A DNA stretch of 64,000 nucleotides from Candidatus Nealsonbacteria bacterium. GTDB taxonomy: Bacteria; Patescibacteriota; Minisyncoccia; Minisyncoccales; MHMH01. The number at the start of each line of letters is the position of its first letter. Positions within the stretch are counted from its first letter, which is position 1. Shown here piece by piece: positions 1 through 64,000 of the stretch. The position numbers were made by a program, and so were the translations under genes. The stretch spans positions 205,197 to 269,196 of the forward strand of contig JACPGX010000001.1 in assembly GCA_016188865.1 (NCBI GenBank), read 5' to 3'. Under the pieces are notes generated by a model. The model was not told the origin of the DNA. It did no database searches and was given only the letters and a program-made list of their open reading frames with translations.

Positions 1-43
1 AAAATAATAAACAGTAGATACACTGCTGCGCCTAATTTTCTCA
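1..43 (-). CDS. 5' end of an unidentified CDS leaving the window (GTG start; VRKLGAAVYLLFII...)
   Basis: AGGAGG lies 5 nt upstream of GTG (41-43). N-terminus is hydrophobic. Promoter at 89-117. Only 14 codons are visible. Confidence 0.3.
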
Positions 44-88
44 CCTTCGCCTCCTCATTTTAAATGTGCGTTTAAAACGCTATACGCC

Positions 89-117
89 ATCTTAGCGCAT
101 TCTTCACTTTCCGTCAA
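89..117 (-). promoter_or_regulatory. sigma70-type promoter TTGACG-17-TAAGAT
   Basis: -35 is revcomp of 112-117 and -10 is revcomp of 89-94, with a 17-nt spacer. Confidence 0.5.
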
Positions 118-132
118 GGTTCTTACCGAACA

Positions 133-163
133 AAAAATACACCGGTTGAACCGGTGTATTTTT
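133..163. repeat. REP-1 hairpin, 3'-flank copy (aaaaatacaccggtt-g-aaccggtgtattttt)
   Basis: 31-nt perfect palindrome overlapping the RAYT-1 stop codon (162-164). The T-run makes it terminator-like. Confidence 0.9.
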
Positions 164-899
164 ATTCTAAAATTATATTTTTAATTATTTCGAAGCCGGA
201 TTTCAACTCAGTTTTATATAAAATCCAATCTTCAACAGATTTTTTAATTTTATCGGAACTGCCGAAAAATTCTGTAACGAAATCTCTTTTTGTAACTGAC
301 GGAAAATTTGGTATTCCGATATAATCTAAATAGCTAGACCAGCGATATGATTCCAAAAATTTAACAGCTTCCTCAACATCTTTTACTCCCACTTCTTTCC
401 AGTTTTTTTCTAATAATTCAAGCGGATTAGTAAATATATAACAAATCAAAGCCATTAATTGTCTATCATCTTCCACGTGAACTGCTTTAAAACGACCCTG
501 GAATAAAGCGCCAATCCCTTTTCTATTATATTTTTCATTAAAGTATCCAGTATAACCATTAGATAATTTTTTCATGAAAAGAGAAATCCCGCCATCAACT
601 AATTGATGCAAAATTAAATGGTAGTGATTTGGCATCAAACAAAAGCTAATAATCTCTACTAGCGGCTCTCTTTTATCTTTACGATCAGATACACCGGTTG
701 AACCGGTGTATTTCTTATTTTCTTTACGGATTTCTATACGGTCACGCATCTTAACTAATTTTTTATCATTTAATTCATAAAGACAAAAAATAAATCTAAA
801 ATTATCAGAGATTTGCTGAAAAATATTTCTTCTTTCTACTCCCCTATTAAAAATATGATAAATCTGGCCAGTAATAAATTTGGGTCGTTTTATTGCCAT
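162..899 (-). CDS. REP-associated tyrosine transposase-like protein (IS200/Y1 HUH family), paralog 1
   Basis: HUH strand FCLMPNHYHLIL and Tyr helix CYIFTNP. N-terminus MAIKRPKF..GQIYHIFNRG aligns with the paralogs at 26070 and 50608. Start trimmed from 929 to ATG 897-899 by that alignment. Confidence 0.85.
   Translation of the reverse strand: MAIKRPKFITGQIYHIFNRGVERRNIFQQISDNFRFIFCLYELNDKKLVKMRDRIEIRKENKKYTGSTGVSDRKDKREPLVEIISFCLMPNHYHLILHQLVDGGISLFMKKLSNGYTGYFNEKYNRKGIGALFQGRFKAVHVEDDRQLMALICYIFTNPLELLEKNWKEVGVKDVEEAVKFLESYRWSSYLDYIGIPNFPSVTKRDFVTEFFGSSDKIKKSVEDWILYKTELKSGFEIIKNIILE
689..711. repeat. REP-1 hairpin, internal in-frame copy
   Basis: atacaccggtt-g-aaccggtgtat lies inside the RAYT-1 ORF and is translated KYTGSTGVS. 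Confidence 0.9.
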
Positions 900-923
900 A
901 CCTAATTTAATATACCACATAAG

Positions 924-946
924 ATACACCGGTTCAACCGGTGTAT
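924..946. repeat. REP-1 hairpin, 5'-flank copy (loop base c instead of g)
   Basis: atacaccggtt-c-aaccggtgtat lies 24 nt upstream of the RAYT-1 ATG. Confidence 0.9.
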
Positions 947-952
947 GTTGCG

Positions 953-987
953 GAAAAAAGAAAGAGCGAGAAGTGTTCTCGCTCTTT
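953..987 (-). terminator. rho-independent terminator of ftsH
   Basis: 12-bp stem aaagagcgagaa/ttctcgctcttt with a 3-nt loop, then a U-run on the minus strand. The stem core resembles the REP-3 core cgagaa..ttctcg. Confidence 0.75.
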
Positions 988-997
988 TATTCTAAGA

Positions 998-2803
998 TTA
1001 TTTAATCTGGGGGCAAACGGCTTCAATCTCTTCCTGTCCAAGGGTTTCAACGGCTAAAAGTCTGTCAAATAATTCCCCGGCTTCTTTTCCCCTTTGCGTC
1101 AAAATATCTCTGGCTTTTGCATAACCTTCCCTGATAATCTTATCCACTTCATCGTCTATGCGCTTAAGGGTTTGCGGACTGACGTCTTCTTTTCTGGACA
1201 CCTCCCTACCCAAAAAAATCTCTTCCTCTTTTGCTCCGAAAACTCTTGGCCCCAAACTAGACATTCCCCATTCGCAAACCATTTTTTGAGCCAAGTCAGT
1301 GGCTTTTCTTAGGTCGTCTTCGGCGCCGGTTGATTTAGTCTTGCAGAAAATTTCTTCAGCTGCCCGGCCGCCTAGCAATTCGGAAATAAAATTCAAAAGA
1401 TACTCGTGTCTATAAAGATGCCTATCTTCATCGGGCAAGCTAAGAGTTTGGCCCAATGAAGTTTCTCTGGCAGTAATAGAAATTTTTCTGACAGGATCTG
1501 CGCCCGGCAGAGATTTGGAAACTACGGTATGGCCAACTTCATGAAAGGCTACAAGTTCCTTTTCATTAGCGCTCATTACCAGCTTTCTTCCCTTGCCCAA
1601 TAAAATCCTGTCTACAGCTTGGAAAAAATGGGCTTGGGCAATCGCTGCAACTCCGTCTTTAGCGGCAATAATAGCTGCTTCATTTGTCATATTTTCCAAA
1701 TCAGCTCCGCTGACTCCCGGCAAACTTTTAGCAAGAACTTCCAGATTAACATCGCCTGCCAAAGGTTTATTATTGGTATGAACCCTAAGAATCGCTTCCC
1801 TACCCCTGACATCGGGCCTGTTGACAACCACTTTTTTGTCGAAACGGCCCGGCCTTAGCAGGGCAGGATCCAGAATATCTGGCCTATTGGTGGCAGCTAT
1901 GACAATAACATTAGTTCTTGGATCAAACCCGTCCATTTCAACGAAAATTTGATTTAAGGTTTGCTCTCTTTCATCGTGAGCATTGCCCAAACCCGAACCA
2001 CGATGACGGCCGACAGCGTCAATCTCATCAATAAAAAGTATTGAAGGAGCTTGGTGCTTGGCTCGCGCGAATAAGTCCCTAACTCTGCTGGCTCCCACGC
2101 CGACAAACATTTCCACAAATTCCGAACCAGACATATGGAAAAATGGCACTCCGGCTTCGCCGGCTATGGCTTTGGCCAGCAAGGTTTTGCCGGTGCCCGG
2201 AGGTCCTGAAAGCAGCACTCCTCTCGGAATCCTGGCTCCAAGTTTTTGATATTTTTCCGGATGTTTCAAAAAATCAACGATATCTTGAAGTTCTTCTTTA
2301 ACTTCGTCAATACCAGCAACATCATCAAATCTTTCTCTCGGCGGCTTATCATCAGTAGCTGTTGAGCGAGCTAAACTTTTGGCAAAAGTTTTCGCTCCAT
2401 TTACTTGCCGGGCAGATCCCCATCGAGTTATAAGAACATACACAACAACAAAACCAAGCATCCACCAAATCCAGGAATAGGAAGGAGGCTGGGGCTTAAT
2501 TTTGAACAAACCGGCCTGTTTTGCTTTATCAAACAGCTCGCTATAAGCATGCGCTGGGAAATACGCTTTATAATTTTTGCCATCTTTTAGCGTGACCTGA
2601 ATAATGGCGCTGGAATCTTTATTAATATTTTCATGGGCAATAACTGAAGTGACTTCCCCGGGCTGGTCTAATTTTGCTAAGAAATCTTCATAAGTTATAC
2701 TTTCAGCCGGAGGCTGCGACATTGTGGTGATGCCCCAATAAAGCAAAGCGAACAGCATCAATAACCCGATAATCAATATCCAGTTAAACTTCACTTTACT
2801 CAT
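998..2803 (-). CDS. ftsH: ATP-dependent zinc metalloprotease FtsH
   Basis: N-terminal TM segment, Walker [12 protein letters not shown] second region of homology, and zinc motif HEVGH. Confidence 0.97.
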
Positions 2804-2848
2804 TGCGTCCTCCCTGACGATTTGTAAAGGTACTTTTTAAAAGTAGCA

Positions 2849-4159
2849 CTATTCAGTGCGGGATTCAAGTACAACCTTAAAAATCAATTCTTTTCCGCTC
2901 CTAAAAACTTTCAGGACAACTTCATCTCCAGAATTATATTTTTGCATGATTTTTGCCAAAGAATTTTCAGCAGTTATTTTTTCACTATTGAATTCTAAAA
3001 TAATATCTGCCTCTTTAAGGCCTGCTTTTTCTGCGGCAGAATTAGGCAAAATAGCAGCTTCTCCCTTGCCGGTTACAAGCCAAGCGCCGTAAGAAACTGG
3101 CAAGTTATTATCTTGCTGAATTTTTTCTGTGATAATGGTGTATTTTATTCCTAAAAAGGGATAAATAATTTTCCCTGAATATTTAACTTGCTCAATATCT
3201 CTTTTAGCTTTATTGACCGGTATGGCAAAGCCAATGTTTTGAGCTTCAAGGACTGTGGCCGTGTTGATTCCAACGACTTCGCCCATTAAATTCAAAAGGG
3301 GGCCGCCCGAATTGCCTTTGTTGATTGCCGCATCTGTTTGAATAACATCCTCAATGGTTTCCACTAGACCGCCGCCTTCGGCAGTAATTGTTCTGCCCAA
3401 ACCGGAAATTACTCCAACGGAAATGGTATTCCTAAATTCGCCTAAAGCGTTTCCAATGGTAATGACTGTTTGGCCAATCTGCAGTTTGTCAGAATTACCG
3501 AGCTCAACCACTGGAAAATATTTTTGAATCAGCTGGCCCGAATCGTCAATTCGGCTTTTCGTTTCAATTCTTAATACGGCTAAATCCTGTAGAGGATCTC
3601 TAGCTAAAACTTTTGCTGAAAACTTTTTTCCATCATTGGTAAAAACAGTGTAATCCGCTTCCTCGTCTAGAACTACGTGTTTATTAGTTAAAATCATGCC
3701 ATCTTCAGAAACAATGAAGCCGGTACCTCCGCCAATTTCTTTCTTTTCCGTTCCTATTTGGCGCTTCTGAGGAACGCCAAAATTAAAAGGCTCCCCAAAA
3801 ATCTGTTCAAATTCCTGAAAAGGATTAATGTAATACTGCTCAAAAACCGGCAAATCCTTGCTAATAACAATGCTAACTACAGCCGGAGAGGCAGTTTTAA
3901 TCACATTGATAATTTTTTCCTCTTCAGTAGTTTGAGGAATATATTCTTTTTCAATTGCTTTTTCTGGAGATGGGGTGCTAAACTTTGAAAGATAGTCTTT
4001 GGCTTCAAAATAAAAAACGCTGCCGGAAATAATGCCTGCCAAAAAGCCAAAAAATGAAGACGCAAAAATAATGGATGCAAAAATCCAAAAAGTCTTATTT
4101 TTCCAGAACTTGGGGAATTTTATTTTTATATTAGGAGAATCCAAATCGTAAAGCGTCAT
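2849..4159 (-). CDS. htrA: HtrA/DegP-type trypsin-like serine protease with C-terminal PDZ domain
   Basis: TM anchor, TNKHVV, GNSGGPLLN, and a PDZ-like tail. ATGA overlap with the iscU stop. Confidence 0.9.
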   Translation of the reverse strand: MTLYDLDSPNIKIKFPKFWKNKTFWIFASIIFASSFFGFLAGIISGSVFYFEAKDYLSKFSTPSPEKAIEKEYIPQTTEEEKIINVIKTASPAVVSIVISKDLPVFEQYYINPFQEFEQIFGEPFNFGVPQKRQIGTEKKEIGGGTGFIVSEDGMILTNKHVVLDEEADYTVFTNDGKKFSAKVLARDPLQDLAVLRIETKSRIDDSGQLIQKYFPVVELGNSDKLQIGQTVITIGNALGEFRNTISVGVISGLGRTITAEGGGLVETIEDVIQTDAAINKGNSGGPLLNLMGEVVGINTATVLEAQNIGFAIPVNKAKRDIEQVKYSGKIIYPFLGIKYTIITEKIQQDNNLPVSYGAWLVTGKGEAAILPNSAAEKAGLKEADIILEFNSEKITAENSLAKIMQKYNSGDEVVLKVFRSGKELIFKVVLESRTE

Positions 4160-5631
4160 TTTTTAAATTTTTGATTGTAATCGTCAACTGCAGCTTTTAA
4201 AGCTGACTTAGCTAAGTAAGAGCAATGAACTTTAGCCGGCGGAACTTCACCAAGCTCTTTGACGATATCTTTATAGTCGATTTTTAATGCCTCTTCAATT
4301 GTTTTTCCTTTAACCACTTCGCACATTATATCAGAAATGCTTATGGCGTGCCCGCAATTATGTACCGCAAAACCTTTAACTAAATAAGAATTGGGCGTTC
4401 CGTCTACCAACATATTATATACATATCCTGCATATTTGCTTCTAATTATTTTTTTGATGGGCACAAGGAAATAATTTTTCGTGAAATAAACAAAATTATG
4501 ACCTTTTCTTTTCAGCCTAAAGAAAACATCGTAAATCGGCCCAGATGACACCTTGCGACCTTCTATATAATTTCTCGATGGGTCAAATTTTCTTTTTCTA
4601 ATACTGGAAAATATCTTGCATCTCGCCAAAATTTCTTGCATTTGGATGGCCAAATCTTTGGAGGCGGTCGTTATCTCGTATCGCGGATAATCTCCCACTC
4701 TCCGTACCGAAGACGAGCCATCTCCTTTAATATAAGTTTTAATCATTTCCCATTGTTTTTTAGACGGCAAAACTAGTATCTCATCAGCTAATTTCTTTTG
4801 AGTAGCGTAGCTTCCGCAAATTTTCTTAAAAAATTTACACCACTGCCTAGAGCAAATATAAATTTCGATGACATTGCCCCTAATTCTTTCTTTGGGAACC
4901 TTTTTTGTAACATCGATAAGTAATTTCTGGAGCTCTGCAATATTATCTTTTTCATTTTTATTAAGGGAGAAGTTTAATGCTCCACTATTAGCCGTAACGT
5001 ATCCCTCTGCCAGATAATAACCGATTAATTTCATTATTTTTGAAGTAAATTGAGGATTGTCTTTTATTTTTCTATTAGAAACATAAACAAGGTAATCACC
5101 CCTTACTAATTCTCCGGCGAATACAGGGTCGGGTTTTTTAGACAAAAGCTCATCTTTTTTAATTTTGAGCCAATCGCATTTTTTGTTATAGCGTCGAGCA
5201 GATTTAAGCTTATTCCTTTTTATGCAAAACACTGGATGTTCGGAAGTGACAGAAAATTTATTAAATGGTGAAACAAAAGGCAGTAAAGTCAACATCGGAC
5301 CGCTATATTTTCTTTTAAATGTTTTGAGCACTGTCGTTGCTCGACCATTGCTATTTAAAACTGTTTTACCTTTCTTAATTGTAGAAATTGCACCCCAATC
5401 TCCCTCATTAAATAACACTTCTCCTTTAGGCGGTAGACATCCAAAAGTTTCGAACTTTACATCTTCAATAATTTCTTTTCCTCCGACTTTCTTTACTTTT
5501 ATGTACATTTTCATAACGTCTCCGCAGCGCATATTCTGGGTATCGCCAATGCCCGAGGCATCTTTAATTTTACCCATATTTTTAGGATGAAGAAAATGCT
5601 CTATGACTTTTTTGCTATAGTAAGGTTTCAT
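4156..5631 (-). CDS. iscU: IscU/NifU-type Fe-S scaffold interrupted by an intein
   Basis: Exteins: 64 aa ending ..NMRCGDVM..KFETFG, and 66 aa beginning CGHAISISD..KVHCS. Spliced, they give the canonical TFGCG..HCS IscU core. Confidence 0.9.
   Translation of the reverse strand: MKPYYSKKVIEHFLHPKNMGKIKDASGIGDTQNMRCGDVMKMYIKVKKVGGKEIIEDVKFETFGCLPPKGEVLFNEGDWGAISTIKKGKTVLNSNGRATTVLKTFKRKYSGPMLTLLPFVSPFNKFSVTSEHPVFCIKRNKLKSARRYNKKCDWLKIKKDELLSKKPDPVFAGELVRGDYLVYVSNRKIKDNPQFTSKIMKLIGYYLAEGYVTANSGALNFSLNKNEKDNIAELQKLLIDVTKKVPKERIRGNVIEIYICSRQWCKFFKKICGSYATQKKLADEILVLPSKKQWEMIKTYIKGDGSSSVRRVGDYPRYEITTASKDLAIQMQEILARCKIFSSIRKRKFDPSRNYIEGRKVSSGPIYDVFFRLKRKGHNFVYFTKNYFLVPIKKIIRSKYAGYVYNMLVDGTPNSYLVKGFAVHNCGHAISISDIMCEVVKGKTIEEALKIDYKDIVKELGEVPPAKVHCSYLAKSALKAAVDDYNQKFKK
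4357..5439 (-). mobile_element. Full-length intein (361 aa) with LAGLIDADG homing-endonuclease domain
   Basis: Cys1 (CLPPKG..), block B TSEHP, LAGLIDADG motifs LIGYYLAEGYV and YIKGDGSS, terminal VHN followed by +1 Cys. Confidence 0.85.
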
Positions 5632-5687
5632 ACGATTAAAGATTTCCTAAACCGATTTAATATTTGGAGGTCCCCTCCCCGAATTCG

Positions 5688-6839
5688 TTATTTATAGCCA
5701 GATATTTGCCTCAATCTCTGTATAACCTGCGGTAGAACTTTTAAAAACTTGGTAATCTCTTCTTGGGTTGTGTATCTCCCCAAGGTAATCCTTAGGGAAC
5801 CGTGGGCTTCTTCGTGAGAAAGGCCTAAGGCCAAAAGCACATGGGACGGCTCTAGGCTCTTTGCCGAGCAAGCGGAGCCCGTAGAAACGGCAATGCCTTT
5901 TTGGTCTAAAGCTATGACCATAGCTTCCCCCTCCGCCCCATCTATGGTGACATTAATGTTATTAGGCAAACGCTGGATCGGCGAGCCGTTCAATTTAGAG
6001 TCAGAAACAATCTTTAAAATTGTCTTAATCAATTTATCGCGAAATTGCCTGATCCTTATAATATTAATTTTGATTTTTGGGTTTTGAGTTTCTTCGATGG
6101 CAGCTCCCAAGCCGACAATTGCAGGCACATTTTCAGTGCCCGACCTTCTGCCCTGTTCTTGGCCGCCGCCGTAAATTAGCGGGTTTAACAAAATTCCCTT
6201 TTTTACAAAAAGAGCCCCTACGCCTTTTGGCCCGTAAATTTTGTGGCCGCTTAGCGTCAGCAAATCTACGCCAAGTTTTTTTACGTCGCAGTCTAAATAA
6301 TTTGCCGCCTGCACCGCATCGGTATGAAAATATATTTTATTTTTCCGAGCTTTTAGCAATTCTCCAATCTCGGCAATGGGTTGTATGGTGCCAATTTCGT
6401 TATTGGCGTACATTATGGAAACCAAAATAGTATTTAGCTTAATAGCTTTTTCAACATCGGAAACTTTCACTAAGCCATCTTTGTCTACCGGCAAGTAAGT
6501 CACTTCCACTCCTTCTTTTTCTAGCTTTTGGCATGGCTCTAAAATAGCATGATGCTCAATCTGCGTCGTAATTATGTGATCGCCTTTTTTAATTAAGCCG
6601 AAAATTGCTAGATTATTTGCTTCAGTGGCAGAACCGGTAAAAATAACTTCGTCAAGCTCGCAACCTAAAAAACTCGCTACTTTTTGCCGAGCATCGTCAA
6701 TGGCGGCAATAGCCTTCTGGCCAAAACTATGTATAGAAGAGGGATTGCCAAAATCCTTTTTAAAGTAAGTCTTCATCGCCTCCATGACCTTAGGGTCAAC
6801 GGGCGTGGTAGACGCGTAGTCTAAATAAATCTTTGGCAT
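5688..6839 (-). CDS. iscS: Cysteine desulfurase (NifS/IscS class)
   Basis: PLP lysine SGHKIYGPKG and active-site STGSACS. Confidence 0.93.
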   Translation of the reverse strand: MPKIYLDYASTTPVDPKVMEAMKTYFKKDFGNPSSIHSFGQKAIAAIDDARQKVASFLGCELDEVIFTGSATEANNLAIFGLIKKGDHIITTQIEHHAILEPCQKLEKEGVEVTYLPVDKDGLVKVSDVEKAIKLNTILVSIMYANNEIGTIQPIAEIGELLKARKNKIYFHTDAVQAANYLDCDVKKLGVDLLTLSGHKIYGPKGVGALFVKKGILLNPLIYGGGQEQGRRSGTENVPAIVGLGAAIEETQNPKIKINIIRIRQFRDKLIKTILKIVSDSKLNGSPIQRLPNNINVTIDGAEGEAMVIALDQKGIAVSTGSACSAKSLEPSHVLLALGLSHEEAHGSLRITLGRYTTQEEITKFLKVLPQVIQRLRQISGYK

Positions 6840-6871
6840 GTTTAGGTTATATTTAATATTTTACACTAACT

Positions 6872-8428
6872 TTATTTATTTTCAACCACCTTCCTGAATT
6901 TTTCAGTCGGAAAAAAGCCCATATACTTTCCCAGCATTAATCTAGTTTGGGCATCAATGGCCGGAATCGCCCCGAAAATCACTAAAGCAACTGGAAGAAA
7001 AAGCCATTGGGTCGCCATTGATAATAACTTTTTACGGGTAAAATGAAAAGCGCTGAAGCGAAGCAATAATGTGCTTACAATAATGCCTGCTACCAAACCT
7101 ACCAATGCTAATGTCATTAAATTGCTAGTTATCTGGGGAAGATTATAAGATAGGACCATTCCATTAAAATCGCTGCGCCCAAGCAGCAAGGGCAGCCAGC
7201 CCAAAAAAAGCAATAATAAGGCATTAGTCCCCCAGGCCCAAAAAGATTCTATCATTAAGAAGGCGTAGCGGAATTTTTTACGTAAAGATATTTTGTTATT
7301 TTTTAGAAATCCGAAAAGCAAATAAGGAATGCCTTCAGAGCCCCAGGCCCAGCGCCGCTGCTGTTTGTATTGATTAATAGCTGTCTGCCATGCATTCTTG
7401 GCAACGCAGGAATCCATTGATAAAGGATAATGAATCGGAATAATTTGGTAATCGCCGTCGTAAAATAAAAAAGCCTTCCAAAAAATTCCTGCGTCTTCTG
7501 AAACCACATTTTTTTGCCAAAAACCAATTTCCACCAATGCTTTAAAGCTCATTGAGTGAGATGAATAAGTGGTCAACTTTTCCGGCCTCTGCTGCTGCAT
7601 CATCTGCCAAAAAACATTAGAGGAAGAAACTATCCTGGAAAAAAATGGGGCCTCCAAAATATTGTTGAAATAAAGGGGAATCGGCTGAAAGCTTGATCTA
7701 ACTGCATCTTTGCTGGTCAAATAGTAGTAAGTCAAACAGTTGAAATATTGAGGATAGACTTGCGTGTCAGCGTCAAAACAGGAAACAATAATATTTTGAT
7801 AAGGAATTTTTAATTTATCGATAATCTCTTTCTTCGCCTGCCTGCCAGCCCAGCTTTCATTGGAACCTTTCCCGGCAATTTCGCCTTCAATGCCTTTGGG
7901 ATGGCGGGTTACCAGTAAACGGAAAAATTTATTTCCAAATTCTTTTTTTATTCCTTCTGCCATCTCTCTTGCTTGCAATTCAGCCCTTTCTTCTGTGGCC
8001 AGCACTGCAATTATTTTATCTTTCGGATATTTGCTGACAGCCAAAGCTTTAAAAGAGCCGCGCATTACTCTTAAATCTTCTTTATATGTCGGAAAAATCA
8101 CCAAATGGTATACTTCTTCCCAATTAGCCGCCGGCAGCTGATTTAATTTCTCTTGCCAATCAATATTTAAATTTTTTTTCATTTGCCTGTATTCTAAAGT
8201 TAAATGCAGCACAAAATGAATAGTCCTTAGCAGCCAATAAACGCAAAATCCGATGATAAAATAAGCAACAAAAACCGGAAAAAGCCAGGAAAAAACAGGC
8301 ATGCCGATTAAAGTGCTCCAAATTAAAACGCCGGGCAAAATTTCAAAAGCCCGATAAACTATTCTTTCTTTTTTATCTTTCAAATCAGTCGCTCTGCCGA
8401 TATTAATGTAATATTTATGAATAACCAT
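6872..8428 (-). CDS. Processive family-2 glycosyltransferase (cellulose/chitin-synthase-like), multi-TM
   Basis: FDADTQ and QQRRWAWG (QxxRW), with TM helices at both ends. Start trimmed to ATG 8426-8428, which overlaps the TAA of the upstream ORF (TAATG). Confidence 0.75.
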   Translation of the reverse strand: MVIHKYYINIGRATDLKDKKERIVYRAFEILPGVLIWSTLIGMPVFSWLFPVFVAYFIIGFCVYWLLRTIHFVLHLTLEYRQMKKNLNIDWQEKLNQLPAANWEEVYHLVIFPTYKEDLRVMRGSFKALAVSKYPKDKIIAVLATEERAELQAREMAEGIKKEFGNKFFRLLVTRHPKGIEGEIAGKGSNESWAGRQAKKEIIDKLKIPYQNIIVSCFDADTQVYPQYFNCLTYYYLTSKDAVRSSFQPIPLYFNNILEAPFFSRIVSSSNVFWQMMQQQRPEKLTTYSSHSMSFKALVEIGFWQKNVVSEDAGIFWKAFLFYDGDYQIIPIHYPLSMDSCVAKNAWQTAINQYKQQRRWAWGSEGIPYLLFGFLKNNKISLRKKFRYAFLMIESFWAWGTNALLLLFLGWLPLLLGRSDFNGMVLSYNLPQITSNLMTLALVGLVAGIIVSTLLLRFSAFHFTRKKLLSMATQWLFLPVALVIFGAIPAIDAQTRLMLGKYMGFFPTEKFRKVVENK

Positions 8429-9009
8429 TATTTCTTGAATTCTTCTTTTGGCTTCAATATGCCGACGGCTGCAGCTAAAATAATTACAATTATTGTGAGA
8501 GTGAAAAATAAACCAATAATCCACAGCCATTCTTTCAATAATGCCAGAGAAAACTTTGCGTATAGCAAGGCGGAAATCATTAAAGCGAACCAGTAATCGA
8601 CTGGCAAATGCAAAAACCATTTTTTATGCCACAAAACATGCTCTCCCCAAAAACTTCTAAAATCGTACTTGGGATTAACAACAAACCACAGGAAATCCCA
8701 GATAATCACAACCAAAAATAGAAAAGAAAGGGCAGTGAATTCTGAAGAAAAATTCCATACTTTTCCAGCGAAATACGGATAATGCATGAAAATAAAAACC
8801 AGGCTAAAAACCAGCAAATGGTAAAGCGTCAATTCCCTGCCGCCCATAAACTTTCCATAAAGACGCGAATACCACTTAGATGAGACGGGCTTCCAAGTAG
8901 GCAAATTAGCCGCCCAGCCGGCTGCGCCCTCTATTTGCGTTTCCAAACCGGCCAGCACCAGACAGAACAAAAAAAGAAAAATAATTTGAATAAATAAATG
9001 AAAATCCAT
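8428..9009 (-). CDS. Polytopic membrane protein, unknown function
   Basis: 193 aa with about 6 hydrophobic segments. Translationally coupled to the GT2 gene. Confidence 0.6.
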   Translation of the reverse strand: MDFHLFIQIIFLFLFCLVLAGLETQIEGAAGWAANLPTWKPVSSKWYSRLYGKFMGGRELTLYHLLVFSLVFIFMHYPYFAGKVWNFSSEFTALSFLFLVVIIWDFLWFVVNPKYDFRSFWGEHVLWHKKWFLHLPVDYWFALMISALLYAKFSLALLKEWLWIIGLFFTLTIIVIILAAAVGILKPKEEFKK

Positions 9010-9025
9010 AAAATTTTATTTGAAT

Positions 9026-9067
9026 GAGGTCCGACCTCCCGACAAATATGACGGGAGGTCGGACCTC
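9026..9067. repeat. PE hairpin element, intergenic copy (gaggtccgacctcccg-10 nt-cgggaggtcggacctc)
   Basis: 16-bp perfect stem. Arms are identical to the copy inside tsaD (34384-34425). Confidence 0.9.
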
Positions 9068-9073
9068 CCAATA

Positions 9074-10084
9074 TTACTGAAACAGCTTTTTGGCTTCTTC
9101 CCAGATTTCTAGCTGATTCTGTTTCTCTTTCATCCAATACCACCATTCTGCTCCCCAGAAATAGATTTCCTTTAAACCTGTATCTCTGGCAAATCTAACA
9201 TTCTTTTGAAACTGCTCTAAACTCATCGTTTTTTTCTGCTCCTCTGGCAGACAATCGGCAATGCCTTGCGGACACCAGGGCTCCGCCTGAAGTTCGCCCA
9301 CAAACACTTCTTTGCCGAAAAATTTCTTTATAATTTGGGCTCTCCTCCAGTAGAAAATAGGCCTCAATGGATAGGTAATATAGGCTTTTATCTCTCCGAA
9401 CAAAACTTTCCGATGTAAGGTGGTGCTGACCATATCTCCCAGTTTAGCTGCTTTAATCCAAAAGGAAAACTCACCGCTGTCAGAAATAATCGCTGGTCTT
9501 GTTGGGTCTAAAGATTTTATCAGTTCTGTCTCTTTTTTCAAGAAATTTTTATCGAGCCTAATTGAGCATTCTCCGAACGGAAAAAATGGCTCATTCTCCA
9601 CCTGCCACGCCCAAATGGTCTTATTATCTTTATATCTATTTATTATTTTTTCTAAATATTCCAATAAAAAATTTCGACTTTTGATCCGCCAGCTGGCGGA
9701 TTGATTCTGAACTCTAATCCATTCAGGTTCATGGCATTCCGGCCAGCGGCCCGTCTTCACGCCAACTACCAGCAAAACATTTATCCCTCTTTTTTGGGCT
9801 TGCTCTATCTGCCAATCTAAATCTCCAAAATCATATTTTCCCTCTTTTTGCTCAATCAAATCCCAAAAAGTCAGTATCTTTATCTTTTTTACTCCAAGTT
9901 CATCGAGTAAAGCCAAATAGGTCCCCTGCCAATCCAACCCTAAATATTTAGCATGCTTTTGGGAAAAATTAACTCCCCAACTGATATCTGCGGCCGGCTT
10001 TACTGTACCAATAGATAAATAGCCGGCAAAAAGCAAAATAATATTTAAAATTCCGAATATAATCATTTTTATGATTCTTCTCAT
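9074..10084 (-). CDS. Membrane-anchored clan GH-A glycoside hydrolase (GH5-like)
   Basis: Signal anchor, WQVENEP acid/base motif, TIM-barrel-like pattern. Confidence 0.6.
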   Translation of the reverse strand: MRRIIKMIIFGILNIILLFAGYLSIGTVKPAADISWGVNFSQKHAKYLGLDWQGTYLALLDELGVKKIKILTFWDLIEQKEGKYDFGDLDWQIEQAQKRGINVLLVVGVKTGRWPECHEPEWIRVQNQSASWRIKSRNFLLEYLEKIINRYKDNKTIWAWQVENEPFFPFGECSIRLDKNFLKKETELIKSLDPTRPAIISDSGEFSFWIKAAKLGDMVSTTLHRKVLFGEIKAYITYPLRPIFYWRRAQIIKKFFGKEVFVGELQAEPWCPQGIADCLPEEQKKTMSLEQFQKNVRFARDTGLKEIYFWGAEWWYWMKEKQNQLEIWEEAKKLFQ

Positions 10085-10992
10085 TATTTAAAAGCTAATA
10101 AAACTAATCCGGAAACTATGAATAAAACACCGGTAATTTTCTGAAAAAGGGCCATCCCCCCCATTTCTTCTTTCAAAAGCAGGGGTTTCCAACGAAACAG
10201 CAGAAAAACAAAAAACAGCAAGAAGAGGTGCCTTGTCCCTTCTAGGGCGTTAATTATTGGAACTTGGCCGGGTTTTGCCAAAAAAATAGCATAATACTGC
10301 GCAAAGACCCCCAAGCCGCCGATTATCTGGCCGAAAATAAAAAGTCCCGATATTTTTTGAGTAACCTTTTGGGTAAAAATTTCTTTTCTAAATGAAGGGG
10401 TGACAAGCATGCTGCCCAAGAAAATCACCCCGCCTATTGATGTTAGGAAAAATCCGGTTAGGAAATCAGTTTTCATAAAAAGTATTTTTGTTATCAAAAA
10501 AGATAGGGCAAAAAGCAGGGCAGAAAAAAATGGATATTTTAATGTTTTAAAATGAATGAATTCTTTAGTAAATTTTGAGAAGGAAATTACAATAGATCCT
10601 GAAACCAAAAGAACAAAAGCTATAATTTGATATAAATTTACAATTTCTGTTATGGGAAAGTAAAGAAAAAAGAAAATAAAAGCGAAAATCGGCAAAAATC
10701 CGCTGACAGCGGGGACGATCCTTGAAACTTCGCTTCTGATTATCCCTTCAGTTAAAAATAAAATGGCTAAAGCCCTGATCAATCCGCTTGCCAATCCTAC
10801 TAAAATTATACTGACTGCCGGTAAATTTATTCCGAAGGGAATCAGGAGAATGCCCACTAAAAACCACAAAATTACCACATTAAAAGTGTAAATCCTCGGG
10901 CTGGGAATTGAACCAACTAAAAAATAACGATCGAATAAAGAGACGATAGCCAAAAAGAAATAAGCTAAAATGGTAAGCAATAACCAAAACAT
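10084..10992 (-). CDS. Polytopic membrane protein (DMT/EamA-like transporter?)
   Basis: 302 aa with about 10 TM segments. Family call is tentative. Confidence 0.5.
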   Translation of the reverse strand: MFWLLLTILAYFFLAIVSLFDRYFLVGSIPSPRIYTFNVVILWFLVGILLIPFGINLPAVSIILVGLASGLIRALAILFLTEGIIRSEVSRIVPAVSGFLPIFAFIFFFLYFPITEIVNLYQIIAFVLLVSGSIVISFSKFTKEFIHFKTLKYPFFSALLFALSFLITKILFMKTDFLTGFFLTSIGGVIFLGSMLVTPSFRKEIFTQKVTQKISGLFIFGQIIGGLGVFAQYYAIFLAKPGQVPIINALEGTRHLFLLFFVFLLFRWKPLLLKEEMGGMALFQKITGVLFIVSGLVLLAFK

Positions 10993-10994
10993 AG

Positions 10995-12281
10995 TTAGAT
11001 GATTTGTTCAATATTCATTGTTCCCATTTTTTCTCCCTCAATAAAGCCCTCCATGGCAGCTTCAGCCAGATAGCCCTGCCGGATCCAATCATTAAGCCAC
11101 TGGTAAGCATATCTGGGATTTTCCTGCAGGCTGCCAAAACCTGATTTCAAAAGCCACCTTTTGTTAAATTCTTCCTGAGAACCAATGGGCGGGGCTATAA
11201 TTATGGGCAATCCCAAAGCAGAATAAAAAGAAAGCTCGGATGGCTTAGTCCACAAAATATCGGTTTTTCTCAGAGCTTCATTAAATTTCTGAAAATAATC
11301 TTCGATATTTTCTTCAAAAATAATCTCTATACTAGGATTGCCTTTTAGCTTTAATTTTTCTAAATTATGCTCAAAATATTCCTTAACTTTTTCTTTAATG
11401 CCAGCGACTAAAATCACCTTAAGTTCTTTCGCCCATATTTTTACTACCAGCGATTTAGCAATCTGGATGCCGATTTCTCTCTGAGCCCCGGCTCCTCCAA
11501 CGGCAAACATTATAGTTAAAGGATGGTCCGAAGATGATGGTAAGTTTCCAAGATAGGTTTCAAGCAAATGCTCGTATTTGCTAAGGTATCTTTTTTGCGG
11601 ATCTAAATTTAAAATTCTACTGCCCAAATCATCTTTAAGATTGCGCATTTCTTCCCCGTCAATAATATCTTGGGGCAAGGGATACCCTGTAAAAAAAATA
11701 TTCTCCGACTTTATCCCGTAAGCTTTAAGTCTCTCCACCACCCTAAGATTGGGAGCGCAATACTTTATTCTGCTCCTACCCGGCTCGAGGGGGGCCCAGG
11801 TTCTGGAAATGTCGGCATCGGCAACAACGCAAAAAATCTCGCCAGGGTAATTAAAGTATTCAGCCATAAAAGCTGGCACGAAAAACGTAGTGACAAATGG
11901 CAAATTTCCGTTCCTCAATTTTAATTCTTCAATAAGATGTCTGCCCCAGTTTTTTTTAATCAGGGAGTAAATTTGTTTTAGCTGAATATTCGACTTAGAC
12001 AAGTCTCTTTTGGGATAATAGCTTAAAATTTCTTGAAGCTTATCCATAACGGCAAAAGCCAGCTGACCAATGATGGGAATCCGTTTGATCCGGGAAATAA
12101 ATTCATAAAATTTTCTTGATTTTTCCCAGATATTCCTGTCTTTGGAAGGAATTCCTTCGTAATTGTTGGCATTGATGATTTTTCCCTCCAAAGCCAGGTG
12201 CCTCAAAGGATAAGCAGTCCTTTGGTGCCCGTAACCCATGTTTACCGCTACCACCCAGGCTTTTTTAGTTGTACTTGCCAT
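10995..12281 (-). CDS. GT-B glycosyltransferase, MGDG-synthase/UgtP-like
   Basis: N-terminal VAVNMGYGH motif and a central GGAGAQ. Overlaps the comEC stop by 34 nt. Confidence 0.5.
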   Translation of the reverse strand: MASTTKKAWVVAVNMGYGHQRTAYPLRHLALEGKIINANNYEGIPSKDRNIWEKSRKFYEFISRIKRIPIIGQLAFAVMDKLQEILSYYPKRDLSKSNIQLKQIYSLIKKNWGRHLIEELKLRNGNLPFVTTFFVPAFMAEYFNYPGEIFCVVADADISRTWAPLEPGRSRIKYCAPNLRVVERLKAYGIKSENIFFTGYPLPQDIIDGEEMRNLKDDLGSRILNLDPQKRYLSKYEHLLETYLGNLPSSSDHPLTIMFAVGGAGAQREIGIQIAKSLVVKIWAKELKVILVAGIKEKVKEYFEHNLEKLKLKGNPSIEIIFEENIEDYFQKFNEALRKTDILWTKPSELSFYSALGLPIIIAPPIGSQEEFNKRWLLKSGFGSLQENPRYAYQWLNDWIRQGYLAEAAMEGFIEGEKMGTMNIEQII

Positions 12282-13684
12282 ACACGTTTATTGTACCACC
12301 AAATAAAGCCAAACAGAATGAAATAAAAAACTATCAGCCAAAGCCAGTGCAAATTGCCCACAGCCATGGAAACTAACGGCATTTTGCTAAACCAATCAAC
12401 AATTTTCGTAATATATGTCAAAGAAAGCCAAACGGGCCAAGACAATAAAAACCCAAGAGGTTGCAAGATAATACCGAAAATTGCAAAAATAAAAATTAAG
12501 ATAGTAATTGGAGCCAAAAAGGGAACTATTAAAATATTAACAACAGGACTCAATAAGGATATTCTGCCAAAATTATAAGCTAAAATCGGCAAAGTAAAAA
12601 CTTGGGCCGAAAGAGTAGCAGATAAAGTGGTTCTTAATGGAAAAACTTTTGGATTAGGTAAAAGCCTTAGCCAATTTGAAAAATACGGCTCTAAATAAAT
12701 AAGGCCTAAAATGGCTAAAAAAGAAAGCTGGAAACCTACGTCTTTCGTCAAGAGAAAAGGATTTTGAACAAGCATAAAAGTTGCCGCAAAAAATACCGCT
12801 CTTGAGCCGGATGACATGCGTCCTAATTTTTTAGCTAAAATAAAAATAACGGCCATAATAAAAGCCCTGACAGCTGAAGCCTGGGCTCCGATCATTAAAA
12901 TGTAAAGAAAAAGCAAAACTATCGAAATATAAAACGGCGCAAAGGAAGATATTATAGAAGAAATAATGGTTATATTCATTCCGGAAACCGCCGCAATATG
13001 GCGGGTGCCGGTAATATTGAGCTTGTCTTTCCATTCTCGGGAAATATTAGATTCTTGGCCGAAAACTAATGCCTCCAAAAAACCTTCTTGCGGCGGCGAA
13101 ATAAAAGAACCGGCGGTATCTCTAAATTTATTTTTAAAAGATAAAATAATTTCCATTATCGGGTTGCCAAACCCGGAACTCATAAACTCAATTTTTGGAA
13201 AACTCATTACTGCCGTAATGCCGTCTTTTTTAAGATAATCACGATAGTTAAAATCATCGAAAACCGGCGGCATTTCCAAACGGCCAATAATTTTTAGTCT
13301 ATCCCCATAATTATATTTCGGATACCTCCCCGCCGTCACCAAAATCGGGCGAGAACCGTTCTCGCCCGATTTTATCACAAGCTTTATGCTAGCAGGCCTG
13401 ACATCGGGTTCTTTAACCACGATTCCGACAAACTCGACATTCCCTTCTTGGGGATAAACAATTTTTGACTCCGCCATCTGATACCGCCAAATTCCCAAAA
13501 CTAAAAACAGTAAGCAAAATCCGCCCGTAGCCAGTTTTTTATAACGCCAAAAAATTGAAATTAAAAATACTCCAATAATTAAAAAACCCAGTAAAAATAA
13601 CTGGGGCATAAAAATAAATGAACTCGCAAAAATTCCTCCTACAAACGCCAGACAAAAATACAAAAATATCCGCGACTTAGTCAT
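12248..13684 (-). CDS. comEC: ComEC/Rec2 DNA-uptake channel protein (no metallo-beta-lactamase domain)
   Basis: N-terminal TM plus OB-like region, HIAAVSGMNITI, many TM segments. Confidence 0.85.
   Translation of the reverse strand: MTKSRIFLYFCLAFVGGIFASSFIFMPQLFLLGFLIIGVFLISIFWRYKKLATGGFCLLFLVLGIWRYQMAESKIVYPQEGNVEFVGIVVKEPDVRPASIKLVIKSGENGSRPILVTAGRYPKYNYGDRLKIIGRLEMPPVFDDFNYRDYLKKDGITAVMSFPKIEFMSSGFGNPIMEIILSFKNKFRDTAGSFISPPQEGFLEALVFGQESNISREWKDKLNITGTRHIAAVSGMNITIISSIISSFAPFYISIVLLFLYILMIGAQASAVRAFIMAVIFILAKKLGRMSSGSRAVFFAATFMLVQNPFLLTKDVGFQLSFLAILGLIYLEPYFSNWLRLLPNPKVFPLRTTLSATLSAQVFTLPILAYNFGRISLLSPVVNILIVPFLAPITILIFIFAIFGIILQPLGFLLSWPVWLSLTYITKIVDWFSKMPLVSMAVGNLHWLWLIVFYFILFGFIWWYNKRVWQVQLKKPGW
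13341..13373. repeat. REP-3-like hairpin variant in-frame in comEC (aaaatcgggcgagaac-c-gttctcgcccgatttt)
   Basis: 33-nt perfect palindrome translated KSGENGSRPIL. It shares the core cgagaaccgttctcg with REP-3. Confidence 0.85.
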
Positions 13685-13777
13685 TTTTAATTTATATCAA
13701 ATTATTGCATCTAATGGAATCTAGACGACCCCGATCATTAATTCAAAACCACCGAAGATTTATTATCTATCTAAATA

Positions 13778-13823
13778 AAAAAATCGTATTATTATTGCCA
13801 TGGCTTTAATTTTACGATTTTTT
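13778..13823. repeat. Imperfect palindrome aaaaaatcgta..gccatggc..tacgatttttt at the 3' end of the 13822-14400 gene
   Basis: Related to the palindrome at 14414-14449. Could act as a terminator and/or a second operator. Confidence 0.6.
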
Positions 13824-14400
13824 ATAAATTAAACGCTTTCCTTAGCTCTCTGTCATCGCCCAAATTTTCAGCTACCACCAAACGCAACTCTTTTTCTAGC
13901 AAACCAAAAAATGTCCGCAATAAATCTATCTCAGCCCGACAATCGAAAGGATAAACCCAAATGCTTTTCTGAAACTGATAAAATCCCAATGTCTTTAATT
14001 TACTTCTGAAAGCATCTCGATGAAACTTTTTAAGTTGGGCGATGTCAAACATTACCATTCTCCATTTATCGTCCCACTTCTTTGGTTTGGCAATTTTTAA
14101 ATTATCGATCTGCAGCCATCCGGCTTTTTTCTTTCCTTCCCTTGTCAGAGAAATGCATATTTGGTGATTATTTTCTTGAATATTAATTAACCCTTGTTTT
14201 CTAAAATGATAGAAAGTATCAGAAACTTTCTGCTTGGGATATTTTTTAAATTTTTGGTGATATTTTAAAAGATTGGTTAGAAAACAGGGTGAAGTAGCCG
14301 CAATAGACACCGCTCCAGCGATCATTAACCAGCGAAAGATGTCTTTCCCAATTTCCGATTTTGGTTTTGTAAAATAATATTTATATTTTCTTATACTCAT
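13822..14400 (-). CDS. PaaX-like / Cas2-fold domain protein with N-terminal TM and wHTH-like segment
   Basis: WRMVMFDI..LKTLGFYQFQKSIWVYP resembles the Cas2/PaaX_C ferredoxin-fold pattern. No SD sequence before the ATG. Confidence 0.5.
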   Translation of the reverse strand: MSIRKYKYYFTKPKSEIGKDIFRWLMIAGAVSIAATSPCFLTNLLKYHQKFKKYPKQKVSDTFYHFRKQGLINIQENNHQICISLTREGKKKAGWLQIDNLKIAKPKKWDDKWRMVMFDIAQLKKFHRDAFRSKLKTLGFYQFQKSIWVYPFDCRAEIDLLRTFFGLLEKELRLVVAENLGDDRELRKAFNL

Positions 14401-14413
14401 ATTAATAAATAAT

Positions 14414-14449
14414 ATCGTATAATTAACGCCATGGCAATAATTATACGAT
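14414..14449. promoter_or_regulatory. 36-nt near-perfect palindrome (atcgtataatta..gccatggc..taattatacgat); candidate operator over the promoter
   Basis: Lies 14-49 nt upstream of the ATG at 14400 and contains TATAAT-like boxes. Confidence 0.5.
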
Positions 14450-14522
14450 AAATATTATGAATTATCCGTTACTGCTTACCTAAAAATAAAAAAGTGTCGA
14501 AATGACACTCCTTTGGCTACTC

Positions 14523-14807
14523 TTAGTTTATTGTTATTTCTTTTTTGCAGCAAAGACTGAATTTGTATTTTCTTTCATCGACTGAAAGTTCCCGTTCGCA
14601 TCGAGGACAAACGATAATGCCTTCACGCTTTACTAATCGCACTTCATGCGCCACCAAATAGATAGTCGCAACGCCAACTATTAAACCGGCAATCCAATAA
14701 ACGGTTACAGTAAGTATATAGGATAGCCAGACGCCAATTAAAATCCAAAACCATAAAGACCCTCTGGACCGCTTTAACGCCTCCCTCCAGCTTAAACTCT
14801 TCTCCAT
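14523..14807 (-). CDS. Small membrane protein with C-terminal zinc-ribbon (CPRC..CC)
   Basis: 94 aa, 2 TM segments, terminator hairpin at 14492-14511. Confidence 0.55.
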   Translation of the reverse strand: MEKSLSWREALKRSRGSLWFWILIGVWLSYILTVTVYWIAGLIVGVATIYLVAHEVRLVKREGIIVCPRCERELSVDERKYKFSLCCKKEITIN

Positions 14808-14865
14808 TGTTCCTCCCTTATTTTATTTTCAACTAAAAACATCTTAGCAAATGCCTAAAATTATA

Positions 14866-15144
14866 TCAAGCAAAGGTAAATAGGCTGATAAGGCCCTTAA
14901 TGGCTAAAAAGGCGGCAATGCCTAATAAGACAAAGGGATGCATAATGGAAATCCAGCCGGAAACCAATAAAATTCCGGCGCCGATATCTATCAAACTGAA
15001 GAAATTCATAAAGAAAATCAGGCCTTTTAAAATAAGATAAATGCCAAAAGCAATCATCATCCCCCTGGGTATGTCTATATGATAGAAGCTGGCCACAAAT
15101 AACAAACCGGATATGATGTCGGCAAGGCCGAAAAATCTAGCCAT
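14866..15144 (-). CDS. Small polytopic membrane protein
   Basis: Start trimmed to MARFFG (ATG 15142-15144), just after the nrdJ stop. Confidence 0.5.
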   Translation of the reverse strand: MARFFGLADIISGLLFVASFYHIDIPRGMMIAFGIYLILKGLIFFMNFFSLIDIGAGILLVSGWISIMHPFVLLGIAAFLAIKGLISLFTFA

Positions 15145-15146
15145 AA

Positions 15147-17354
15147 TTATATATTGCAAGTTGGGCAGGCGCCTGGCGGCAAATCAGGAATCTGCGGAGA
15201 AGGATCTCTCAATTCCGGAGGAATTTCCTGTTCTGGAATTTTTTCTTTTTCCTCCTTAAGCTGAATTTCTGATTGCCCGCTAGATTTTATATTCAACACC
15301 TGCTGCTGCCGGCTGCCAGTCCTAAATACGGTAACGCCCTTGCATCCCAAATCAAAAGCCAGGAAGTAAGCTTTTCTTACATCATCTTCTGAAGCCTCAA
15401 ATGGGAAATTAATTGTCTTTGATACGGCATTATCTGAGTATTTTTGGAAAGCCGCTTGAATACGAACATGGTCTTCCGGAACAATGTCAAAAGTGGTTAT
15501 AAAAATTTGCCTGATGTCTTTCGGTATCTCTTCAAAATTTTGAATGCTGGGCTCTCCAGAAATTTTTTCAATTAGTTCTTCTGAATAAAATCCTCTCTTT
15601 TTTGCTATTTCCTCAAAGACAGGATTTATTTCTACTAATTCCTGCCCGCCTAAAACATGCTTTCTGGTAAAAGCCACTGTGAATAAAGGCTCTATCCCAG
15701 AAGAACAGCCGGCAATAATGCCGATAGTGCCAGTGGGCGCTATAGTGGTGGTGGTAGCGTTTCTCATTTTTAACAAAGACCCCTCTTTATCGTAAATGCT
15801 GTTCTTAAAATTAGGAAAAGCTCCTCTTTCTTCAGCCAGCTTGGCTGAAGTATTTTTGGATTCATCTTGAATAAATTTCATTATTTTTTCGGCTATGGAT
15901 AAAGCCTCTTTAGAATTATAAGGCATCTCCAATCTAATCAGCATGTCGGCAAAACCCATTACCCCTAAACCAATTTTTCTGTTGCCCTTAGTCATTTCTT
16001 CAATTTGCGGCAAAGGATAGCGGTTTACCTCGACAACATTATCCAAAAAGCGCACCGCGTTAGAAACTGTTTCTCTAAGTTTCTGCCAATTAATTTCCCA
16101 CCTACCCTGAGCCGCGCCGAAGGGTTTTTTTTCTGCAAGCATTTTAGCCAAATTAATACTGCCCAAGTTGCACGATTCGTACGGCAATAATGGTTGTTCA
16201 CCGCATGGGTTGGTGCTTTCAATGTCTCCCAATCTCGGAGTCGGATTAAACTCGTTAATTCTATCAATAAAAATCACTCCGGGGTCGCCCGTCTGCCAAG
16301 CGTAGCGGACAATCATATCAAAAACTTTTTTAGCATTAAGCTTGCCCCAAACTTGGCCGGTTCGCGGATTAATCAAGTCGTAATCTTCCCCCAATTTGGC
16401 TTTTTTCATAAAATCATCCGTGGCGGCAACGGAAATATTAAAATTAGAAAGAATGCCTTCTTCTGTCTTGGCAGTAATAAACTCAAGAATATCAGGATGG
16501 TCTACTCTTAAAATACCCATATTAGCGCCGCGTCTTTTTCCGCCTTGCTTTATGGTTTGAGTAGCTGCATCGAAAACGGTCATAAAACTTATGGGGCCAG
16601 AAGCTACGCCTTTGGTGGATTTCACAATATCGCCCTTTGGCCTTAAACGGGCGAAAGAATAGCCCGTTCCCCCTCCAGACTGATGAATTAAAGCACCATT
16701 TTTTACGGCATCAAAAATTCCATCCATTGAGTCTGGGATCGGGATCACAAAACACGCACTAAGCTGCTGCAGGGGGTTGCCGGCATTCATCAATGTCGGA
16801 GAATTGGGTAAAAATTCCAGAGAAGCCATCATGTGATAAAATTTTTCTTCTATCTGAAATACCTGCTCATCGGTCAAATCCGGCTTATAAATTTTTTCAG
16901 CCGAAGATATATTTTGAGAAACCCTCTTGAATAATTCCTGCGGCGTTTCAACGATTTTACCTTCGTCATTTTTGTTTAAATACCTTGATTCTAAAACTCG
17001 AAGCGCGTTAGAGCTCAATTTTGTCTTAAACTCAAAATTCAATAGCCACCACTTGGCTTCCCTGATTTCCGCTCTTTTCTGGCGATAGGTATGATAAGCA
17101 TGGGCAACTTTTTCCAATCCGTTAGTCTGCAAAACCTCTTCAACAATATCTTGGATTTGCTCCACTCCGGGAATTTTGCCAGCCAATCTTTCATTCAAAA
17201 TTAAAACTACCTTATCTGAAAGACCTCCGGCCAGCGTTTCATTTTCTCCAGTAGCTACTAATGCTTTAGAAACAGCATCGGTAATTTGGCTTTGATCCCA
17301 GTCAACTAGCCTGCCGTCCCTTTTTTTAATTTTTGGAAATTTGCTTTCTGCCAT
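15147..17354 (-). CDS. nrdJ: Class II (adenosylcobalamin-dependent) ribonucleotide reductase with ATP-cone
   Basis: N-terminal ATP-cone, active-site NPCGEQPL, C-terminal Cys pair (CPTC). Confidence 0.93.
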   Translation of the reverse strand: MAESKFPKIKKRDGRLVDWDQSQITDAVSKALVATGENETLAGGLSDKVVLILNERLAGKIPGVEQIQDIVEEVLQTNGLEKVAHAYHTYRQKRAEIREAKWWLLNFEFKTKLSSNALRVLESRYLNKNDEGKIVETPQELFKRVSQNISSAEKIYKPDLTDEQVFQIEEKFYHMMASLEFLPNSPTLMNAGNPLQQLSACFVIPIPDSMDGIFDAVKNGALIHQSGGGTGYSFARLRPKGDIVKSTKGVASGPISFMTVFDAATQTIKQGGKRRGANMGILRVDHPDILEFITAKTEEGILSNFNISVAATDDFMKKAKLGEDYDLINPRTGQVWGKLNAKKVFDMIVRYAWQTGDPGVIFIDRINEFNPTPRLGDIESTNPCGEQPLLPYESCNLGSINLAKMLAEKKPFGAAQGRWEINWQKLRETVSNAVRFLDNVVEVNRYPLPQIEEMTKGNRKIGLGVMGFADMLIRLEMPYNSKEALSIAEKIMKFIQDESKNTSAKLAEERGAFPNFKNSIYDKEGSLLKMRNATTTTIAPTGTIGIIAGCSSGIEPLFTVAFTRKHVLGGQELVEINPVFEEIAKKRGFYSEELIEKISGEPSIQNFEEIPKDIRQIFITTFDIVPEDHVRIQAAFQKYSDNAVSKTINFPFEASEDDVRKAYFLAFDLGCKGVTVFRTGSRQQQVLNIKSSGQSEIQLKEEKEKIPEQEIPPELRDPSPQIPDLPPGACPTCNI

Positions 17355-17362
17355 AGTTGAAA

Positions 17363-17408
17363 GATTACTCTATTTTACCCCGACAAAAAAACGGGGTCAA
17401 AACCCCGT
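17363..17408 (-). terminator. ftsZ-operon terminator with the embedded nrdJ promoter (TTGACC-17-TAAAAT)
   Basis: Stem acggggt/accccgt followed by U7 on the minus strand. The -35 sits in the hairpin, and TAAAAT lies ~17 nt before the nrdJ ATG with no SD. Confidence 0.6.
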
Positions 17409-17442
17409 CAATCCCTCTGGGAATTATCACTTATCCACACCG

Positions 17443-18375
17443 CTATTTTTCTTCAAACCCCGTGGCAATAACCGTGATTTTAATCTCGTCTTTTGAGAGG
17501 CGCTTGTCCAAGACTGCGCCGAAAATAACTTTAGCCCGAGAGTCGGCATTTTTGGTTATGGTTTTTGCCGCCAAGTCAATTTCATTCAAGCTTAAACTGC
17601 TGCCGCCCGAGATATTAAATAAAATTCCCTTGGCTCCCTTAATTGAAAAATCAAGCAAAGGAGAATTGATAGCCAAATTAGCGGCTGTTTCCGCCCTATT
17701 TTCCCCTTTGGCCCTGCCTTGACCGAAAAAAGCGGAACCCGCCTCCCGCATAATAGTTTTAACATCAGAAAAATCAACATTAACAATGCCAGGTATGGTA
17801 ATCAAATCAGTAATTCCCTGCACCGCCTGGCGTAAAACCTCGTCGCAATGCCAAAAAGCTGACAATAATGTAGCAGTTTTATCACCTAATGCAATAATCT
17901 TATCATTGGGAACCACCAAAAGAGTGTCTACTTTTTCTTTAAGAGCCGCCAAGCCTTCCTTAGCCAATTGGTTTCTGTAAGAACCCTCAAAAGAAAAAGG
18001 AAGGGTAACTACTCCCACTACCAGAGCCCCTAAAGATTTAGCTGTCTGGGCCACGACAGGAGCTGCTCCCGTACCCGTGCCCCCGCCAAGCCCGGCAGTC
18101 ACAAAAACCATATCTGCTCCTTTTAAAAGCTGGCTTATTTCTCCCTTATTTTCTTCGGCTGCCAATCTGCCGACTTCCGGATCCATGCCGGCTCCCAGCC
18201 CTTTAGTTAAATTTCTGCCAATGCGCAATTTTTGATGGGCTCTGGCTTTCTGCAGGTCCTGAGCATCGCAGTTAATCACCGCTAAATCCACCCCCTGAAT
18301 TTTACAGGCTGCCATTCTGGAAACAGCATTAGAACCTGCTCCGCCAACCCCAACTACTTTAATTTTTGTAGCCAT
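17443..18375 (-). CDS. ftsZ: Cell-division GTPase FtsZ (short, 310 aa)
   Basis: GVGGAGSNAV and GGGTGTGAAPV. Confidence 0.96.
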   Translation of the reverse strand: MATKIKVVGVGGAGSNAVSRMAACKIQGVDLAVINCDAQDLQKARAHQKLRIGRNLTKGLGAGMDPEVGRLAAEENKGEISQLLKGADMVFVTAGLGGGTGTGAAPVVAQTAKSLGALVVGVVTLPFSFEGSYRNQLAKEGLAALKEKVDTLLVVPNDKIIALGDKTATLLSAFWHCDEVLRQAVQGITDLITIPGIVNVDFSDVKTIMREAGSAFFGQGRAKGENRAETAANLAINSPLLDFSIKGAKGILFNISGGSSLSLNEIDLAAKTITKNADSRAKVIFGAVLDKRLSKDEIKITVIATGFEEK

Positions 18376-18390
18376 AATTTATTTAAAGAG

Positions 18391-19617
18391 TTAAGGAATG
18401 AAAAATTTAAATGCCTTTTTTATTTTTTCAGCAAAACCGCTGTTTAAAACAGGAATAATTATTCCGCCAGCGTCCATTTCTAAATCTGACCCCTCTAAAA
18501 TAAGCCCGACTGCCGCACTTATAGACGGATCTCCGCTCAAACCGGCTATTCCTTCGGGCAAGCCAATCCGGCAGGGCAGTTTTGTTTCTTTTTTGGCAAA
18601 CTCTACAATTTTAGGCAGCATAGCTCCCCCGCCGGTTAAAACTATGCCGGCTGGCAATATTGATTTTGGAGAAACCCTCTTTAATTCCTGGAGGGCTAAG
18701 CTGAATATTTCAGAAACTCTCGCTTCAATAATTTTTACCAGCATTTTATGGTTGAAAACTAGGGGCTCTCCGTTGCCCGGATGCTGCGGCGGAATAATTT
18801 TTTCTTTTTTATCGCCTCCTTTCAAGACGCAGGAACCAAATTCTTTTTTAATTTTTTCAGCTGTTTCAATATCGGTTTTCAAGCCAATGGCTATGTCATG
18901 GGTAATCAATTCCGAACCTACAGGAAATACGGCTAAATGCGCCAAGTCGCCCTCTTCATAAAGCGCCATATCAGTCGTGCCGGCTCCGATATCCAATAAG
19001 CAAACCCCCAATTCTTTCTGCTGGGGAGTTAAAACCGCCCTGGCTGCAGCTATGGCAGAAGGAATAATGTCGGAAATTTGAAAACCTGCTTCTAAAACAG
19101 CTGCTGTCAAATTTTTCAAAAAAGGCGAGAAAGCGCAAAGAGCTAAAATTTTTACCTCGAGGCGCAATCCCTGCATATTGAGAGGGTCTTTGATTTTACC
19201 TTGGTCGTCAACAATAAATTCTCTGGGGAAAATATTCAAAATTTCCTTGTTAGACGGCAAAGAAAATGTTTGGGCTGTTTGAATAACCCTATTTTTATCT
19301 TCTTCAGAAATTCTCTGGTCTGCCCTGGAAACCACTATAGAACCTGAAGAGGGAGTGGCAAAAATATGGCTGCCGCCGATGTTGATATAAACGTCTTCGA
19401 TTTTTTGGCCGAGTTCTTGGCTAAGCTGGGCCATCGCTTCGGAAATTCTTTTTGAAACTTCTTCCGGCTTCACGACCGTTCCCCGCCTCAAACCAAAAGA
19501 AGGATAACGGGCCTGCCCCAAGACCTCAAGATTTCTATTATCGGTTTTTACAGCGGCTAAAACTTTAATTTCGCTGGTGCCGATATCCAATCCGCAAATT
19601 ATACGATTTTTAGCCAT
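18391..19617 (-). CDS. ftsA: Cell-division protein FtsA
   Basis: Actin-fold motifs GLDIGTS and DIGAGTTD. Located upstream of ftsZ. Confidence 0.93.
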   Translation of the reverse strand: MAKNRIICGLDIGTSEIKVLAAVKTDNRNLEVLGQARYPSFGLRRGTVVKPEEVSKRISEAMAQLSQELGQKIEDVYINIGGSHIFATPSSGSIVVSRADQRISEEDKNRVIQTAQTFSLPSNKEILNIFPREFIVDDQGKIKDPLNMQGLRLEVKILALCAFSPFLKNLTAAVLEAGFQISDIIPSAIAAARAVLTPQQKELGVCLLDIGAGTTDMALYEEGDLAHLAVFPVGSELITHDIAIGLKTDIETAEKIKKEFGSCVLKGGDKKEKIIPPQHPGNGEPLVFNHKMLVKIIEARVSEIFSLALQELKRVSPKSILPAGIVLTGGGAMLPKIVEFAKKETKLPCRIGLPEGIAGLSGDPSISAAVGLILEGSDLEMDAGGIIIPVLNSGFAEKIKKAFKFFIP

Positions 19618-20080
19618 GGAGTGATTCTTTAACTATTTGGGAAACCAAATTACCGTTGGCGCGGCCCTTGACCTGCGGCATAAGAATTACCATCACTTTG
19701 CCCATATCTTTTTGCTCTTTGGCGCCGGACTTTGCAACAGCTTGAATAACTAATTTTTTAATTTCATCTGCCGATAATTGTTCGGGCAGATATTTTTGCA
19801 AAATCTCCAGTTCTGACTTTTCTTTTGCTGCCAACTCTGACCTCCCGCCTTTTTCATATAACTCTGCTGCTTCTTTTCTTTTTTTTGCTTCCAAAGAAAC
19901 TACTTCCAAAATCTCTTCATCGGTTAATAAAGTATCTTGATTTTCTTTTAGTTTGTATCTTTTATCTTTCTCTTTGTTTAAAATTGAAGCTAAAAGCATT
20001 CTCAAAACAGAAGTTTTTAATTCTTTTTTAGCTTTTAAGGCTTCGATCAAGTCTTGCTGAATTTTTTCTTTGAAGGACAT
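19610..20080 (-). CDS. GatB/YqeY-domain protein
   Basis: Helical 156-aa protein with the typical YqeY N-terminus. Confidence 0.75.
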   Translation of the reverse strand: MSFKEKIQQDLIEALKAKKELKTSVLRMLLASILNKEKDKRYKLKENQDTLLTDEEILEVVSLEAKKRKEAAELYEKGGRSELAAKEKSELEILQKYLPEQLSADEIKKLVIQAVAKSGAKEQKDMGKVMVILMPQVKGRANGNLVSQIVKESLHG

Positions 20081-20105
20081 AATCTATCTTTAATTTTTCC
20101 CCGCC

Positions 20106-20345
20106 TCAATACCTCCTCGCTTTAGGCGAATCTAGTTTGCCCAATTTCTTAAGCTTTTCGTATTCTTTTCTTGTTTCTTCCCTCCTTAAAGCGGCTTTCT
20201 TTCTTGCTAAACGGCTCTTTGGCCTATGCAAAAACTGGCGCTTTCTTGCGCCAAATAAAACGCCGCTTTGCTGCACTCCTTTGGCAAAGCGCCTGACTAA
20301 AGCTTGAGACGATTCGGTTGATTGTTTTTTGACTTCTATAACCAT
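20106..20345 (-). CDS. rpsU: 30S ribosomal protein S21
   Basis: Basic 79-aa protein containing ALVRRFAK..RKRQF..KPS..RK. Confidence 0.8.
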   Translation of the reverse strand: MVIEVKKQSTESSQALVRRFAKGVQQSGVLFGARKRQFLHRPKSRLARKKAALRREETRKEYEKLKKLGKLDSPKARRY

Positions 20346-20671
20346 AATAGTTTTTTTCCTCCCAATAAATGCAAATGAAGATGATCGACTGTTTGCCCGG
20401 CATCTCTGCCGACGTTAAAAATTAACCTGTAGCCCGATTGCAAAGTGGCCTGATTCTCGGCAATTTTTTTAGCCGTTAGAATCATCTCTCCAATTAATTC
20501 TTTATCATGTAATTCAATCTGGTCAAGGGGCGGCACATGTTCTTTGGGAATTATTAAGATGTGAAAGGGAGCTATAGGATTAATATCCTTAAAAGCTATA
20601 AAATTTTTATCTTCATAAATAATTTCGGACGCTATTTCTTTATGGACGATTTTGCAGAAAATGCAATCCAT
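20336..20671 (-). CDS. HIT-family nucleotide hydrolase
   Basis: CIFCKI and histidine triad HLHLHLLGG. Confidence 0.92.
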   Translation of the reverse strand: MDCIFCKIVHKEIASEIIYEDKNFIAFKDINPIAPFHILIIPKEHVPPLDQIELHDKELIGEMILTAKKIAENQATLQSGYRLIFNVGRDAGQTVDHLHLHLLGGKKLLWL

Positions 20672-20674
20672 AAT

Positions 20675-21976
20675 TTATTTTTCCAATCTTTTCTGCATTT
20701 CTGCAATTACTTTCTCTATTTTTACTATATCTTGCTTGCCCGATCGCATATCTCTAATTATTATTGTCCCTTCCAAGGCTTCTTTCTGCCCTAAAATCAA
20801 AGCATAAACCGCTCCTATTTTATCGGCTGATCTCAACTGAGTTTTTAAAGAATCTTTCCCTAAAGATTCGGCAATAGGAATCTTAGCTTTTCTGAATTCT
20901 TCAGAGAGCCGCAGGCTTTTTCTTTTGGCTAATTCTCCCAATTGAGCTAAGAAAACTTTTATTTGGGACGGCTCTTTTCCCTGACTCGCGTCGAAGGACT
21001 TTTTTTGCCTTTCTTTTAAAACTTGGACTATTCTTTCTACGCCAGCTGCAGCGCCTGTTGCGGGGACATCTTTACCTGATAAAATTTTCACTAAAGCATC
21101 GAATCTCCCTCCGCCCGCTAAAGCTCCCAAGGCTTTGCCCTGCTCGGTGTCTTCAAAAATTTCAAAAACAGTTTTAGTATAATAATCTAAGCCTCTGACC
21201 AAATACGGGTTAAGCCTGTAAGGAAGCTCGGCTTCATCTAAAAATTCCAGAACTTGCTTAAAATGTACCTTGCATTCGTCGCAGAGATGATCAATAATTT
21301 GCGGAGCATGAGCTTTTACCGGTTGGCATTTTTCTTCTTTGCAGTCAAGAACCCTTAAGGGATTTTCCCTAAGCCTTCTTCGGCAATCAGAGCAGAGAGA
21401 ACTCTCGCGGGCTTTTAAATAATTTGTCAGTAATTTTTTATAATAAGGCCGGCATTGGCTGTCTCCGATGCTGTTTACTTCTATGACAAGATTTTTAAAT
21501 TTCAACTCTTTAAGGATATTATGAAAAATTTGTATAATCTGAGTATCTATCGCCGGGCTTTTTTCGCCAAAAGATTCGAGATCAATCTGATGAAATTGGC
21601 GGAAACGTCCAAATTGCGGCCTTTCGTAGCGGAAAAGAGGGCCGGAAGTATAAAGTTTAACCGGTTGAGACAGGTTAAACATGCCATGCTCAATGTACGA
21701 GCGCGAAATGGCAGCGGTAAACTCCGGGCGCAATGCCAAATAATCTCCTCCCTTGCTCTTGAAAGTGTACATTTGCTTTTCAACTATGTCCGTCGTCAAG
21801 CCTACACCTTTAGAAAATAACTCGGCATCTTCAATGATTGGCGTATCTATTCTTTGGAAACCATAAAACTCTGCCACATGGGCCGCAGTATTGTAAATTT
21901 TTTGATAAATCGGCTGGTCTTCCGGCAATATGTCGTGCATGCCGGAAGGTGTCTGAAATTTTGCTTGTTTTGTCAT
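20675..21976 (-). CDS. hisS: Histidine--tRNA ligase
   Basis: Class II motifs including RPEFTA and GGGRFD. Confidence 0.95.
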   Translation of the reverse strand: MTKQAKFQTPSGMHDILPEDQPIYQKIYNTAAHVAEFYGFQRIDTPIIEDAELFSKGVGLTTDIVEKQMYTFKSKGGDYLALRPEFTAAISRSYIEHGMFNLSQPVKLYTSGPLFRYERPQFGRFRQFHQIDLESFGEKSPAIDTQIIQIFHNILKELKFKNLVIEVNSIGDSQCRPYYKKLLTNYLKARESSLCSDCRRRLRENPLRVLDCKEEKCQPVKAHAPQIIDHLCDECKVHFKQVLEFLDEAELPYRLNPYLVRGLDYYTKTVFEIFEDTEQGKALGALAGGGRFDALVKILSGKDVPATGAAAGVERIVQVLKERQKKSFDASQGKEPSQIKVFLAQLGELAKRKSLRLSEEFRKAKIPIAESLGKDSLKTQLRSADKIGAVYALILGQKEALEGTIIIRDMRSGKQDIVKIEKVIAEMQKRLEK

Positions 21977-21986
21977 TATTTAAAAA

Positions 21987-22535
21987 TTAATAATCGGGCG
22001 CTTCAATCATTGCCATGGCGGCAAATGGCCAAACCCTCAAAAGAACCTTGCCAATAATATTTTCTCTGGGCAGAGTACCCCACCGTCTCGAATCGGAAGA
22101 AGCAACCCTATTGTCACCTAAAACAAAATATTCGCCGTCGGCCAGCTGAACTTCTGTGCTGCCAGATGTTTCAATAAATACAGGAAGATAGCTTAGTTCA
22201 TCTAAAATTTGCGGAACGCCGTTTGAGTTGTAAACATTTACTTTGCCATATTTAATTTCTACTATTTCTCCCGGCAATCCAATAATTCTTTTAATATAGC
22301 GCTGGCTGGTATTTCCCGGATATTTAAAAACAATCACTTCTCCTCTCTGGGGATCTCTCATCCTGTAAGAAATTTCATCGACAATCAAATAATCGCCGTT
22401 TTGAAAATTCGGCTCCATCGATGCGCCCTTCACAAAGAATGGCTGAAAAATAAAATACCTGATAGGCACCACTATCAGTAAAGCAATAATCACAATTTTT
22501 GACATTTCCCAAATAAAAAGAAAGAAGCTTCTCAT
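21987..22535 (-). CDS. lepB: Signal peptidase I
   Basis: GASMEP, KRIIGLPGE, GDNRVASSDSR. Confidence 0.93.
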   Translation of the reverse strand: MRSFFLFIWEMSKIVIIALLIVVPIRYFIFQPFFVKGASMEPNFQNGDYLIVDEISYRMRDPQRGEVIVFKYPGNTSQRYIKRIIGLPGEIVEIKYGKVNVYNSNGVPQILDELSYLPVFIETSGSTEVQLADGEYFVLGDNRVASSDSRRWGTLPRENIIGKVLLRVWPFAAMAMIEAPDY

Positions 22536-22575
22536 GTGCTTCCACTATTATAACAAAGTGATAAAATAAAACAAT

Positions 22576-23037
22576 ATGTTAATCGTCGGTCTGGGCAATC
22601 CGGGGAAAAAGTATAAAAATACCCGGCATAATGTCGGCCATATGGTTATTGATGAATTAGAGAAAGAAAATCTCGATGGTTTTACTTTGGCAAAAACCGA
22701 TGCTTTTATGAATGAATCCGGTATGGCAGTTAAAAAATTAACTAAAAACTATAAACTAAAAACCATAAACCTGGTTATAGTTCACGACGATATTGATTTG
22801 CCTTTAGGTGAATTCAAAATACAGAAAGGCCGGGGAGCAGCCGGACACAAGGGCGTGCAATCGGTTATAAATGAATTAAAAACAAAAGATTTTTGGCGAG
22901 TACGAATCGGCATCTGCCCCAAGGGGGGAAAACCTGCAAATGTTGAAAAATTCGTTTTGCAAAACTTCACCAAAGAAGAACAAAAAATTCTAACTGGAAT
23001 AATTTCCGAAATCCCAAATTACCTCCCGAAGGTGTAG
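22576..23037 (+). CDS. pth: Peptidyl-tRNA hydrolase (short, 153 aa)
   Basis: GLGNPG..Y..TRHNVG and HDDIDLPLG. The last 5 codons lie in the hairpin at 23021-23055. Confidence 0.88.
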   Translation: MLIVGLGNPGKKYKNTRHNVGHMVIDELEKENLDGFTLAKTDAFMNESGMAVKKLTKNYKLKTINLVIVHDDIDLPLGEFKIQKGRGAAGHKGVQSVINELKTKDFWRVRIGICPKGGKPANVEKFVLQNFTKEEQKILTGIISEIPNYLPKV

Positions 23038-23055
23038 CGTAAACCTTCGGGAGGT
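23021..23055. repeat. 13-bp perfect hairpin acctcccgaaggt/accttcgggaggt spanning the pth stop codon
   Basis: The left arm encodes ..YLPKV and the stop codon sits in the loop. Confidence 0.8.
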
Positions 23056-23079
23056 GAACGCTGATGGATTTCGGAAATC

Positions 23080-23110
23080 AAAAAGCTGAGGCGTTAACCT
23101 CGGCTTTTTT
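23080..23110. terminator. Bidirectional terminator between pth (+) and the 23120-23353 gene (-)
   Basis: aaaaagctgagg..cctcggctttttt, with A/T runs on both sides. Confidence 0.7.
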
Positions 23111-23119
23111 GTTTTGCCT

Positions 23120-23353
23120 CTAGTCGGTTGTTCCCTCGCTTCCCATGCCTGTTGGTTGCCTTACGGTCTTTTCTTCTATAATATCGCCAATATTGGCAAT
23201 AACGCTTTCTCTCAAATCAGTACTGCCGCATTCCGGACAAGGGCCTTCATGCGATAAGGGCAGTATCATGCCGCACTCGCAGAGTTTTCCTCCAATATGG
23301 GAAACAACTTGGCCATCAGCTCTGATAACTCGGTATTTTTGCTCATTAGCCAT
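23120..23353 (-). CDS. Small zinc-ribbon protein
   Basis: CxC..CPEC pattern, with a strong AAGGAGG RBS. Confidence 0.6.
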   Translation of the reverse strand: MANEQKYRVIRADGQVVSHIGGKLCECGMILPLSHEGPCPECGSTDLRESVIANIGDIIEEKTVRQPTGMGSEGTTD

Positions 23354-23370
23354 CCAGCGCCTCCTTCTTT

Positions 23371-23796
23371 TTATTTTCTCAGCTTTCTTAAAAGTTCTTG
23401 GGCCATTCCTCGCTGAATGCCGTATATATCAAAGTTCTTATCATAGATAATTTTGCAAGGAAACCACTGGGCATCCAGAATTTCATCTGGGTCTATTTTT
23501 ATCGTTCCCGGAGTAGGATAGCCGATGAAAGCGACTTTTAAATAATCTTTCTGCCTTCTTTCTACCCTTATTCGCGAATTAACTTCCGGAAAAATGCCGA
23601 TTTCATGTAGAACCTCTCTTTCTGCTACAGCAATTTCGTCTTTGTCTTGAGGCTCACCTCTGCCTCCGGACATTCCCCACTTAGACGGCTTTGGAAAAGT
23701 TTCACCGTTCGGCTTTGTGATTAGTTTCTCCTTTTCCAGTACAAAGAGAATTTGATTATCATCAAGCATCAGCACTTTCACATCAATATCTTCCAT
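23371..23796 (-). CDS. NUDIX hydrolase
   Basis: Nudix box GGRGEPQDKDEIAVAEREVLHEIG. Confidence 0.85.
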   Translation of the reverse strand: MEDIDVKVLMLDDNQILFVLEKEKLITKPNGETFPKPSKWGMSGGRGEPQDKDEIAVAEREVLHEIGIFPEVNSRIRVERRQKDYLKVAFIGYPTPGTIKIDPDEILDAQWFPCKIIYDKNFDIYGIQRGMAQELLRKLRK

Positions 23797-23973
23797 TTTC
23801 CGCCTCCCTTAATCTACCCGCGAGACCGCAGTGATTTGAAGGCGCATAAAGCGCCTTGCCGCGAAGAGTCCTGGGATTCTTAATCCCATACCCGGCCTTC
23901 TAGACTTAAAGTATCGTCCAGAATACCACTCGCGAGCAGGTTAAGGAAAGGGAAATTTTGACAAGTTGCTAAC
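23797..23973 (-). promoter_or_regulatory. ~175-nt GC-rich structured 5' leader of the NUDIX operon (candidate riboswitch or regulatory RNA, unclassified)
   Basis: 8-bp closing helix CUCGCGAG/CUCGCGGG encloses three hairpins, including GGGAUU-AAG-AAUCCC and AAGGCGC-UUUAU-GCGCCUU. The RBS AAGGGAGG follows directly. Confidence 0.4.
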
Positions 23974-24009
23974 TGTGTACTATATATCACATATAGATGG
24001 AAAAGTCAA
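23958..24009. promoter_or_regulatory. Face-to-face promoters sharing one palindromic -10 box: TTGACA-17-TATATA-17-AGTCAA
   Basis: Plus strand: -35 at 23958-63 and -10 at 23981-86, driving mfd (ATG 23997). Minus strand: -35 is revcomp of 24004-09 with the same -10, driving the NUDIX leader. Confidence 0.55.
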
Positions 24010-26024
24010 CGGTGCCGGGTGTTAAATCGATTCTAATCGTCAGTATCAACCCCTACTTTTTAGACAGGGAGAATTTTTGGTTTGAAGAAAATATCAAACA
24101 AATACTGGAAGCGCGGAAAAATCAAACCTTCTTTCAAGATAATACCATATATGTAGACGTAGAAAAAAGCCCCGCCTTCGCCAAGGCTTCGGCGGGCAAG
24201 CAGAAAATTAAGCTTTCTGAATTTTTAAGAAAAATTGATGAAATGGGCTATGAAAAAGTTCAAAAGGTCTCCGAGCCCGGAGAATTTTCCCGCCAAGGAG
24301 GAATTATTGATATTTTCCCGTTAAATATAAATTGTGCCGTTAGAATTGAATTTTTCGGCAACTCAATAGAAAACATGGAAAAACTGCCCATTATTATTGA
24401 AAATGAAAAAGAAATCAAAGAAAGAATAAAAAATAAACTGAAAAGGCAGAAAATTTACTCGCAATTGGGAACATTAAAGCCGGGTGATTATTTGGTGCAT
24501 CTAGACCACGGCGTCGGAATTTACAGAGGTCGGACCTCCCAAGGAGGTCCGACCTCAAACGACTCAAACGATTACTACACATTGGAATATGCCCAGAACG
24601 ATAAACTCTATGTTCCGATTGGGCTGGAAAGAAAACTTTCAAGATATGTTGGATTTTCAGAGCCGAAAATATCGCGGCTAAGCTCGCCCGTCTGGATAAA
24701 CACCAAAAGAAAAATTAAAGAAGAAACTGAAAAACTAGCTAAAGAACTTTTGGAAATTTACGCCCAGAGAGAAATTTCAACTCGCCCATATTATATAGAA
24801 GATACGGAAATTGACGCCTTGCTGGCAAGTACTTTTGTTCACGAAGAAACTCCGGATCAAATCCAAGCCATGGAAGAAATTAAAAAAGATTTGGAAGAAA
24901 AAGAAGAGCCAATGGACAGAATTGTTTGCGGCGACGTGGGTTTTGGCAAAACTGAAATTGCCTTAAGGACCATTATTAAAGCGGTCAATTCCGGATATCA
25001 ATCGGCTTTGATTTGCCCAACCACTATTTTGGCCTCGCAGCATTGCCAGACTTTCCAAAAAAGAATTGGTGATCTTCCGATAAAAGTTGAATTATTAAGC
25101 CGTCTTCAATCAAAGAGGGAGCAGAAACAAATAATTCAAAATATCAAAGATGGCAAAACAGATATCGTTATAGGAACCCACCGCCTTTTATCAAATGACG
25201 TTAACTTTAAAAACTTAGGATTGCTGGTTATTGACGATGAACAAAGATTCGGAGTCAGGCAGAAAGAAAAATTAAAAAAAATAAGGACTTCCCTAGATGT
25301 TTTATCGCTTTCAGCCACGCCAATTCCCAGAACCCTCTACTTGGCCATGTCTTCTTTAAAAGATATCAGCATAATTCAAACGCCGCCTGCTCAACGGCTT
25401 CCGATTAAAACTTTGGTAAAACCATGGTCAAAAGAAATCATTAAAAAGGCAATTCAGGAAGAAATTTCGCGCAACGGCCAAGTTTATTACCTGCACAATC
25501 GCGTAGAAACTATTGAAACAGCAAAAAAATTGCTGGAAGATTTACTGCCGAAAGTAAAATTTGGAATTATCCACGGCAAAATGGAAGAAAAAAATTTAAT
25601 AAAGATAATGGATGATTTTACCAATAAAAAAATTGGCGTTTTAATCGCTACCACCATTATTGAAAACGGCCTGGACCTGCCCAATGTCAACACTTTAATT
25701 GCGGCCAATGCCGCCAAACTCGGACTTTCCCAGGCATATCAAATAAGAGGCAGAATCGGCAGGTCGCACATTCAGGCATTCGCTTATTTCTTGCATGGCG
25801 GCAATCTTTCTGAGCTAGCAAAGGAAAGATTAAGAGCTTTAAAAGAGGCGGAAGAGCTTGGTTCGGGATACCGAATTGCCATGAAAGATTTGGAACTTCG
25901 GGGCGCCGGCAACATTCTAGGAAAAGAGCAATCAGGCAACATCAACCATGTGGGACTGAATCTATATTGTCAAATGTTATCCGATGCGATTGAAAAACTG
26001 AAGGCTTACGATTATAATAAATAA
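23997..26024 (+). CDS. mfd: Transcription-repair coupling factor Mfd (short form, 675 aa)
   Basis: RNAP-interaction module PGDYLVHLDHGVGIY, helicase motifs DVGFGKTE and DDEQRFG, and a TRG-like region. Confidence 0.9.
   Translation: MEKSTVPGVKSILIVSINPYFLDRENFWFEENIKQILEARKNQTFFQDNTIYVDVEKSPAFAKASAGKQKIKLSEFLRKIDEMGYEKVQKVSEPGEFSRQGGIIDIFPLNINCAVRIEFFGNSIENMEKLPIIIENEKEIKERIKNKLKRQKIYSQLGTLKPGDYLVHLDHGVGIYRGRTSQGGPTSNDSNDYYTLEYAQNDKLYVPIGLERKLSRYVGFSEPKISRLSSPVWINTKRKIKEETEKLAKELLEIYAQREISTRPYYIEDTEIDALLASTFVHEETPDQIQAMEEIKKDLEEKEEPMDRIVCGDVGFGKTEIALRTIIKAVNSGYQSALICPTTILASQHCQTFQKRIGDLPIKVELLSRLQSKREQKQIIQNIKDGKTDIVIGTHRLLSNDVNFKNLGLLVIDDEQRFGVRQKEKLKKIRTSLDVLSLSATPIPRTLYLAMSSLKDISIIQTPPAQRLPIKTLVKPWSKEIIKKAIQEEISRNGQVYYLHNRVETIETAKKLLEDLLPKVKFGIIHGKMEEKNLIKIMDDFTNKKIGVLIATTIIENGLDLPNVNTLIAANAAKLGLSQAYQIRGRIGRSHIQAFAYFLHGGNLSELAKERLRALKEAEELGSGYRIAMKDLELRGAGNILGKEQSGNINHVGLNLYCQMLSDAIEKLKAYDYNK
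24526..24556. repeat. PE hairpin element, short-loop copy in-frame in mfd (gaggtcggacctcc-caa-ggaggtccgacctc)
   Basis: 14-bp perfect stem translated RGRTSQGGPTS. The arm sequence matches the copies at 9026 and 34384. Confidence 0.9.
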
Positions 26025-26030
26025 ATTATC

Positions 26031-26057
26031 AATCTTACGAGGCGAAGCCTCGTAAAT
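26031..26057. repeat. REP-2 hairpin, 5'-flank copy (ttacgaggc-gaa-gcctcgtaa)
   Basis: Lies 12 nt upstream of the RAYT-2 ATG. Confidence 0.9.
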
Positions 26058-26069
26058 TCGTAAATTTTA

Positions 26070-26783
26070 ATGAAGAGAGTAATATTCGCCAAAGATCAAA
26101 TCTATCATGTTTATAATCGCGGTGTAGAAAAACGAAATATCTTTTTAGATGATAAAGATTATTTTCGGTTTATTCACAATCTCTTTGAATTTAACGATGA
26201 AAAACCAGCAGAAAATATTTATTATAAACAACCAATGCTTCAGTCGCAGAAAATACAATCTTACGAGGCTTCGCCTCGTAAGATTAATATGCCTAGAAAA
26301 TTACTAGTAGAAATTATGGCATTTTGTCTGATGCCCAATCACTATCATTTATTGCTAAGACAAAAACAAGATAGGGGGATCACCAGATTTATGCAAAAAT
26401 TAGGTACTGGATATTCTATGTATTTTAATCAAAAGCACGAAAGAACCGGAATTTTATTCCAGGGACCGTTCAAGGCCATTTTAGTCGATAGGGAAACTTA
26501 TTTTTATTATTTACCATATTACATTCACTTTAATCCCCTAGATTTGATTGAGCCAGAATGGAGAAATGGCAAAATTAATAATTACAAAGAAGCCTTAAAT
26601 TTTCTGGAAAATTATCGCTGGTCAAGCCATCTTGATTATATTGGCAAGAAAAATTTTCCCTCGGTGACCCAACGGGAATTTCTTTTAGAATACCATCAAA
26701 ATGGAAACCGATATAAACAATCTATTGAAAATTGGCTAAAAGAAATACAACTAGAAAAAATAAAAGATATAATGCTGGAATAA
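26070..26783 (+). CDS. REP-associated tyrosine transposase-like protein (IS200/Y1 HUH family), paralog 2
   Basis: DQIYHVYNRG, FCLMPNHYHLLL, YYIHFNP. Confidence 0.85.
   Translation: MKRVIFAKDQIYHVYNRGVEKRNIFLDDKDYFRFIHNLFEFNDEKPAENIYYKQPMLQSQKIQSYEASPRKINMPRKLLVEIMAFCLMPNHYHLLLRQKQDRGITRFMQKLGTGYSMYFNQKHERTGILFQGPFKAILVDRETYFYYLPYYIHFNPLDLIEPEWRNGKINNYKEALNFLENYRWSSHLDYIGKKNFPSVTQREFLLEYHQNGNRYKQSIENWLKEIQLEKIKDIMLE
26257..26285. repeat. REP-2 hairpin, internal in-frame copy (loop inverted: ttc)
   Basis: aatcttacgaggc-ttc-gcctcgtaagatt, translated QSYEASPRKI. Confidence 0.9.
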
Positions 26784-26811
26784 ATCTTACGAGGCGAAGC
26801 CTCGTAAGATT
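26783..26811. repeat. REP-2 hairpin, 3'-flank copy
   Basis: aatcttacgaggc-gaa-gcctcgtaagatt, starting at the last base of the stop codon. Confidence 0.9.
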
Positions 26812-26854
26812 GAGGGACGATAGAAAAATTAAAAACTAAATGTTGAACTAAAAA

Positions 26855-28882
26855 ATGCAACTAATTATAGTAGAAAGTCCGACTAAATCTAAGACGCTTC
26901 AAGGTTTTTTGGGGCCTCAATATAGGGTCCTTTCTTCTTATGGACACATCCGTGATTTGCCGAAAAGTGAGCTTGGCGTTGATGTGGAAAAAAACTTCCA
27001 GCCGAAATACGTAATTCCGGCAAAGGCGAAAAAAACTATAAAAACGCTTACTGAAGCGGTTAAAGAAACTGACTCAACCATTTTGGCCACCGATGAGGAC
27101 AGAGAAGGAGAAGCTATTTCCTGGCATCTCATTAAGGCCCTAAAACTGGACGGCGAAAAAGAGCCGTACCAAAGAATCGTTTTCCATGAAATCACAAAAC
27201 AAGCCGTGGAAGAAGCTTTAAAAAATCCCAGAAAAGTTGACATGAATCTGGTGGACGCCCAGCAGGCAAGAAGGATTCTGGACAGAATTGTCGGCTACAA
27301 GCTGTCTCCGTTCTTATGGAAAAAAATCGCCCGAGGACTTTCAGCCGGCAGAGTGCAATCGGTGGCAGTTAGACTTGTTGTGGAACGCGAAAGAGAAATA
27401 GAAAAATTTAAACCAGACGAGTACTGGACGATTGAAGCCCGGCTCCGACGGAATGAAGCCGGGCTTCTCTCGCCAGAATTTACGGCTTCTTTGGCTAAAA
27501 AAGACGAGAAAATTTTAGATAAGCTTTTTATTAAAAATGAAAAAGAAGCTAAAGAAATAGTAAATAATTTGGGAGGAGCTGAATATAGGATTAGTAATAT
27601 CGAGAAAAAAGAAACAACAAAGAATCCTTATCCGCCGTTTACCACTTCAACATTACAGCAGGAGGCCTGGAGACGTTTTAAATTTCCGGCGAAATTTACC
27701 ATGCGCCTGGCGCAGAATCTTTATGAAAAAGGCTTTATTACTTATCACAGAACGGATTCTTTAAACCTTTCTGATTTAGCGTTAGGAATCGCAAAAAAAT
27801 TCATCACGGAAAATTATGGTCAAACTTATTACCAATTCAGAAAATATAAAGCCAAGGGCCGCGCCCAAGAAGCCCACGAAGCAATCAGGCCGGCTTACCC
27901 GGAAAAAATGGAAATTGAAACCGATGAGCCGGGGGCAAAATTATATAACTTGATTTGGAAAAGATTTATTGCCTGCCAAATGTCGCAAGCCGTTTTTGAT
28001 TCAACAGCGGTTGATATTAATGCGAAAAATTATGGTTTTAGGGCCAACGGCCAAATTCTAAAGTTTGACGGATTTTTAAAGGTTTACCCGATAAAATACG
28101 AGGAGTCGGAACTTCCAAATTTGAAAAAAGATGATATTTTAGAATTGCTCAAACTTTCTCCTCTGCAGCATTTTACTCAGCCACCGGCAAGATACAGCGA
28201 AGCCACTCTGATTAAAGCCTTGGAACAGGAGGGAATAGGACGCCCCTCAACCTATGCCCCGGTTATTTCTACTATTCAGGAAAGAAATTACATTGAAAAA
28301 GATGAAAAAAAATTCTTCAAGCCGACAGAAATAGGCATTGTAGTAAATGATGTTTTGGTAAGACATTTTCCTCAAATAGTTGATATTAAATTTACCGCAT
28401 CAATGGAAGAAGACCTGGATAAAATAGCCGAAGGCGAAAAGAAATGGGAAAAAGTCATGGAAGAATTTTATCGCCCCTTTGAAGAAAATCTTAAAAAAAA
28501 ATATAAAGAAGTTTCAAAAAAAGAATTTACCGAGGAGCCGACTAAAAAAAAATGCCCCAAATGCGGCTCGCCTTTGTTGATCAGATTAGGCAGGTACGGC
28601 AAATTCTATGCCTGCTCGACTTTCCCAAAATGCAATTATACCGAATCACTGCCTAAAAATATCTTAGGAATAAAATGCCCGAAGTGTAATGAGGGGCAGC
28701 TTGTGGAAAAAAGAACGGCCAAGAGGAAAATCTTTTACGGCTGCAATAAGTACCCTAATTGCAATTTTGCTTTATGGGATAAGCCTATCGGAGATAAATG
28801 CCCCAAGTGCGATTCCCTATTGGTGAAAACTAAAAGAAAACAAATCAAATGCTCAAATAAGGACTGCGACTACGCAAGGTGA
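26855..28882 (+). CDS. topA: DNA topoisomerase I with C-terminal zinc ribbons
   Basis: TOPRIM domain (IVESPTK, DEDREGE), active-site YHRTDS, and repeated CPKC zinc-ribbon motifs. Confidence 0.96.
   Translation: MQLIIVESPTKSKTLQGFLGPQYRVLSSYGHIRDLPKSELGVDVEKNFQPKYVIPAKAKKTIKTLTEAVKETDSTILATDEDREGEAISWHLIKALKLDGEKEPYQRIVFHEITKQAVEEALKNPRKVDMNLVDAQQARRILDRIVGYKLSPFLWKKIARGLSAGRVQSVAVRLVVEREREIEKFKPDEYWTIEARLRRNEAGLLSPEFTASLAKKDEKILDKLFIKNEKEAKEIVNNLGGAEYRISNIEKKETTKNPYPPFTTSTLQQEAWRRFKFPAKFTMRLAQNLYEKGFITYHRTDSLNLSDLALGIAKKFITENYGQTYYQFRKYKAKGRAQEAHEAIRPAYPEKMEIETDEPGAKLYNLIWKRFIACQMSQAVFDSTAVDINAKNYGFRANGQILKFDGFLKVYPIKYEESELPNLKKDDILELLKLSPLQHFTQPPARYSEATLIKALEQEGIGRPSTYAPVISTIQERNYIEKDEKKFFKPTEIGIVVNDVLVRHFPQIVDIKFTASMEEDLDKIAEGEKKWEKVMEEFYRPFEENLKKKYKEVSKKEFTEEPTKKKCPKCGSPLLIRLGRYGKFYACSTFPKCNYTESLPKNILGIKCPKCNEGQLVEKRTAKRKIFYGCNKYPNCNFALWDKPIGDKCPKCDSLLVKTKRKQIKCSNKDCDYAR
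27434..27467. repeat. GC-rich hairpin in-frame in topA (gaagcccggct-12 nt-agccgggcttc)
   Basis: 11-bp perfect stem translated EARLRRNEAGLL. Sits in a segment that varies between TopA proteins recalled from memory. Confidence 0.75.
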
Positions 28883-28893
28883 CAGACGGACTA

Positions 28894-28923
28894 AAAAAGT
28901 TGGACATTAATGTCCAACTTTTT
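28894..28923. terminator. topA terminator (aaaaagttggacatt/aatgtccaacttttt)
   Basis: 15-bp perfect palindrome with flanking A and T runs. Confidence 0.8.
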
Positions 28924-28973
28924 CGTATTGCCAAATTACTTTCTATGATATATGGTAAAATATAAAAAGGAAT

Positions 28974-30962
28974 ATGTCAATTTTTGATTTAATCCCGAAA
29001 ATTACTAAACAAAACAATGATTCAAGCTTGCCTGAAAGGGCTTTGGAATTTGCAAAAGAGGCCCATTGCGGCCAAAAAAGAGCTTCCGGCGAAGATTATA
29101 TTCAGCATCCTATCAGAGTGGCCCAAATTCTAACGGAAATGCATCTTGACCCAAAAGCCATAGCAGCCGGCTTTCTGCACGACGTTCCCGACGACACGCC
29201 AAAAACGATCAAAGATATTGAAAAAGAATTCGGCAAAGAAGTCGCTTTCCTGGTGGAGGGGGTAAGCAAACTGGGAAAGTTAAGGTATCCTAAAACTGGC
29301 TGGGAAATAAAAACCGCAAAAGACAGGCTCCGTGAGCCAATCGACCTTAGGGCAGAAAACTTAAGGAAAATGTTTTTTGCCATGGCTCAAGACTTAAGAG
29401 TTGTTTTGATAAAATTGGCCGATAGACTTCATAATATGGAAACATTGGGGTCTCTGCCTCCTGAAAAACAAAAGAGGATTGCTCTGGAAACAATGGAAAT
29501 ATTTGCTCCCATAGCTAACAGATTGGGCATGGGAGACATAAAGGGTAAATTAGAGGATTTGGCCTTTCCCCATCTTTACCCTAAGGAATTTGAATGGTTA
29601 ATGCGCAATGTAAAAGAAAAATATGAAGAACAAGAAAAATATATCAGGAAGATTAGACCAACTTTTAAAAAAATTCTGGGCAAGGAAGCTATTTCTGTTA
29701 TAGATATTCACTCTAGGGCCAAACATTACTGGTCTCTCTATCAAAAACTTCAAAGATACGATATGAACTTCGATAAAATATATGATTTGGTTGCTTTAAG
29801 GGCGATTGTTGATGATGTTAAAACCTGCTACAAAATTTTAGGAATTATCCACAAACTATGGAGGCCGCTGCCCGGACTGATTAAAGATTATATCGCCTTC
29901 CCTAAGCCTAATAATTACAGGGCCATTCATACTACTTGTTTTTGCCTTGATGGAAAAATTACCGAATTCCAGGTCAAAACCAGAGAAATGCATCAAGAAG
30001 ATGAATACGGCATTGCCTCCCACTGGGCTTATAAAGAAGGCATTGATTTAAAAACTCAAAGAAGAAAATTCGCCTGGGTTCAGCAGTTAAGAGACTGGCA
30101 AAAAGAAGTTTCAAAATCAGGAGAATTTATAGAAAGTCTTAAAATTGACTTCTTTAAAAATAGAATCTTTGTTTTTACTCCCAAGGGCGACGTCATTGAC
30201 TTGCCGGAAGGCGCCACTCCCGTTGATTTTGCTTACAGCGTGCACACCGAAATAGGCCAACATTGCTCTGGGGCTAAAATTAATGGCAAAATAGATAATC
30301 TTTCTCGAATGCTGCAAAACGGTGATGTAGTTGAAATTTTAATTGATAAAAAGAAAGGGCCCTCAAGAGATTGGCTGGAGTTTGTCAAAACTGCCATAGC
30401 CCGTTCTAAAATAAGAGAATACTTGAAAGAAAAGGCGCCGGAAAAAACCTTGCCAAGGGCAGTTTTCCCGCCTTTATTAAGGCCGGAGTTTGCCGAAATT
30501 CCATTAAAAACAAGGGGAAATTCTCCAACGATTTTCTTAGCCGGGCAAACTGGCATGCAAATGTATTTAGCTAAGTGCTGCCGACCTGAAATAGGCCAGG
30601 AAATCAAAGCCTATTTAACAAAATCGCAGGGAGCGGCTGTCCACAGAGCCGACTGCCGTAATTTTATAAAATCTCAAAAAAAATGGCCTCAAAAAATCGT
30701 GGAGGCATCATGGTCAAATAAGAGGTGGGGTACCACTTCTTTAGAAATACAAGCTCAAGATCGCGTAGGATTGTTAAGCGATGTTTCTCTGGCCATCAGC
30801 AGGTTGGGAATAAATATTATAAATTGCGAAACTAAAACTAAGCCCGGAGAAAAATCAGCTACAATTTCGGCTGAAGTAGAAATTCCCAAATGGAATGACC
30901 TAGATCGTCTTTTCCGCCGCCTCCATCAAATCAAAGGCGTAAAGGATATTAAAAAAGCTTAA
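28974..30962 (+). CDS. rel: Bifunctional (p)ppGpp synthetase/hydrolase (RelA/SpoT homolog)
   Basis: HD domain (HPIRVA..HD), synthetase domain, TGS domain and C-terminal ACT domain. Confidence 0.94.
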   Translation: MSIFDLIPKITKQNNDSSLPERALEFAKEAHCGQKRASGEDYIQHPIRVAQILTEMHLDPKAIAAGFLHDVPDDTPKTIKDIEKEFGKEVAFLVEGVSKLGKLRYPKTGWEIKTAKDRLREPIDLRAENLRKMFFAMAQDLRVVLIKLADRLHNMETLGSLPPEKQKRIALETMEIFAPIANRLGMGDIKGKLEDLAFPHLYPKEFEWLMRNVKEKYEEQEKYIRKIRPTFKKILGKEAISVIDIHSRAKHYWSLYQKLQRYDMNFDKIYDLVALRAIVDDVKTCYKILGIIHKLWRPLPGLIKDYIAFPKPNNYRAIHTTCFCLDGKITEFQVKTREMHQEDEYGIASHWAYKEGIDLKTQRRKFAWVQQLRDWQKEVSKSGEFIESLKIDFFKNRIFVFTPKGDVIDLPEGATPVDFAYSVHTEIGQHCSGAKINGKIDNLSRMLQNGDVVEILIDKKKGPSRDWLEFVKTAIARSKIREYLKEKAPEKTLPRAVFPPLLRPEFAEIPLKTRGNSPTIFLAGQTGMQMYLAKCCRPEIGQEIKAYLTKSQGAAVHRADCRNFIKSQKKWPQKIVEASWSNKRWGTTSLEIQAQDRVGLLSDVSLAISRLGINIINCETKTKPGEKSATISAEVEIPKWNDLDRLFRRLHQIKGVKDIKKA

Positions 30963-30964
30963 CG

Positions 30965-31840
30965 CTATTTTATCTTCTTGAGCAGATTTTCCAGTTCTTT
31001 TTTGGAATTAAAGAAAACGATCAGTTTAGGCAAGCCGGATTCGATTCTTAATTTAATATTTTTGATTCCGAAGATATTTCTTATTTCCTCTTCTAGGTTT
31101 TTCATTTCTTTTGAGGCGGCAGTTATTTGCTTTTTAATCGGCTGCCAGATATTTAATTTTTGGACTAAACTTTCAGCATCCCTAACGCTTAAACCATTCC
31201 TAACAACTTGGGCAAAAACGTCTTTTTGTTTTTGAATATCCTGAAGAGCTAAAATGGCTCTGGCATGCCCTTCAGAAATTTTATTTTCTTTTATTCCCTC
31301 CTTTATTTCCAATGGCAAGTCCACTAATCGCATGGTATTGGCTACCGCTTCCCGGCTTTTGCCCACCATCTGGGCAATATCTTTTTGCAGCAGCTTAAAT
31401 TCACTCTGCAAACGCTTATACGCTTCGGCTTTTTCCATGGGATTTAAGTCTTCTCTTTGAATGTTTTCAATTAAAGCTATTTCTAATTTTTCCTGCTCAG
31501 TCGGATCTCTGACAATAACCGGCACCTGGGATAATCCCGCCATCTTTGAAGCCAAAAGACGCCTTTCACCGGCCACCAGCTGATATTCTGTAACGCCGTC
31601 AGACTCTTTTTGTATGCGGCTAACGAGCAACGGCTGCAAAATGCCGTGCTCTTTTATTGATTCTGCCAAAGATTTTAAGCCATCCTGATCAAAAATTCTT
31701 CTGGGCTGATAAGGATTAGATTTTATTTTTGCTATATCAATATAAAAAATCGGCTCTTGTTTTATTTCCCCCGTCCCTTGATCGCCGTTGTCTTTCTTGG
31801 GGATTAATGATTCCAACCCCTTGCCAAATGTTTGTTTCAT
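30965..31840 (-). CDS. parB: Chromosome partitioning protein ParB
   Basis: ParB box GILQPLLV and an HTH segment. Overlaps the parA stop. Confidence 0.93.
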   Translation of the reverse strand: MKQTFGKGLESLIPKKDNGDQGTGEIKQEPIFYIDIAKIKSNPYQPRRIFDQDGLKSLAESIKEHGILQPLLVSRIQKESDGVTEYQLVAGERRLLASKMAGLSQVPVIVRDPTEQEKLEIALIENIQREDLNPMEKAEAYKRLQSEFKLLQKDIAQMVGKSREAVANTMRLVDLPLEIKEGIKENKISEGHARAILALQDIQKQKDVFAQVVRNGLSVRDAESLVQKLNIWQPIKKQITAASKEMKNLEEEIRNIFGIKNIKLRIESGLPKLIVFFNSKKELENLLKKIK

Positions 31841-32610
31841 AGATGTTGATTCGTTGAATTGATTATTTCCTCTGCCAAATCCCTATAGGACTGGGCGGCT
31901 TGAGATCCGGGGGCATACTGCAAAATTGTCTTGCCAAACCTCGGGGCTTCAGCTAAAACTACGGCTCTGGGAATTACAGCATTAAAAACTCGTCCGGGAA
32001 ATTTTTCTCTGACTTCTCTGGCCACCTCTTTCGATATTTTATTACTTTTATTATACATAGTCAAAAGTGCGCCGGCAATTTTTAAATCGTGACCTAAATT
32101 ATTTTTTACTAAATTAATGGTATCCAATAATTGCCCCAATCCCTCCAAGGCCAAATATTCGCATTGCACGGGAATCAAAACTTCATCAGCCGCGCAAAAA
32201 GCATTAAGAGTAAGCAGGCCTAAGCTTGGCGGAGAATCAATAATAATAAAGTCATAGGAATCTTTAACCTTATCTAAAATCTGTCTTAATTTGGATTCTC
32301 TGTTATCGGCTGAAACAAGTTCTACCGCGGCTCCGGCCAAGTCTGGAGAAGCTGGCATAATCTCATAGTTAAAAAACGGGCTTTTCCTGATAATAGCTGA
32401 TGGGCTGACTTGGCCAGCCATGGCGTGATAAATGGATAAAGGCAAATTTTTAGGAGCTATTCCCAAAGAAAAAGTGGCATTAGCCTGATTATCAAGGTCC
32501 ACCAGCAAAACTTTCTTCCCCATAGCTGCCAAAAAAACAGGCAAATTTACAGCTGTCGTTGTTTTCCCGGTTCCTCCCTTGTTATTAGCTATAACAATAA
32601 CCCTCGTCAT
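31837..32610 (-). CDS. parA: Chromosome partitioning ATPase ParA/Soj
   Basis: Deviant Walker A NNKGGTGKTT. Confidence 0.95.
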   Translation of the reverse strand: MTRVIVIANNKGGTGKTTTAVNLPVFLAAMGKKVLLVDLDNQANATFSLGIAPKNLPLSIYHAMAGQVSPSAIIRKSPFFNYEIMPASPDLAGAAVELVSADNRESKLRQILDKVKDSYDFIIIDSPPSLGLLTLNAFCAADEVLIPVQCEYLALEGLGQLLDTINLVKNNLGHDLKIAGALLTMYNKSNKISKEVAREVREKFPGRVFNAVIPRAVVLAEAPRFGKTILQYAPGSQAAQSYRDLAEEIINSTNQHL

Positions 32611-32637
32611 TAAATCAAATTATCACAAAACTTCATC

Positions 32638-32666
32638 TTTGACAAATAAGAAAATTTTTGGTAAAT
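32638..32666 (+). promoter_or_regulatory. Promoter TTGACA-17-TAAATT for tRNA-Leu
   Basis: Lies ~35 nt upstream of the mature tRNA 5' end. Confidence 0.55.
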
Positions 32667-32701
32667 TTAAATAGTTTAGGGCTTGCCCCGAGCTTGCCGA
32701 G

Positions 32702-32784
32702 GGGCGAGTGGTGGAATGGCAGACACGATGGATTCAAAATCCATTGAGCGCAAGCTCATGAGAGTTCGACTCTCTCCTCGCCCA
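32702..32784 (+). tRNA. tRNA-Leu (anticodon CAA), class II, no encoded CCA
   Basis: Acceptor GGGCGAG/CUCGCCC plus discriminator A. Anticodon arm AUGGA-UUCAAAA-UCCAU. Long variable arm GAGC-GCAA-GCUC. T arm GAGAG-UUCGACU-CUCUC. Confidence 0.92.
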
Positions 32785-32815
32785 TATGGCACATTAAAAA
32801 TTATTGGAGGTGTGA

Positions 32816-33094
32816 ATGGCTGAAAATCCAAACCAAGAGAAAAAAACAGATCCTCTAATGCAGGAATTTCACGAAACAAAAAATGCCATTAAGGAAAATC
32901 TTTTGACATTGGTTGTAGCAGCGTTTACTTTAGTAGCTGCTTTGGCATGGAATGATGCTGTTCAAAGCTTAGTCAAGACTATTTTTCCCCAAGGCAATGG
33001 AGGAATTATTAGTAAATTCGTTTATGCCATTATTGCCACTATTATAGTGGCTGTGATTTCTTTGCGATTGAGAAAAATCGCTGCAAAAAAATAA
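32816..33094 (+). CDS. Small 2-TM membrane protein
   Basis: GGAGGTG RBS. 92 aa. The 3' end overlaps the convergent PAP2 gene by 53 nt. Confidence 0.6.
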   Translation: MAENPNQEKKTDPLMQEFHETKNAIKENLLTLVVAAFTLVAALAWNDAVQSLVKTIFPQGNGGIISKFVYAIIATIIVAVISLRLRKIAAKK

Positions 33095-33584
33095 TAGTTA
33101 ACCAGCCAGAAATAACGCCGACTATCGCTCCGGCTAAAATATCTGAAGGCCAATGAACTCCCGCAAAAACGCGCGCAATTGAAATTAAGAAGCTGGCAAT
33201 AAAAACCCATATGCCGGCTTTTTTGTTATATTTATAAACAACAAAAGACAGGGCAAAGAAAAAAGCAGCATGACCCGAAGGAAAAGACGCTTGATTGACT
33301 TTATCAATAAGCAAATTGATATGGTTTTCAATGAAAGGTCGCGGCCTTGGCCACAGCCAGCGAATCAATTCCACAACAGCAAAACGAGCAATAAATGACG
33401 CTAAAAATGCCTGAAAAATTATTTTCCATTTATTTACCTGCCTGCCGGCAGGCAGGTAGAATAATAAAATAATTAAAGCAACTAAAATATAGCCAAGATA
33501 TTTGGCGGAAAAAACAGCTAAATTATCCAGCCAAGCATATTGGCCTGCTAAATTATTTATTTTTTGGAATAAAAAATAGTCCAT
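33042..33584 (-). CDS. PAP2-family phosphatase (undecaprenyl-diphosphatase-like)
   Basis: PSGHAA and SRVFAGVHWPSD motifs, with several TM segments. Confidence 0.85.
   Translation of the reverse strand: MDYFLFQKINNLAGQYAWLDNLAVFSAKYLGYILVALIILLFYLPAGRQVNKWKIIFQAFLASFIARFAVVELIRWLWPRPRPFIENHINLLIDKVNQASFPSGHAAFFFALSFVVYKYNKKAGIWVFIASFLISIARVFAGVHWPSDILAGAIVGVISGWLTIIFLQRFFSIAKKSQPL
33435..33458. repeat. 24-nt loop-less perfect palindrome tacctgcctgcc|ggcaggcaggta in-frame in the PAP2 gene
   Basis: Translated YLPAGRQV. A GC-rich island within an AT-rich gene. Confidence 0.8.
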
Positions 33585-33586
33585 AT

Positions 33587-34648
33587 TTAGGAGATCCGTA
33601 AATTAGCTTCGGCTTTAATATTTTTTCTGACGTCTTTTCTGTGGAAATAAGCAGTTGCGGCCACCATTGCGGCATTGTCGGTGCACAAATTTTTTGGCGG
33701 AACCAAAAAATTTAGTTTATAGTTTAGAGTTTTTAGTTTATAGTCGAATTGTTTTCTTAACTCTTCATTCGCTGCTACGCCGCCTCCAAGAATGATTGAT
33801 TTTACTCCAAAATCCCTTGCTGCCTTTATGGTCTTATGCATCAAAACATCAATTATCGCCTGCTGAACTTCGTAACACATCTCTATTTTATCATAATTAC
33901 CCTTTTTTACTTTATATAATACGGCTGTTTTAAGACCGGAAAAACTAAAATCATAATTTTTTTGCCTAATCATCGGCCTCGGCAGTTGGTCGGAAACCCG
34001 ACGTCCGACCATTTTTGCGGCTGTGGCTGCAATAGCTGGGCCACCGGGATAGCCGAGGCCTAAAATCCTGGCAACCTTATCAAGGCATTCGCCAGCTGCG
34101 TCATCACGAGTTTCGCCTATTAATTTATATTTTCCGATAGCTTTCATCAAAACTAACTGCGTATGCCCACCCGACACCACCAAAGCCACCGCCGGAAAAA
34201 CTATTGAGGCCGGGCCTCCATAGTGTTCGCTAATGAAATTGGCGAGAATGTGCGCTTCGATGTGGTTGACTGAAATTAATGATTTTTTATATTTTTTTGC
34301 AATTTCTTTGGCAAAGTTGATCCCCTGCCATAAACAGGGTTCTAATCCTGGGCCGACGGTCACGGTGACGAAATCAATTTTTAGAGGTCCGACCTCCCGT
34401 AATATTTTTCGGGAGGTCGGACCTCCTAATATTCTCAAAACTTTTTCAAAGACAACCGGTAAATTCTTTTGATGCTCGCGTTTCGCTAAGAAGGGATAAA
34501 CCCCTCCATATTTTGCGTGGATTTTCACTTGCGAAGAGACTGTATTTGATATAATTTTGAAATTAGAATTTTTTACTTCCAGTAAAGCAATGGCTGTATC
34601 ATCGCAGGAAGTGTCAATTCCTAATATCTTAATATTTTGGGAGGCCAT
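33587..34648 (-). CDS. tsaD: tRNA N6-adenosine threonylcarbamoyltransferase TsaD
   Basis: GIDTSCDDT, VNHIEAH, CTDNAAM. Confidence 0.95.
   Translation of the reverse strand: MASQNIKILGIDTSCDDTAIALLEVKNSNFKIISNTVSSQVKIHAKYGGVYPFLAKREHQKNLPVVFEKVLRILGGPTSRKILREVGPLKIDFVTVTVGPGLEPCLWQGINFAKEIAKKYKKSLISVNHIEAHILANFISEHYGGPASIVFPAVALVVSGGHTQLVLMKAIGKYKLIGETRDDAAGECLDKVARILGLGYPGGPAIAATAAKMVGRRVSDQLPRPMIRQKNYDFSFSGLKTAVLYKVKKGNYDKIEMCYEVQQAIIDVLMHKTIKAARDFGVKSIILGGGVAANEELRKQFDYKLKTLNYKLNFLVPPKNLCTDNAAMVAATAYFHRKDVRKNIKAEANLRIS
34384..34425. repeat. PE hairpin element, in-frame copy inside tsaD
   Basis: gaggtccgacctcccg-10 nt-cgggaggtcggacctc, translated GGPTSRKILREVGP. This gives about 11 extra residues relative to E. 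coli TsaD as recalled. Confidence 0.9.
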
Positions 34649-35154
34649 ATGGTTAAATCAATAACTTTTGATGGTTTGGCTTTTTTAAGATTGCCAGCAT
34701 CAACCGCCAAGTCGGGCTGATGCCTTTTGCCTTCAAATTGTTTTATCACTTCTTTAATTTTCGTTGAAGCCGGCTGGCCTGATATATTCGCCGAAGTTTC
34801 CGCCAAAGGGCCCGTGTGCTTGACTAAGTCAAGCACAAATTTATAGTTAGGAATGCGAATACCGGGCTTTTTATAATGAAAAACCGCTGTCACCGGCCCC
34901 GGCCAAACTCGTTTAAGAAATTTTTCCTGTCTGGGATTGATCTCGGCTAATTTTTTAGCCATTTTGATATCGCTGACAAAAATAGGTATCAATTTATTTT
35001 TGGGCCTCTTTTTTATTTTATATAATCTTGCAACCGCTTCTTTATTCCCGGCATCGCAAATCAACCCGTAAACTGTATCGGTGGGACAAATAATCACTTT
35101 GCCCTCCTTTATGGCCTTAATTACTTTTTTAAGATTTGGCTTGGTAATCTCCAT
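34621..35154 (-). CDS. tsaC: L-threonylcarbamoyladenylate synthase (TsaC/YrdC/Sua5 family)
   Basis: PTDTVYGL and SANISG. Confidence 0.9.
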   Translation of the reverse strand: MEITKPNLKKVIKAIKEGKVIICPTDTVYGLICDAGNKEAVARLYKIKKRPKNKLIPIFVSDIKMAKKLAEINPRQEKFLKRVWPGPVTAVFHYKKPGIRIPNYKFVLDLVKHTGPLAETSANISGQPASTKIKEVIKQFEGKRHQPDLAVDAGNLKKAKPSKVIDLTIWPPKILRY

Positions 35155-35184
35155 ATTATTAAATTTAACCTATTTTCTTGAAAC

Positions 35185-35207
35185 AAAAAAGAGGAGCTAT
35201 GCTCCCC
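35185..35207 (-). terminator. Terminator of the small-ORF pair
   Basis: GGGGAGC-AUA-GCUCCUC followed by U6. The stop codon lies in the loop. Confidence 0.6.
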
Positions 35208-35418
35208 TTCTGATTGCTCTATACTCTCTATACTGCTCAAGCTTGCCTATAAGCTCTTTTAACTGCGAATGACTAATCACCCCATATTGATTGCCGCCAC
35301 CCCTGATTACGCGACTACTCTCTTCTATGAGAGCGTGAATTATTGCCTCAAGTTCTTCTTCTGTCGGGACAACAGCTCCATCCTTTAGCCAACTGCCAAC
35401 ACTAGGAATTATCAACAT
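35197..35418 (-). CDS. Hypothetical 73-aa protein
   Basis: AAGGAGG RBS. No family recognised. Confidence 0.55.
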   Translation of the reverse strand: MLIIPSVGSWLKDGAVVPTEEELEAIIHALIEESSRVIRGGGNQYGVISHSQLKELIGKLEQYREYRAIRRGA

Positions 35419-35435
35419 TTTCCACCTCCTTCTTT

Positions 35436-35708
35436 TTAATAATTTCCGAAAAGAGTATCTTCGTCAAGACCTCTTTTTTTTATTTCATCTCGAACCGCAA
35501 AAACATCGCATTCATGACAATACCCCGGCGTACGAATGCCGCAATAAACTTCCAAACAACCATCAAGCCAGCAGGGCGCCTCTCTATGGCTTACTGCATT
35601 AACCCATATCCACCAACAAGCTTTAGAGCAAGTTGGATGGTAATCTCGGTTGATAAATTCGCTCTTGCAAATAGGGCATCTATCTATCTGGCCAATAGCG
35701 CTCCTCAT
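35436..35708 (-). CDS. Hypothetical Cys-rich 90-aa protein (12 Cys)
   Basis: CPIC..C..C..C patterns. More GC-rich than the neighbouring genes. Confidence 0.55.
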   Translation of the reverse strand: MRSAIGQIDRCPICKSEFINRDYHPTCSKACWWIWVNAVSHREAPCWLDGCLEVYCGIRTPGYCHECDVFAVRDEIKKRGLDEDTLFGNY

Positions 35709-35740
35709 TATGCCGCCTTCATTTTCAAAATACCAAAGTG

Positions 35741-35769
35741 ATTATAGAAAACTTAATGCTTCTTGTCAA
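35741..35769 (-). promoter_or_regulatory. Consensus promoter TTGACA-17-TATAAT
   Basis: -35 is revcomp of 35764-69, inside the 3' end of the upstream CDS. -10 is revcomp of 35741-46. Confidence 0.7.
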
Positions 35770-36898
35770 GCACGTTTGAGAACTTACTGTAAAAAATTGT
35801 GTTATCTTCAAGATTTTCAAAAACAACCGAAGCGGGCCCAATCGCGCAATTCGACCCGATTAATACTCCGGGCATTAAAGAAACATGGATGCCGGTCTGT
35901 GTGTTATCGCCCATAATGCAGCCGAGTTTCGTCCGGCCGGTATCGACAGGATTGCCCTTAATTTTCGCCCTAATCGTGTTTTTATCAAAACGCAAATTAG
36001 CGGTAATCGTGCCGGCGCCCAAATTGCAGTTTTGGCCGATAACTGAATCGCCCACGTAGCTTAAGTGGGGAATTTTTGAATTATCGCCAATAATCGAATT
36101 TTTAATTTCAACGCCGTTGCCGATGTGGCAATTATCTCCGATAGAAACCGGCCCGCGCAAAACGCAGTTCTTGCTGATGCGGCAATTCTTGCCAATGTAA
36201 ACTTTCGTCTTGCTATTATTGAGAAGATGCTCTAAAATGGCAAACAAATCCCAAGGGTATTTTAAAGAAACCGGCTCTTCCTTTGCCAAAACAAACTCGG
36301 CGCCCCTTTCTTTTATCAATAAATTTATTGTGTCTATTAAATTATCTTCTTTTTGGGGAACCTTTTTGTAATAATCAAAAAAATTAGCTGGAAAAATATA
36401 GGTTTCAGCGGCTTTAATTTTTGAGGGCTCTTTGCCTTTTTCTGGATTTTCAACGATTTCAACAATCTTCTTGCCCCGGAACTTTATCATGCCAAAATCC
36501 CACGGCCGGTCGGTTTTTACTCCCAAAAGGACGGCTTTTGCCGTATTTGTCTTAAATTTTACAAGCAATCGCGGCAAATATTCTTTAACGTCAACCTTGT
36601 GCGGACCAACAACGACAAATGGCCCTTTGATGAATTTTCTGGCTTGCCAAATGGCATCACCCGTACTTTCTGGTTTTGATTGAACAACATATTTAACGCT
36701 TTTATCTTTTAAATCATTTTCAATGTCTTTTTGAGGCCCCTGAACAACAATTATATCCTTAATGCCGGATTTTCTTAAACCTTTTATCGTATGCAAAATT
36801 AAGGGCTCTCCCATTATTTGGGTTAAAGATTTGTGCTTTAAATTGAACGGCCAGAATCTTGAAGATTTGCCGGCAGCTAAAATAATGGCTTGGGGCAT
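35753..36898 (-). CDS. Sugar-phosphate nucleotidyltransferase with C-terminal left-handed beta-helix (GlmU-like)
   Basis: LAAGKSSRF followed by hexapeptide repeats. Confidence 0.8.
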   Translation of the reverse strand: MPQAIILAAGKSSRFWPFNLKHKSLTQIMGEPLILHTIKGLRKSGIKDIIVVQGPQKDIENDLKDKSVKYVVQSKPESTGDAIWQARKFIKGPFVVVGPHKVDVKEYLPRLLVKFKTNTAKAVLLGVKTDRPWDFGMIKFRGKKIVEIVENPEKGKEPSKIKAAETYIFPANFFDYYKKVPQKEDNLIDTINLLIKERGAEFVLAKEEPVSLKYPWDLFAILEHLLNNSKTKVYIGKNCRISKNCVLRGPVSIGDNCHIGNGVEIKNSIIGDNSKIPHLSYVGDSVIGQNCNLGAGTITANLRFDKNTIRAKIKGNPVDTGRTKLGCIMGDNTQTGIHVSLMPGVLIGSNCAIGPASVVFENLEDNTIFYSKFSNVLDKKH

Positions 36899-37836
36899 AG
36901 ATTCAAAATTATTTTTGACAGTTTATCCGAGTCGTGAACAATCGCACCCCTATCTGTCAAAATGTCTCCTCCTATAAATTTATCTATGTCTAAAATTTCG
37001 GAAAATTTTACCAACTCCAATAATTCGGAATGATTTTTTTTATAATTAGCAATTCTTAAGGGAGACGGCTTGCGTTTGTTGAAAATAACATTGTTAAATT
37101 CCTGTCCAAGATATCTTTCCATTTCAAAAGTAAAATCCAAAACTGAAAAATTATCGGTCTCTCCATGCTTTGTCATCAAATTACAAATATAAACTTTTCT
37201 GGCATAACTTTTTCTGATTGCTTCAGAAATTCCCTTAACCAGCAAAATTTGCGCCAAAGATGAATATAAATCTCCGGGGCCCATAATAATTACATCCGCT
37301 TCTTGAATGGCCCTTAAGACGGGCTGGTAAGCTTTGGCTTCGGGCTCTAAGAAAACTTTTTTAATTTTTATGTTTCCATCGTGTTTGGGAACATCTATAT
37401 TAGTTTCTCCTCTGATGGTTTGACCATTCTCCAGCTGGGCGCAAAGAGTGGCGTTGTCCAGAGTAACCGGAAGCACTTCCCGATTATCGGGGATATTCAG
37501 ATCTTCCTTAAGCGCACTTGGGAGTTCCTTTGCATCAAAGGCTAGGGAAATACTTGTGCAATAAGCATTAGCTAAAATAACTCCATTTTCAAAACGATGC
37601 GAAAATAATTCTTTCTTTTCTTTAGGCGCTTCGGATAAAGCTAAAGCCGCTCTTCTAATGTCGCCGAAAGCCACTTTAGTCTTAAATAGCTCTCTTTCTT
37701 TGCCGGCAAAACCGCCCGAATCGAGCATAGCCGAAATCGCCGTTATCTTTACCGGGTATTTTTTAAGACCCTCCAGCACCGCCTTGGGCATAGCATTCCC
37801 CCCGCCCAAGACCACTATTTTAGTAATTTCTTTCAT
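36877..37836 (-). CDS. YvcK/CofD-family protein
   Basis: VVLGGGNA..SAMLDSGG pattern. Confidence 0.75.
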   Translation of the reverse strand: MKEITKIVVLGGGNAMPKAVLEGLKKYPVKITAISAMLDSGGFAGKERELFKTKVAFGDIRRAALALSEAPKEKKELFSHRFENGVILANAYCTSISLAFDAKELPSALKEDLNIPDNREVLPVTLDNATLCAQLENGQTIRGETNIDVPKHDGNIKIKKVFLEPEAKAYQPVLRAIQEADVIIMGPGDLYSSLAQILLVKGISEAIRKSYARKVYICNLMTKHGETDNFSVLDFTFEMERYLGQEFNNVIFNKRKPSPLRIANYKKNHSELLELVKFSEILDIDKFIGGDILTDRGAIVHDSDKLSKIILNLCPKPLF

Positions 37837-37842
37837 TGCGTA

Positions 37843-37867
37843 ATGTAACGGGTCGTACCAGTTACAT
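37843..37867. repeat. Hairpin atgtaacggg-tcgta-ccAgttacat (copy 1 of 2)
   Basis: Directly downstream of the korB-like stop. The second copy is at 44340-44364. Confidence 0.8.
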
Positions 37868-37872
37868 ATGGA

Positions 37873-38745
37873 TTATTTAAATTCTCTGATTATGTTATCC
37901 CAGTTGGTTTTTCTGTCAATTGTATGCCAGGGTTGTTTTAATTGAGGCCACTGGGATTCAAAAGTGGCGCGTTCCGTCTGGTAAAAAACGCCAATGGGCA
38001 CTTTGGTATCTTTTTCGTAAGAATAATCCCATTCTCTGACTCTCTCCAGGGCTTGGCTAAAATTGCCAGCATCGTGAGTCTCCTCTAATTTATAAACATT
38101 TTTAGTCAAATAAGGCACTGAATGCTTATGGTAAACAATGCAGGGCTGTAAAATATCAAGAAAGGCAAAACCTTTATGCGTTATGGCTTTTTTCATCAGT
38201 TCTTTTAAATGCGGCCCCTGCAAAGCATAACCCCTGGCCACGAAAGTAGCGCCCAAATCTAAGGCCATAAGTAAGGAATTAATCGGCTTTTCTCCTTGGC
38301 CTAAAGGAGTGGAACCATCAACAAATCCTTTTTCCGTAAGAGCAGTAGCTTGTCCGGTAGTCAAAGCAAAAACCTGATTAGTATGCACCATCATGGTCAT
38401 GTCGGCGTTATACCTGCAAGCGTGAACAAAATGAGAAACGCCTTCGTCAAAAGTATCGCCGTCTCCTCCGAATCCTACCACAGTTAAATCGGGGTTTCCC
38501 AATTTTATTCCTAAACAAACCGGCAAAACCCTGCCATGCAGCCCGTTAAAGCCGTTTAAATTTACGTAGTCAAAAATCTTGCCGTGGCAGCCGATGCCAG
38601 CCACTAAAGAAGTATCTTTGACGCTTATTTTTCCTTCATTGACCAATTCGGCCAGCGCCTCTTTAATTGAGTTCAAAATGCCGAAATTGGGACAGCCGGG
38701 GCACCAGGTATTTATTTCTTTTGTTGTAAAATCTTGCGGAGTCAT
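37873..38745 (-). CDS. korB: 2-oxoacid:ferredoxin oxidoreductase, beta (TPP) subunit
   Basis: WCPGCPNFG and GGDGD. Confidence 0.88.
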   Translation of the reverse strand: MTPQDFTTKEINTWCPGCPNFGILNSIKEALAELVNEGKISVKDTSLVAGIGCHGKIFDYVNLNGFNGLHGRVLPVCLGIKLGNPDLTVVGFGGDGDTFDEGVSHFVHACRYNADMTMMVHTNQVFALTTGQATALTEKGFVDGSTPLGQGEKPINSLLMALDLGATFVARGYALQGPHLKELMKKAITHKGFAFLDILQPCIVYHKHSVPYLTKNVYKLEETHDAGNFSQALERVREWDYSYEKDTKVPIGVFYQTERATFESQWPQLKQPWHTIDRKTNWDNIIREFK

Positions 38746-40337
38746 AGTTGATTAATTATATCATCCGGAGTAAACGGCCTCCCGTCGTACTTTAAAATCT
38801 TATTTTTAATCGTAATGCCGGTTTCTTCTTTGATAACATCAGCCAAGGAGCCCGTAACGCTATTTTCTACCAAAACAACCTTCTTGGCCTGCCTGCCGGT
38901 AGGCATGGATTTTTTGATTTCTTTAGCAACTTTTTCTGCCGGGAAAGGTTTTAAATAAGAAATCTGCATAAATCTAAAATTCTTTATTTGGGGTAAGGCA
39001 TCTAGAATCGCGCCCTTAGTTGAACCGTGACTAATAAGCAAATTACTTCCTTTGCCATAAACAGAAATCGGATTTAATTTATCAATCTCTTTTTTAAGAT
39101 AAGGCAATTTTTTAAATCTTTTATCCTGCATTTTAACTGCCCCAGCAGAATCTTCAATGGTATAGCCATATTCATTATGCTCATAGCTATTTGCCCTAAC
39201 CACAAAGTTGCCTTGTCCCGGAACAGCTCTTGGAGAAATGCCATTCGGCGTTAAAGCATAGGGCCTGTAATCTTCCTGCGGATTTTCCACGATAAAGCGA
39301 TCAATCGGCAAAGATGACTTTGCTATTTCATCAAAAGTATAATTGCTTTCAGCCAAATGCTTATCCGATAAAAGAATAACGGGGATTCTATATTTATTGG
39401 ACAGATAAAAAGCCTCCTGGGTTCTGATCACGGCCTCTTGTGCGTCACCCGGAGATAAAACCACCCTCAAAAATTCCCCATGTCCGGCGTTTAAAGCGAA
39501 CTTCAAATCTCCCTGACCAGTATGGGTAGCTAATCCGGTTGCAGGAGCCGGCCTCTGCCCTAAATAAATTACCAAAGGAAGTTCGGTCATAGCTGCCAAG
39601 CTCAATCCTTCGGTCATTAAAGCAAAACCGCCGCCCGAAGTCCCGACCATAGCTTTAGCTCCCGCGAATGAAGCCCCCAAGGCGGCATTAATAACTGCAA
39701 TTTCATTTTCCGGCTGAAAAACCAAGATATTATTTTCCAGCTGCCTCTTGGCCAAAAAATGGAGCACGGGACTAGCCGGAGTCATGGGATAAGCTAAATA
39801 AATATCCATGCCAGCGGCTATTGCTCCAATGCCTATGGCTTCCGTGCCGGAAATAAAACACTTAGGTTTTAATTTTTTAAGTTTTTCTTTTTCAGAGTCC
39901 AATTGATAACCCTCTTGAATTGATTTTTTTACCAAGTCGGCGTTTTTACCGAATGTTTTTTCTGCGGCTGCAAAAAGAATATTTAAATCCACTCCGAAAT
40001 ATTTGAAAAGCAGGCCGATTAGAATATTGTTAGCTAAAATTTTCGGCTCCGTTTCTTTGGCTTTAAAAACCAAACCGCTTTGTTTTAAATCTTTCTTGTG
40101 AATATCAACTGTTTTTTGGTCTAAAGCCAAAATAAAATCATATTTATATTCGTGGGAATAAACCGGCTTATCAGAAATTTTCAGAATATTAAAATTATGC
40201 CCTCCCCTGATTAAGGAGGGATAATCTCGGTAATTAAAAACGTAATATCCCAAACTAGTAAAAATTTTCCCGACAAAATGCGAGGTAACAGCCGTGCCCA
40301 GCCCCGCCTCCCCGCCGATGAGAATCGTTTTTTGCAT
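38742..40337 (-). CDS. korA: 2-oxoacid:ferredoxin oxidoreductase, fused gamma-alpha subunit
   Basis: Gamma-like N-terminus GEAGLG, then alpha-subunit YPMTPAS. Start trimmed to MQKTILIGG (ATG 40335-40337). Confidence 0.85.
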   Translation of the reverse strand: MQKTILIGGEAGLGTAVTSHFVGKIFTSLGYYVFNYRDYPSLIRGGHNFNILKISDKPVYSHEYKYDFILALDQKTVDIHKKDLKQSGLVFKAKETEPKILANNILIGLLFKYFGVDLNILFAAAEKTFGKNADLVKKSIQEGYQLDSEKEKLKKLKPKCFISGTEAIGIGAIAAGMDIYLAYPMTPASPVLHFLAKRQLENNILVFQPENEIAVINAALGASFAGAKAMVGTSGGGFALMTEGLSLAAMTELPLVIYLGQRPAPATGLATHTGQGDLKFALNAGHGEFLRVVLSPGDAQEAVIRTQEAFYLSNKYRIPVILLSDKHLAESNYTFDEIAKSSLPIDRFIVENPQEDYRPYALTPNGISPRAVPGQGNFVVRANSYEHNEYGYTIEDSAGAVKMQDKRFKKLPYLKKEIDKLNPISVYGKGSNLLISHGSTKGAILDALPQIKNFRFMQISYLKPFPAEKVAKEIKKSMPTGRQAKKVVLVENSVTGSLADVIKEETGITIKNKILKYDGRPFTPDDIINQL

Positions 40338-40543
40338 AATACAACTAATTCCTATATTACCACTTTTCTTCCAAAATAAAAAGTGTGCGACACTCGGTGT
40401 CGCACGCTTATATTTCAACCCACGAAGTTGAAGATTTTACGAAAATTGTGCTTTATCGTGGCAGCAGCCGTTATCAAGCAATACGAGTATTTTCTTTTAC
40501 AATACTAGTGTTATGAGTTGTTCAAAATATTTTACATAAACCG

Positions 40544-40858
40544 CTATAATTTCCTCGGGGAATTCTTCCGGATATTCATCTTTATTAAATTTTTATTAAA
40601 TTTCCTCAATGCAGTCTCCAAATACTTCGCCGCTTCTTCTAATTTTTCAAGATCTTCTAGATTATTTTTATCTCGCAAAATCTTCTCCGCTGCTTCGGTA
40701 AATATAGAAACATCTCTTAAAAATCTTTTGCCCTTTCCGTCAGGAAGTTTTTTATCCATATCGCCTAATACTGTGTATTTTTGGCTATCGCTTTTTGCTC
40801 TTTCAAGTCTATCGACCGCCATTTTTAATACCTGTCCTTCTGTCTTTTGTTTAACCAC
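40544..40858 (-). CDS. Hypothetical helical 104-aa protein (GTG start)
   Basis: AGGAGG lies 5 nt upstream of the GTG. The plus-strand ORF 40518-40916 is judged to be its shadow. Confidence 0.5.
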   Translation of the reverse strand: MVKQKTEGQVLKMAVDRLERAKSDSQKYTVLGDMDKKLPDGKGKRFLRDVSIFTEAAEKILRDKNNLEDLEKLEEAAKYLETALRKFNKNLIKMNIRKNSPRKL

Positions 40859-40955
40859 TTTTGCCTCCTCATGTACTGCTATCCTATACCCAAACTTTTT
40901 AAAGAAATGGCGTTAGCTCGGAAGTGCGCAACGCTCGGTATCGCATACGTCATTT

Positions 40956-41168
40956 TTAAGGAAGCCTTGCTTCATTAAAAATAATAATCTCTTCTTTTAA
41001 GGCAAACCAATCACCTGTGCGTCTTTTTTTGTCTCTAATTTCTTGAATAAACACTTCGGCTTCTTTGCGAGCTTCTCGCCTTGATTTGGCGTTTAGTTTT
41101 TTCCGCACATCTATTACAGTCGCGCCGCCATAATATTGATAACAAAGGTAGTATGACTTATTTTCCAT
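40956..41168 (-). CDS. Hypothetical 70-aa protein
   Basis: AAGGAGGGAG RBS. Confidence 0.5.
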   Translation of the reverse strand: MENKSYYLCYQYYGGATVIDVRKKLNAKSRREARKEAEVFIQEIRDKKRRTGDWFALKEEIIIFNEARLP

Positions 41169-41347
41169 TTCTCCCTCCTTATTTATTCCAATGATCTAAT
41201 CGTAGCCTATCAAACCTCAAAATAAAAATCAAGCGTATAAATAGTGTACACCCCGCGGGAATGCACACTATTATTTATTCTTACTCATATTTTTAGCCCT
41301 GTGGATAACCTCTTGCTTGACACGAGCTTATGTGCTATAATAAGGAT

Positions 41348-41405
41348 GTAGGAGAAATCCTACTAATCACGCGGTCCCGCCTAAAGCGGGATTTTCGCTT
41401 TTTAT
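41348..41405 (+). ncRNA. Candidate ~58-nt antisense sRNA overlapping the 3' end of the NYN gene
   Basis: Promoter TTGCTT-17-TATAAT (41313-41341). Hairpin GUAGGA-GAAA-UCCUAC. Terminator CCCGC-CUAAA-GCGGG with a U-rich tail found only on the plus strand. Confidence 0.3.
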
Positions 41406-42080
41406 ATAACCCCTCTTTCCTGTATAAAATTTACCGAAATCAATATATTTATCTTTAATGCGATGCAACTCCCCTGCCACCATATCGCGTACTCCAACCA
41501 CGTAAATATTTTTTCCCCTTACTTTTAGACGCTCTAATGGCGCGACCAAATCGGAATCACCAGAAAAAAGCATAACTGCCGTTATTTTTTCCGCATCGTC
41601 TAACATATCCATTGTCATCTCAACATCAAAATTACATTTTGGCTCCTCGAGAATTATTCCAGATTTTTGCAACTCATCTATCAACTCGTAAATTTTCTCT
41701 TTAACTTTTCCATCAAATAAAGTCATGGTACGACGCTGAAAAAACAATGCTTCATCAATGTCTTTCTTAATAAATTTCATAACTTTTGGCGGATTTGGTC
41801 TCAAAATTGCTCCAGTCTTTTTTATGCGATTATGAAATGCTTCAGAATTTTCCCTATCCCTTTCATTCAATCCGTAATACACCTTTACCTCTTTAATGTT
41901 TGGGAAAGTAAAAAGTTGCCCAACTACGTCTTCTATTCTAAATCTCCAGCCCAAAACATCTTGCCAATGAAACATATTAGTTAAATCCAAATATACAAAA
42001 ATAGATGTTTCCTTGTTTATCCAATCTAAATAATCTCTTCTGACTATAAAATTATTTTTAATATTTTGAGGTATATCCAT
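41367..42080 (-). CDS. NYN-domain (LabA/DUF88-like) putative RNase
   Basis: FSGDSDLVAPLERLK..GKNIYVVG. Confidence 0.75.
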   Translation of the reverse strand: MDIPQNIKNNFIVRRDYLDWINKETSIFVYLDLTNMFHWQDVLGWRFRIEDVVGQLFTFPNIKEVKVYYGLNERDRENSEAFHNRIKKTGAILRPNPPKVMKFIKKDIDEALFFQRRTMTLFDGKVKEKIYELIDELQKSGIILEEPKCNFDVEMTMDMLDDAEKITAVMLFSGDSDLVAPLERLKVRGKNIYVVGVRDMVAGELHRIKDKYIDFGKFYTGKRGYIKSENPALGGTA

Positions 42081-42162
42081 AATGTTCAGTTCCCCTTATC
42101 TTAACAAATAGAAAATCCGGATTCAACCGGAAGAAAATAGATCTACTATTACCATCCCCAAT

Positions 42163-42383
42163 AAAAAAAGAAACCCCTGAATGCTCTTTTGAGCTATTCA
42201 GGGGGGCTTCTTCTCGGGGCCCCTATTACTCTCTTGCACAGCGGGGCCAGAAGACCGTGCAAGATATACCTGTTAAAGTCTTTCCCCGCAGACCGGTAGA
42301 CGTCTTACGAGAATACCCCTGTCAAAATCCTCTTTGCATGCCGGGGAACGCATTGCTCGAGTGGTGTCCTTCTCTATCTTTAC
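42163..42383 (-). ncRNA. ~220-nt GC-rich structured RNA of unknown class (free sRNA, or terminator-controlled leader of the NYN gene)
   Basis: Own promoter and intrinsic terminator (CCCCCCUGAAU..AUUCAGGGG plus a U-run). Internal CUUGCAC/GUGCAAG helix and pseudoknot-capable GGCCCC/GGGGCC and UCUUCU/AGAAGA pairs. Confidence 0.55.
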
Positions 42384-42389
42384 TATAAC

Positions 42390-42418
42390 AGTATAGCATG
42401 GAACTCAAATTCTGTCAA
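42390..42418 (-). promoter_or_regulatory. Promoter TTGACA-17-TATACT
   Basis: -35 is revcomp of 42413-18 and -10 is revcomp of 42390-95. Confidence 0.7.
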
Positions 42419-42443
42419 TAGGCCTATCGTACGAGGGTGCACA

Positions 42444-44255
42444 CTATTCTACGGTGACGGATTTGGCTAGGTTACGAGGCTTGTCTACATCGCAGCCGCG
42501 AAGGACGCCCATGTGGTAAGCGAAAAGCTGGAGAGGAATGACGCTTAAAATGGGGGTGAGCATTTCCAATGTTTTGGGGATATAAATGACATCGTTAGCC
42601 AATTTTTTAATTCCCTCATCGCCCTCGGTGGCAATAACAATAATTTTTCCTTTGCGGGCTTTGATTTCCTCTATGTTTGATATATTTTTTTCGTAAACCG
42701 AATCGGCTGGAGCAATGACTATAGTGGGGAAATTTTCATCAATCAAAGCGATGGGACCGTGCTTCAATTCGCCGGCTCCGTAACCTTCAGCGTGAATGTA
42801 GGATATTTCTTTTAGTTTTAAAGCGCCCTCTAAAGCAACGGGATAATTATATTTTCTGCCAAGATAGAAAAAATTATTATAGTCCTTATATTTCTCGGCT
42901 AATTTTTTAATTTGAACGCTGGTACTCAAAACTGTTTTTATCAATCCCGGCAAAAGCTGAAGCTCTTTGGCGATTCTTTGGCCCGTGACAACTGAAAGTT
43001 CTTTTTGCCTGCCAAGGTATAAAGTTAAAAGCGCTAAAATTGCCAATTGGGAGGTGAAGGCCTTGGTGGAAGCCACGCCAATTTCCGCGCCGGCCCGATT
43101 GTAAACACCGGCATCGGTTTCTCTGGCCACAGAAGAACCAACCATATTAACAATTCCCATGGTTTGCACGCCTTTTCTTTTTGCTTCTTTGAGAGCAGCT
43201 AAAGTATCGGCAGTTTCTCCAGATTGGGAAATCGCCAAAACCGCTGTTTTTTTATCGAAAATCGGCTTTCTGTAACGGAATTCCGAGGCTAAATCCACAT
43301 CGGTTGAAATGCCGGCATATTCTTCCAGCATGTACTCGCCTACCAAGCCGGCATGATAAGCAGTGCCGCAGGCGATAATATCAATGCTATCAATTTCTCG
43401 AAGTTTTTCTTTGACTGATTCAAGCCCGCCAAGCCTGGCAGCTCCCTGATTAGTTAGCACCCTGCCTTTAAGGGCGTTATCAATGGTTTCTGACTGCTCC
43501 ATAATTTCTTTAAGCATAAAATGAGGAAAACCTTTTTTCTGGGCATCTTCCGATTCTATTTCCAGAAGCTCCGGCTGCTTTTCTCTTAGAATAAGCAAAT
43601 CGTTTGGAGTAATAACTGCTATTTCATTATCATCCAAATTAACTACTTTTTTAGCATAAGGAGCTATGGCATTGGCGTCAGATGCGACGAGGTATTCCTT
43701 TTTGCCGGTAATGCCGATTAAAAGAGGGCTGGAAAGCCGGGCTACTACAATTTTCCCCGGATCTTTTTTGGCAATAATGGCTAAGGCGTAAGCGCCTCTA
43801 ACCTGCCTCAAGGCCTTTCTAACTGCTTCCTCTAAATTTTTATGAAAAAATTTCTCAATTAAATGAGCTACGACTTCAGTATCTGTTTCAGAACTGAAAA
43901 CGTGGCCTTCTTTTTCCAGGCCTTCTTTCAACTCGCGATAATTTTCAATAATCCCATTGTGAACAAGCCAAATGTTGCCATGGCAATCGGAATGAGGATG
44001 GGCATTGGCTTCAGTTACGCCGCCGTGAGTTGCCCATCTTACGTGCCCAAGGCCAAAAGTGCCTTCAATGTTGCAATCTTTTAGTTTATTTTCTAATGCA
44101 TCAAGTTTTCCTACTGCTTTTAAGCAAATGGTTTTATCGTTATCAAAAATAACAAGACCCGAGGAATCATATCCCCGGTAGCTTTCTCGCTGAAGCCCAT
44201 TAATCAAAATGGGCACAGCTTTCTGTTTTCCCAAATAACCGACTATCCCGCACAT
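42444..44255 (-). CDS. glmS: Glutamine--fructose-6-phosphate aminotransferase
   Basis: MCGIVGY N-terminal nucleophile and two SIS domains. Start set to the Met directly preceding Cys. Confidence 0.96.
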   Translation of the reverse strand: MCGIVGYLGKQKAVPILINGLQRESYRGYDSSGLVIFDNDKTICLKAVGKLDALENKLKDCNIEGTFGLGHVRWATHGGVTEANAHPHSDCHGNIWLVHNGIIENYRELKEGLEKEGHVFSSETDTEVVAHLIEKFFHKNLEEAVRKALRQVRGAYALAIIAKKDPGKIVVARLSSPLLIGITGKKEYLVASDANAIAPYAKKVVNLDDNEIAVITPNDLLILREKQPELLEIESEDAQKKGFPHFMLKEIMEQSETIDNALKGRVLTNQGAARLGGLESVKEKLREIDSIDIIACGTAYHAGLVGEYMLEEYAGISTDVDLASEFRYRKPIFDKKTAVLAISQSGETADTLAALKEAKRKGVQTMGIVNMVGSSVARETDAGVYNRAGAEIGVASTKAFTSQLAILALLTLYLGRQKELSVVTGQRIAKELQLLPGLIKTVLSTSVQIKKLAEKYKDYNNFFYLGRKYNYPVALEGALKLKEISYIHAEGYGAGELKHGPIALIDENFPTIVIAPADSVYEKNISNIEEIKARKGKIIVIATEGDEGIKKLANDVIYIPKTLEMLTPILSVIPLQLFAYHMGVLRGCDVDKPRNLAKSVTVE

Positions 44256-44262
44256 CATATTC

Positions 44263-44292
44263 ATAATAGCTATTTATAGCCGCCGCTGTCAA
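44263..44292 (-). promoter_or_regulatory. glmS promoter TTGACA-18-TATTAT, implying a leaderless mRNA
   Basis: The -10 box ends 5-8 nt before the ATG-ATG-TGC start. No SD and no room for a glmS ribozyme. Confidence 0.5.
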
Positions 44293-44299
44293 CGGCAGT

Positions 44300-44330
44300 A
44301 ATATAAAACCTCGGTTAAAAACCGAGGTTT
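44300..44330 (-). terminator. Terminator of the dehydrogenase/OFOR operon
   Basis: aaacctcgg-loop-ccgaggttt followed by UUUUAU. Confidence 0.7.
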
Positions 44331-44339
44331 CTTTTTCTG

Positions 44340-44364
44340 ATGTAACGGGTCGTACCCGTTACAT
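44340..44364. repeat. Hairpin atgtaacggg-tcgta-cccgttacat (copy 2 of 2, perfect)
   Basis: Abuts the stop codon of the dehydrogenase gene. Confidence 0.8.
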
Positions 44365-45563
44365 TATCTTAAAATTTGAGCGAGATAAATTTTTTCTTCG
44401 GCTAGCATGTCAGCTACTATATTGGTAGGCAGATTAAGCCTTTTCGAGTACCAGAAAACTTTCATTAAATTAGGAAAAATACTTTCCAGTTTTTCCTGCA
44501 CCCTTACTTCACTGTAGCCATCGGGGTGTCTTTCATCATCAACATTTATTAAGCCCCCGGCATTAATAACATAATCTGGCGCGTAAAGAATTCCTTTTTT
44601 CATCAATAGTTTACCGGCAACAGAATCCTGCAGCTGGTTGTTAGCAGCGCCAGCCACAATCCGGCACCTTAAATTAGAGACAGTCTGTTTAGTGAGAATG
44701 CCCCCAGCGGCGCAGGGAGCAAAAATATCGCATTCTTGAGAAAAAATTTCTTCTTGAGCCACTACTTTGCTTAATTTCTTAAATTCCCCAAGCGCTTTCT
44801 CTTTAAGCTCTTCCTGAAAATGAGCTATCCTTCTCGGATCGATATCTGAGCCAATAATTTGCTTTACTCCTTCTTGATATAAAAATTCAGCCAATCGATA
44901 GCCGACTTTTCCTAAACCCTGAATGGCGACAGTTTTGCCTTCCAGCGGCCCCATATTCAAAAACCTTAAACAGGCTTTCATTCCGTAAACAATCCCCCGG
45001 GCAGTAACTGGTGATGGATCACCGCTGCCGCGCAATTTCCCGTAGCGATAGGTTTCCGGCAAGCCTGCCACAAAAGAAGTTTTCATCCTCATTAAACGAA
45101 CATCCTGCTCGTCAATATTCATATCTTCGCCGCCAATATATTCGCCTCTCAAGGCTTCAATTTCTTCCGCCAATTCCCATAGGAGAAAGTTGGTTTTATC
45201 TTCTCTAGGATTGCCCCAAACCACGCATTTGGCTCCGCCTTTTTTAATGCCAGCTATAGCTGCTTTATAAGTCATGGCTTTGGAAAGGCGAAGAACGTCG
45301 GTAATCGCCTCTTTTTCGTCTCGATATTGGAGCATACGGATTCCGCCGAGAGCCTGTTCCGCAATGGCTCGATTGTGAATGGCGATGGCCGTTTTTAATT
45401 TCACTTCGGGATGATAAAATAAATAAATTCTTTCGTGGCCCTCTTTTCTCATTACTTCGGCGATCCATTCCGCTTCTGGATAAGGCACTAAATCTGGCCG
45501 AACCTCAAGCTTTCTCTGGCTATTTTCCAGCATCCTTTCAAAGACGCCATTATTTTCTCCCAT
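44364..45563 (-). CDS. Glu/Leu/Phe/Val dehydrogenase family, leucine/valine-dehydrogenase-like
   Basis: GGIRM, KKGGAKCVV, and Rossmann motif GLGKVG. Own promoter TTGACA-16-TAGATT at 45613-45640. Confidence 0.85.
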   Translation of the reverse strand: MGENNGVFERMLENSQRKLEVRPDLVPYPEAEWIAEVMRKEGHERIYLFYHPEVKLKTAIAIHNRAIAEQALGGIRMLQYRDEKEAITDVLRLSKAMTYKAAIAGIKKGGAKCVVWGNPREDKTNFLLWELAEEIEALRGEYIGGEDMNIDEQDVRLMRMKTSFVAGLPETYRYGKLRGSGDPSPVTARGIVYGMKACLRFLNMGPLEGKTVAIQGLGKVGYRLAEFLYQEGVKQIIGSDIDPRRIAHFQEELKEKALGEFKKLSKVVAQEEIFSQECDIFAPCAAGGILTKQTVSNLRCRIVAGAANNQLQDSVAGKLLMKKGILYAPDYVINAGGLINVDDERHPDGYSEVRVQEKLESIFPNLMKVFWYSKRLNLPTNIVADMLAEEKIYLAQILR

Positions 45564-45680
45564 ATTTTGCCTCCTTAGCTACACGCTTTTACAAGGTGCT
45601 TAATCTATTTTTAATCTATCTCCTACAAATTTCTTGTCAAACCCTTCAGCGGACTCTGAGTAAATAAAAAGTCCCGAAGA

Positions 45681-46604
45681 CTAAGCTTGGGACTTTATTA
45701 AAGATAGTTTTTTAAGATAGTCCATTTGAGAATCAACACTTTTTTGAATTTCAGAAATTTTTTCTTTGATTAAATGCCTAAACCTTCCTTGCAGCCTTAA
45801 ATAATCATCAACGGGAATCTTATCGGGCATTTTGTTAATCACATATTTTTTCCCGCCAAAAACTTCGTAAAGCGGAAAAACTCTGGAAGCTACAGCTAAT
45901 CTTGATATTTCAATCGATAGATTTTCCGATAAGCGCCAGCCAGTCGGGCAAGGGGTAAACAAATGAATGAATCTGAAGCCCTGAATGTCTTTGGCTTTTC
46001 TGACTTTTTCCCGCAAATCATCAAGAAAAGCAACTGCTGCCGTAGCTACATAAGGAACGCCGTGGTCAGCCAAAATCCTTACGATATCCTTTTTAGCATC
46101 TTTCTTGCCTTCGGTTGTCACGGTTGTCCACGCTTCCCTGGGAGTGGAACCAGACTGCTGAATTCCCGTATTCATATAAGCTTCATTATCGTGGCAAAAG
46201 ACAAGAATATTTTCATTGCGGGTTGCTGCAGCCGATAAAGAACCAAAACCGATATCAAATGCGGCTCCGTCGCCCATCCATGGGACGACTAAAGCGTCCT
46301 GAATGCCGTAACAATCGAGCGCCATTCTCAAGCCGGTCGCCCTGTCAGGCGCTGACATGAATAAGCTGGCCATGTCAAACACTTTTTCAGCGTTTGCTTC
46401 AAAGCTGGCGCAAACGCTTTTGCAGGAAGCCGGAGTGACAAAAATAATGATCTTTTTCTTACTTTCCCCGAGCGAAGTCGAGGGGTCTTCAGCCAAAACG
46501 CTTAAAACTTGGCGCAACAATACAGGTTCTGCACAGCCCGGGCAAAAAGAATGTCCGGGCCAAAGCATTTCTTCTGCAGGTTTTGCATAAATTTGTTCTG
46601 GCAT
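45681..46604 (-). CDS. 2-oxoacid:ferredoxin oxidoreductase beta (TPP) subunit, second OFOR
   Basis: CPGCAE and GDGAAFDIG. Confidence 0.88.
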   Translation of the reverse strand: MPEQIYAKPAEEMLWPGHSFCPGCAEPVLLRQVLSVLAEDPSTSLGESKKKIIIFVTPASCKSVCASFEANAEKVFDMASLFMSAPDRATGLRMALDCYGIQDALVVPWMGDGAAFDIGFGSLSAAATRNENILVFCHDNEAYMNTGIQQSGSTPREAWTTVTTEGKKDAKKDIVRILADHGVPYVATAAVAFLDDLREKVRKAKDIQGFRFIHLFTPCPTGWRLSENLSIEISRLAVASRVFPLYEVFGGKKYVINKMPDKIPVDDYLRLQGRFRHLIKEKISEIQKSVDSQMDYLKKLSLIKSQA

Positions 46605-46606
46605 TT

Positions 46607-47746
46607 TTAACTCCTCCAGCGAATCATTCGAGGATTGTCTGATTTAAGAGCGTCTTCGATGTCTTCAACAATGTGCTCTGGTCTGATATCTTTGCCGCCC
46701 ATGCCGCGGATATAGTTAAAAATGGGAATATTTGAATTATACATAGCTGATTCAATCTCTTGGGCAAAAATTCCTTTGGCTCCATAACTCATCGACCTGT
46801 CAAAAACCGCAATTTTCTTACCCTTAGACAGCCAATATCTTAAAGCTGTTGAGGGAAATGGCCTAAACAAACGAAGCTTTAACAGGCCAACCCTATCGCC
46901 GTACAAATCAACCGCCTCTTTGGCAATGGAAGCAGTAATGCCTGCTGCCACTAAAATTAATTCCTGTTTTGGTTGAATCTTGTAGGGCATTACCAGACGA
47001 TAATTTCTGCCAAAAGATTTATTGAATGCAACCATTACTTGCTTGATTATTTTCGGAGCTGACCGCATTGCTTCAAAAAGCCTCTGGCTATGAACCGGCG
47101 TGCGCGAAGAGCCACTGAAAACATAAGGGTCATCCGGATTCAAGGGCAAGAGAGTATTTACGGGCGGTAAAAATCCGTCAATTGCTTCCTGACTAGGAAT
47201 ATCGATTATTTCCGATAAATGCGAAAGAATAAATCCTTCATAGCAGACCATCGCCGGGATTTTTACAGTTTCAGTTATTTTAAAAGCCTGCAAAACAGTA
47301 TCAAAAACTTCCTGAACGTCTTCGCAATATAATTGAATCCAGCCGGTGTCTCTTTGCGACAAACTATCCTGAAAATCAGGCCAAATATTCCAAGGCAAAC
47401 CTAGAGAACGATTGGCTACGGCTAAAACAACGGACGCTCTTTCTTTAGCTGCCGAATGCATAGACTCGCTCATTAAAGTCAAACCGTGCGAGCTGGTAGC
47501 GGTCATAACTCTCAGTCCGAGAAGGGCAGCTCCAACGCAAGCTTCCATTGCCGCATGCTCATTATACATCCAGCGGGTTTGCGACCCGCTCTCTCCGAGA
47601 AACTCTATGAGTTTTTCAACCGCTCCCGTACTTGGAGTAATGCAGTAATTCGGTGAAGCTTGGACTCGGGCAGCAAAACCAGCCAAAGCAACAGCGGTAT
47701 TGCCGTCTAAAAGCATTTTTTTACCGAGCATTTCACTCGCCTTCAT
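46607..47746 (-). CDS. 2-oxoacid:ferredoxin oxidoreductase alpha subunit, second OFOR
   Basis: GNTAVALAG..ITPST. Start set to MKASEM, preceded by GGAGGAAGAAA. Confidence 0.88.
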   Translation of the reverse strand: MKASEMLGKKMLLDGNTAVALAGFAARVQASPNYCITPSTGAVEKLIEFLGESGSQTRWMYNEHAAMEACVGAALLGLRVMTATSSHGLTLMSESMHSAAKERASVVLAVANRSLGLPWNIWPDFQDSLSQRDTGWIQLYCEDVQEVFDTVLQAFKITETVKIPAMVCYEGFILSHLSEIIDIPSQEAIDGFLPPVNTLLPLNPDDPYVFSGSSRTPVHSQRLFEAMRSAPKIIKQVMVAFNKSFGRNYRLVMPYKIQPKQELILVAAGITASIAKEAVDLYGDRVGLLKLRLFRPFPSTALRYWLSKGKKIAVFDRSMSYGAKGIFAQEIESAMYNSNIPIFNYIRGMGGKDIRPEHIVEDIEDALKSDNPRMIRWRS

Positions 47747-49244
47747 TTTCTTCCTCCATAACAATCACTCCCCTCGGGCATTCTTTGGCGCAAATACCGC
47801 AGCCCTTGCAGTAATCATAATCAACAATGTATGGTTTTTTTGCATTGCCGGTTTTTTTAACAGCCGGTTCCGGGCAAAAATTAAAACAATTTTCGCATTC
47901 GCGGCAAAGTCCGCAAGAAAAGCATCTTTTAACCTCTTTTTTCAAATCAATTTTTCTTGGCTGTGGTTCAAAATAAGCAAAGTTAATGCTGTCGCGGTTA
48001 ATCCTGATTTTTGGCTTAGCCCGAAGATGCGGCTTTCCATTCAGAAAGTTAATAATCTTTCTGGCGCTTTCTTTGCCGGAATTAATAGCTTGAGCAACTG
48101 TTTTAGGCCCCAAAAGGAAATCGCCTCCGGTAAACAAATAAGGTTTTTGGCCCTTAACAATCTTTTCCCAAAATGGCGATTTTTCCTGGCCGACGGCAAA
48201 AATTAAAAGATCGCATTCGTCCGTGAAATTAGAAATTGGCGACTGAAATTCTACAGTTAATCTTGGGGTATTCTCTGAAATTTTTACCGGCAGAGCCAAC
48301 GGCCGAAATTCAGCCCCGGCTTGCCGGGTTTTCTCAATTTCCTGCTGGCTGGCTTTCGCTTTATCGCCCCGATAAAAAATTGATGCTTTCGCCCCAAGTT
48401 GCAAAGCCACTCGAGAGCAGTCCATGGCTGTGTTGCCGGCGCCGACAATAAATACGGTTTTATCGACTAATGGCGCTATATCTCCGTAAGTTGCTTTTTT
48501 CAAAAAATCAATGGCAGTTATAACGCCTGCTTGACGAACTCCGGGAATATCCAGCGTTTTGCCAAAAGTAAATCCGGGCGCCAAAAAAATAGCTGAAAAT
48601 TCTTTTTCTATTTCTTTGAAATTATTTTCAGTAATTTCAGTATCAAGACGAAAATCAATTCCCTGAAAATGAAGGATCAGTTCCCTGTCAAGAATTTCTT
48701 TGGGCAGACGGTCTTCGGGAATGCCATACCTTAAAAGTCCGCCTAATTTGCTCTCTTTTTCAAAAACTGTAACAAAGTATCCTTTCAATCTTAAAGAATA
48801 AGCGCAGGTGAGGCCGGCAGGGCCGGAACCTACTATTGCCACTTTTTTATCTTTAGCAACAGCCGGGAAATCAATATGAAATTTGCTCTTTATTGCCAAG
48901 TCGCCTAAAAACTTTTCAGTCTGGCTAATAGCAACAGGCGTATCGAAATCTTTGCGCAAAAAAGCGCAGCCTTTCTCGCAAAAAGCAGGGCAAACTCTGG
49001 AAACAGAAGCCGGCAAAGGATTTTGCAAGAGCAATTTGCGCATAGCTGTTTTAGGGTTTTTATCCTTAAGACTTGCCAGCCAGCCTCTGATATCTTGATG
49101 AATCGGGCAGGAAATCATGCAGAGTGAGATAGTCTCTGTCTCCTGCAAATATCTCGGCTTTTGCTTTAATTCAGCATCGCGCCAAGAACCGGTTTTCCTG
49201 GAAAGAGTATTTTCTCTAAAAATAGGCCTTTCAATTTCAGTCAT
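47733..49244 (-). CDS. Fusion of a GltD-like NAD(P)H-dependent FAD/FeS oxidoreductase with a 2x[4Fe-4S] ferredoxin (OFOR delta) domain
   Basis: N-terminal Cys clusters, VAIVGSGPAGL and VGAGNTAMD, then a C-terminal CFSCGLCRECENC..CP and CKGCGICAKECP. Confidence 0.8.
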   Translation of the reverse strand: MTEIERPIFRENTLSRKTGSWRDAELKQKPRYLQETETISLCMISCPIHQDIRGWLASLKDKNPKTAMRKLLLQNPLPASVSRVCPAFCEKGCAFLRKDFDTPVAISQTEKFLGDLAIKSKFHIDFPAVAKDKKVAIVGSGPAGLTCAYSLRLKGYFVTVFEKESKLGGLLRYGIPEDRLPKEILDRELILHFQGIDFRLDTEITENNFKEIEKEFSAIFLAPGFTFGKTLDIPGVRQAGVITAIDFLKKATYGDIAPLVDKTVFIVGAGNTAMDCSRVALQLGAKASIFYRGDKAKASQQEIEKTRQAGAEFRPLALPVKISENTPRLTVEFQSPISNFTDECDLLIFAVGQEKSPFWEKIVKGQKPYLFTGGDFLLGPKTVAQAINSGKESARKIINFLNGKPHLRAKPKIRINRDSINFAYFEPQPRKIDLKKEVKRCFSCGLCRECENCFNFCPEPAVKKTGNAKKPYIVDYDYCKGCGICAKECPRGVIVMEEENEGE

Positions 49245-49245
49245 C

Positions 49246-49806
49246 TTACGCCTCCTTTAAAGGTTGAGCCAGCTCATAAGCTTCCTTGGTCGCCTCAATG
49301 TTTTCTTTTTTATATGCCGGAATTTTTTCTTGAATAATCTCTATTAAATCAGCGAGACTAAAAAGATTGGTCATTTTAGCAAAGGCTCCCAGCATGATGG
49401 TATTTAACCTATTCAAGTTATGATATCTGGCAATGGCTGAAGCATTAAATGCCACTACTCTGTAGCCGGGGTATAAACGAGATAAATCTTGAGATGTCTT
49501 GCGGCTGTTAACAATCAAACAACCCGAAGGCTTCAAATTATCTTTCAAATCCCTGGTCTTTAAAAGATCTGCTCCTAAAACTATGAAATAGTCGGCTTGC
49601 TTTATTTGGCACTTCAATCGTATGGGTTTTGAATCAGATCTGACGAAGCCTTCGACCGGTTGACCAATTCTTTCTGAACCAAAAAAGGGGAAACACTGAA
49701 GGCTGTATTCTTTATCACCTAACGCCCTAAAAAGAGCCTCGGCTAAAATTTCTGAAGCTAACCTAGTGCCTTTTCCGCCGCGCCCAAAAATCGTTATTTC
49801 TATCAT
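49246..49806 (-). CDS. 2-oxoacid:ferredoxin oxidoreductase gamma subunit, second OFOR
   Basis: IFGRGGKGTRLASEILA. Confidence 0.85.
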   Translation of the reverse strand: MIEITIFGRGGKGTRLASEILAEALFRALGDKEYSLQCFPFFGSERIGQPVEGFVRSDSKPIRLKCQIKQADYFIVLGADLLKTRDLKDNLKPSGCLIVNSRKTSQDLSRLYPGYRVVAFNASAIARYHNLNRLNTIMLGAFAKMTNLFSLADLIEIIQEKIPAYKKENIEATKEAYELAQPLKEA

Positions 49807-49851
49807 TTATCAAAGACCTCCTTATTCAATTAACAAAGGACTCATCTTTTC

Positions 49852-49880
49852 AAGATAGTCCCTGCAATTTTTAATGTCAA
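49852..49880 (-). promoter_or_regulatory. OFOR-operon promoter TTGACA-17-TATCTT
   Basis: -35 is revcomp of 49875-80 and -10 is revcomp of 49852-57. An AAGGAGG RBS follows. Confidence 0.6.
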
Positions 49881-50045
49881 CTATCTGGGAAAATCTCTAA
49901 AAAATTGCTCGGCTTTCCTCGACAGGACTCGAGATAAGTCGCTTAAAACAAGTAAAAAGCTACCACTGAATAATTTTGTTGGTAGCTTTATTTTCTTCTT
50001 TAAGATATTGGTCTCTTAAAATACTCCGTTATCCTTTCAAAATTT

Positions 50046-50444
50046 TCATCTCCAGCGCGGATTTTCCTCTCCTGAAGCCTTTATCTTGGCGTTTTCTTTA
50101 TCCCCCCTTAAACGACTTTCTATTGATATCCCTTCAATATAATATGACTCGCCTCTGTCATGCGGCTCCAGTTTAGCATTCCATGAGATTATTTCTAATT
50201 CGGGATGGGCTTTTTCAAAGGCATCGAGAACTAAAAATACTGTCTCGTAGTAATCCGACCACTCATAAGTCCGAACATGCATGGGCAGAAATGTGCGATT
50301 TCCTACGGTGATGCCGGCTTTTAGATTTATTGATCCTTTGAAAAAAACGCTAGAATTTTCGTTTTCTTGAACGCAAGCTATTAAGCCGGCCGTTAAAACG
50401 ATCAGGATGGCGAAGAAAAGAATAACGCTCCTTCTTGTAATCAC
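50046..50444 (-). CDS. Small membrane-anchored or secreted protein (GTG start)
   Basis: AAGGAGG RBS and signal anchor. Promoter TTGACG-16-TATAAT upstream. Confidence 0.55.
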   Translation of the reverse strand: MITRRSVILFFAILIVLTAGLIACVQENENSSVFFKGSINLKAGITVGNRTFLPMHVRTYEWSDYYETVFLVLDAFEKAHPELEIISWNAKLEPHDRGESYYIEGISIESRLRGDKENAKIKASGEENPRWR

Positions 50445-50576
50445 CTTTTCCTCCTTTACCCCCTTATTCCTTTATTTGTTAAATCAATGTATTATACGCC
50501 CATATAAATATCCGTCAACACCCAGCATTTATTTACTTCAAAAATACTCAAAAAGCTACCCGGCAAAAAACTGACG

Positions 50577-50607
50577 AAAACTGACGAGAACCGTTCTCGT
50601 CAGTTTT
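50577..50607. repeat. REP-3 hairpin, 3'-flank copy (aaaactgacgagaac-c-gttctcgtcagtttt)
   Basis: Ends one base before the RAYT-3 stop codon. Preceded by a partial duplicate, ctgacgaaaa. Confidence 0.9.
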
Positions 50608-51333
50608 TTATTCGATGGCAACACGTTGAGAATCAGCTAATTCTTTTTTGAACTGAAGCCAATCGTTAACGAATCTTTGCCCTTCGCCCGCTCCGCCGAC
50701 TGTTTCAAATAAAAACTCTCTGCTGGTTACTGAAGGAAAATTCCTCTTGCCTAAATAGTCAGAATAACTTGACCATCGGTAATTTTCTAAAAATTCTATT
50801 ATTTCTTGCAATTTCCTGCCGCTAATTCCCCTTTCCTTCCAATTCTGAACTAAAATTGCCACTGGGTTTGTATGAATATAAACGAAAACTGTTATTAATT
50901 GTTTATCATCTTTAACGTGGACTATTTTATATTTTCCCTGAAACAGGTGGCCACTTCTTTTATATTTTTTATTATAATATCCGCCGTATCCCGCCCCAAT
51001 TTTTCTCATAAACTTGCTTATTCCTCCATTTCTTAACTGTCTTACCAGCAGATGCGCGTGATTCGGCATCAAACAAAACGCTAAAATCTCCAATAAACAT
51101 TCCCTGCCCGTATGTCTTTTATACGAACTATCTAAACTGACGAGAACGGTTCTCGTCAGTTTTTGTTCTTGACGATAGTATGAAGAAGTAGGTTTTTCAT
51201 CATTGAATTCAAATAAATCATGAATCATTCTAAAATAATCTTTTTGATCTTTGAAAAGCTTTAACCCTTCTACGGCTCTAATAACGATGTGATAAATTTC
51301 GCCGTTTACTAATGGTGGTCGTTTTATTGGCAT
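50608..51333 (-). CDS. REP-associated tyrosine transposase-like protein (IS200/Y1 HUH family), paralog 3
   Basis: GEIYHIVIRA, FCLMPNHAHLLV, VYIHTNP. Confidence 0.85.
   Translation of the reverse strand: MPIKRPPLVNGEIYHIVIRAVEGLKLFKDQKDYFRMIHDLFEFNDEKPTSSYYRQEQKLTRTVLVSLDSSYKRHTGRECLLEILAFCLMPNHAHLLVRQLRNGGISKFMRKIGAGYGGYYNKKYKRSGHLFQGKYKIVHVKDDKQLITVFVYIHTNPVAILVQNWKERGISGRKLQEIIEFLENYRWSSYSDYLGKRNFPSVTSREFLFETVGGAGEGQRFVNDWLQFKKELADSQRVAIE
51134..51162. repeat. REP-3 hairpin, internal in-frame copy (centre g)
   Basis: aaactgacgagaac-g-gttctcgtcagttt, translated KLTRTVLVSL. Confidence 0.9.
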
Positions 51334-51364
51334 AAAACTGACGAGAACCGTTCTCGTCAGTTTT
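51334..51364. repeat. REP-3 hairpin, 5'-flank copy
   Basis: Starts at the base next to the ATG (51331-33), leaving no room for an SD sequence. Confidence 0.9.
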
Positions 51365-51401
51365 ATTATAACGGAATAAATTTAAATGAAAAGCCCTGAG
51401 C

Positions 51402-52733
51402 TTAGCTCGGGGCTTTTGTTGCTTTTGCCAAAGCTTTTTCAAACTTGGCTACAATTTTATCTATATCATCTTTAGTTACAATTAATGGAGGCAGAAAACG
51501 GATAATGGGATTCCTTTGAGCGTGACCGGCAGCCAAAGGAAGAATGCCTTGCTCCACACATTCTTGAAGCACCGCGTTTCTCGAGGCAGGATTCGGTCCG
51601 CCCGATTCATCAACAAATTCTACTCCAACCATCAGCCCCATCCCCCGCACATCTCCAATAAAATGATTCTTAATTCCTTTCAACTTCTCAATAAAATATG
51701 CGCCATTTTCTGCAGCTCTCTTAATCAATTTTTCTTCTTCGAGTACTTCAAGGGTTGCTTTCGCAGCTGCCCAGCCAAGCGGCCCTCCGCCAAATGTGGT
51801 TGAATGTCGACCGGCTCGGGAAAAATCCCAATCCCGCGGAAAAACAATAGCTCCAATGGGAACGCCCGAACCAAGCTTCTTGGCTAAACAAATGATATCG
51901 GGTATTGCGGCGAAATGTTCAATCGCAAACATCTTGCCAGTTCTGCCCAAGCCAGTTTGCACTTCATCAGCGACTAAAGCCCAGTCATATTTCTGGCAAA
52001 GACGGTGAAGATCGTGTATTGCTAAGAGACTGGGTACGACGAATCCGCCCTCTCCCTGAATCGGCTCTATAATCACCCCGTTTATTTCGTCAGGATCACA
52101 AAATCGACCGAGATACTCTTGCTCAATAAAACGAATGCAGAGTTGGGCGCAATCTTCCGGCTTTTTCTCGTAAGCGCAATGCCGACAATCAGGATATGGC
52201 AAATGAATCACATCAAGAGCTTTGGGAAAATCTCTCTTATGCAATGATTTACTGGAAGCCACATCCAGCGCATAGCCGAATCTGCCGTGAAAGGCGCCGA
52301 GAAAACTGATAAATTTCTTTCGCTGCGGCCTGCGGTCAATTAAAAGTTTTATTGCAGCATTATTCGCTTCACCGCCCGAGGAGCAAAAATAAACTCGCCA
52401 ATCTCTTTCAGGAAAACTATTATGAGTTATTCTCGCCAATTTCTCAGCTGCCTCAACTTGGGAAGAATTGTAAACATCGGTGCCTATGCAGGCCATTAAC
52501 TTATCTGCTTGCTGTTTTACCGCTTCCACAACTTTAGGATGGCAATGCCCGATGTCAGCGATGCTTACTTGGGTAAAACAATCAATAAATTTATTGCCGT
52601 CGGCATCCCAGACATAAATGCCTTTTCCCCTTTCAACTGTTACGGGAAAATTTATATCGTGAGTAGTTGTCGCCAAAACTTCCTTATGCCTTGCAATCAA
52701 CCCCAATGTTTTAGAGCCGGGAATCTCTTTCAT
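51402..52733 (-). CDS. Class III PLP aminotransferase (4-aminobutyrate/omega-amino-acid type)
   Basis: DEVQTGLGRTGKMFA. Confidence 0.88.
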   Translation of the reverse strand: MKEIPGSKTLGLIARHKEVLATTTHDINFPVTVERGKGIYVWDADGNKFIDCFTQVSIADIGHCHPKVVEAVKQQADKLMACIGTDVYNSSQVEAAEKLARITHNSFPERDWRVYFCSSGGEANNAAIKLLIDRRPQRKKFISFLGAFHGRFGYALDVASSKSLHKRDFPKALDVIHLPYPDCRHCAYEKKPEDCAQLCIRFIEQEYLGRFCDPDEINGVIIEPIQGEGGFVVPSLLAIHDLHRLCQKYDWALVADEVQTGLGRTGKMFAIEHFAAIPDIICLAKKLGSGVPIGAIVFPRDWDFSRAGRHSTTFGGGPLGWAAAKATLEVLEEEKLIKRAAENGAYFIEKLKGIKNHFIGDVRGMGLMVGVEFVDESGGPNPASRNAVLQECVEQGILPLAAGHAQRNPIIRFLPPLIVTKDDIDKIVAKFEKALAKATKAPS

Positions 52734-52846
52734 CTTTTACCTCCTGTTGCATTGTCAAATAACTCATTTTATCTAAACACGCTAACAAAAAACTTGCAAG
52801 AAAAACAAAAAGAGCCCTTCGATAAACTCAGGACTCTTTTTTATTT

Positions 52847-53983
52847 TTACTTTAAAAATTTTCTTGAAAGAACTTCCAGCTGGACTTCGGAGGCGCCTTC
52901 ATAAAGAGTTAAAGCTCTGGCGTCGCGGAACATTCTCTCAACCGGAGTTTCATCCATGTAGCCCATGCCGCCGTGAATCTGTAAAGCGTCATAAGTTATT
53001 TTCTGAACCATCTCGGTGGCAAACCATTTGGCTCTGGCTGCAGCCAATTTGACATCATGGCCTTGGTCTTTTTGCCAGGCAGCATACCAGGTAAGCCAAC
53101 GGCTGGCTTCAATTTGGGCTTCCATTTTAGCTAATTTATGCTGGCAATCTTGAAGATCAATCAATCTCTTGCCAAACATCTGACGATTTCTGGCGTAGTT
53201 TACGGCTTCTTCAAAAGCGCCTTGAGCTATACCTACGGCTTGGGCCGCGATATTGATTCTGCCGCCATTTAAAGTCTGCATAGCCACTTTCCAGCCGTCG
53301 CCTTCCTGGCCAAGCATATTGGCATGGCTGACTTGGCAGTCAGTCAAAACTATCGGGGAAGTCGGCGAACAGTGAAGCCCCATTTTCTTTTCAATTTTCG
53401 GCACTGAAAATCCCGGAGTGGAAGTTTCCACGATGAAAGCGGAAAGCCCATGATGAGGATGATCGCTGGTTCTGGCTATTAAAACGCAAACTTTCGCTTT
53501 AGCGACATTGGTAATGAATTGCTTGGTACCATTAATCACCCAACCATTATCATTTCTTACAGCCCGAGTTTTGATTCTCGTCACATCAGAGCCGGCATCC
53601 GGCTCTGTTAAAGCATAACATCCCAATGCCTTGCCTTGAGCCAAAGAAGCAAGATATTTCTTTTTTTGATCTTCATTGCCCCACTCCAAAATGGGAGCTC
53701 CGGATAAGGAATTATTGGCTGACATAATCAAAGCAAGCGAAGCCCAAACTCTGGCCAACTCTTCTTCGGCAATGGCATAAGCTAAAATATCCGAGCCCAT
53801 GCCGCCGTACTGCTCTGGAACAAATATACCCATAAAGCCCATTTCGCCGAGTTTTTCAACAAGCTCTTTGGGAAATTTTCCTTTTTCTTCAAATTCTTTA
53901 ATCCTTGGCCTGACTTCTTTTTCGGCAAATTCTCTCATCAAGTTGCGGATACCCGCATGCTCTTCCGACAACCGAAAATCCAT
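52847..53983 (-). CDS. Acyl-CoA dehydrogenase
   Basis: YALTEPDAGSD, and QIHGGMGY..YEGASEVQ. Confidence 0.93.
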   Translation of the reverse strand: MDFRLSEEHAGIRNLMREFAEKEVRPRIKEFEEKGKFPKELVEKLGEMGFMGIFVPEQYGGMGSDILAYAIAEEELARVWASLALIMSANNSLSGAPILEWGNEDQKKKYLASLAQGKALGCYALTEPDAGSDVTRIKTRAVRNDNGWVINGTKQFITNVAKAKVCVLIARTSDHPHHGLSAFIVETSTPGFSVPKIEKKMGLHCSPTSPIVLTDCQVSHANMLGQEGDGWKVAMQTLNGGRINIAAQAVGIAQGAFEEAVNYARNRQMFGKRLIDLQDCQHKLAKMEAQIEASRWLTWYAAWQKDQGHDVKLAAARAKWFATEMVQKITYDALQIHGGMGYMDETPVERMFRDARALTLYEGASEVQLEVLSRKFLK

Positions 53984-53994
53984 TTCCGCCTCCC

Positions 53995-55914
53995 TTATAA
54001 AGATTTCTCTATCAATTCCAGCAAGTCAATCACTGAAATCTCTTCGCCCTGTAGCATTTGCAGACACCAGGGACAGCTGACCGCCGCTATATTGGCTTCC
54101 GTTTCCTTAGCATCTTTAAGGCGCAGTTGGTTAACTCTTTTTTGAGGATCTTCCTCTTGCCACATTCTGCCGCCGCCTCCGCCGCAGCATAAACTTTGTT
54201 TTTTGGAACGCTTCATTTCAACTATTTTTTCAGCGCAAACGGCTTTTAGAATTTCTCGGGGAGCTTCAAAAATACCATTATAACGGCCAAGATAGCAAGA
54301 ATCATGATAGGTTATTTTACCAGATATTTTCTTGCTTACTTTAAGTTTTCCTTCTTTGATGAGCTTGGCTATGAATTCGGTGTAATGATAAACTGCGAAA
54401 TCAGCGCCAAAATCAGGATATTCATTTTTTAAAGTATTAAAGCAGTGAGGGCAAGCGGTAATAATTTCTTTCACGCCGTAACGATTCAAAATTTCAATAT
54501 TCTTTTTGGCCAATTCCTGAAATAAATATTCGTTGCCCATTCTTCTTGCCGGGTCCCCGCAGCAAAGCTCTTCAGAGCCAAGTATGCCGAAGTTAACCCC
54601 GGCTTTTTCCAATATTTTAACCAGAGAAACAGCTGCTTTGGTATTCTGCTCATTCAAAGCCGCGGTGCAGCCGACCCAGTAAAGAACATCTATTGCTCTA
54701 TCTGAAGAAAGCGTTTTGACCTTTAAATCCTTTGCCCAATCAGTTCTTGAAAGATTGGTTCCCCTCCAAGGATGTCCCCGGGCCTCAATGCTTTCCAAGG
54801 CTCGCATAGCTGAATCGGGCAACTGGGATTTTTCAAGCACTAAATTGCGCCGCATTTCCACAATTTTATCAATATGGGTATTTAAAACAGGACACTGCTC
54901 TTGGCAGGCGCGGCAGGTAGTGCAAGACCAGAGATCATCTTCCTTAATTGCTCCGCCAATTAAATTATCGTTATTTTGATTCAGCAGAGGCTTTTTTAGA
55001 TTTTGAATCATTTCTTTTGGGTTAAGCGATTTTCCGCTCAAATAGGCCGGACAAGCTTCCTGACAGCGGCCGCAGACAACGCAGGCGTAAAGATCGAGCA
55101 GCTGCTTTTGGCTGAAATCTTCAATCTTTGCCGCGCCGAAAGTTTCCGTATTTTCCAAATCAAGAGTTTCCAGGGCCCCTTTGGGCCGTGAACTTTTCAG
55201 AAAAATATTGAGAGGGCCGGCTAAAATGTGAAGATATCTGGAATAAGCTATGAAAACCAAAACGAACAAAACCGTCAGCCAATGCGCCCAGAAAAAAGTC
55301 ATGTTGGCTATTGCCAGCGCGGACAAGCTGAAATCCTTAAAAAAATAACTTAGGGCTGAACTAAGCGGCGGTAAAAGAGTGCTTTCGCTGGTAGCTTCTT
55401 TCAGTAAATGCGTTACGGGATGCAGAAAAACTGTGACTAAGATAATCAATGCCTCAAAAGTCTGCTCTCCTTTAAGCCGAGGCGGTCGCACAACATATCT
55501 TCGCAGAATTCCCCAAAGGGCTGCCAGCATGATAAAAGGAGCTGCCATGTCCATCACCCAAGAGTAGTAAAAGAAAAGCTTGGTGTTTTCCATTGCTCCT
55601 GACAAACCGAAGCCTGCTCCGATGATGATATATAGAAAATAATATCCGACAAAAATCAGAAATCCCCATGCCATAAAAATATGGCCGAGGCCGGCTCTGT
55701 CTTTCAGAGATATGGACTTTAACTGGCGCCATTGCCCGACAAGATAAGCTAAAACAAGCAATATCCTTTTGAGCGCGCTATTCTTTAAGTTATGATTTTC
55801 TTTCTTACCCCGGCTCAAAAAACCGTAGAGCCGGTATATTCTGAAAAAGAAAAGGCCGAAAGCTATCAGGGTCAAACCCCAGAAAAAAATATAGAACATC
55901 GAATCCCTCCGCAT
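53995..55914 (-). CDS. Membrane FeS oxidoreductase (HdrD/GlpC-like: TM domain + 2x[4Fe-4S] + two CCG domains)
   Basis: About 5 N-terminal TM segments, CVVCGRCQEACP, CTTCRACQEQCP, and CCG motifs. Confidence 0.8.
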   Translation of the reverse strand: MRRDSMFYIFFWGLTLIAFGLFFFRIYRLYGFLSRGKKENHNLKNSALKRILLVLAYLVGQWRQLKSISLKDRAGLGHIFMAWGFLIFVGYYFLYIIIGAGFGLSGAMENTKLFFYYSWVMDMAAPFIMLAALWGILRRYVVRPPRLKGEQTFEALIILVTVFLHPVTHLLKEATSESTLLPPLSSALSYFFKDFSLSALAIANMTFFWAHWLTVLFVLVFIAYSRYLHILAGPLNIFLKSSRPKGALETLDLENTETFGAAKIEDFSQKQLLDLYACVVCGRCQEACPAYLSGKSLNPKEMIQNLKKPLLNQNNDNLIGGAIKEDDLWSCTTCRACQEQCPVLNTHIDKIVEMRRNLVLEKSQLPDSAMRALESIEARGHPWRGTNLSRTDWAKDLKVKTLSSDRAIDVLYWVGCTAALNEQNTKAAVSLVKILEKAGVNFGILGSEELCCGDPARRMGNEYLFQELAKKNIEILNRYGVKEIITACPHCFNTLKNEYPDFGADFAVYHYTEFIAKLIKEGKLKVSKKISGKITYHDSCYLGRYNGIFEAPREILKAVCAEKIVEMKRSKKQSLCCGGGGGRMWQEEDPQKRVNQLRLKDAKETEANIAAVSCPWCLQMLQGEEISVIDLLELIEKSL

Positions 55915-55966
55915 GTATTTTCAAAGTACCGCATCTAATGACTTCTAACACGAAGAAAAAACTCGG

Positions 55967-55996
55967 TCAACAAAAAAGGACGCTAGGCGTCCTTTG
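55967..55996 (-). terminator. Terminator/-35 cassette, copy 1 (caacaaaaaaggacgctaggcgtcctttg)
   Basis: On the minus strand this reads AAAGGACGC-CUA-GCGUCCUUUUUU, followed directly by GTTGAC. Confidence 0.75.
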
Positions 55997-56004
55997 GTTA
56001 TTGT

Positions 56005-56163
56005 TCATCTTTTAACCGGAACGGGCACTTTTTCGGGCATTGGCGTTTTTTCCGGTACGGGGCTCGAAGGCTCCGGTTTGGTTCTGGGAACTCTTCTGGG
56101 AATTCTTACCGGTTCTTCTGTAGGAATAGTTTCCCTACGGTTATTTTCTGCGGAATCAAGCAT
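56005..56163 (-). CDS. Pro-rich 52-aa ORF (not in the supplied ORF track)
   Basis: AGGAGG lies 6 nt upstream of ATG 56161-63. The ATG overlaps the upstream stop (AATGCTTGA). Terminator lies 10 nt downstream. Confidence 0.4.
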   Translation of the reverse strand: MLDSAENNRRETIPTEEPVRIPRRVPRTKPEPSSPVPEKTPMPEKVPVPVKR

Positions 56164-57517
56164 TTTCTTCCTCCTTTTTTTGCTGATAACGCTTTTGGTA
56201 TTCTACGCTTTGGTCTGGAAAATTTTTGTAATCTATGAAAGGCTCTCTTTCTTGGTCTGGAGGCAAAAATTCAGAACAAATCTTTTTGCCTTCCAAAACT
56301 AAACGGATATCAGTGGCCTTATCAACAACCAATCTTTGCACTTCGCGAATAAACTTATTGCCCAGAGGAACATTACCTTCATCGGCTTCCCTTTGAAGAA
56401 TAACTGCCTCAATTTTCCTAAGGTAGGGCAAAAGCCGAGACCAGGAATTGTCTATTGCATATAAATCATTTAACCATTCTTTGTCAGGGTAAAGGCATTC
56501 TTCTAAAAGATACTTAAGGGATTCTTTTCTGGCCAAATTGTATTTTTCCTGTCCGGGAATCTCATAAATAGCTTCGGGATTAAGCAGGGAGTTAAACTTT
56601 CTTAAAATTTGTACCAATTCCGCTTCAAAATTTTCGTACAGCGAAATGATAGTTGAATGAACTGGCGTCACGTTAAGCGAGCTTCTTTCTGGCTGGGGAT
56701 ATTTCCAGTAAGCAGTGGTTAAAAGCAAGCCCAAATTAAGATATTGCAAAAAATAAATCAATTGAGCCAAGTTTCCCTGGCTTATTTCCGGAGATACATG
56801 GAAAAGATAATCAATCCGATGCCGAGCTATATTAATTTCATTCAATGCTTTAACTTCTGCGCCCCTGATGACTAAGCCGTAAGAAGCTCCATGGTCTCTT
56901 TTGGGCACATCTTTAAATGTTGTAAAATGATCGAGGTTAACAGAAATAATAAACAAAGCTAAGGCAATAAACTTGGCGCGATGCTGATATTTATTAAAAC
57001 CAGTATCAAAACCAACTGATATTTGTATTTCGCCTGCCTTAATGAGCCTTGCTTTTATTTGGCTGGCCAATGCTTGGGAATCGACTGTCGGCTGAAAACA
57101 GTGCTTTTCTCTTCCTTGGCCGGGATAAATTTTAGCCCCTAAAGTCACAAAAGATAAAAGCTGCCGGCTATTATTTAGAGAAGAAAATATGATTGAACCT
57201 GGCCAGTAAGGCGAATTAGCTAAAGCTTGGGCTGCTGCCTCACGGACACCAGGGTCTGGATCATATTTTGAGGCCTTCTTTAATGACGGGATTGCTTCCA
57301 GAGAGCCGATTACTCCCAAGGCCTCGGCTGCTTTCTCGCGGACAAAATAATACTGATCTGTTTCCAAAACTTCGATTAAAGCTTTGGTTGCTTCCGAAGA
57401 GCCGATTACTCCCAAGGCCTTAGCTGCTTCGTAACGGCTAAAATTATCTCCCTTGTTTAATTGATGCAAAAGACTTTTAATACTGGCCTTACTCGCCTTT
57501 TCTTTCTTATTTTCCAT
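56156..57517 (-). CDS. HEAT-repeat (PBS-lyase type) protein with ~330-aa unknown C-terminal domain
   Basis: Repeated AAxALGVIGSxEA units. Start trimmed to MENKKEK, because the longer ORF runs through its own promoter. Confidence 0.65.
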   Translation of the reverse strand: MENKKEKASKASIKSLLHQLNKGDNFSRYEAAKALGVIGSSEATKALIEVLETDQYYFVREKAAEALGVIGSLEAIPSLKKASKYDPDPGVREAAAQALANSPYWPGSIIFSSLNNSRQLLSFVTLGAKIYPGQGREKHCFQPTVDSQALASQIKARLIKAGEIQISVGFDTGFNKYQHRAKFIALALFIISVNLDHFTTFKDVPKRDHGASYGLVIRGAEVKALNEINIARHRIDYLFHVSPEISQGNLAQLIYFLQYLNLGLLLTTAYWKYPQPERSSLNVTPVHSTIISLYENFEAELVQILRKFNSLLNPEAIYEIPGQEKYNLARKESLKYLLEECLYPDKEWLNDLYAIDNSWSRLLPYLRKIEAVILQREADEGNVPLGNKFIREVQRLVVDKATDIRLVLEGKKICSEFLPPDQEREPFIDYKNFPDQSVEYQKRYQQKKEEENA

Positions 57518-57557
57518 CGCCGTCATTCCTCCACAAATTTCAATGTACTCTAATAAC

Positions 57558-57586
57558 TTAATAGCACTAAGGGAAAACCCGGTCAA
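57558..57586 (-). promoter_or_regulatory. Promoter TTGACC-17-TATTAA
   Basis: The -35 box directly follows the REP-3-like hairpin. Confidence 0.6.
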
Positions 57587-57590
57587 CAAA

Positions 57591-57621
57591 AAAACTGACG
57601 AGAACCATTCTCGGCAGTTTT
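57591..57621. repeat. REP-3 hairpin, solo degenerate copy (two mismatches) acting as a terminator
   Basis: aaaactgacgagaac-c-attctcggcagtttt. Confidence 0.8.
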
Positions 57622-57670
57622 AATTATTTATAAAGGCACTCTAAAATTCATTTAAGGAGGGTTGCTACTG

Positions 57671-57958
57671 CTACCACCCAGAGTTGCTGCTGCTACTACC
57701 CCAAAAATAAACGTCACTAAGTTTTATTATTACGAAGGATATAAGACTGCTAAAAAAAGAAATGCCTCCGACGAATATTATGATATTACTTATGTTATGG
57801 AGAAGTTCGCTCTGGAACATGAACCTTAATACTGCGCCCACACCAATCAGGAATACATTTGAAAATATCAAGATATAAAATATCTTATCTATCTTCTTGT
57901 TCATCCTCTTATAGTTCTCGTAAATTTGCCGTGATTCTTCATCAATTTCATGGGCCAT
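57671..57958 (-). CDS. Small 2-TM membrane protein (95 aa)
   Basis: AAGGAGGTG RBS. Promoter TTGACA-17-TAAGAT at 58004-58032. Confidence 0.6.
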   Translation of the reverse strand: MAHEIDEESRQIYENYKRMNKKIDKIFYILIFSNVFLIGVGAVLRFMFQSELLHNISNIIIFVGGISFFSSLISFVIIKLSDVYFWGSSSSNSGW

Positions 57959-58041
57959 ATTATATTCACCTCCTTTTTAATGTGCCGCATAATTATAGAG
58001 TACATCTTAGTTCAACGCAAAAAATCTGTCAAGACATCGTA

Positions 58042-58087
58042 TTACGAGACCCGGACTCGTAAAAAATTACGAGTCCGGATCTCGTAA
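58042..58087. repeat. Inverted REP doublet (REPIN-like): ttacgag-acccgga-ctcgtaa / ttacgag-tccggat-ctcgtaa
   Basis: The two hairpins are reverse complements of each other apart from one base. Their stems equal the REP-2 stem. Confidence 0.8.
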
Positions 58088-58104
58088 AACTAGCGGAAAC
58101 CGAA

Positions 58105-58134
58105 ACAACAAAAAAGGACGCTAGGCGTCCTTTG
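58105..58134 (-). terminator. Terminator cassette, copy 2
   Basis: Hairpin identical to copy 1. The -35 part is degenerate (TTGTTG). Confidence 0.7.
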
Positions 58135-58185
58135 ATTGTTTATTCTACTGATCGAGAGTATTTGGCGGCCTTTTGTTTTTACCCT

Positions 58186-58500
58186 TCAGTCAACCAAGGC
58201 TCTTCGGCTTCGATGGCGTCCCAATAAATCGTACAATTTCTGAATTGGTTTTGAAAAAAATCGGAACCCCCTATCTCTTAATTCAATCTCTCTCCCCTCA
58301 TTCTCAACGCGCAGGCACAAATCCGGGGAGGTAGATACCCAGCCACAAATACTTTCACCATGGTAGTATCTCAACGACAAACCATAACCTTCAAATTCGG
58401 TATGCCACACATCAGACCACGCGTCACCCCCTCGAAGCCACTGAAGTTCTCCGCTCCTAGTTTTTTCAATGACCATCTTCAGTAGTCTTGAATTATTCAT
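58186..58500 (-). CDS. Hypothetical 104-aa protein
   Basis: GAGGAGGAG RBS. Promoter TTGACA-17-TATATT at 58536-58564. Confidence 0.55.
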   Translation of the reverse strand: MNNSRLLKMVIEKTRSGELQWLRGGDAWSDVWHTEFEGYGLSLRYYHGESICGWVSTSPDLCLRVENEGREIELRDRGFRFFSKPIQKLYDLLGRHRSRRALVD

Positions 58501-58577
58501 TCTCTCCTCCTCTCATTTTTTTTACACCATATGACAATATATACCCATTCATTGAATATGTCAAATCGAATGGAATC

Positions 58578-58607
58578 GTCAACAAAAAAGGACGCTAAGC
58601 GTCCTTT
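58578..58607 (-). terminator. Terminator/-35 cassette, copy 3 (loop taa); contains the etfA stop codon
   Basis: The 5' arm encodes the EtfA C-terminus ..TKDA. GTTGAC follows. Confidence 0.75.
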
Positions 58608-59605
58608 GTGAGTTCTTTTAATTTTTCAATAAATGCCGGTAAAACTTCCTGCCACCGACCGACTATTCCGAAATCAGCTTCTTTAAAGATATTGGCTTCC
58701 GGATCGCTATTAATTGCCACAATAACTTTGGCTCCGGAGCAGCCAGCCAAATGCTGACTCGACCCGGAAACTCCGACAACGATGTAAAGATCGGGGACGA
58801 CAATTTTGCCGGTAAGGCCGATCTGCAGACTAGCAGGCATCCAACCCTGATCGCAAGGAGGCCGACTGGCGCCCACTGCTCCTTTTAGCACCCTAGCTAA
58901 TTCCTCTAATTTCTTAAAACCTTCCGGCCCGCCTATGCCCCGGCCGCCGCAAACAATCACTTTAGCTGCTTCTAGTTTAACTCCGGAGTATTCTTCGATT
59001 TTCTTGCCAATGACCTTTGTTTTTAATTCAGCTTGTAGTACGGCCGGATCTATTATAATGCATTCTATCACCTGACCTGTTCTCTTTTCATCTCTTGGCA
59101 AAGGAGAAAATGCTTTCTGCCTGACTGTGGCCATTTGCGGAAAGAAATCCGAAGCAAAGACTGCCCTGGCACTGCCGCCGTAAACCGGCTTTGTCATCAA
59201 AAGATTTTTTTTAGCAGAATCAATGCTTAGCTCGAGGCAATCGGTCACTAAGCCAACTCTCAACCTGAAAGCTAATCTGGGGGCTAAGTCTCTGCCCATA
59301 GCCGTCTGGCCAAAAAGCAAAATATTTGGAAGCCCCATGCTCACCATTTGTTCCAGTGCATACAGATAAGTTTCTGCCTGATAATTATCGAGCAAAGAAT
59401 TCTGGACAAGGTAAACTCTATCTGCTCCCAAAGCAATAACTTCTTGAGAAAAATCGCTTGCTCTGCTGCCAAATAAAACACAGGAAACTTTTTCTTTAAG
59501 GCTATCGGCAAGCAATCTAGCGCATGCTAAAAGTTCTGCGGTAACTGAATTTAATTTTCCTTCGCTAACTTCTCCTAAAACCATTATTCCTTTATATTCT
59601 CTCAT
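58595..59605 (-). CDS. etfA: Electron transfer flavoprotein alpha subunit
   Basis: C-terminal FAD-binding region GVSGSSQHLAG..INSDP. Confidence 0.93.
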   Translation of the reverse strand: MREYKGIMVLGEVSEGKLNSVTAELLACARLLADSLKEKVSCVLFGSRASDFSQEVIALGADRVYLVQNSLLDNYQAETYLYALEQMVSMGLPNILLFGQTAMGRDLAPRLAFRLRVGLVTDCLELSIDSAKKNLLMTKPVYGGSARAVFASDFFPQMATVRQKAFSPLPRDEKRTGQVIECIIIDPAVLQAELKTKVIGKKIEEYSGVKLEAAKVIVCGGRGIGGPEGFKKLEELARVLKGAVGASRPPCDQGWMPASLQIGLTGKIVVPDLYIVVGVSGSSQHLAGCSGAKVIVAINSDPEANIFKEADFGIVGRWQEVLPAFIEKLKELTKDA

Positions 59606-59615
59606 AACTGCCTCC

Positions 59616-60395
59616 TCAAACCGCCTTTGCTTCGCGCAGTTTTAAAGCAAGCTTTGCGCCGGCTTCGGCCGGATTGTCAGCCTTCACCATTTGGCACTGT
59701 TTTTCCTTGATTGGCTGAAAGACTTTAAGGAGTTTAGAATGCGGAACGTCCAAGCTAATATCGGTTTTATTCCAAATAGTGGGCGTTTTCTTTTTGGCGG
59801 CCAGCACTCCCTTAACGCTGGCATACCTCGGATCTCCCAGTTCATTGGTTACGGTAATTAAAGCGGGCAAAATAGTTTCAATGGTTTCGTAACCGTCGGG
59901 AAGCAGGCGCTCTATCCTGACCTTAGTGTCAACTATTTCAATTTGTTTGGCTAAAGTTACTGCAGGAATTCCCAAAAATTCGGCAATGCCTATGCCGACT
60001 TGGCCGTTATCCCAATCAGCTGCCTGCCTGCCGCAAAGAATTAAATCGTATCTGCCGATTTTTCTAATAGCTGCTGCCAAAGCATGAGCCGCAGCCCAGC
60101 TATCAAGCCCATCAAAAGCCTCGTCTTCCAAAAGAATTAATTCGTCAGCTCCCATGGCTAAAGGTTTTTTAACCACTTCTCTGACAAAATTATTTCCTAA
60201 GCTCAAAATGGTAATTTTGCCTGATAATTTATCTTTAATGCGTAAAGCCGCTTCAACAGCGTGCATGTCAAAGGGACTGATAACCGAAGCTGTTCCGGAC
60301 GGCGTAATTATTTTTTTACCGGTTTCGTCTATCTTTAAATTCGAAGGCGGAATTTCAGGGTCAATTATCTGCTTGCAGCAAACAATTATATCCAT
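59616..60395 (-). CDS. etfB: Electron transfer flavoprotein beta subunit
   Basis: IVCCKQ..DP and LILCGRQAADWDNGQVG. Confidence 0.93.
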   Translation of the reverse strand: MDIIVCCKQIIDPEIPPSNLKIDETGKKIITPSGTASVISPFDMHAVEAALRIKDKLSGKITILSLGNNFVREVVKKPLAMGADELILLEDEAFDGLDSWAAAHALAAAIRKIGRYDLILCGRQAADWDNGQVGIGIAEFLGIPAVTLAKQIEIVDTKVRIERLLPDGYETIETILPALITVTNELGDPRYASVKGVLAAKKKTPTIWNKTDISLDVPHSKLLKVFQPIKEKQCQMVKADNPAEAGAKLALKLREAKAV

Positions 60396-61120
60396 TAAAA
60401 CTTTACCTCCTTTATGCCTTGCATCAATTCGGGAAAACCATCGCCATTGAGCGAATTGACTTTATAAAGCTTTTTGCTTTGGCCAAAGTGCGTTGTCAAA
60501 TCTTGAAAAGCCTGATCTGCTTTCGGCGAATCGGATCTGTTCAAAACAATTATATCGGCTGTTTCAATAACGCCGCCCTTAAACAGCTGAATCTCATCTC
60601 CGATGTCGGGCGAGGTTACGTAAATCAAGGCCCTCACTTGCTCCCTGAATCCTAAATTTTCCTGGCCGGAACCGACGGTTTCAACAATGATAACGTCTTT
60701 TCCCATAGCACCGAAAATCTTGATCAGGTAGGAAATTTCCGGACTCGCTCCCTTAAAATTCTGGCGCTGGGTCAAACTCCTGATAAAAACTTGTTCTTTG
60801 CCGGCGTGCTCCTGCATCCTGATTCTGTCGCCCAAAAAAGAGCCGTCAGAAATAGACACCGGGTCGCAGCATAAAATGCCGATGCTTTTTTGCTCTTTCA
60901 AAAAATAATGAATTAATTTATTTATCAAAGTGCTTTTGCCCACGCCGCCAGAACCAGTAACTCCAATCAAAAGAGTCTTATCTGGCAAAGTAAGCTTGGA
61001 AACCATTCTCTTGGCTGTTTTGTTGTCCCATTGAATTTTGCTCATTAATCTACTGGCCGCCAAAGCCTCTCCATTTTTCGTTCTTTCAAGCAAATCTTTG
61101 ACAGAGCCTCTTTTTGCCAT
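60395..61120 (-). CDS. G3E-family P-loop GTPase, MeaB/ArgK-like (short, 241 aa)
   Basis: GVTGSGGVGKST, DPVS..GSFLGDRIRM, ETVGSGQ, NRSD. TAATG overlap with etfB. Start set to MAKRGS after AAAGGAG. Confidence 0.8.
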   Translation of the reverse strand: MAKRGSVKDLLERTKNGEALAASRLMSKIQWDNKTAKRMVSKLTLPDKTLLIGVTGSGGVGKSTLINKLIHYFLKEQKSIGILCCDPVSISDGSFLGDRIRMQEHAGKEQVFIRSLTQRQNFKGASPEISYLIKIFGAMGKDVIIVETVGSGQENLGFREQVRALIYVTSPDIGDEIQLFKGGVIETADIIVLNRSDSPKADQAFQDLTTHFGQSKKLYKVNSLNGDGFPELMQGIKEVKF

Positions 61121-61330
61121 TTTGTTCTCCTTTGCGGTTATTTTCAAAGTTCTCTAAAATTTTTAACACAACTTCGAGCAAAAGAAAAGCCCCGGATTTC
61201 TCCAGAGCTTTATGAAACTAAAAAATGATTTATTGGCCTAAAATTTCCTGGCCCATCTTTGAAAATTTAGAGGAGGCCGTTATGCGCTGCCAGAAGATGG
61301 AAAGTTTTTCTTGAGCTTAACCAGTAAACA

Positions 61331-61357
61331 AAAAGCGATCTCTTGCGAGATCGCTTT
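61331..61357 (-). terminator. Terminator of the acetoacetyl-CoA synthetase gene
   Basis: aaagcgatctc/gagatcgcttt followed by a U-run. Confidence 0.75.
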
Positions 61358-61363
61358 AAATTT

Positions 61364-63316
61364 TCAATCTTCCTGAAGCTCGAGAATGTTTTTGTAAAAC
61401 TCCAGAGCTTCCGGATTAGCAATGGCATTTAAATTCTTAATGGGTTTGCCGTGAATGGCGTTCTTAACTGCTGATGCCACCTTTTTCCCGTTAAAAGTAT
61501 AGGGAATGTCGGGAACTGCAATAACTTTTGCCGGAACATGGCGCGGCGTAGCGTTTTCCCTGATTCTCAACTTAATCTTATTAACCAGCTCTTCTGTCAA
61601 CTCAATGCCTTCTTTCATTTTAACAAAAAGAATAACCCTATTATCTCCCTGCCAATCCTGACCGACAGCTATGCTATCTGAAACTTCTTGGATTGTTTCC
61701 ATCTGGCGGTAAATCTCGGCTGTGCCGATTCTCACTCCAGCCGGCTTTAGGGTATCATCCGACCTGCCGTAAATTACCATACTACCGGTTTTAGTAATTT
61801 TTGCGATATCGCCATGGCACCAAATACCGGGGTATTTCTCAAAATAGGCCTCTTGATACTTTTGATTATTTTGATCGTTCCAGAAAAAAAGAGGCGCTGA
61901 AGGAAAGGGAGCGGTGCAAACCAGCTCACCTTGCTGTTCTGCGATTGAATTTCCCTCATCATCAAAAACTTCCACTTTCATGCCCAAAGCGCGGCACTGG
62001 AGTTCGCCCGAATAAACCGGCAAAAGAGAATTTCCCAGAGCAAAACATCCGTTAAGATCAGTGCCGCCGGAAATGGAAGCCAATAAAACGTCTTTTTTGA
62101 TATCGCGATAAACATACTCAAAGCTTGCTTCAGAAAGCGGGGAACCGGTAGATAAAATAGTCTGCAAACTTTGCAAATTGTATTGCCAGCCGGGTTTTGC
62201 TCCTCTCTTTTCCAATTCGGAAAGATATTTGGCGCTTGTTCCAAAAATCGTTATTTTCAAATCTTCCGCCAGCTGAAAGAGAGCGCCCGTATCGGGATAA
62301 AACGGCGAACCGTCGAAAAGAACAATGGTTGCTCCGAGCGCCAAAGAACTGACCAGCCAATTCCACATCATCCAGCCGCAAGTGGTGTAATAAAAGATGA
62401 CATCGTCTGCTTTTACATCGGTGTGGAGCTTTAACTCTTTGAAATGATTAATTAAAACGCCCGACCCCTGAACTATGCATTTCGGCAAGCCGGTTGTGCC
62501 CGAGGTATACATAATGTAAACCGGATGGTCAAAAGTAACCTGCTCAAAAACGCATTCGGCATTTCTATCTTGGGAAATAAAATCGTAAAAATTTACAGCT
62601 GAAGGCAGTCTGCTCACATCGGAATTTTTTTCTGCGTAAGGAACGACTATTATCTTTTCTAAAGACGGCAGGTTTTTTATTATTTCTGAAACTTTTTCCA
62701 AAGAGTTGAATTTTTTGCCGTTGTAGTAATAACCATCGGCGCAAAAAAGCATTTTCGGAAAAATTTGGGAAAAACGGTCCAAAGCTCCTTTAATTCCGAA
62801 ATCCGGAGAACAGCTTGACCAAACAGCTCCGATACTGGTTGTTGCCAGCATGGCAACTACGGTTTCTGGCATGTTAGGCAAAAAGCCTGCCACTCTATCG
62901 CCCTTTTGAATCCCCGACTCCCGCATTGATTTTGCCAGCCTTGCCGTTAATCCATAAAGCTCGTTATAGTTAACCTTTCTTATTTCTTGTCCCTCGCCTT
63001 TAAAAATTAAAGCTGGTTTTTGACCGCGAAAGCATAACAGATTTTCGGCGAAATTCAATTCCGCCCCCTCAAACCATTTCACTCCCGGCATCTGATTTTC
63101 ATCGCTAACTACTCTATGATAAAGCTTCGATGACTTGATATCGCAAAAATCCCAGACAGCCGACCAAAACTCTGAAATATTTTCTATTGACCATTGATAC
63201 AGCTCTTCATAGTTATGGATTTTTTTCCCGCGAGTCTTATCTAGGAAATCCGTGAATTTGGTTAAATTAGCATTTTGTTTTCTTTTTCGGGACGGACTCC
63301 AAAGCTTTTTTGCCAT
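61364..63316 (-). CDS. Acetoacetyl-CoA synthetase (acetoacetate--CoA ligase)
   Basis: N-terminus LWSPS..FW..VWDF and AMP-binding motif YTSGTTGLPK. Length 650 aa. Confidence 0.88.
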   Translation of the reverse strand: MAKKLWSPSRKRKQNANLTKFTDFLDKTRGKKIHNYEELYQWSIENISEFWSAVWDFCDIKSSKLYHRVVSDENQMPGVKWFEGAELNFAENLLCFRGQKPALIFKGEGQEIRKVNYNELYGLTARLAKSMRESGIQKGDRVAGFLPNMPETVVAMLATTSIGAVWSSCSPDFGIKGALDRFSQIFPKMLFCADGYYYNGKKFNSLEKVSEIIKNLPSLEKIIVVPYAEKNSDVSRLPSAVNFYDFISQDRNAECVFEQVTFDHPVYIMYTSGTTGLPKCIVQGSGVLINHFKELKLHTDVKADDVIFYYTTCGWMMWNWLVSSLALGATIVLFDGSPFYPDTGALFQLAEDLKITIFGTSAKYLSELEKRGAKPGWQYNLQSLQTILSTGSPLSEASFEYVYRDIKKDVLLASISGGTDLNGCFALGNSLLPVYSGELQCRALGMKVEVFDDEGNSIAEQQGELVCTAPFPSAPLFFWNDQNNQKYQEAYFEKYPGIWCHGDIAKITKTGSMVIYGRSDDTLKPAGVRIGTAEIYRQMETIQEVSDSIAVGQDWQGDNRVILFVKMKEGIELTEELVNKIKLRIRENATPRHVPAKVIAVPDIPYTFNGKKVASAVKNAIHGKPIKNLNAIANPEALEFYKNILELQED

Positions 63317-63317
63317 T

Positions 63318-63749
63318 CTAACCTCCTTTTGGATAAGCTGCGCAAGTGCCTTTGAGAAATTCTTCGGGAGAAGCGCCTTCTTTTACGGCGCACTCCATCA
63401 AAACCCAAGCTGCAAAATCAATGACAATGGTGGCCAAATTCCTCAAATGAACGCAGCCGGTTTCGCCGCCTAAAATATCTGAAACATCTTTTAATATGCC
63501 TTTTTTAATGACCAGCCCTTTTAATCTTTTAACTTTAACTAAAACTGTCGAACAAATATCGTGGGGAACTTTTTGCATTTCAGCTTTTGCTCTTATGATT
63601 TTACGTTCTTTGGGCTCTATCTCCAAACTAATGTGAATAAGATGGAAGCCGTCTAAAAGCTCTGATTCAACCAGCAAGTTGCCATTTTTCAATCTGTAAG
63701 CCCGCGGGCTGATGGCCCTCTGGGCAATCAATTCTTTGCCATTAGTCAT
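63318..63749 (-). CDS. DUF2889-like protein
   Basis: 143 aa containing GGETGCVHLRNL. Family assignment is from memory. Confidence 0.45.
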   Translation of the reverse strand: MTNGKELIAQRAISPRAYRLKNGNLLVESELLDGFHLIHISLEIEPKERKIIRAKAEMQKVPHDICSTVLVKVKRLKGLVIKKGILKDVSDILGGETGCVHLRNLATIVIDFAAWVLMECAVKEGASPEEFLKGTCAAYPKGG

Positions 63750-63792
63750 TTCTTCCTCCTTATTTAACTGTAAAAGTTCTCACAACATTCTT

Positions 63793-63831
63793 GCATAAAA
63801 AAGCAGCTGCATCAACTATGCAACTGCTTTT
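63793..63831 (-). terminator. Terminator of the partial upstream CDS
   Basis: aaaagcagctgcat/atgcaactgctttt followed by U6. Confidence 0.7.
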
Positions 63832-63841
63832 ATTTTTTTAT

Positions 63842-64000
63842 TTAACAATTGTCTCGGCGTAAAGAACGCGGCAGACGGTCTAGCCGGGAAATGGTTTCCA
63901 ACTCCGGTTTGCTAACCCAAAGAGTTCCCTCCATAACCAGATTGGTCAAAGCCGAACCTCTTTCCAGCCAAGATAACAAAGCAGCTGGATTCTCAACCGC
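63842..64000 (-). CDS. 3' end (52 codons) of an unidentified CDS entering from the right edge
   Basis: Open frame ..LVMEGTLWVSKPELETISRLDRLPRSLRRDNC, ending at TAA 63842-44. Confidence 0.4.
   Translation of the reverse strand, partial: AVENPAALLSWLERGSALTNLVMEGTLWVSKPELETISRLDRLPRSLRRDNC

Follow-up and report, generated by a model that had tools for sequence, protein, structure and literature searches.

A RAYT-like Y1 transposase gene of Candidatus Nealsonbacteria flanked and interrupted by its own palindrome, and its relatives in the Patescibacteria

The paralog 2 locus

The window, a 64-kb stretch of DNA from the ultra-small patescibacterium Candidatus Nealsonbacteria, contains three paralogous RAYT-like genes, here termed paralogs 1, 2 and 3. 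Paralog 2 (26070–26783, + strand, stop codon TAA included) resembles a domesticated transposase gene and encodes a 237-aa class-2 TnpA_Y1 (RAYT-like) protein, 100% identical to P0001, 'transposase [Candidatus Nealsonbacteria]'. The protein has the HUH motif H91-Y-H93, the class-2 Y motif YIHFNP and the tail motif YRWSS. Its stretch from HUH to Tyr can be aligned to ISDra2 TnpA; Y151 of YIHFNP, which shows no variation in 45 sequences and aligns with the 'YI' of ISDra2 TnpA, is presumed to be the catalytic tyrosine.

With Pfam PF01797 (Y1_Tnp, cutoff 23) the three window paralogs score 34.1, 33.3 and 43 bits, the match of paralog 2 having E=3.5e-8. With the NCBIfam equivalog NF047646 (REP-associated tyrosine transposase) they score 35.8, 37.5 and 45.2 bits, under its cutoff of 80. 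A PDB sequence search gave weak matches alone (E=0.03), so that a fold search was needed to confirm the Y1 fold. For the paralog 2 model (mean pLDDT 69.5), Foldseek found 4er8_A (TnpA_REP; probability 0.99, TM target 0.48) and 2xo6 (probability 0.99, TM target 0.56–0.60), both with weak E-values (0.01–0.1). A Pfam search of the C-terminal 80 residues gave no domain and no HTH. The identification of paralog 2 as a RAYT paralog, proposed in an earlier note on this DNA, is supported, in the sense of a RAYT-like Y1/HUH protein, by the Y1_Tnp match (34 bits), HYH at 91–93 and YIHFNP.

A private palindrome of 29 bases, with stem AATCTTACGAGGC, flanks the gene and also occurs in frame inside it. Three copies match CTTACGAGGCNNNGCCTCGTAAG (26034–26056, with one mismatch, 26260–26282 and 26786–26808), where none is expected by chance (100 shuffles). 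The 5′-flank copy (26031–26057, loop GAA) ends 13 nt from the ATG. The internal copy (26257–26285) has the loop TTC, which is the GAA of the flank copies read on the other strand, and encodes QSYEASPRKI, residues 63–72. The 3′-flank copy (26783–26811, loop GAA) starts at 26783 on the last base of the TAA and has the same orientation as the 5′ copy. All these coordinates and loops bear out the earlier note, which had also placed the start of the 3′ copy on the stop codon, found the internal copy to be in frame and read it as the reverse-complement orientation. Its 'identical 13-bp stem' is correct for the internal and 3′ copies, each a perfect 13 bp; the 5′ copy has one foot base changed and a perfect stem of 9 bp (26035–26055). 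Since the palindromes of relatives read ...GGCT-W-AGCC..., the asymmetric GAA/TTC loop of paralog 2 is derived, and this derived loop is found in both orientations.

Folded as ssDNA, the 5′, internal and 3′ copies give −8.7, −13.3 and −13.5 kcal/mol (z −4.4, −8.1 and −8.0). The internal hairpin has a terminator-like score on the antisense strand, and the 3′ copy has no T-run. In the protein model, QSYEASPRKI falls in a low-confidence loop leading from helix 28–40 to strand 80–88 (pLDDT <50 at 48–57 and 60–71). Five independently assembled sequencing runs contain the locus with 0 mismatches, loops GAA/TTC/GAA throughout and the same neighbours, and it is therefore not an assembly artefact; in four of the five the 3′ hairpin is the exact contig end. 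The 64-kb window holds no further copy of the paralog 2 palindrome.

A promoter-like site (25990–26018, + strand; TTGAAA-17-TATAAT, 11/12 matches) lies directly upstream of the 5′ hairpin. It is a consensus match only, and the number of such sites around paralog 2 (5 found, 4.9 expected) is not significant; a transcript begun from it would have the 5′ hairpin at its extreme start.

Other paralogs, dispersed copies and the family

Paralog 1 (162–902, − strand; Y motif YIFTNP) is 47% identical to paralog 2 and has the palindrome ATACACCGGTT-N-AACCGGTGTAT in its 5′ flank (924–946), in frame within the gene (689–711) and in its 3′ flank (133–163). These three are the only copies in the 64 kb, against 0 expected, and none lies away from the gene. 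Paralog 3 (50608–51333, − strand; HUH motif HAH, Y motif YIHTNP) is 44% identical to paralog 2 and has CTGACGAGAAC-N-GTTCTCGTCAG, with zero matches expected by chance in the window, in its 5′ flank (51332–51366), in frame within the gene (51134–51162) and in its 3′ flank (50577–50607). The 5′ copy overlaps the ATG, its stem taking in the start codon. Some flank copies of paralogs 1 and 3 have adjoining A-runs and T-runs. Overall the window paralogs are 44–48% identical to each other, each has its own palindrome in the same three positions, and their hairpins are read in three different codon phases. The earlier note's 'private REP' is thus right as to privacy and position; the name REP is only partly apt, for the palindromes lack a GTAG/CGTC tag, that of paralog 2 has no other copy in the window, and the proteins match NF047646 only below cutoff. 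On the gene strand the loops (5′/internal/3′) are G/C/C in paralog 1 and G/C/G in paralog 3, so that the 5′ copy differs in the former and the internal copy in the latter, as had been described.

We surveyed 83 loci of the family, 80 of them from other Patescibacteria; at E≤1e-10 the family counts over 7,900 homologs, and at least 539 of its loci were confirmed. A locus-specific recurring palindrome was found in 64 of the 83. It occupies the 5′ flank in 57, an internal site 1 in 47, an internal site 2 in 8 and the 3′ flank in 54, with 5′ flank, site 1 and 3′ flank all occupied in 36. The arrangement characterises the family and is not confined to this genome. Site 1 is the alphaA-beta2 linker, before HuH (residues 63–72 versus 91–93 in paralog 2), and site 2 is the loop past the helix of the catalytic Tyr (approximately residues 160–171, after Y151). 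Other MAGs with two loci (such as those of L008/L013 and L014/L019) likewise carry divergent paralogs with separate palindromes. Among the 80 loci no conserved synteny or insertion-site preference was found; neighbours vary, and mfd lies upstream only in L068 and L071 besides paralog 2.

The family palindromes have the consensus arm AAnnTnnnGARGTY and a loop of 1–5 nt, and their sequence follows the protein phylogeny: a CGAGAA clade comprises P3, L062, L072 and L075, and TTACGAGGC is common to P2, L003 and L045. Compensated changes occur between related loci (L053 versus L054) and inside one locus (L010). The proposition that arms are always symmetrised was rejected; within loci there are 63 compensated differences (pair positions 10–13) against 225 one-sided breaks, and because the latter are commoner no symmetrising mechanism is claimed. 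No guide or cleavage motif is conserved outside the palindrome (∼0–0.2 bit), the conserved positions being all symmetric, and a GT[AG]G or CGTC tag at the hairpin foot is absent from the family palindromes. Nor are G:T mismatches enriched over A:C, so that there is no evidence of RNA-only pairing.

The two internal sites differ in distribution. Site 1 is occupied over almost the entire protein tree, and 34 of 38 copies with a one-nucleotide loop are in one codon phase, a pattern that one ancient, actively maintained insertion fits at least as well as passive recurrent insertion. Copies at site 2 are polyphyletic and so imply that insertion there has happened repeatedly. Several clades have no internal copy (L056/L061/L064/L065, L053/L054/L042 and L035/L049), some clades use site 2 instead, and where an internal copy exists it often falls short of the flank copies in length or is more degenerate (8 bp versus 20–22 bp in L031). 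The encoded peptide tracks the palindrome, with E-V-G-L, E-V-E-P and D-V-R-R accompanying GAAGTC, GAGGTT and GACGTC; pairing is thus preserved despite radical amino-acid changes.

The earlier note had implied that loop orientation follows a rule tied to gene polarity, and had named random orientation among many copies as the result that would speak against this. Relative orientation is statistically random over the 64 loci: 5′ and 3′ flank copies are the same in 20 and inverted in 28 (p=0.31), 5′ flank versus internal is 20:23 (p=0.76) and internal versus 3′ flank is 22:16 (p=0.42). Absolute strand orientation of the copies in the window is mixed, and no rule accounts for the inverted loop of the internal copy. 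Where a loop of several nucleotides flips, the result is always the exact reverse complement (GAA/TTC, CTC/GAG, TTG/CAA, GCG/CGC, CAC/GTG, CAT/ATG and TCGGT/ACCGA). The internal loops show an apparent purine bias (G22+A7 versus C9+T0) and those at site 2 a 'C' bias, but both vanish given the codon phase, since a TGA or TAA stop would arise with any of the bases that are missing; the biases in absolute orientation of internal copies are explained by stop-codon avoidance. At the 3′ flank, loci with A/T loops have A8:T0, in a small and phylogenetically non-independent sample.

Palindromes also occur apart from the genes. Close variants of the paralog 2 palindrome turn up at RAYT loci; others stand alone between genes on metagenome contigs that lack the RAYT gene, and at metagenome loci they are also read in frame as part of TsaD, of RecG and of a DUF4147/MOFRL protein. 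About 16 distal copies were counted in the 2-kb flanks of the 80 loci. In the window, a solo paralog-3 palindrome, degenerate with two mismatches, is intergenic at 57595–57617, ∼6 kb from its gene, and a fourth palindrome species, GAGGTC-S-GACCTC, with the family consensus top, has six matches against 0.03 expected. These six include inverted doublets in frame inside mfd (24526–24556, peptide RGRTSQGGPTS), in frame inside tsaD (34384–34425; gene 33587–34648, − strand) and in an intergenic, REPIN-like position (9026–9067). The tsaD doublet is an 8-aa insert relative to another TsaD, and each of the two TsaD proteins compared is without the other's insert. Despite their palindromes, mfd and tsaD of the window and the metagenome TsaD, RecG and DUF4147/MOFRL proteins give full-length Pfam matches. 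The case for dispersal would draw on the close variants seen in other organisms, together with the paralog 3 and GAGGTC species; as the palindromes of paralogs 1 and 2 have no distant copy in the 64 kb, dispersal of those two species is not demonstrated. A GC-rich repeat from the metagenome pattern scan, CGTTACGAGGCAGAGCCTCGTAACGAG, proved unrelated to the family and was set aside.

Relation to known systems

REPtrons are tnpA_REP/RAYT genes flanked by cognate REPs (Nunvar 2010; Ton-Hoang 2012; Bertels & Rainey 2011; PMC6006769; PMC8266576), and single-stranded REP hairpins are known substrates of TnpA_REP (Corneloup et al. 2021, PMC8266576). The loci described here share with them a class-2 Y1/HUH protein with Y---NP, a gene bracketed by its own palindrome, co-evolution of protein and palindrome, divergent paralogs per genome with private palindrome families, and solo copies and inverted doublets (REPIN-like). 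They differ in having no GT[AG]G/CGTC tag, a very low local copy number and an NF047646 score below cutoff. Because their stems pair perfectly and have full two-fold symmetry, only the loop tells the strands apart, and flank copies are not preferentially inverted (20 same, 28 inverted). The host also differs: our literature search for RAYTs in Patescibacteria/CPR found none, the RAYT literature searched leaving this group uncovered.

The presence of a REP within the very tnpA_REP gene to which it belongs is already known, having been reported in 2018 for another subclass, 2.4 (Quentin et al. 2018, PMC6006769). There too the gene's own REP is inserted in a frame-preserving manner in a peripheral variable region, REPs occur in unrelated genes, and the 'double-foot' REPs are symmetric. 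Subclass 2.4 has the motifs NH[IFV]H, WQ and YIxNNP, where the present family has NHYH, FQ and YIHFNP. Its insertion lies between HuH and Y, whereas ours lies before HuH and our second site follows the Y helix; its REPs have GT[AG]G feet, which our palindromes lack; and its taxa are Cyanobacteria and Bacteroidetes rather than Patescibacteria. We judge the lineage, the tag-less perfect palindromes, the subclass-2.1-like motifs and the different insertion site to be new.

The resemblance to subclass 2.1 (Bertels group 1, or TIRYTs; PMC3733652; PMC6006769 Table 1), judged by motif inspection only and without the authors' HMMs, extends to all four diagnostic motif positions. The second 2.1 signature, NH[YF]H, FQ, Y[IV]HxNP and an SS tail, reads PNHYH, LFQG, YIHFNP and YRWSS in paralog 2, whose 237 aa compare with a subclass median of ∼238 aa. 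Some TIRYT flanking repeats are likewise self-complementary and overlap the gene ends. However, subclass 2.1 was reported without REP-like structures nearby, whereas here palindromes flank and interrupt the gene. TIRYTs have GGGGWSAS-type terminal inverted repeats in place of hairpin palindromes that include an intragenic copy, and subclass 2.1 has a C-terminal HTH-like domain, none being detected by Pfam here.

Rickettsia palindromic elements (RPEs), which Ogata reportedly described in 2000, are palindromic repeats lying in frame in functional-looking genes. They measure ∼100–150 bp, and we know of no cognate transposase for them. The elements described here are of 27–45 bp and, unlike RPEs, can be assigned to a recognisable family of Y1 genes whose members harbour a copy themselves. 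Intragenic REPs are known as well, many of them in repair genes (uvrA, uvrD, recBCD and polA; Di Nocera 2013, PMC3733652). As with these intragenic REPs, the short in-frame palindromes described here hit genes of repair or nucleic-acid handling (mfd, recG and tsaD).

Mechanism, alternatives and significance

On balance we favour the reading that the locus belongs, as a REPtron-like unit, to a large class-2 Y1/HUH branch found across the Patescibacteria, and that its palindromes are recopied, tolerated copies of the protein's cognate substrate. That substrate would be a short, perfectly two-fold-symmetric palindrome. By homology to E. coli TnpA_REP and to the TnpA of IS608 and ISDra2, we infer that the protein binds the palindrome hairpin on ssDNA and cuts and rejoins alongside it, which could create, move or replace palindrome copies. 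The protein would act mostly in cis, and for that reason copies would pile up around the gene that encodes it, both in the 5′ flank and directly against the stop codon. Those falling in coding DNA would persist only if in frame, stop-free and within a surface loop. Tolerated places in the own gene would be the alphaA-beta2 linker (site 1) and the loop after the Tyr helix (site 2), and the host genes mfd, tsaD and recG would accept copies likewise. Copies at one locus may stay similar through repeated recopying or conversion from one another, as suggested by all three paralog 2 copies sharing the derived asymmetric loop, in both orientations. With a stem that is the same on both strands, nothing would fix the orientation of a copy; the loop could flip freely, by insertion either way round or by inversion between the arms, unless the flip makes a stop codon. 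Counted against the REPtron-like reading are the lack of a tag outside the palindrome for choosing the cleavage site, the match to NF047646 only below cutoff, the lack of distant paralog 1 and 2 palindromes in the 64 kb, and the near-universal filling of site 1 in one predominant codon phase, which leaves room for a selected function of the internal copy.

A possible though rather unlikely alternative is that the internal copy, perhaps all three, is a selected cis-regulatory site bound by the gene's own protein. By binding extruded DNA or an mRNA hairpin, the protein would repress its own transcription or translation, or would limit its dose by self-cleavage, and the identity of the copies would be kept through selection for recognition by the co-evolving protein. 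IS200 is restrained by hairpins, which we count in favour of such a role. The filling of the internal site in 47 of 64 loci from all over the tree with codon phase kept in 34 of 38, the keeping of pairing over amino acids as the peptide follows the palindrome (E-V-G-L, E-V-E-P, D-V-R-R), the strong promoter-like match just 5′ of the paralog 2 5′ hairpin and the start codon within the paralog 3 5′ stem would all suit regulation. Yet several clades do without an internal copy, some having site 2 instead, and many internal copies are shorter or degenerate compared with the flanks, as in L031. In-frame palindromes are also present in host genes that have no relation to the family, and there auto-regulation would be senseless; there is no G:U signature of RNA structure, and the window paralogs read their hairpins in three different phases.

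It is doubtful, in a related vein, that the intragenic copy is a maintained working part, either a self-recognition or self-limiting site for the Y1 protein or a protected 'master copy' that serves as the source for renewing flank and dispersed palindromes. Such maintenance would explain why most of the family has the copy in one loop and one codon phase, and why the peptide follows base pairing.

An autonomous IS200/IS605-type IS, in which the 5′ and 3′ hairpins are left and right ends of a ∼780-bp ssDNA unit and the internal hairpin is incidental, is improbable. The Y1/HUH fold and the hairpins near both gene ends are common to both, size and layout are IS200-like with the Y1 gene closely bracketed, and flanking genes vary among the 80 loci; hairpin recognition on ssDNA is presumed to be chemistry that IS200/IS605 and this family share. 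The Y motif, however, is the class-2 Y---NP and not Y---Q (PMC6006769 Table 1). Paralogs of the same genome are 44–48% identical with palindromes of their own (L008/L013 and L014/L019 alike), against ∼99% for IS200 copies, and with flank copies same or inverted equally often there is no fixed strand relation of left and right ends. Solo palindromes without the gene exist, and the paralog 2 neighbours are unchanged in all five assemblies, on which ground mobility of the whole unit was rejected for this locus.

That the hairpins are common intrinsic terminators, or palindromes that arose by chance and have nothing to do with the protein, is effectively refuted by recurrence and co-variation: A-runs and T-runs do frame some flank copies (paralogs 1 and 3) and the internal paralog 2 hairpin is terminator-like on the antisense strand, but 0 matches are expected where an identical sequence is used three times per locus, the ORF included, the palindrome co-varies with the protein over more than 60 loci, and the paralog 2 3′ copy lacks a T-run.

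Work on REPs and RAYTs has so far been almost wholly confined to Proteobacteria and Cyanobacteria; here a very large Patescibacteria family is added, with a protein resembling subclass 2.1, formerly believed REP-free, and a substrate pared down to a bare, perfectly symmetric 27–35-bp hairpin. The palindromes break short-read assemblies, four of five contigs ending at the 3′ hairpin, which is relevant to the quality of Patescibacteria MAGs. In genomes of ∼1 Mb the element is routinely written in frame into proteins, namely its own transposase and those of mfd, recG and tsaD (repair and tRNA modification). If the intragenic copy is maintained, a tag-less symmetric hairpin with only its loop to distinguish strands would suffice as a class-2 Y1 substrate. 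A 237-aa protein and a 29-nt substrate, in which a loop of 1–3 nt alone distinguishes the strands, make a small system that may serve as a clean model for how Y1 enzymes choose strand and cleavage site without a guide tetranucleotide.

Paralog 2 and its palindrome

Paralog 2 (P2; 26070-26783, + strand, 237 aa), one of three genes in the window for proteins resembling REP-associated tyrosine transposases (RAYTs, or TnpA_REP), lies between an mfd-like gene (23997-26024) and topA (26855-28882). Its protein is 100% identical to an entry annotated ‘transposase [Candidatus Nealsonbacteria]’, matches Pfam Y1_Tnp with a score over threshold, has its HUH motif at H91-Y-H93 and an invariant Y151 within YIHFNP, and can be aligned with ISDra2 TnpA over the HUH-to-Tyr stretch. 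A Foldseek search with the AlphaFold model (mean pLDDT 69.5) gave the transposases of ISDra2 and IS608 and the complex of Escherichia coli TnpA_REP with a REP hairpin (4er8), with probability up to 0.99 each.

The palindrome that the earlier note described at the 5′ flank, inside and at the 3′ flank of this gene is real: the pattern CTTACGAGGCNNNGCCTCGTAAG has three matches in the window, all at P2, against 0 expected (100 shuffles). The 5′ copy (perfect 9-bp stem, 26035-26055; loop GAA) ends 13 nt upstream of the ATG; the internal copy (26257-26285; 13-bp stem) has the loop TTC, so that it is indeed inverted, and encodes QSYEASPRKI in frame; the 3′ copy (26783-26811; 13-bp stem, loop GAA) begins, as had been stated, on the last base of the TAA. 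Folded as single-stranded DNA, the 5′, internal and 3′ copies reach -8.7, -13.3 and -13.5 kcal/mol (z-scores -4.4 to -8.1). Relatives of P2 carry ...GGCT-W-AGCC..., and the G of the P2 loop GAA is therefore a derived asymmetric change; each of the three copies has it, one of them in complementary form, so the copies stem from one recently mutated template. Five independently assembled runs show zero base differences at the locus, and in four of these five short-read assemblies (L202-L205, Logan assemblies of SRR12113419-30) the 3′ hairpin is the exact contig end; when Patescibacteria genomes are assembled with de Bruijn graphs, such palindromes seem to interrupt the contigs.

The homologs P1 (162-902, - strand, 47% identical to P2) and P3 (50608-51333, - strand, 44%) likewise have a palindrome each, different from that of P2, with one copy at the 5′ flank, one in frame in the homologous linker and one adjoining the stop codon, and with gene-strand loops G/C/C and G/C/G; what the earlier note says of these two paralogs is correct. 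P1, P2 and P3 read the hairpin in three different phases.

Spread, co-variation and reading phase in the family

A scan for relatives over one genome per species confirmed at least 539 loci, and a protein search gave >7,900 homologs at E<=1e-10. The best 80 of the at least 539 loci, nearly all under Patescibacteria or Parcubacteria MAG labels (some of which look misassigned), were joined to the three window paralogs. Hairpins were located in each of the 83, and the top of each locus's hairpin was then matched against that locus (<=2 mismatches in 18 nt). A recurring locus-specific palindrome was found in 64 of the 83, with copies at the 5′ flank (57 of the 64), at the 3′ flank (54), at site 1 in the linker before the HUH motif (47; homologous to P2 residues 53-73) and at site 2 directly after the catalytic helix (8; P2 residues about 160-171); 36 loci have the complete layout, with a copy at either flank and one at site 1. 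These counts are an undercount: site 1 of L001 holds a 6-bp version of its own flank palindrome, read SEVQP.

The family consensus arm is AAnnTnnnGARGTY. Loci differ from one another at stem pairs 7-9 and 11-12; pair 10, outside the search pattern, keeps Watson-Crick pairing at ~0.9; there is no enrichment of G:U-type mismatches in the family palindromes and no conserved tag or guide outside them. The protein tree is tracked by palindrome sequence: P3 and its relatives L062, L072 and L075 have CGAGAA tops in common, P2, L003 and L045 have TTACGAGGC, the sister loci L053 and L054 differ by a C:G to T:A pair change in both flank copies, and in L010 one compensated pair separates the internal copy from both flanks. 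This recurrence and co-variation exclude terminators or chance as the origin of the palindromes.

L039 (and L010) has a perfectly palindromic internal copy that is unlike its own flanks at the specificity positions (TCGGAAGTC vs AGTGAAGTC) and looks as if derived from, or converted by, another paralog's palindrome. The distant homologs L068 and L071, both ~48% identical to P2 and both with a site-2 copy, have an mfd homolog upstream as in the window; at 2 of 80 loci this could be chance.

The linker that holds the internal copy of P2 joins helix 28-40 to strand 80-88 and is predicted to be disordered (pLDDT <50 at residues 48-57 and 60-71). Of 38 site-1 copies whose loop is a single nucleotide, 34 have that nucleotide at codon position 1, and the conserved tops are therefore read as E-V-G-L (GAAGTC-G-GACTTC), E-V-E-P (GAGGTT-G-AACCTC) or D-V-R-R (GACGTC-C-GACGTC); it is thus the base pairing that sets the amino acids and not the other way round. 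In the neighbour-joining tree, copies at site 1 occur throughout the family, being absent from a few clades where the linker is 10-20 residues shorter, and site-2 copies are polyphyletic.

Loop orientation

Multi-nucleotide loops, compared copy with copy, are always exact reverse complements (GAA/TTC, CTC/GAG, TTG/CAA, GCG/CGC, CAC/GTG, CAT/ATG, TCGGT/ACCGA), which rules out point mutation as the cause and makes the flips true inversions or opposite-orientation copies. The earlier note had implied a link of orientation with gene polarity and had named random loop orientation as the refuting outcome, and random it is over the 64 loci: 5′ and 3′ flanks are the same in 20 and inverted in 28 (p=0.31), 5′ flank and site 1 stand at 20:23 (p=0.76) and site 1 and 3′ flank at 22:16 (p=0.42). 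A fixed arrangement relative to the gene is excluded, and the inverted internal copy of P2, real as it is, is no more than one of the states in which a randomly oriented copy can be met.

Stop-codon avoidance accounts in full for the biases of the internal loops: T is never seen at site 1, since in that phase it would give TGA or TAA, and C or T occupies the loop at site 2, where G or A would give a stop. At the 3′ flank, where no coding constraint accounts for it, unlike the internal copies, the gene-strand loop is A in all eight loci with A/T loops (L021, L024, L034, L044, L049, L062, L070, L078), and the 5′-flank loop is T in 6 of 10 such loci, both being small samples that are not phylogenetically independent. 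TnpA_REP enzymes are strand-specific, with loop bases essential for perfect-palindrome REPs (PMC8266576), so it may still depend on the loop which of its two strands a copy has processed.

Copies in other genes and the nature of the unit

The palindromes of P1 and P2 are confined, within the window, to their own genes, and that of P3 has one solo degenerate copy (57595-57617, 2 mismatches), intergenic and ~6 kb from its gene, with an A-run on one side and a T-run on the other like a bidirectional terminator. A fourth palindrome species with the family consensus top, GAGGTC-S-GACCTC, has 6 matches against 0.03 expected and no cognate gene in the window. They form three inverted, REPIN-like doublets, one intergenic (9026-9067), one in mfd (23997-26024, + strand) as a perfect 14-bp-arm palindrome (24526-24556) read in frame as RGRTSQGGPTS in the CarD/TRCF RID region of this transcription-repair coupling factor, and one in frame in tsaD (33587-34648, - strand) at 34384-34425.

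A metagenome scan (query TTACGAGGCNNNGCCTCGTAA) found the close variant AATCTTACGAGGCTWAGCCTCGTAAGATT at the RAYT loci L096, L110, L119 and L148, in the 5′/site 1/3′ layout of the window, and as solo copies on contigs without a homolog, mostly intergenic and just after ORFs. Some of the solo copies are genic: the palindrome TTACGAGGCTAAGCCTCGTAA lies in frame in TsaD (L107:2105-3187) and RecG (L186:2661-4826) of metagenome contigs and in a DUF4147/MOFRL (glycerate-kinase-like) protein (L161:9825-11153, -), read in all three as (S/T)YEAKPRK, in the same phase as in RAYT genes. The window tsaD doublet adds 8 residues (KILREVGP) relative to the Patescibacteria TsaD of L107, which has a different REP, also in frame, at another position, each of the two lacking the other's insert; at the latter position the window TsaD reads GGPAS, which might be an old remnant.

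Other hairpins were seen. A 16-bp perfect one at 13341-13373 (aaaatcgggcgagaacCgttctcgcccgatttt), with the top CGAGAAC-N-GTTCTCG of the P3 palindrome and a different middle, could be a diverged relative or a terminator. An intergenic inverted doublet at 58039-58090 (TTACGAG...CTCGTAA, loops ACCCGGA and TCCGGAT, AAAA between) has the TTACGAG foot in common with the P2 palindrome. A small terminator-like family, AAAGGACGC-TAG/TAA-GCGTCCTTT, which is not obviously linked with the RAYT consensus, has three copies in 2.6 kb (55975-55995, 58113-58133, 58587-58607), all of them flanked by A-runs and T-runs. The metagenome scan (L082-L200, e.g. L140, L149) further recovered a GC-rich repeat, CGTTACGAGGC(AGA/TCT)GCCTCGTAACGAG, that is unrelated to the RAYT palindromes and occurs on some contigs in several copies 160-220 bp apart.

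We lean towards reading the P2 locus as a REPtron-like unit, in which a Y1 protein acts on its own palindrome, with copies kept alike and free in orientation. By homology, the protein would bind its cognate palindrome where this is folded as a hairpin on single-stranded DNA, and would process it there. New copies would arise, and old ones be replaced, mainly close to the gene; those in coding DNA would last only if they are in frame, bring in no stop codon and sit in a permissive loop. Recopying or conversion would keep the three alike, and their orientation would be unconstrained because the stem reads the same on both strands.

The main rival, in which selection maintains the internal copy as a cis-element through which the gene regulates or limits itself, we regard as possible and well short of probable: the copy is near-universal with a conserved phase, and a strong promoter-like site (TTGAAA-17-TATAAT, 25990-26018) lies directly 5′ of the 5′ hairpin, but some clades do without the copy, there are decayed internal copies and the same element sits in unrelated genes. 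An autonomous IS200-type element is unlikely, given the Y---NP form of the tyrosine motif, paralogs only 44-48% identical, an orientation that is not fixed and a context unchanged in five assemblies.

The core phenomenon is already published: Quentin et al. 2018 (PMC6006769) describe REPtrons and, for subclass 2.4, REPs inserted in frame within the tnpA_REP gene, and Di Nocera et al. 2013 (PMC3733652) list intragenic REPs, many of which lie in genes for replication and repair, and also describe TIRYT genes with self-complementary flanking repeats. Our literature search for RAYTs or REPs in Patescibacteria found no paper linking them. Different here are the host clade, Patescibacteria; the protein signature, NHYH / FQ / YIHFNP / WSS, which with the 237 aa of P2 fits subclass 2.1, for which no REPs had been found, whereas palindromes are present here; the putative substrate, perfectly symmetric and without the GT[AG]G or CGTC tag of tagged REPs; the insertion sites, one ahead of HUH and the other beyond the Y helix, unlike the subclass 2.4 case; and the prevalence of the internal copy across the family.

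Follow-up and report, generated by a model that had tools for sequence, protein, structure and literature searches.

At positions 34384..34425 of the window (the whole 64-kb stretch of DNA analysed here), a 42-nt inverted doublet of palindromes lies in frame within tsaD. We consider it probable that this is a REPIN-type element of a RAYT-linked repeat family, which is translated as a tolerated, disordered 12-residue surface loop of TsaD. The doublet is laid out as GAGGTCCGACCTCCCG-N10-CGGGAGGTCGGACCTC, with no mismatch between the arm GAGGTCCGACCTCCCG and its reverse complement (34384-34399/34410-34425), and each 16-nt arm contains its own 13-nt palindrome, the core GAGGTC-S-GACCTC. The same arm pair occurs, again with 0 mismatches, in an intergenic doublet at 9026..9067 (arms at 9026-9041/9052-9067). 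The original prediction described these copies as identical, which is true of the arms but not of the 10-nt loops (ACAAATATGA in the intergenic copy and TAATATTTTT in tsaD). Arm matches with up to three mismatches number 10 in the window, where 0.08 are expected from 100 shuffles, and there are six exact cores against an expectation of 0.37.

In this ultra-small Nealsonbacteria member, the essential tRNA-modification gene tsaD (tRNA N6-adenosine threonylcarbamoyltransferase; 33587..34648, minus strand) encodes an intact protein of 353 aa. Its assignment is backed by Pfam (TsaD, 3.9e-76) and by a match of the ORF to Thermotoga maritima TsaD (PDB 6n9a, 3e-74), and the catalytic motifs NHIEAH (128), SGGHT (159) and CTDNAAM (322) are all present. 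On the minus strand, the doublet reads GGA GGT CCG ACC TCC CGA AAA ATA TTA CGG GAG GTC GGA CCT and translates as GGPTSRKILREVGP, and the peptide LGGPTSRKILREVGPLK is in frame with the tsaD ORF. The computed RNA fold is a hairpin of 17 bp at -36.7 kcal/mol (z = -7.8), and doublets overall fold at -32 to -39 kcal/mol (z = -6.9 to -8.5).

Alignment places a 12-residue gap in T. maritima TsaD 6n9a opposite the insert, and the closest orthologue, P0002, lacks 12 codons at exactly this position; the net insert is thus 12 residues and not all 14 codons of the palindrome. These comparisons bear out the predicted in-frame insertion, and the orthologue without the 12 codons also supports the suggestion that the element behaves like the Rickettsia palindromic elements (RPEs), as a dispersed palindrome that enters genes in frame. 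At the nucleotide level, the L005 orthologue is 36 nt shorter: its TTA GGA CCT CTA corresponds to TTA GGA, 36 nt, GGA CCT CTA in the window, with a Shine-Dalgarno-like GGAGGT directly before the second GGA. This "empty" site retains half a core, GGACCTC, so that insertion in the lineage of the window and partial deletion in L005 are not distinguishable, and a neighbour-joining tree of TsaD (76-81% identity all round) is too shallow to order gain and loss. Distant TsaD proteins do not carry the peptide in the absence of the palindrome: something similar to the peptide is present in P0004 alone, where the DNA likewise forms a 42-nt palindrome.

The AlphaFold model of TsaD (pLDDT 89.4, pTM 0.89) places the insert between helix 52-73 and strand 93-98, where residues 74-92 form a coil with a pLDDT of about 59-66. 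The proposed placement of the insert in a linker on the surface of an intact TsaD agrees with a low-confidence coil in an otherwise confident model that keeps the catalytic motifs, and the insert most likely only adds a floppy 12-residue surface loop to the predicted structure. A single variant core, GAGGCCGGGCCTC, lies at 34206-34218 in a second tsaD loop (peptide HYGGPAS), with a C-G pair in place of the T-A pair of GAGGT/ACCTC. This loop (residues 141-150, pLDDT 66) faces a 5-residue gap in T. maritima TsaD, and P0005 has GGSTS there.

The intergenic doublet folds into a hairpin of -39.4 kcal/mol and takes up the greater part of the 64-nt spacer that separates two minus-strand genes, a membrane ORF (8428-9009) and a GH-like ORF (9074-10084). 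The JGI contig L128 holds a 42-mer that is 100% identical to this copy and the arms were found at four further loci; the 16-nt arms are common to five metagenome contigs. Neither a terminator nor a ribosome-binding site was accepted as the role of this copy: the flanks across the family are the reverse of those of an intrinsic terminator, this copy has no T-run directly after it, and its GGAGGT is separated by 24 nt from the ATG that follows, too great a distance.

A third doublet, GAGGTCGGACCTCC-CAA-GGAGGTCCGACCTC (24526..24556; 31 nt, -32.1 kcal/mol), is in frame in an mfd-like gene for a short, 675-aa transcription-repair coupling factor (23997..26024, plus strand; E. coli Mfd 6x26, 6.7e-156). 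It encodes RGRTSQGGPTS in a loop of the RNA-polymerase-interacting CarD_TRCF domain, and this loop has 18 residues in the window and 8 in the closest Mfd orthologues. Many Nealsonbacteria Mfd orthologues (69-77% identity) retain the element, in variant or decayed forms. Another hairpin, AAAATCGGGCGAGAAC-G-GTTCTCGCCCGATTTT (13341..13373), belongs to a REP family other than that of the tsaD element and is in frame (peptide IKSGENGSRPIL) in a ComEC-like ORF (12248-13684, minus strand). An Rfam scan of the whole window returned one tRNA alone and no match at the elements. The mfd doublet, the core at 34206-34218, the self-palindromy of the arms and the three RAYT-like genes described below were not part of the original prediction.

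Across genomes, the core of the family is a 13-nt hairpin, GAGGT-NNN-ACCTC, and the 42-nt element is an inverted pair of such cores. A scan for core-N3-30-core with one genome per species recovered at least 119 loci; the matches listed come nearly all from Patescibacteria, with Omnitrophota, Elusimicrobia and a few others in addition. Among these matches, 113 of 131 doublets are inverted, 14 are direct and 4 have other arrangements. Sixty-five of the 131 listed doublets are intragenic, compared with 66% for random positions, where a doublet counts as intragenic if it lies 25 or more codons inside an ORF of 150 aa or longer, and is then by definition spanned by a single open frame. A Pfam scan of ten host ORFs identified recognisable conserved genes in nine cases and a TPR-repeat protein in the tenth; the named hosts include LigA, UvrA, PolA, LeuRS, LepA, AcrB and O-antigen ligase. 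No frame-breaking copies were found among those examined. Genomes tend to use one or two core types, and multi-locus genomes carry 4-9 cores in the sampled fragments, with four doublets in 10.5 kb of L129.

Spacers and flanks differ widely among copies. Neither a target-site duplication nor a conserved flanking tag was found across the flanks of the family, whose profile shows no more than an excess of T on the 5′ side and of A on the 3′ side. Each of GTAG, CTAC, CGTC and GACG occurs within 10 nt of just 2-3 of 128 doublets among the matches listed. An adjacent AATATT, which had looked promising in the window, was discarded (6 of 262 flanks among the matches listed, against a 1% background), as was carriage by phages (one match in 2.9 million viral contigs).

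Orthologous sites differ by paired changes. Between the window and L004, the tsaD element shows C6-G37 to T6-A37, which changes P to S and G to E, and A18-T25 to G18-C25; in mfd, CGG/CCG in the window corresponds to CGA/TCG in L068, and the second tsaD site shows GAGGT/ACCTC to GAGGC/GCCTC. These changes keep the stem and alter the peptide, which is not obvious for a purely neutral passenger.

Three RAYT-like genes were found in the window. Every one of them is bracketed by copies of a cognate hairpin of its own and carries a further copy in frame within its coding sequence. The gene at 26070..26783 (plus strand) encodes a Y1 (HUH) transposase of 237 aa that scores 34.1 bits against Pfam Y1_Tnp (cut-off 23) and 35.8 bits against NCBIfam REP_Tyr_transpos, under the 80-bit cut-off. 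Its hairpin, CTTAC-GAGGC-NNN-GCCTC-GTAAG, lies at 26035-26055 (5′ flank), 26257-26285 (in frame, SYEASPRKI) and 26783-26811 (3′ flank). For the gene at 50608..51333 (minus strand, 241 aa, AlphaFold pLDDT 82), the hairpin is CTGACGAGAAC-N-GTTCTCGTCAG at 51332-51366 (5′ flank), 51134-51162 (in frame, KLTRTVLVS) and 50577-50607 (3′ flank). The third gene, at 162..929 (minus strand), is listed with 255 aa, its true start probably being an internal MAIKRP, and has the hairpin ATACACCGGTT-N-AACCGGTGTAT at 924-946 (5′), 689-711 (in frame, KYTGSTGVS) and 133-163 (3′).

RAYT-like proteins score 27.6-45.5 bits against Pfam Y1_Tnp (gathering cut-off 23 bits), and their sole family match in NCBIfam is the equivalog NF047646 (REP_Tyr_transpos) at 25-45 bits, below its 80-bit cut-off. 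The motif NH[YFA]H and Y151 (in YIHxNP) are invariant in a 47-sequence alignment (A3). A single RAYT-like sequence searched against the PDB matched only unrelated proteins (E = 0.41 and 0.69), and a profile gave marginal matches to solved TnpA proteins (E = 0.03-0.6); a fold comparison was therefore needed to link the RAYT-like protein to TnpA. Foldseek on the AlphaFold model of the 50608..51333 product gave 4er8_A, E. coli TnpA-REP bound to a REP hairpin, as the best PDB match (E = 1e-5), followed by the TnpA proteins of ISDra2 and IS608. None of the three genes in the window is flanked by GAGGTC-type cores, as all have other hairpins. In the related genomes L009 and L042, Y1_Tnp genes have GAGGT cores on both flanks. 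In L131 and L133, CTTAC-GAGGTTSAACCTC-GTAAG is present upstream of and inside the gene, and in L133 downstream of it too. Among 120 homologues, EV[EQRG]P is encoded by 20, at loop position about 60.

An origin is proposed in which the 42-nt hairpin would represent two inverted copies of a REP-like palindrome with the core GAGGT-NNN-ACCTC, and the cognate enzyme of the family would be a RAYT-like Y1 HUH transposase that acts on single-stranded DNA hairpins. One copy would have ended up in the tsaD codons for the linker that joins helix 52-73 to strand 93-98. Since the core is free of stop codons in all frames and the net gain is 36 nt, tsaD stays open, and translation of the element would give a disordered surface loop of 12 residues, tolerated by TsaD. 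We infer that a RAYT moved the tsaD copy or maintains it. The insert, including its GGPTSRKILREVG segment, is presumably translated, and it is probably neutral or nearly so.

It is unlikely, in our estimate, that the hairpin is instead selected as a nucleic acid with a function of its own and that the peptide is a by-product, a reading that is compatible with a mobile origin. The function would be, for example, that of a RAYT-like binding or regulatory site on DNA or mRNA, or of an mRNA structure with a role in pacing translation or in protecting the transcript. Such selection would fit the paired changes at orthologous tsaD and mfd sites, which preserve the stem while amino acids change, and the exchange of GAGGT/ACCTC for GAGGC/GCCTC at the second tsaD site, as well as the persistence of the mfd element across many Nealsonbacteria orthologues and the in-frame hairpin that every RAYT-like gene of the window has at the same position. 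However, the copies sit in unrelated host genes, at sites that are simply variable loops, the element is missing from close TsaD and Mfd orthologues, and the T-rich 5′ and A-rich 3′ flanks are the reverse of an intrinsic terminator. The paired changes also follow the core type of each genome, which concerted evolution or re-insertion explains equally well. Taken together, the paired stem changes, the persistence in Mfd and the in-frame hairpins of the RAYT-like genes leave a small but appreciable chance that intragenic hairpins are not mere passengers and are kept by selection or by ongoing RAYT-driven conversion; the in-frame hairpin of the RAYT-like genes could then be a candidate autoregulatory or recognition site.

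The remaining explanations concern how the palindromes arose and whether they reach the protein. If the palindromes formed on site and were not copied from elsewhere, through template switching or through repair primed by hairpins at short inverted motifs, the likeness of the copies would be a matter of mutational bias. This reading could draw on the half core GGACCTC already at the L005 site, the absence of target-site duplications and the high variability of spacers and flanks between copies. We regard it as very unlikely, as identical 16-nt arms are found at two loci of one genome and in five metagenome contigs, the same 10 specified bases recur across phyla and the core is physically tied to RAYT-like genes. 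It is extremely unlikely that the insert stays outside the protein, either through removal from the mRNA or through ribosome bypass from GGA to the GGA 36 nt downstream. Identical GGA codons do bracket the 36-nt difference from L005, with a very stable hairpin of -36.7 kcal/mol between them and the Shine-Dalgarno-like GGAGGT before the second, but this repeat of GGA follows trivially from the ends of the palindrome. Moreover, the segment after the first GGA is open, with neither a stop codon nor a break in the frame, and is a multiple of three, and a single open frame runs, by definition, through every intragenic doublet. Ten candidates for split genes, copies squeezed tightly between ORFs, all lie between two different complete genes according to Pfam (10/10). 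Given that no frame-breaking copies were found, bypassing or splicing is not supported. The chance that assembly or binning produced a chimera here, for which only the general risk of repeats in metagenome assemblies speaks, is practically negligible: across 2.4-2.7 kb that include the insert, three per-run Logan assemblies (SRR12113419, SRR12113420 and SRR12113424) match the window at 100% identity, and an independent MAG, GCA_016181985, carries a 42-nt variant at the same tsaD junction.

A mobile REPIN-type origin of the tsaD element would have several consequences. Palindromes inserted in frame have been regarded as a curiosity ever since the Rickettsia RPEs, and we know of no enzyme that had been tied to them; the family core described here flanks genes for RAYT-like Y1 transposases, a candidate enzyme. 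The entry and persistence of repeats in genes thus become addressable with a defined protein and a 13-nt substrate. Much of the variation in surface-loop length among conserved Patescibacteria proteins may stem from repeat elements, with TsaD, Mfd, LigA, UvrA, PolA, LeuRS and ComEC among those affected, which bears on alignments, phylogenies and structure predictions for this group. For annotation, peptide words such as GGPTS, GRTS, EVEP, RSDL and similar would be derived from repeats and would not be functional motifs. If the hairpins are more than passengers, they would represent a domesticated hairpin/transposase system inside coding sequence across the candidate phyla radiation. In the literature searched, nothing relevant was found on palindromic, REP, MITE or RAYT elements in CPR/Patescibacteria, in agreement with the predicted novelty for this very large, uncultured lineage, and searches with the core sequences returned unrelated primers only.

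The closest parallels are the REP/REPIN-RAYT systems of E. coli and Pseudomonas. As in those systems, short imperfect palindromes occur mostly as inverted doublets that form one larger hairpin, a transposase gene lies between cognate palindromes (the GAGGT core in other genomes and three other hairpin types in the window, but not the GAGGTC type in these 64 kb), a genome has several divergent transposase paralogues that each have their own repeat, and the protein has a Y1 HUH fold with TnpA-REP 4er8 as its best PDB match. In contrast to them, the GTAG/CGTC tag is absent beside the hairpin and the core is just 13 nt. REPs are also mainly extragenic, whereas about half of the copies here are inside genes (65/131 among the matches listed). 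The protein differs too, being about 235 aa with a C-terminal extension and under the NCBIfam equivalog cut-off, and a third cognate hairpin lies in frame within the transposase gene. The host lineage here is Patescibacteria.

Hairpins within genes are also known from the mobile GC clusters and byp elements of yeast mitochondria and from phage T4 gene 60, where the frame is broken or stop codons are present and the ribosome skips the segment. The elements described here similarly place a G+C-rich hairpin within the coding sequence of an A+T-rich genome, and the tsaD hairpin has matched GGA codons around it (GGA, 36 nt, GGA). Unlike in bypass elements, the frame is kept in every copy examined and the gap is open.

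RPE-1 elements are about 100-150 bp long and encode tens of residues, and we are aware of no dedicated transposase for RPEs. Compared by description, the present elements resemble RPEs as in-frame palindromes in intact tsaD, mfd and comEC that add a peptide segment, which in the window falls in predicted surface loops. They differ in the unit of 13-42 nt and in being tied to RAYT-like genes. Di Nocera et al. 2013 (PMC3733652) describe RPEs both in intergenic positions and as in-frame segments of conserved genes that appear functional, but RPEs are not the only precedent, as had been supposed. In the same paper, single and dimeric REPs are reported within ORFs of Opitutus terrae, Rickettsia conorii, Thioalkalivibrio and Xanthomonas, among others. 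These intragenic REPs encode 20-30 aa, and many of their hosts are DNA-repair genes, the hosts including uvrA, uvrB, DNA ligase and tRNA synthetases. The present elements share with these intragenic GTAG/CGTC REPs the in-frame singles and dimers and the many hosts with roles in repair or translation (here Mfd, UvrA, LigA, PolA and LeuRS), but they form another repeat family without the defining tags, have a much higher intragenic share and occur in other lineages. The surprise is limited by the fact that the basic phenomenon has been published for other bacteria; in-frame palindromic insertion had been described in Rickettsia and in a small number of further bacteria, and the element in tsaD is a new variant of it in a new lineage, not a new category.

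Sequence analysis bore out the 42-nt hairpin element in tsaD and in the 9010-9073 spacer, with the arms and positions that were first described: at both 9026-9067 and 34384-34425, 10 nt lie between GAGGTCCGACCTCCCG and its reverse complement. The two copies had been called identical, which holds for the arms (no mismatch) but not for the loops, which differ. When up to three mismatches are allowed, 10 matches are found in the window versus 0.08 in shuffled sequence. Taken alone, each arm is also palindromic (13 nt, GAGGTC-S-GACCTC), and the six exact copies of this core in the window are never unpaired; the third pair, overlooked in the original prediction, lies at 24526-24556 (GAGGTCGGACCTCC-CAA-GGAGGTCCGACCTC). 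RNA folding of the three elements gave hairpin energies between -32 and -39 kcal/mol (z-scores between -6.9 and -8.5).

The host gene tsaD (33587-34648, minus strand; Pfam TsaD, 3.9e-76; T. maritima TsaD 6n9a, 3e-74) encodes the metal-binding and nucleotide-binding motifs. Identical database proteins carry names that place the window in a Candidatus Nealsonbacteria MAG. A Sua5/TsaC-type gene upstream (34621-35154, minus strand) overlaps its start by 28 nt (34621-34648), so these two t6A-pathway genes are probably co-translated. A 12-residue gap in the 6n9a alignment falls exactly at LGGPTSRKILRE of the window protein; the predicted longer segment has 12 residues relative to 6n9a, where about 11 (relative to E. 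coli TsaD) had been given. In the nearest of 120 homologues, P0002 (75% identity), LRML-GP-LKIDF takes the place of LRIL-GGPTSRKILREVGP-LKIDF in the window protein. The P0002 contig carries TTA GGA CCT CTA AAA versus TTA GGA + 36 nt + GGA CCT CTA AAA in the window, thus giving a net difference of 12 codons, and this "empty" site retains GGACCTC. Three independent per-run assemblies are identical (100%) to the window across the insert, which rules out an assembly chimera. In an AlphaFold model built with 57 homologues (pLDDT 89.4, pTM 0.89), residues 74-92, which link helix 52-73 to strand 93-98, form a coil of pLDDT about 59-66; this supports the proposed location in a surface linker. In TsaD, the element is probably tolerated as a disordered loop.

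The 36-nt difference is flanked by GGA codons and includes a strong hairpin, and GGAGGT stands immediately ahead of the second GGA, an arrangement reminiscent of translational bypassing, by which ribosomes would skip the insert. This is unlikely, however, because the tsaD segment is open and in frame, and every intragenic copy found (that is, inside an ORF of at least 150 aa) keeps the frame. Each of the ten tightly sandwiched copies outside ORFs also separates two complete and distinct genes (such as DnaK/DnaJ, TrpA/NTP-transferase and NusA/H+-PPase), which excludes a split-gene reading of these copies. Together, these points favor translation over bypassing, and translation of the insert, as read from the DNA, is our working reading.

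The same tsaD place is occupied in relatives. A second MAG, GCA_016181985 (protein P0004), has a 42-nt variant, GAGGTTCGACCTCCCGAGAAATTTCTCGAGAGGTCGAACCTC, with the same right-hand junction as in the window and seven differences from the window copy, four of which make up two compensating stem pairs (6/37, C-G to T-A; 18/25, A-T to G-C) that alter the peptide (P to S and G to E). The gene for P0003 has a pair there that is decayed or variant, GAGGCCTGGCCTC-GCAAGC-GAGTCCGGACCTC. The shallow TsaD tree does not resolve the order in which the element was gained and lost. A second, low-confidence TsaD loop (residues about 144-148) contains a single variant core, GAGGCCGGGCCTC (34206-34218), which encodes GGPAS and is matched by GGSTS in homologue P0005. 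Homologues feature varied short repeat-like inserts at both loops (GGSTS, NSKFKIQNSK, NFQFPISNFQ, QAQGK...), which suggests that loop-length variation in this clade may be driven by repeat elements. A loop of Mfd has 8 residues (GIGRFAGFSNDYY) in the closest orthologues versus 18 (GVGIYRGRTSQGGPTSNDSNDYY) in the window; RGRTS..GGPTS or RGSTS..GGRTS variants, or worn-down forms, occur in many other Nealsonbacteria Mfd proteins, and one of them (L068) is set apart from the window copy by a compensating pair.

A family scan for two GAGGT-NNN-ACCTC cores 3-30 nt apart, with one genome per species, revealed at least 119 loci. Those listed are overwhelmingly from Patescibacteria of many classes (Saccharibacteria, Paceibacterota, Moran-, Levy-, Curtiss-, Jorgensen-, Nealson- and Wolfe-bacteria, and others), with a few from Omnitrophota, Elusimicrobia and others. 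Among the matches listed, TCA/TGA, TCG/CGA or CCG/CGG forms the middle triplet, spacers and flanks are variable, and one or two core types per genome are usual; inverted pairing accounts for 113 of 131 doublets, 65 of 131 fall well within ORFs of 150 aa or more versus 66% of random positions, and all three reading frames of the core are used (EVxP 50, GxTS 49, RxxL 29). A Pfam scan of ten host ORFs identified nine recognisable conserved genes, encoding LigA (twice), UvrA (twice), PolA, LeuRS, LepA, AcrB and O-antigen ligase, and one TPR-repeat protein. The LigA doublets (L037 1683-1731 and L062 3807-3844) are in frame at one shared site in two MAGs, of Jorgensenbacteria and of Nealsonbacteria, and are thus common to two phyla-level groups; doublets are also in frame in UvrA (L116 and L118), PolA (L091), LeuRS (L075) and LepA (L047). 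The exact 16-nt-arm subfamily is found in five JGI contigs, one of which has a 42-mer identical to 9026-9067. Viral contigs are essentially without the doublet (one match in 2.9 million); the sole match, in an IMG/VR giant-virus MAG (L135 13160-13199), could be chance or contamination. In some genomes, the core caps a longer stem formed by its flanks (such as GAGAAC-core-GTTCTC) or occurs in three-core arrays (L074 3357-3396; L102 4290-4327 and 5794-5831; L031 4011-4068), which points to a family architecture more varied than a simple doublet.

The ORF adjoining the element at L009 is a Y1 (IS200-like) transposase with GGGAGAGGTCGAACCTCTCCC on both sides, and a homologous gene in L042 has GAGGT doublets on both flanks. 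Further homologues occur in L066, L117 and L129, and three in the window, at 162-929 (minus), 26070-26783 (plus) and 50608-51333 (minus). Each of these three divergent RAYT-like genes is closely flanked on both sides by its own hairpin and contains a further copy in frame (689-711, 26257-26285 and 51134-51162, respectively), at the same protein position, a disordered loop (aa about 54-73) that immediately precedes the LVEI..FCLMPNHYHLL motif. L117, L129, L131 and L133 share this layout, and 20 of 120 database homologues imply it too, with a loop that reads SYEV[EQRG]PRKI, equivalent to CTTAC-GAGGTNNNACCTC-GTAAG. At the DNA level, two such genes carry GAGGTTSAACCTC both internally and upstream, with a downstream copy too in L133; these data indicate that a large clade of RAYT-like proteins probably has the GAGGT core as its cognate hairpin. 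The proteins score above the Pfam Y1_Tnp cut-off, and their only NCBIfam match is REP_Tyr_transpos, below its equivalog cut-off. The best solved match of a model (pLDDT 82) is E. coli TnpA-REP bound to a REP hairpin (4er8_A, E = 1e-5), followed by ISDra2 and IS608 TnpA. No RAYT with GAGGTC-type flanks lies within the 64-kb window, so we can only infer a RAYT-like enzyme for the tsaD copy. We found no description in the literature of a cognate hairpin in frame inside a RAYT gene.

The window also contains other palindromes. A perfect 33-nt hairpin from a different family (13341-13373) is in frame in a ComEC-like membrane protein (ORF 12248-13684, minus; peptide IKSGENGSRPIL), and its core, CGAGAAC-N-GTTCTCG, is like that of the RAYT-like gene at 50608-51333. 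A TTACGAG...CTCGTAA doublet (58039-58090) lies outside long ORFs, two A+T-rich palindromes (13778-13823 and 14401-14462) flank ORF 13822-14400, and ACCTCCCGAAGGT is part of a nested palindrome (23002-23078) at the 3' end of ORF 22576-23037.

The in-frame tsaD element behaves like the Rickettsia palindromic elements (RPEs), as proposed, but these are not the only precedent. Intragenic REPs, both single and dimeric, with uvrA, uvrB, ligase and tRNA-synthetase genes as frequent hosts, were catalogued by Di Nocera et al. (2013; PMC3733652), and the element matches their behavior likewise; the host genes for Mfd (in the window), LigA, UvrA, PolA, LeuRS and LepA echo the published repair/translation bias. 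The predicted novelty in this lineage is upheld insofar as no papers joining CPR/Patescibacteria with palindromic, REP, MITE or RAYT elements were found, which is absence of evidence only, given incomplete literature coverage. The machinery of the GAGGT family resembles REP/REPIN-RAYT systems, with the arrangement reported in PMC3733652 and PMC5581495, although the family has no GTAG or CGTC tag, its doublets are not mainly extragenic, and its RAYT-like protein falls under the equivalog threshold; the in-frame cognate hairpin within the transposase gene itself is an extra feature. The tsaD element is best regarded as a REPIN-like doublet, and its REP family as Patescibacteria-wide and tied to RAYT-like transposases.

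What the first reader, a model, noticed from the sequence alone, without database searches (positions are those of the whole stretch)
42163..42418. Promoter-to-terminator ~220-nt GC-rich RNA of no class I can recognise, upstream of an NYN-domain RNase gene
A near-consensus promoter (TTGACA-17-TATACT) lies 25 nt downstream of the glmS stop. It is followed by ~220 nt that is much more GC-rich than its surroundings and ends in a strong intrinsic terminator (CCCCCCUGAAU..AUUCAGGGG plus U-run). The NYN gene starts ~85 nt after the terminator. Inside are a 7-bp helix CUUGCAC/GUGCAAG, whose loop (UCUUCUGGCCCC) can pair with the downstream GGGGCC..AGAAGA, and this overlaps the terminator's 5' arm. That is a classic pseudoknot versus terminator alternative. 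It is therefore either a free sRNA or a riboswitch-like attenuator for the NYN RNase. A 26-codon ORF (AUGCGUUCC..) also exists but has only a weak RBS.
Basis: seen in the sequence. Interest (0 to 1): 0.7.

Follow-up and report, generated by a model that had tools for sequence, protein, structure and literature searches.

The report
Orphan promoter-to-terminator RNA before NYN gene
A strong promoter and a strong terminator really do bracket about 220 bases of GC-rich non-coding DNA between glmS and an NYN nuclease gene in a Nealsonbacteria (CPR) genome, but it matches no known RNA family, has no relative where looked, and folds no better than shuffled sequence apart from its terminator, so it is probably a species-specific terminated leader or small RNA, not a riboswitch.

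Summary
The element lies on the minus strand. In detail: TTGACA-17-TGcTATACT starts 25 nt after the glmS stop, followed by about 220 nt at 52% GC, a -21.6 kcal/mol hairpin with a U-tract, and the NYN start 82 nt later. Rfam gives nothing, even at E<=10.

Three results cut against a riboswitch-like class:
- No homologue turned up upstream of 81 NYN orthologues, downstream of glmS in 12 relatives, or anywhere in about 0.69 Mb of related loci (nhmmer, covariance model). Most NYN orthologues have no room for a leader.
- Without the terminator, the 178-nt body folds no better than shuffles (z=-0.05).
- The proposed pseudoknot strand does not overlap the terminator stem; both sit in one MFE fold.

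A different competitor exists. CAGGGG (42321-42316) can hold the CCCCUG base of the terminator's 5' arm, which is marginally unusual (4% of shuffles).

The unit sits in a lineage-specific 2.1-kb insertion between glmS and the POR gene.

My best reading is a real, non-coding, species-specific transcription unit acting in cis as a terminated leader and insulator. The main rival is a stand-alone sRNA. Non-syntenic homologues are not excluded, because collection scans by RNA sequence were few and exact-match only. Interest is low to moderate.

The parts
42413..42418 (-). -35 hexamer TTGACA, 25 nt after the glmS stop
42390..42398 (-). Extended -10 TGcTATACT with a 17-nt spacer. The predicted TSS is A42384 or G42383.
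   Evidence: The TSS is inferred from spacing only.
42163..42384 (-). Predicted non-coding transcript of about 220 nt at 52% GC
   Evidence: No Rfam match. No coding signal.
42336..42356 (-). Hairpin A, GCAAUGC-GUUCCCCG-GCAUGC, with a C-rich loop. The loop GUUCCCC is complementary to the NYN SD region GGGGAAC, but this is not significant.
42316..42321 (-). CAGGGG, the 5' strand of a closing helix (P1-like). It pairs with CCCCUG at 42204-42199 and duplicates the CAGGGG of the terminator's 3' arm.
   Evidence: P(paired)=0.93-0.98 before the 3' arm is made, and 4% of shuffles reach this.
42284..42312 (-). Hairpin B (UCUCGU..GAC-loop-GUC..GCGGGG)
   Evidence: z=-1.8
42233..42263 (-).
   Evidence: (-13.7 kcal/mol, z=-1.7)
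42209..42223 (-). GGGGCCCCGAGAAGA, the partner of the loop UCUUCUGGCCCC (42254-42243). It ends 4 nt before the terminator stem.
42174..42204 (-). Intrinsic terminator T1 stem-loop: 13 bp with one bulge, loop AAAA, -21.6 kcal/mol
   Evidence: z=-6.2; pair probabilities 0.84-1.0
42160..42173 (-). U-tract UUUCUUUUUUUAUU of T1
42106..42131 (-). Second, weak terminator-like hairpin T2: UCCGGUUGAAUCCGGA plus UUUUCUAUUU, -7.9 kcal/mol
42098..42126 (-). Weak promoter-like site TTGAAT-17-TAAGAT (8/12) between T1 and NYN. It may be NYN's own promoter.
   Evidence: Read from the sequence. Several orthologues have a -10 box 7-9 nt before the ATG. This is an inference.
42090..42097 (-). SD-like AAGGGGAA upstream of the NYN ATG
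   Evidence: Orthologues mostly lack an SD.
41367..42080 (-). NYN/LabA-family gene (237 aa)
42444..44264 (-). glmS. The annotated start is probably M4 at 44255. There is no terminator of its own before T1.
42438..42448 (-). AATAGTGTGCA copy 1, overlapping the glmS stop codon
41240..41272 (-). Hairpin AATAGTGTGCA-uucccgcgggg-UGUACACUAUU after NYN. Its 5' arm is copy 2 of the 11-mer, so the two copies bracket RNA+NYN.
   Evidence: (p about 0.01, post hoc)
40335..42443 (-). Lineage-specific insertion (RNA, NYN, orf70, orf104) between glmS and the POR gene

Best explanation
This is a real, non-coding, lineage-specific transcription unit on the minus strand, running from about 42384 to about 42163.

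Where it sits: it heads a roughly 1.2-kb [promoter-RNA-terminator-NYN] module. That module lies in a 2.1-kb insertion between glmS and the POR gene of one Candidatus Nealsonbacteria species.

Most likely mechanism, acting in cis:
1. The near-consensus extended -10 promoter fires.
2. The nascent RNA closes a 123-nt multi-branch domain with the helix CAGGGG(42321-42316)/CCCCUG(42204-42199). This transiently holds the base of the terminator's 5' arm.
3. The much more stable T1 hairpin with its U-tract then ends most transcripts, releasing a roughly 220-nt RNA.
4. T1 also stops glmS read-through, because glmS has no terminator of its own here.
5. The minority of transcripts that pass T1 and the weak T2 carry the SD-bearing NYN message.

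Shown: the promoter and terminator signals, the lack of coding signal, the lack of any known family, the lack of conservation at syntenic sites, and the insertion context.

Inferred: transcription itself, the TSS, partial read-through, and any modulation of read-through. Nothing indicates ligand sensing.
For: - Promoter: 11/12 with TG, one of six such sites in 64 kb against 1.2 expected. The other five precede ORFs.
- Terminator: -21.6 kcal/mol, z=-6.2, with a U-tract.
- No other promoter at >=9/12 lies between T1 and NYN. NYN here has an SD that its orthologues lack, which fits translation from a leadered read-through mRNA.
- Relatives place a hairpin terminator directly after the glmS stop, whereas the window has none before T1.
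- Before the 3' arm is made, CCCCUG of the 5' arm is paired to CAGGGG with P about 0.93-0.98. Only 4% of shuffled bodies reach this. The closed 123-nt domain has z=-1.8.
- RNA+NYN are bracketed by an 11-nt direct repeat, one copy at the glmS stop and the other forming the 5' arm of a terminator-like hairpin.
- The backbone glmS->POR is conserved in relatives with a variable spacer.
- Non-coding: no protein hit in any frame, and codon usage of the 26-codon ORF is -0.05 bits/codon against +0.2 to +0.3 for the island's genes.
Against: - No conservation: none of 81 NYN orthologues carries it, and most have 2-200 nt before NYN. It is therefore not a general way of controlling this gene.
- T1 is strong, and a second hairpin follows, so read-through may be negligible.
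- A weak TTGAAT-17-TAAGAT site after T1, together with leaderless-type orthologue promoters, suggests NYN may not need the upstream promoter. That would favour a stand-alone RNA.
- The antiterminator-like helix and the domain z-score are marginal (p about 0.04-0.05), post hoc and not independent.
- The 11-nt repeat is near chance for the whole 2.2-kb region (about 0.6 expected).
- There are no expression data.
Confidence: 0.4

Rival explanations
1. It is a stand-alone, trans-acting small RNA. It has its own strong promoter, shares its terminator with the upstream glmS mRNA in the manner of 3'-UTR-type sRNAs, and is insulated from NYN by T1 and T2. C-rich loops (GUUCCCCG, CUGGCCCCGC) would pair with G-rich Shine-Dalgarno regions of target mRNAs.
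For: - Strong promoter and strong terminator with nothing coding between them.
- A second hairpin and a possible NYN-proximal promoter after T1.
- Typical 5' UTRs behind the other strong promoters in this window are 0-45 nt, not about 300 nt.
- C-rich motifs fall in predicted hairpin loops.
Against: - No homologue was found anywhere it could be searched.
- Complementarity to the NYN translation start is not better than shuffles: -18.3 kcal/mol, and 9% of shuffles do as well. NYN is not the best target among the window's genes either.
- No chaperone or target evidence exists.
Confidence: 0.25
2. The body is a sequence relic. It would be GC-rich DNA carried in by the insertion, for example the decayed 3' end of a donor gene together with its terminator. 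The RNA sequence itself would have no function, and only the promoter (for NYN) and T1 (for glmS) would matter.
For: - The region is an insertion relative to a conserved glmS->POR backbone.
- Homology with the closest NYN orthologue starts exactly at the NYN start codon.
- The body folds no better than shuffles, z=-0.05.
- Minus frame -1 reads into a stop inside the terminator's 5' arm, as gene ends often do.
- There is no conservation.
Against: - There is no protein similarity in any frame. Power is low for 20-40-residue fragments.
- The neighbouring NYN gene is 34% GC. If the body shared NYN's AT-rich origin, a non-coding stretch would be expected to be AT-rich rather than 52% GC unless constrained or recently acquired from elsewhere.
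- A consensus promoter placed 300 nt and two terminators away from the gene it would serve is an odd arrangement.
Confidence: 0.17
3. It is a ligand- or protein-responsive attenuator, riboswitch-like or autoregulated by the NYN RNase. Binding to the 123-nt domain (42321-42199) would stabilise the CAGGGG/CCCCUG closing helix, block T1 and switch NYN on.
For: - It has the right architecture: same strand, a 5' position, a terminator before the ORF, and a closing helix whose 3' strand is the base of the terminator's 5' arm.
- It is a GC-rich IGR in a 40% GC genome.
Against: - No Rfam family matches, even at E<=10.
- No conserved aptamer: it is absent from all 81 orthologue leaders.
- The statistical signals are marginal.
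- The terminator state is 14.9 kcal/mol more stable.
Confidence: 0.1
4. It encodes a small protein: the 26-codon ORF at 42353-42273, or a decayed leaderless ORF open from the TSS.
For: - The AUG lies 31 nt from the predicted TSS, within the 25-45 nt UTR range of other strong promoters here.
- The frame is open from the TSS (GUA AAG AUA ...), which is one substitution away from a GUG start.
Against: - There is no usable SD. The AAGGA lies 13 nt upstream of the AUG.
- There is no AUG or GUG at the TSS.
- Codon usage is -0.05 to -0.13 bits/codon, against +0.2 to +0.3 for real genes nearby.
- No homologue exists among 5.8 billion proteins at E<=10.
- Gene callers did not call it in 5 assemblies.
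Confidence: 0.03

Closest known systems
Rho-independent transcription attenuators and riboswitch expression platforms in 5' leaders
   Same: A promoter, a long structured leader and a strong intrinsic terminator precede the ORF on the same strand. An upstream segment (CAGGGG) duplicates part of the terminator's 3' arm and can hold the 5' arm.
   Different: There is no conserved sensor domain, no Rfam family and no covariation. Orthologous genes have no such leader. The competitor helix is only 6 bp against a 13-bp terminator (ddG 14.9 kcal/mol).
3'-UTR-type sRNAs with their own promoter that share the terminator of the upstream mRNA (the DapZ or MicL type, recalled from the literature and not tested here)
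   Same: The promoter sits just after the upstream gene's stop. The transcript ends at the only terminator available to that gene (glmS).
   Different: The promoter lies outside the CDS. No conservation, no target and no chaperone are known, and the element sits in an inserted segment.
Type III toxin-antitoxin loci (ToxIN-like): promoter, antitoxin RNA, terminator, endoribonuclease gene
   Same: The linear order is the same: promoter, short non-coding RNA, intrinsic terminator, nuclease gene.
   Different: The RNA has no tandem repeats. The nuclease is an NYN/LabA protein that is highly conserved and occurs without any such RNA in 81 other genomes.
GC-rich intergenic regions used to discover structured ncRNAs in AT-rich genomes (the GC-IGR approach, from general knowledge)
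   Same: It is a 363-nt ORF-free gap, among the longest and most GC-rich in the window.
   Different: Candidates of that kind are validated by covariation. Here no homologue is available, and folding energy is at shuffle level once the terminator is removed.

Membership tests
Any Rfam family (riboswitches, T-box, 6S, SRP, RNase P, tmRNA, group I intron, known sRNAs) | Covariance-model score at or near the family's gathering threshold | tested here: not met
   The only gathering-score hit is tRNA-Leu at 32702. At E<=10 on 42000-42500 there are six chance-level hits at 13-21 bits against gathering scores of 35-77. The whole window at E<=0.5 gives only the tRNA. ARAGORN finds nothing here.
Riboswitch-like or regulated attenuator | Conserved sensor domain upstream of orthologous genes, with covarying helices | tested here: not met
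   nhmmer and CM R1 find nothing in 81 NYN orthologue loci. In most of them the gap before NYN is 2-200 nt.
Riboswitch-like or regulated attenuator | Mutually exclusive terminator and antiterminator structures | tested here: inconclusive
An alternative CAGGGG/CCCCUG helix does compete, with P=0.98 before the 3' arm and 4% of shuffles as high. This is marginal and post hoc.
Riboswitch-like or regulated attenuator | Lies in the 5' leader of the regulated gene on the same strand, with the terminator before the ORF | tested here: met
Type III toxin-antitoxin (ToxIN-like) | Antitoxin RNA made of tandem direct repeats | tested here: not met
   TRF and the repeat finder find no repeats in 42160-42420.
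Type III toxin-antitoxin (ToxIN-like) | Toxin gene always accompanied by its RNA | tested here: not met
   NYN orthologues at 65-86% identity lack the RNA.
Trans-acting sRNA | Own promoter and intrinsic terminator, non-coding | tested here: met
Trans-acting sRNA | Target complementarity above chance, and demonstrated expression | tested here: inconclusive
   The duplex with the NYN start region is -18.3 kcal/mol, and 9% of shuffles are as good. Expression is not testable with these tools.
tRNA gene interrupted by a group I intron (common in Patescibacteria, PMC13011429) | tRNA halves flanking a group I core | tested here: not met
   There is no Intron_gpI or tRNA hit at E<=10. No tRNA-like ends appear in the sequence.
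Small protein gene | ORF with a start signal, gene-like codon usage, and homologues | tested here: not met

The most novel reading that the evidence does not exclude
The 123-nt domain closed by CAGGGG/CCCCUG (42321-42199) is the sensor of a new, so far single-member attenuator. It would gate read-through into an NYN nuclease gene that is among the most conserved proteins of Parcubacteria. Alternatively, the roughly 220-nt RNA is a dedicated RNA partner or substrate of that nuclease. Either case would make it one of the first regulatory RNAs described for CPR bacteria.
Probability: 0.08. Interest if true: 0.6.

Novelty: new member of a known kind. Interest (0 to 1): 0.25.

Why it matters
To my knowledge, regulatory RNAs of CPR/Patescibacteria are almost unexplored; two literature searches turned up only work on their introns. 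These genomes are streamlined, with about 92% of this window in ORFs. A 363-nt GC-rich non-coding gap with consensus signals therefore deserved a check.

The outcome is mainly cautionary:
- The excess folding stability comes from the terminator, while the high GC content is a property of the body itself.
- The element is confined to one species and sits in an insertion hot spot.
- The one mechanistic detail offered, pseudoknot versus terminator, does not hold.

If expression data later show regulated read-through, it would be a rare example of a newly arisen attenuator on a highly conserved nuclease gene. Without that, it is an ordinary orphan transcription unit.

Tried and rejected
- **Known RNA families:** Rfam at gathering score and at E<=10 gave nothing.
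- **tRNA or tmRNA:** ARAGORN found none here. I rejected a tRNA with a group I intron (lead from PMC13011429), because there is no intron or tRNA signal.
- **Conserved NYN leader:** I fetched 80 genome loci plus the closest orthologue. nhmmer, blastn-short and CM R1 were all negative.
- **Conserved element after glmS:** 12 relatives at 79-88% glmS identity, some with 10-kb flanks, were negative.
- **Phage or plasmid origin:** blastn against phages and plasmids found no match. NYN and orf104 have no relatives in viral contigs. A 17-mer gave 2 chance hits in 68% GC phages.
- **JGI metagenome scan:** the 20-mer GGGGAAAGACTTTAACAGGT gave one chance hit, in a terminase gene.
- **Coding remnant or spurious-ORF homologues:** the 101-codon open frame on the plus strand had 0 hits against 1.84 billion representatives. 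All minus-strand frames had 0 hits at E<=10 against 5.8 billion proteins. Six-frame tblastn against the loci gave only chance hits.
- **Type III TA:** there are no tandem repeats.
- **Defence or phage annotation of island genes:** only generic NYN matches turned up.
- **Anti-SD pairing of GUUCCCC with the NYN SD:** not significant.
- **Mobile-element ends:** there are no convincing terminal inverted repeats. I record the 11-nt direct repeat bracketing RNA+NYN but do not rely on it.
- **Assembly artefact:** rejected, because the region is identical in at least five Logan assemblies that span the RNA region (three shorter contigs cover only the orf70/orf104 side).

Full report
**1. What is there**

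glmS (42444-44264), the candidate RNA and the NYN gene (41367-42080) are all on the minus strand. The NYN product matches Pfam NYN at E=4e-16. It is 100% identical to a protein of a Candidatus Nealsonbacteria MAG, so the window comes from a CPR/Patescibacteria genome.

The -35 TTGACA (42418-42413) begins 25 nt after the glmS stop (TAG, 42446-42444). After a 17-nt spacer comes an extended -10, TGcTATACT (42398-42390), an 11/12 match. My own scan of the whole window finds only six sites at >=11/12, against 1.2 expected from Markov shuffles. The other five all lie directly upstream of ORFs in the right orientation, so matches of this quality behave as real promoters in this genome.

The predicted TSS is A42384 or G42383, which is an inference from spacing. 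About 220 nt downstream lies a canonical intrinsic terminator: CCCCUGAAUAGCUC-AAAA-GAGCAUUCAGGGG (42204-42174, -21.6 kcal/mol, z=-6.2), followed by UUUCUUUUUUUAUU. A weak second hairpin follows at 42131-42116 (-7.9 kcal/mol). The NYN ATG lies 82 nt after the U-tract.

The body is 52% GC in a 40% GC window, which is the 99th percentile of 200-nt windows. The 363-nt gap is one of the two longest ORF-free gaps in the window.

**2. Is it a known RNA?**

No. Rfam 15 at gathering score finds only a tRNA-Leu elsewhere in the window. At E<=10 on 42000-42500 there are six chance-level hits, to snoRNA, miRNA and rimP-leader models at 13-21 bits. The whole window at E<=0.5 again gives only the tRNA. ARAGORN finds no tRNA or tmRNA here.

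A literature lead was that Patescibacteria often hide tRNA genes behind group I introns (PMC13011429). It does not apply, because there is no intron or tRNA signal.

**3. Is it coding?**

No evidence says so.
- The 26-codon ORF (42353-42273) has only an AAGGA 13 nt upstream of the AUG, and its codon usage is -0.05 bits/codon. NYN, orf70 and orf104 next door score +0.21 to +0.30.
- A 101-codon stop-free frame on the opposite strand has no start codon and no hit among 1.84 billion representative proteins.
- All minus-strand frames give no hit at E<=10 among 5.8 billion proteins.
- Gene callers left the region empty in five assemblies.

**4. Conservation**

The NYN protein is unusually conserved, at 76-86% identity across Nealson-, Nomura-, Giovannoni-, Wolfe-, Colwell- and Uhrbacteria. 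That made orthologous loci easy to collect.
- I gathered 80 loci from species-representative genomes, plus the closest orthologue (86%).
- None contains anything similar to the 261-nt promoter-to-terminator region by nhmmer, by short-word blastn, or by a covariance model of the 123-nt core (the best foreign hits have E=0.64 and 3.1).
- In most orthologues NYN follows the preceding ORF after only 2-200 nt, so there is no room for such a leader.
- DNA similarity to the closest orthologue begins exactly at the NYN start codon.

Downstream of glmS, 12 relatives at 79-88% glmS identity also lack it.

The only copies found are 100% identical contigs of the same population in one sample series. These rule out an assembly artefact but give no variation. 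Phage and plasmid collections, viral contigs and one 20-mer scan of JGI metagenomes gave nothing but chance hits.

The limit of this result is as follows. The collection scans are exact-match and capped. What is excluded is a conserved leader of NYN or a conserved 3' element of glmS.

**5. Structure**

The full 226-nt RNA folds at -81.4 kcal/mol with z=-3.85, against -2.07 for the antisense strand. Without the terminator, the 178-nt body gives -50.0 kcal/mol against a shuffle mean of -49.8, so z=-0.05; the antisense value is +0.67. The excess stability is therefore the terminator. Individual helices are marginal, with z from -1.3 to -1.9.

The downstream partner GGGGCC..AGAAGA occupies 42223-42209, and the terminator stem starts at 42204. 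The MFE and MEA structures contain both. From standard pseudoknot geometry (an inference), a 2-nt loop cannot span the full 12-bp second stem, so at most the 6-bp GGCCCC/GGGGCC part could coexist with the 7-bp hairpin.

I did find a different competitor.
- Before the terminator's 3' arm is transcribed, CCCCUG (42204-42199) is predicted to pair with CAGGGG (42321-42316) at P=0.93-0.98. This closes a 123-nt three-branch domain.
- Only 4% of dinucleotide-shuffled bodies sequester the arm as well.
- The domain itself has z=-1.8.
- These signals are marginal, post hoc and not independent, and the terminator state is 14.9 kcal/mol more stable.

The 7-bp complementarity of the hairpin-A loop (GUUCCCC) to the NYN SD region (GGGGAAC) is not significant: 9% of shuffles do as well, and NYN is not the best target among the window's genes.

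**6. Context**

In Nealsonbacteria relatives the backbone is glmS -> POR alpha -> TPP_C -> CofD. The glmS-POR spacer varies widely between them:
- 4-10 nt in L089 and L090
- 86 nt in L101
- an opposite-strand 151-154-aa ORF in L105 and L106
- NUDIX plus an 81-aa ORF in L086

In the window the spacer (40335-42443) holds the RNA, NYN and two orphan ORFs of 70 and 104 aa. Neither orphan ORF accompanies NYN elsewhere.

Relatives have a hairpin terminator immediately after the glmS stop. The window has none before T1, so T1 must also end glmS transcripts (an inference).

An 11-nt direct repeat, AATAGTGTGCA, occurs at the glmS stop (42448-42438). It occurs again as the 5' arm of a terminator-like hairpin after NYN (41272-41240), so the two copies bracket RNA+NYN. 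Locally p is about 0.01, but the comparison was chosen post hoc, and about 0.6 such 11-mers are expected in the 2.2-kb region. It hints that RNA+NYN arrived as one module inserted into the old glmS terminator.

NYN orthologues mostly lack an SD, and several have a -10 box 7-9 nt before the ATG, which is a leaderless design. The window copy has an SD-like AAGGGGAA, and only a weak TTGAAT-17-TAAGAT (8/12) site after T1.

**7. Interpretation**

The promoter and terminator are too good, and too well placed, to be chance. There is nothing coding between them. A roughly 220-nt non-coding transcript is therefore the straightforward prediction.

My ranking of explanations:

| Explanation | Confidence |
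|---|---|
| Cis-acting terminated leader/insulator of an inserted NYN module. T1 releases most transcripts and also terminates glmS, and residual read-through provides the SD-bearing NYN mRNA. | 0.40 |
| Stand-alone trans-acting sRNA | 0.25 |
| Functionless GC-rich relic of the insertion, with only the promoter and T1 mattering | 0.17 |
| Regulated (riboswitch-like or NYN-autoregulated) attenuator using the CAGGGG/CCCCUG helix | 0.10 |
| Small protein gene | 0.03 |

The type III toxin-antitoxin analogy (promoter, RNA, terminator, RNase) fails on the defining tandem repeats. It also fails because the nuclease occurs without the RNA in 81 other genomes.

**8. Verdict**

It is best filed as a new, orphan member of a known kind, a species-specific terminated leader or sRNA. 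Interest is low to moderate (0.25). Expression data and a whole-genome homologue search would settle it.

Noticed in passing
window 41367-42080 (-); loci L001-L080, L091: The 237-aa NYN/LabA protein is 76-86% identical across many Parcubacteria classes and about 50-55% identical in Omnitrophota. That makes it more conserved than glmS, which is 66-70% identical between the same groups. Its gene neighbourhood is nonetheless different in almost every genome. No solved structure is closer than E=0.01 (2qip). It looks like an uncharacterised, near-essential CPR nuclease.
   Followed up: partly
L013, L020, L029, L035 and other NYN loci, 60 nt before the ATG: Most NYN orthologues have no Shine-Dalgarno sequence. 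Several have a -10-like box (TATAAT or TAAGAT) ending 7-9 nt before the ATG, suggesting leaderless or near-leaderless mRNAs. The window copy instead has AAGGGGAA.
   Followed up: partly
window 44263-44292 (-) and glmS start 44255: An 11/12 promoter (TTGACA-18-TATTAT) ends at 44263, about 7 nt before the annotated glmS start (M4, ATG 44255). glmS is therefore probably transcribed as a leaderless mRNA. No glmS ribozyme lies upstream. The gene after glmS in relative L087 is also leaderless by the same spacing.
   Followed up: partly
window 40335-42443; L086, L087, L089, L090, L095, L096, L101-L107: The spacer between glmS and the POR gene is a hot spot for lineage-specific insertions in Nealsonbacteria. 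Depending on the species, it holds nothing, 86 nt, an opposite-strand 151-aa ORF, NUDIX plus an 81-aa ORF, a 103-aa ORF plus a CDC48-like ATPase, or RNA+NYN+orf70+orf104. No transposase or integrase was seen.
   Followed up: partly
window 42438-42448 and 41240-41272: The 11-nt direct repeat AATAGTGTGCA occurs at the glmS stop codon and again as the 5' arm of a hairpin after NYN. This looks as if RNA+NYN were inserted into the former glmS terminator. Statistically it is borderline.
   Followed up: partly
window 35154-35753, 49806-50608, 57589-58595 (-): Three other near-consensus promoters, at 35769 (12/12), 50518 and 58564, fire into 600-1000-nt gaps. These gaps hold only small ORFs (73-132 aa) with no Pfam family reaching its curated cut-off (only sub-threshold zinc-ribbon and DUF4134 matches) and mostly weak codon-usage scores (-0.06 to +0.19 bits/codon). 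They may be orphan small proteins or further non-coding transcripts. There are no Rfam hits.
   Followed up: partly
window 23797-23996 and 55915-56155: Two more ORF-free gaps of 200-240 nt have raised GC (0.45-0.47) and no Rfam hit. I did not examine them.
   Followed up: no
window 42083-42385 (+): A 101-codon stop-free frame runs antisense across the whole RNA region. It has no start codon in its first 58 codons and no homologue in 1.84 billion proteins, so it is probably a by-product of the GC-rich composition.
   Followed up: yes
window 40544-40858 and 40956-41168 (-): orf104 and orf70 have good SD sequences and gene-like codon usage. They have no significant family match in Pfam, NCBIfam, PHROGs or PADLOC, and they are absent from the fetched related loci (none within the ≤4-kb flanks of 80 NYN loci or beside glmS in relatives).
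   Followed up: partly
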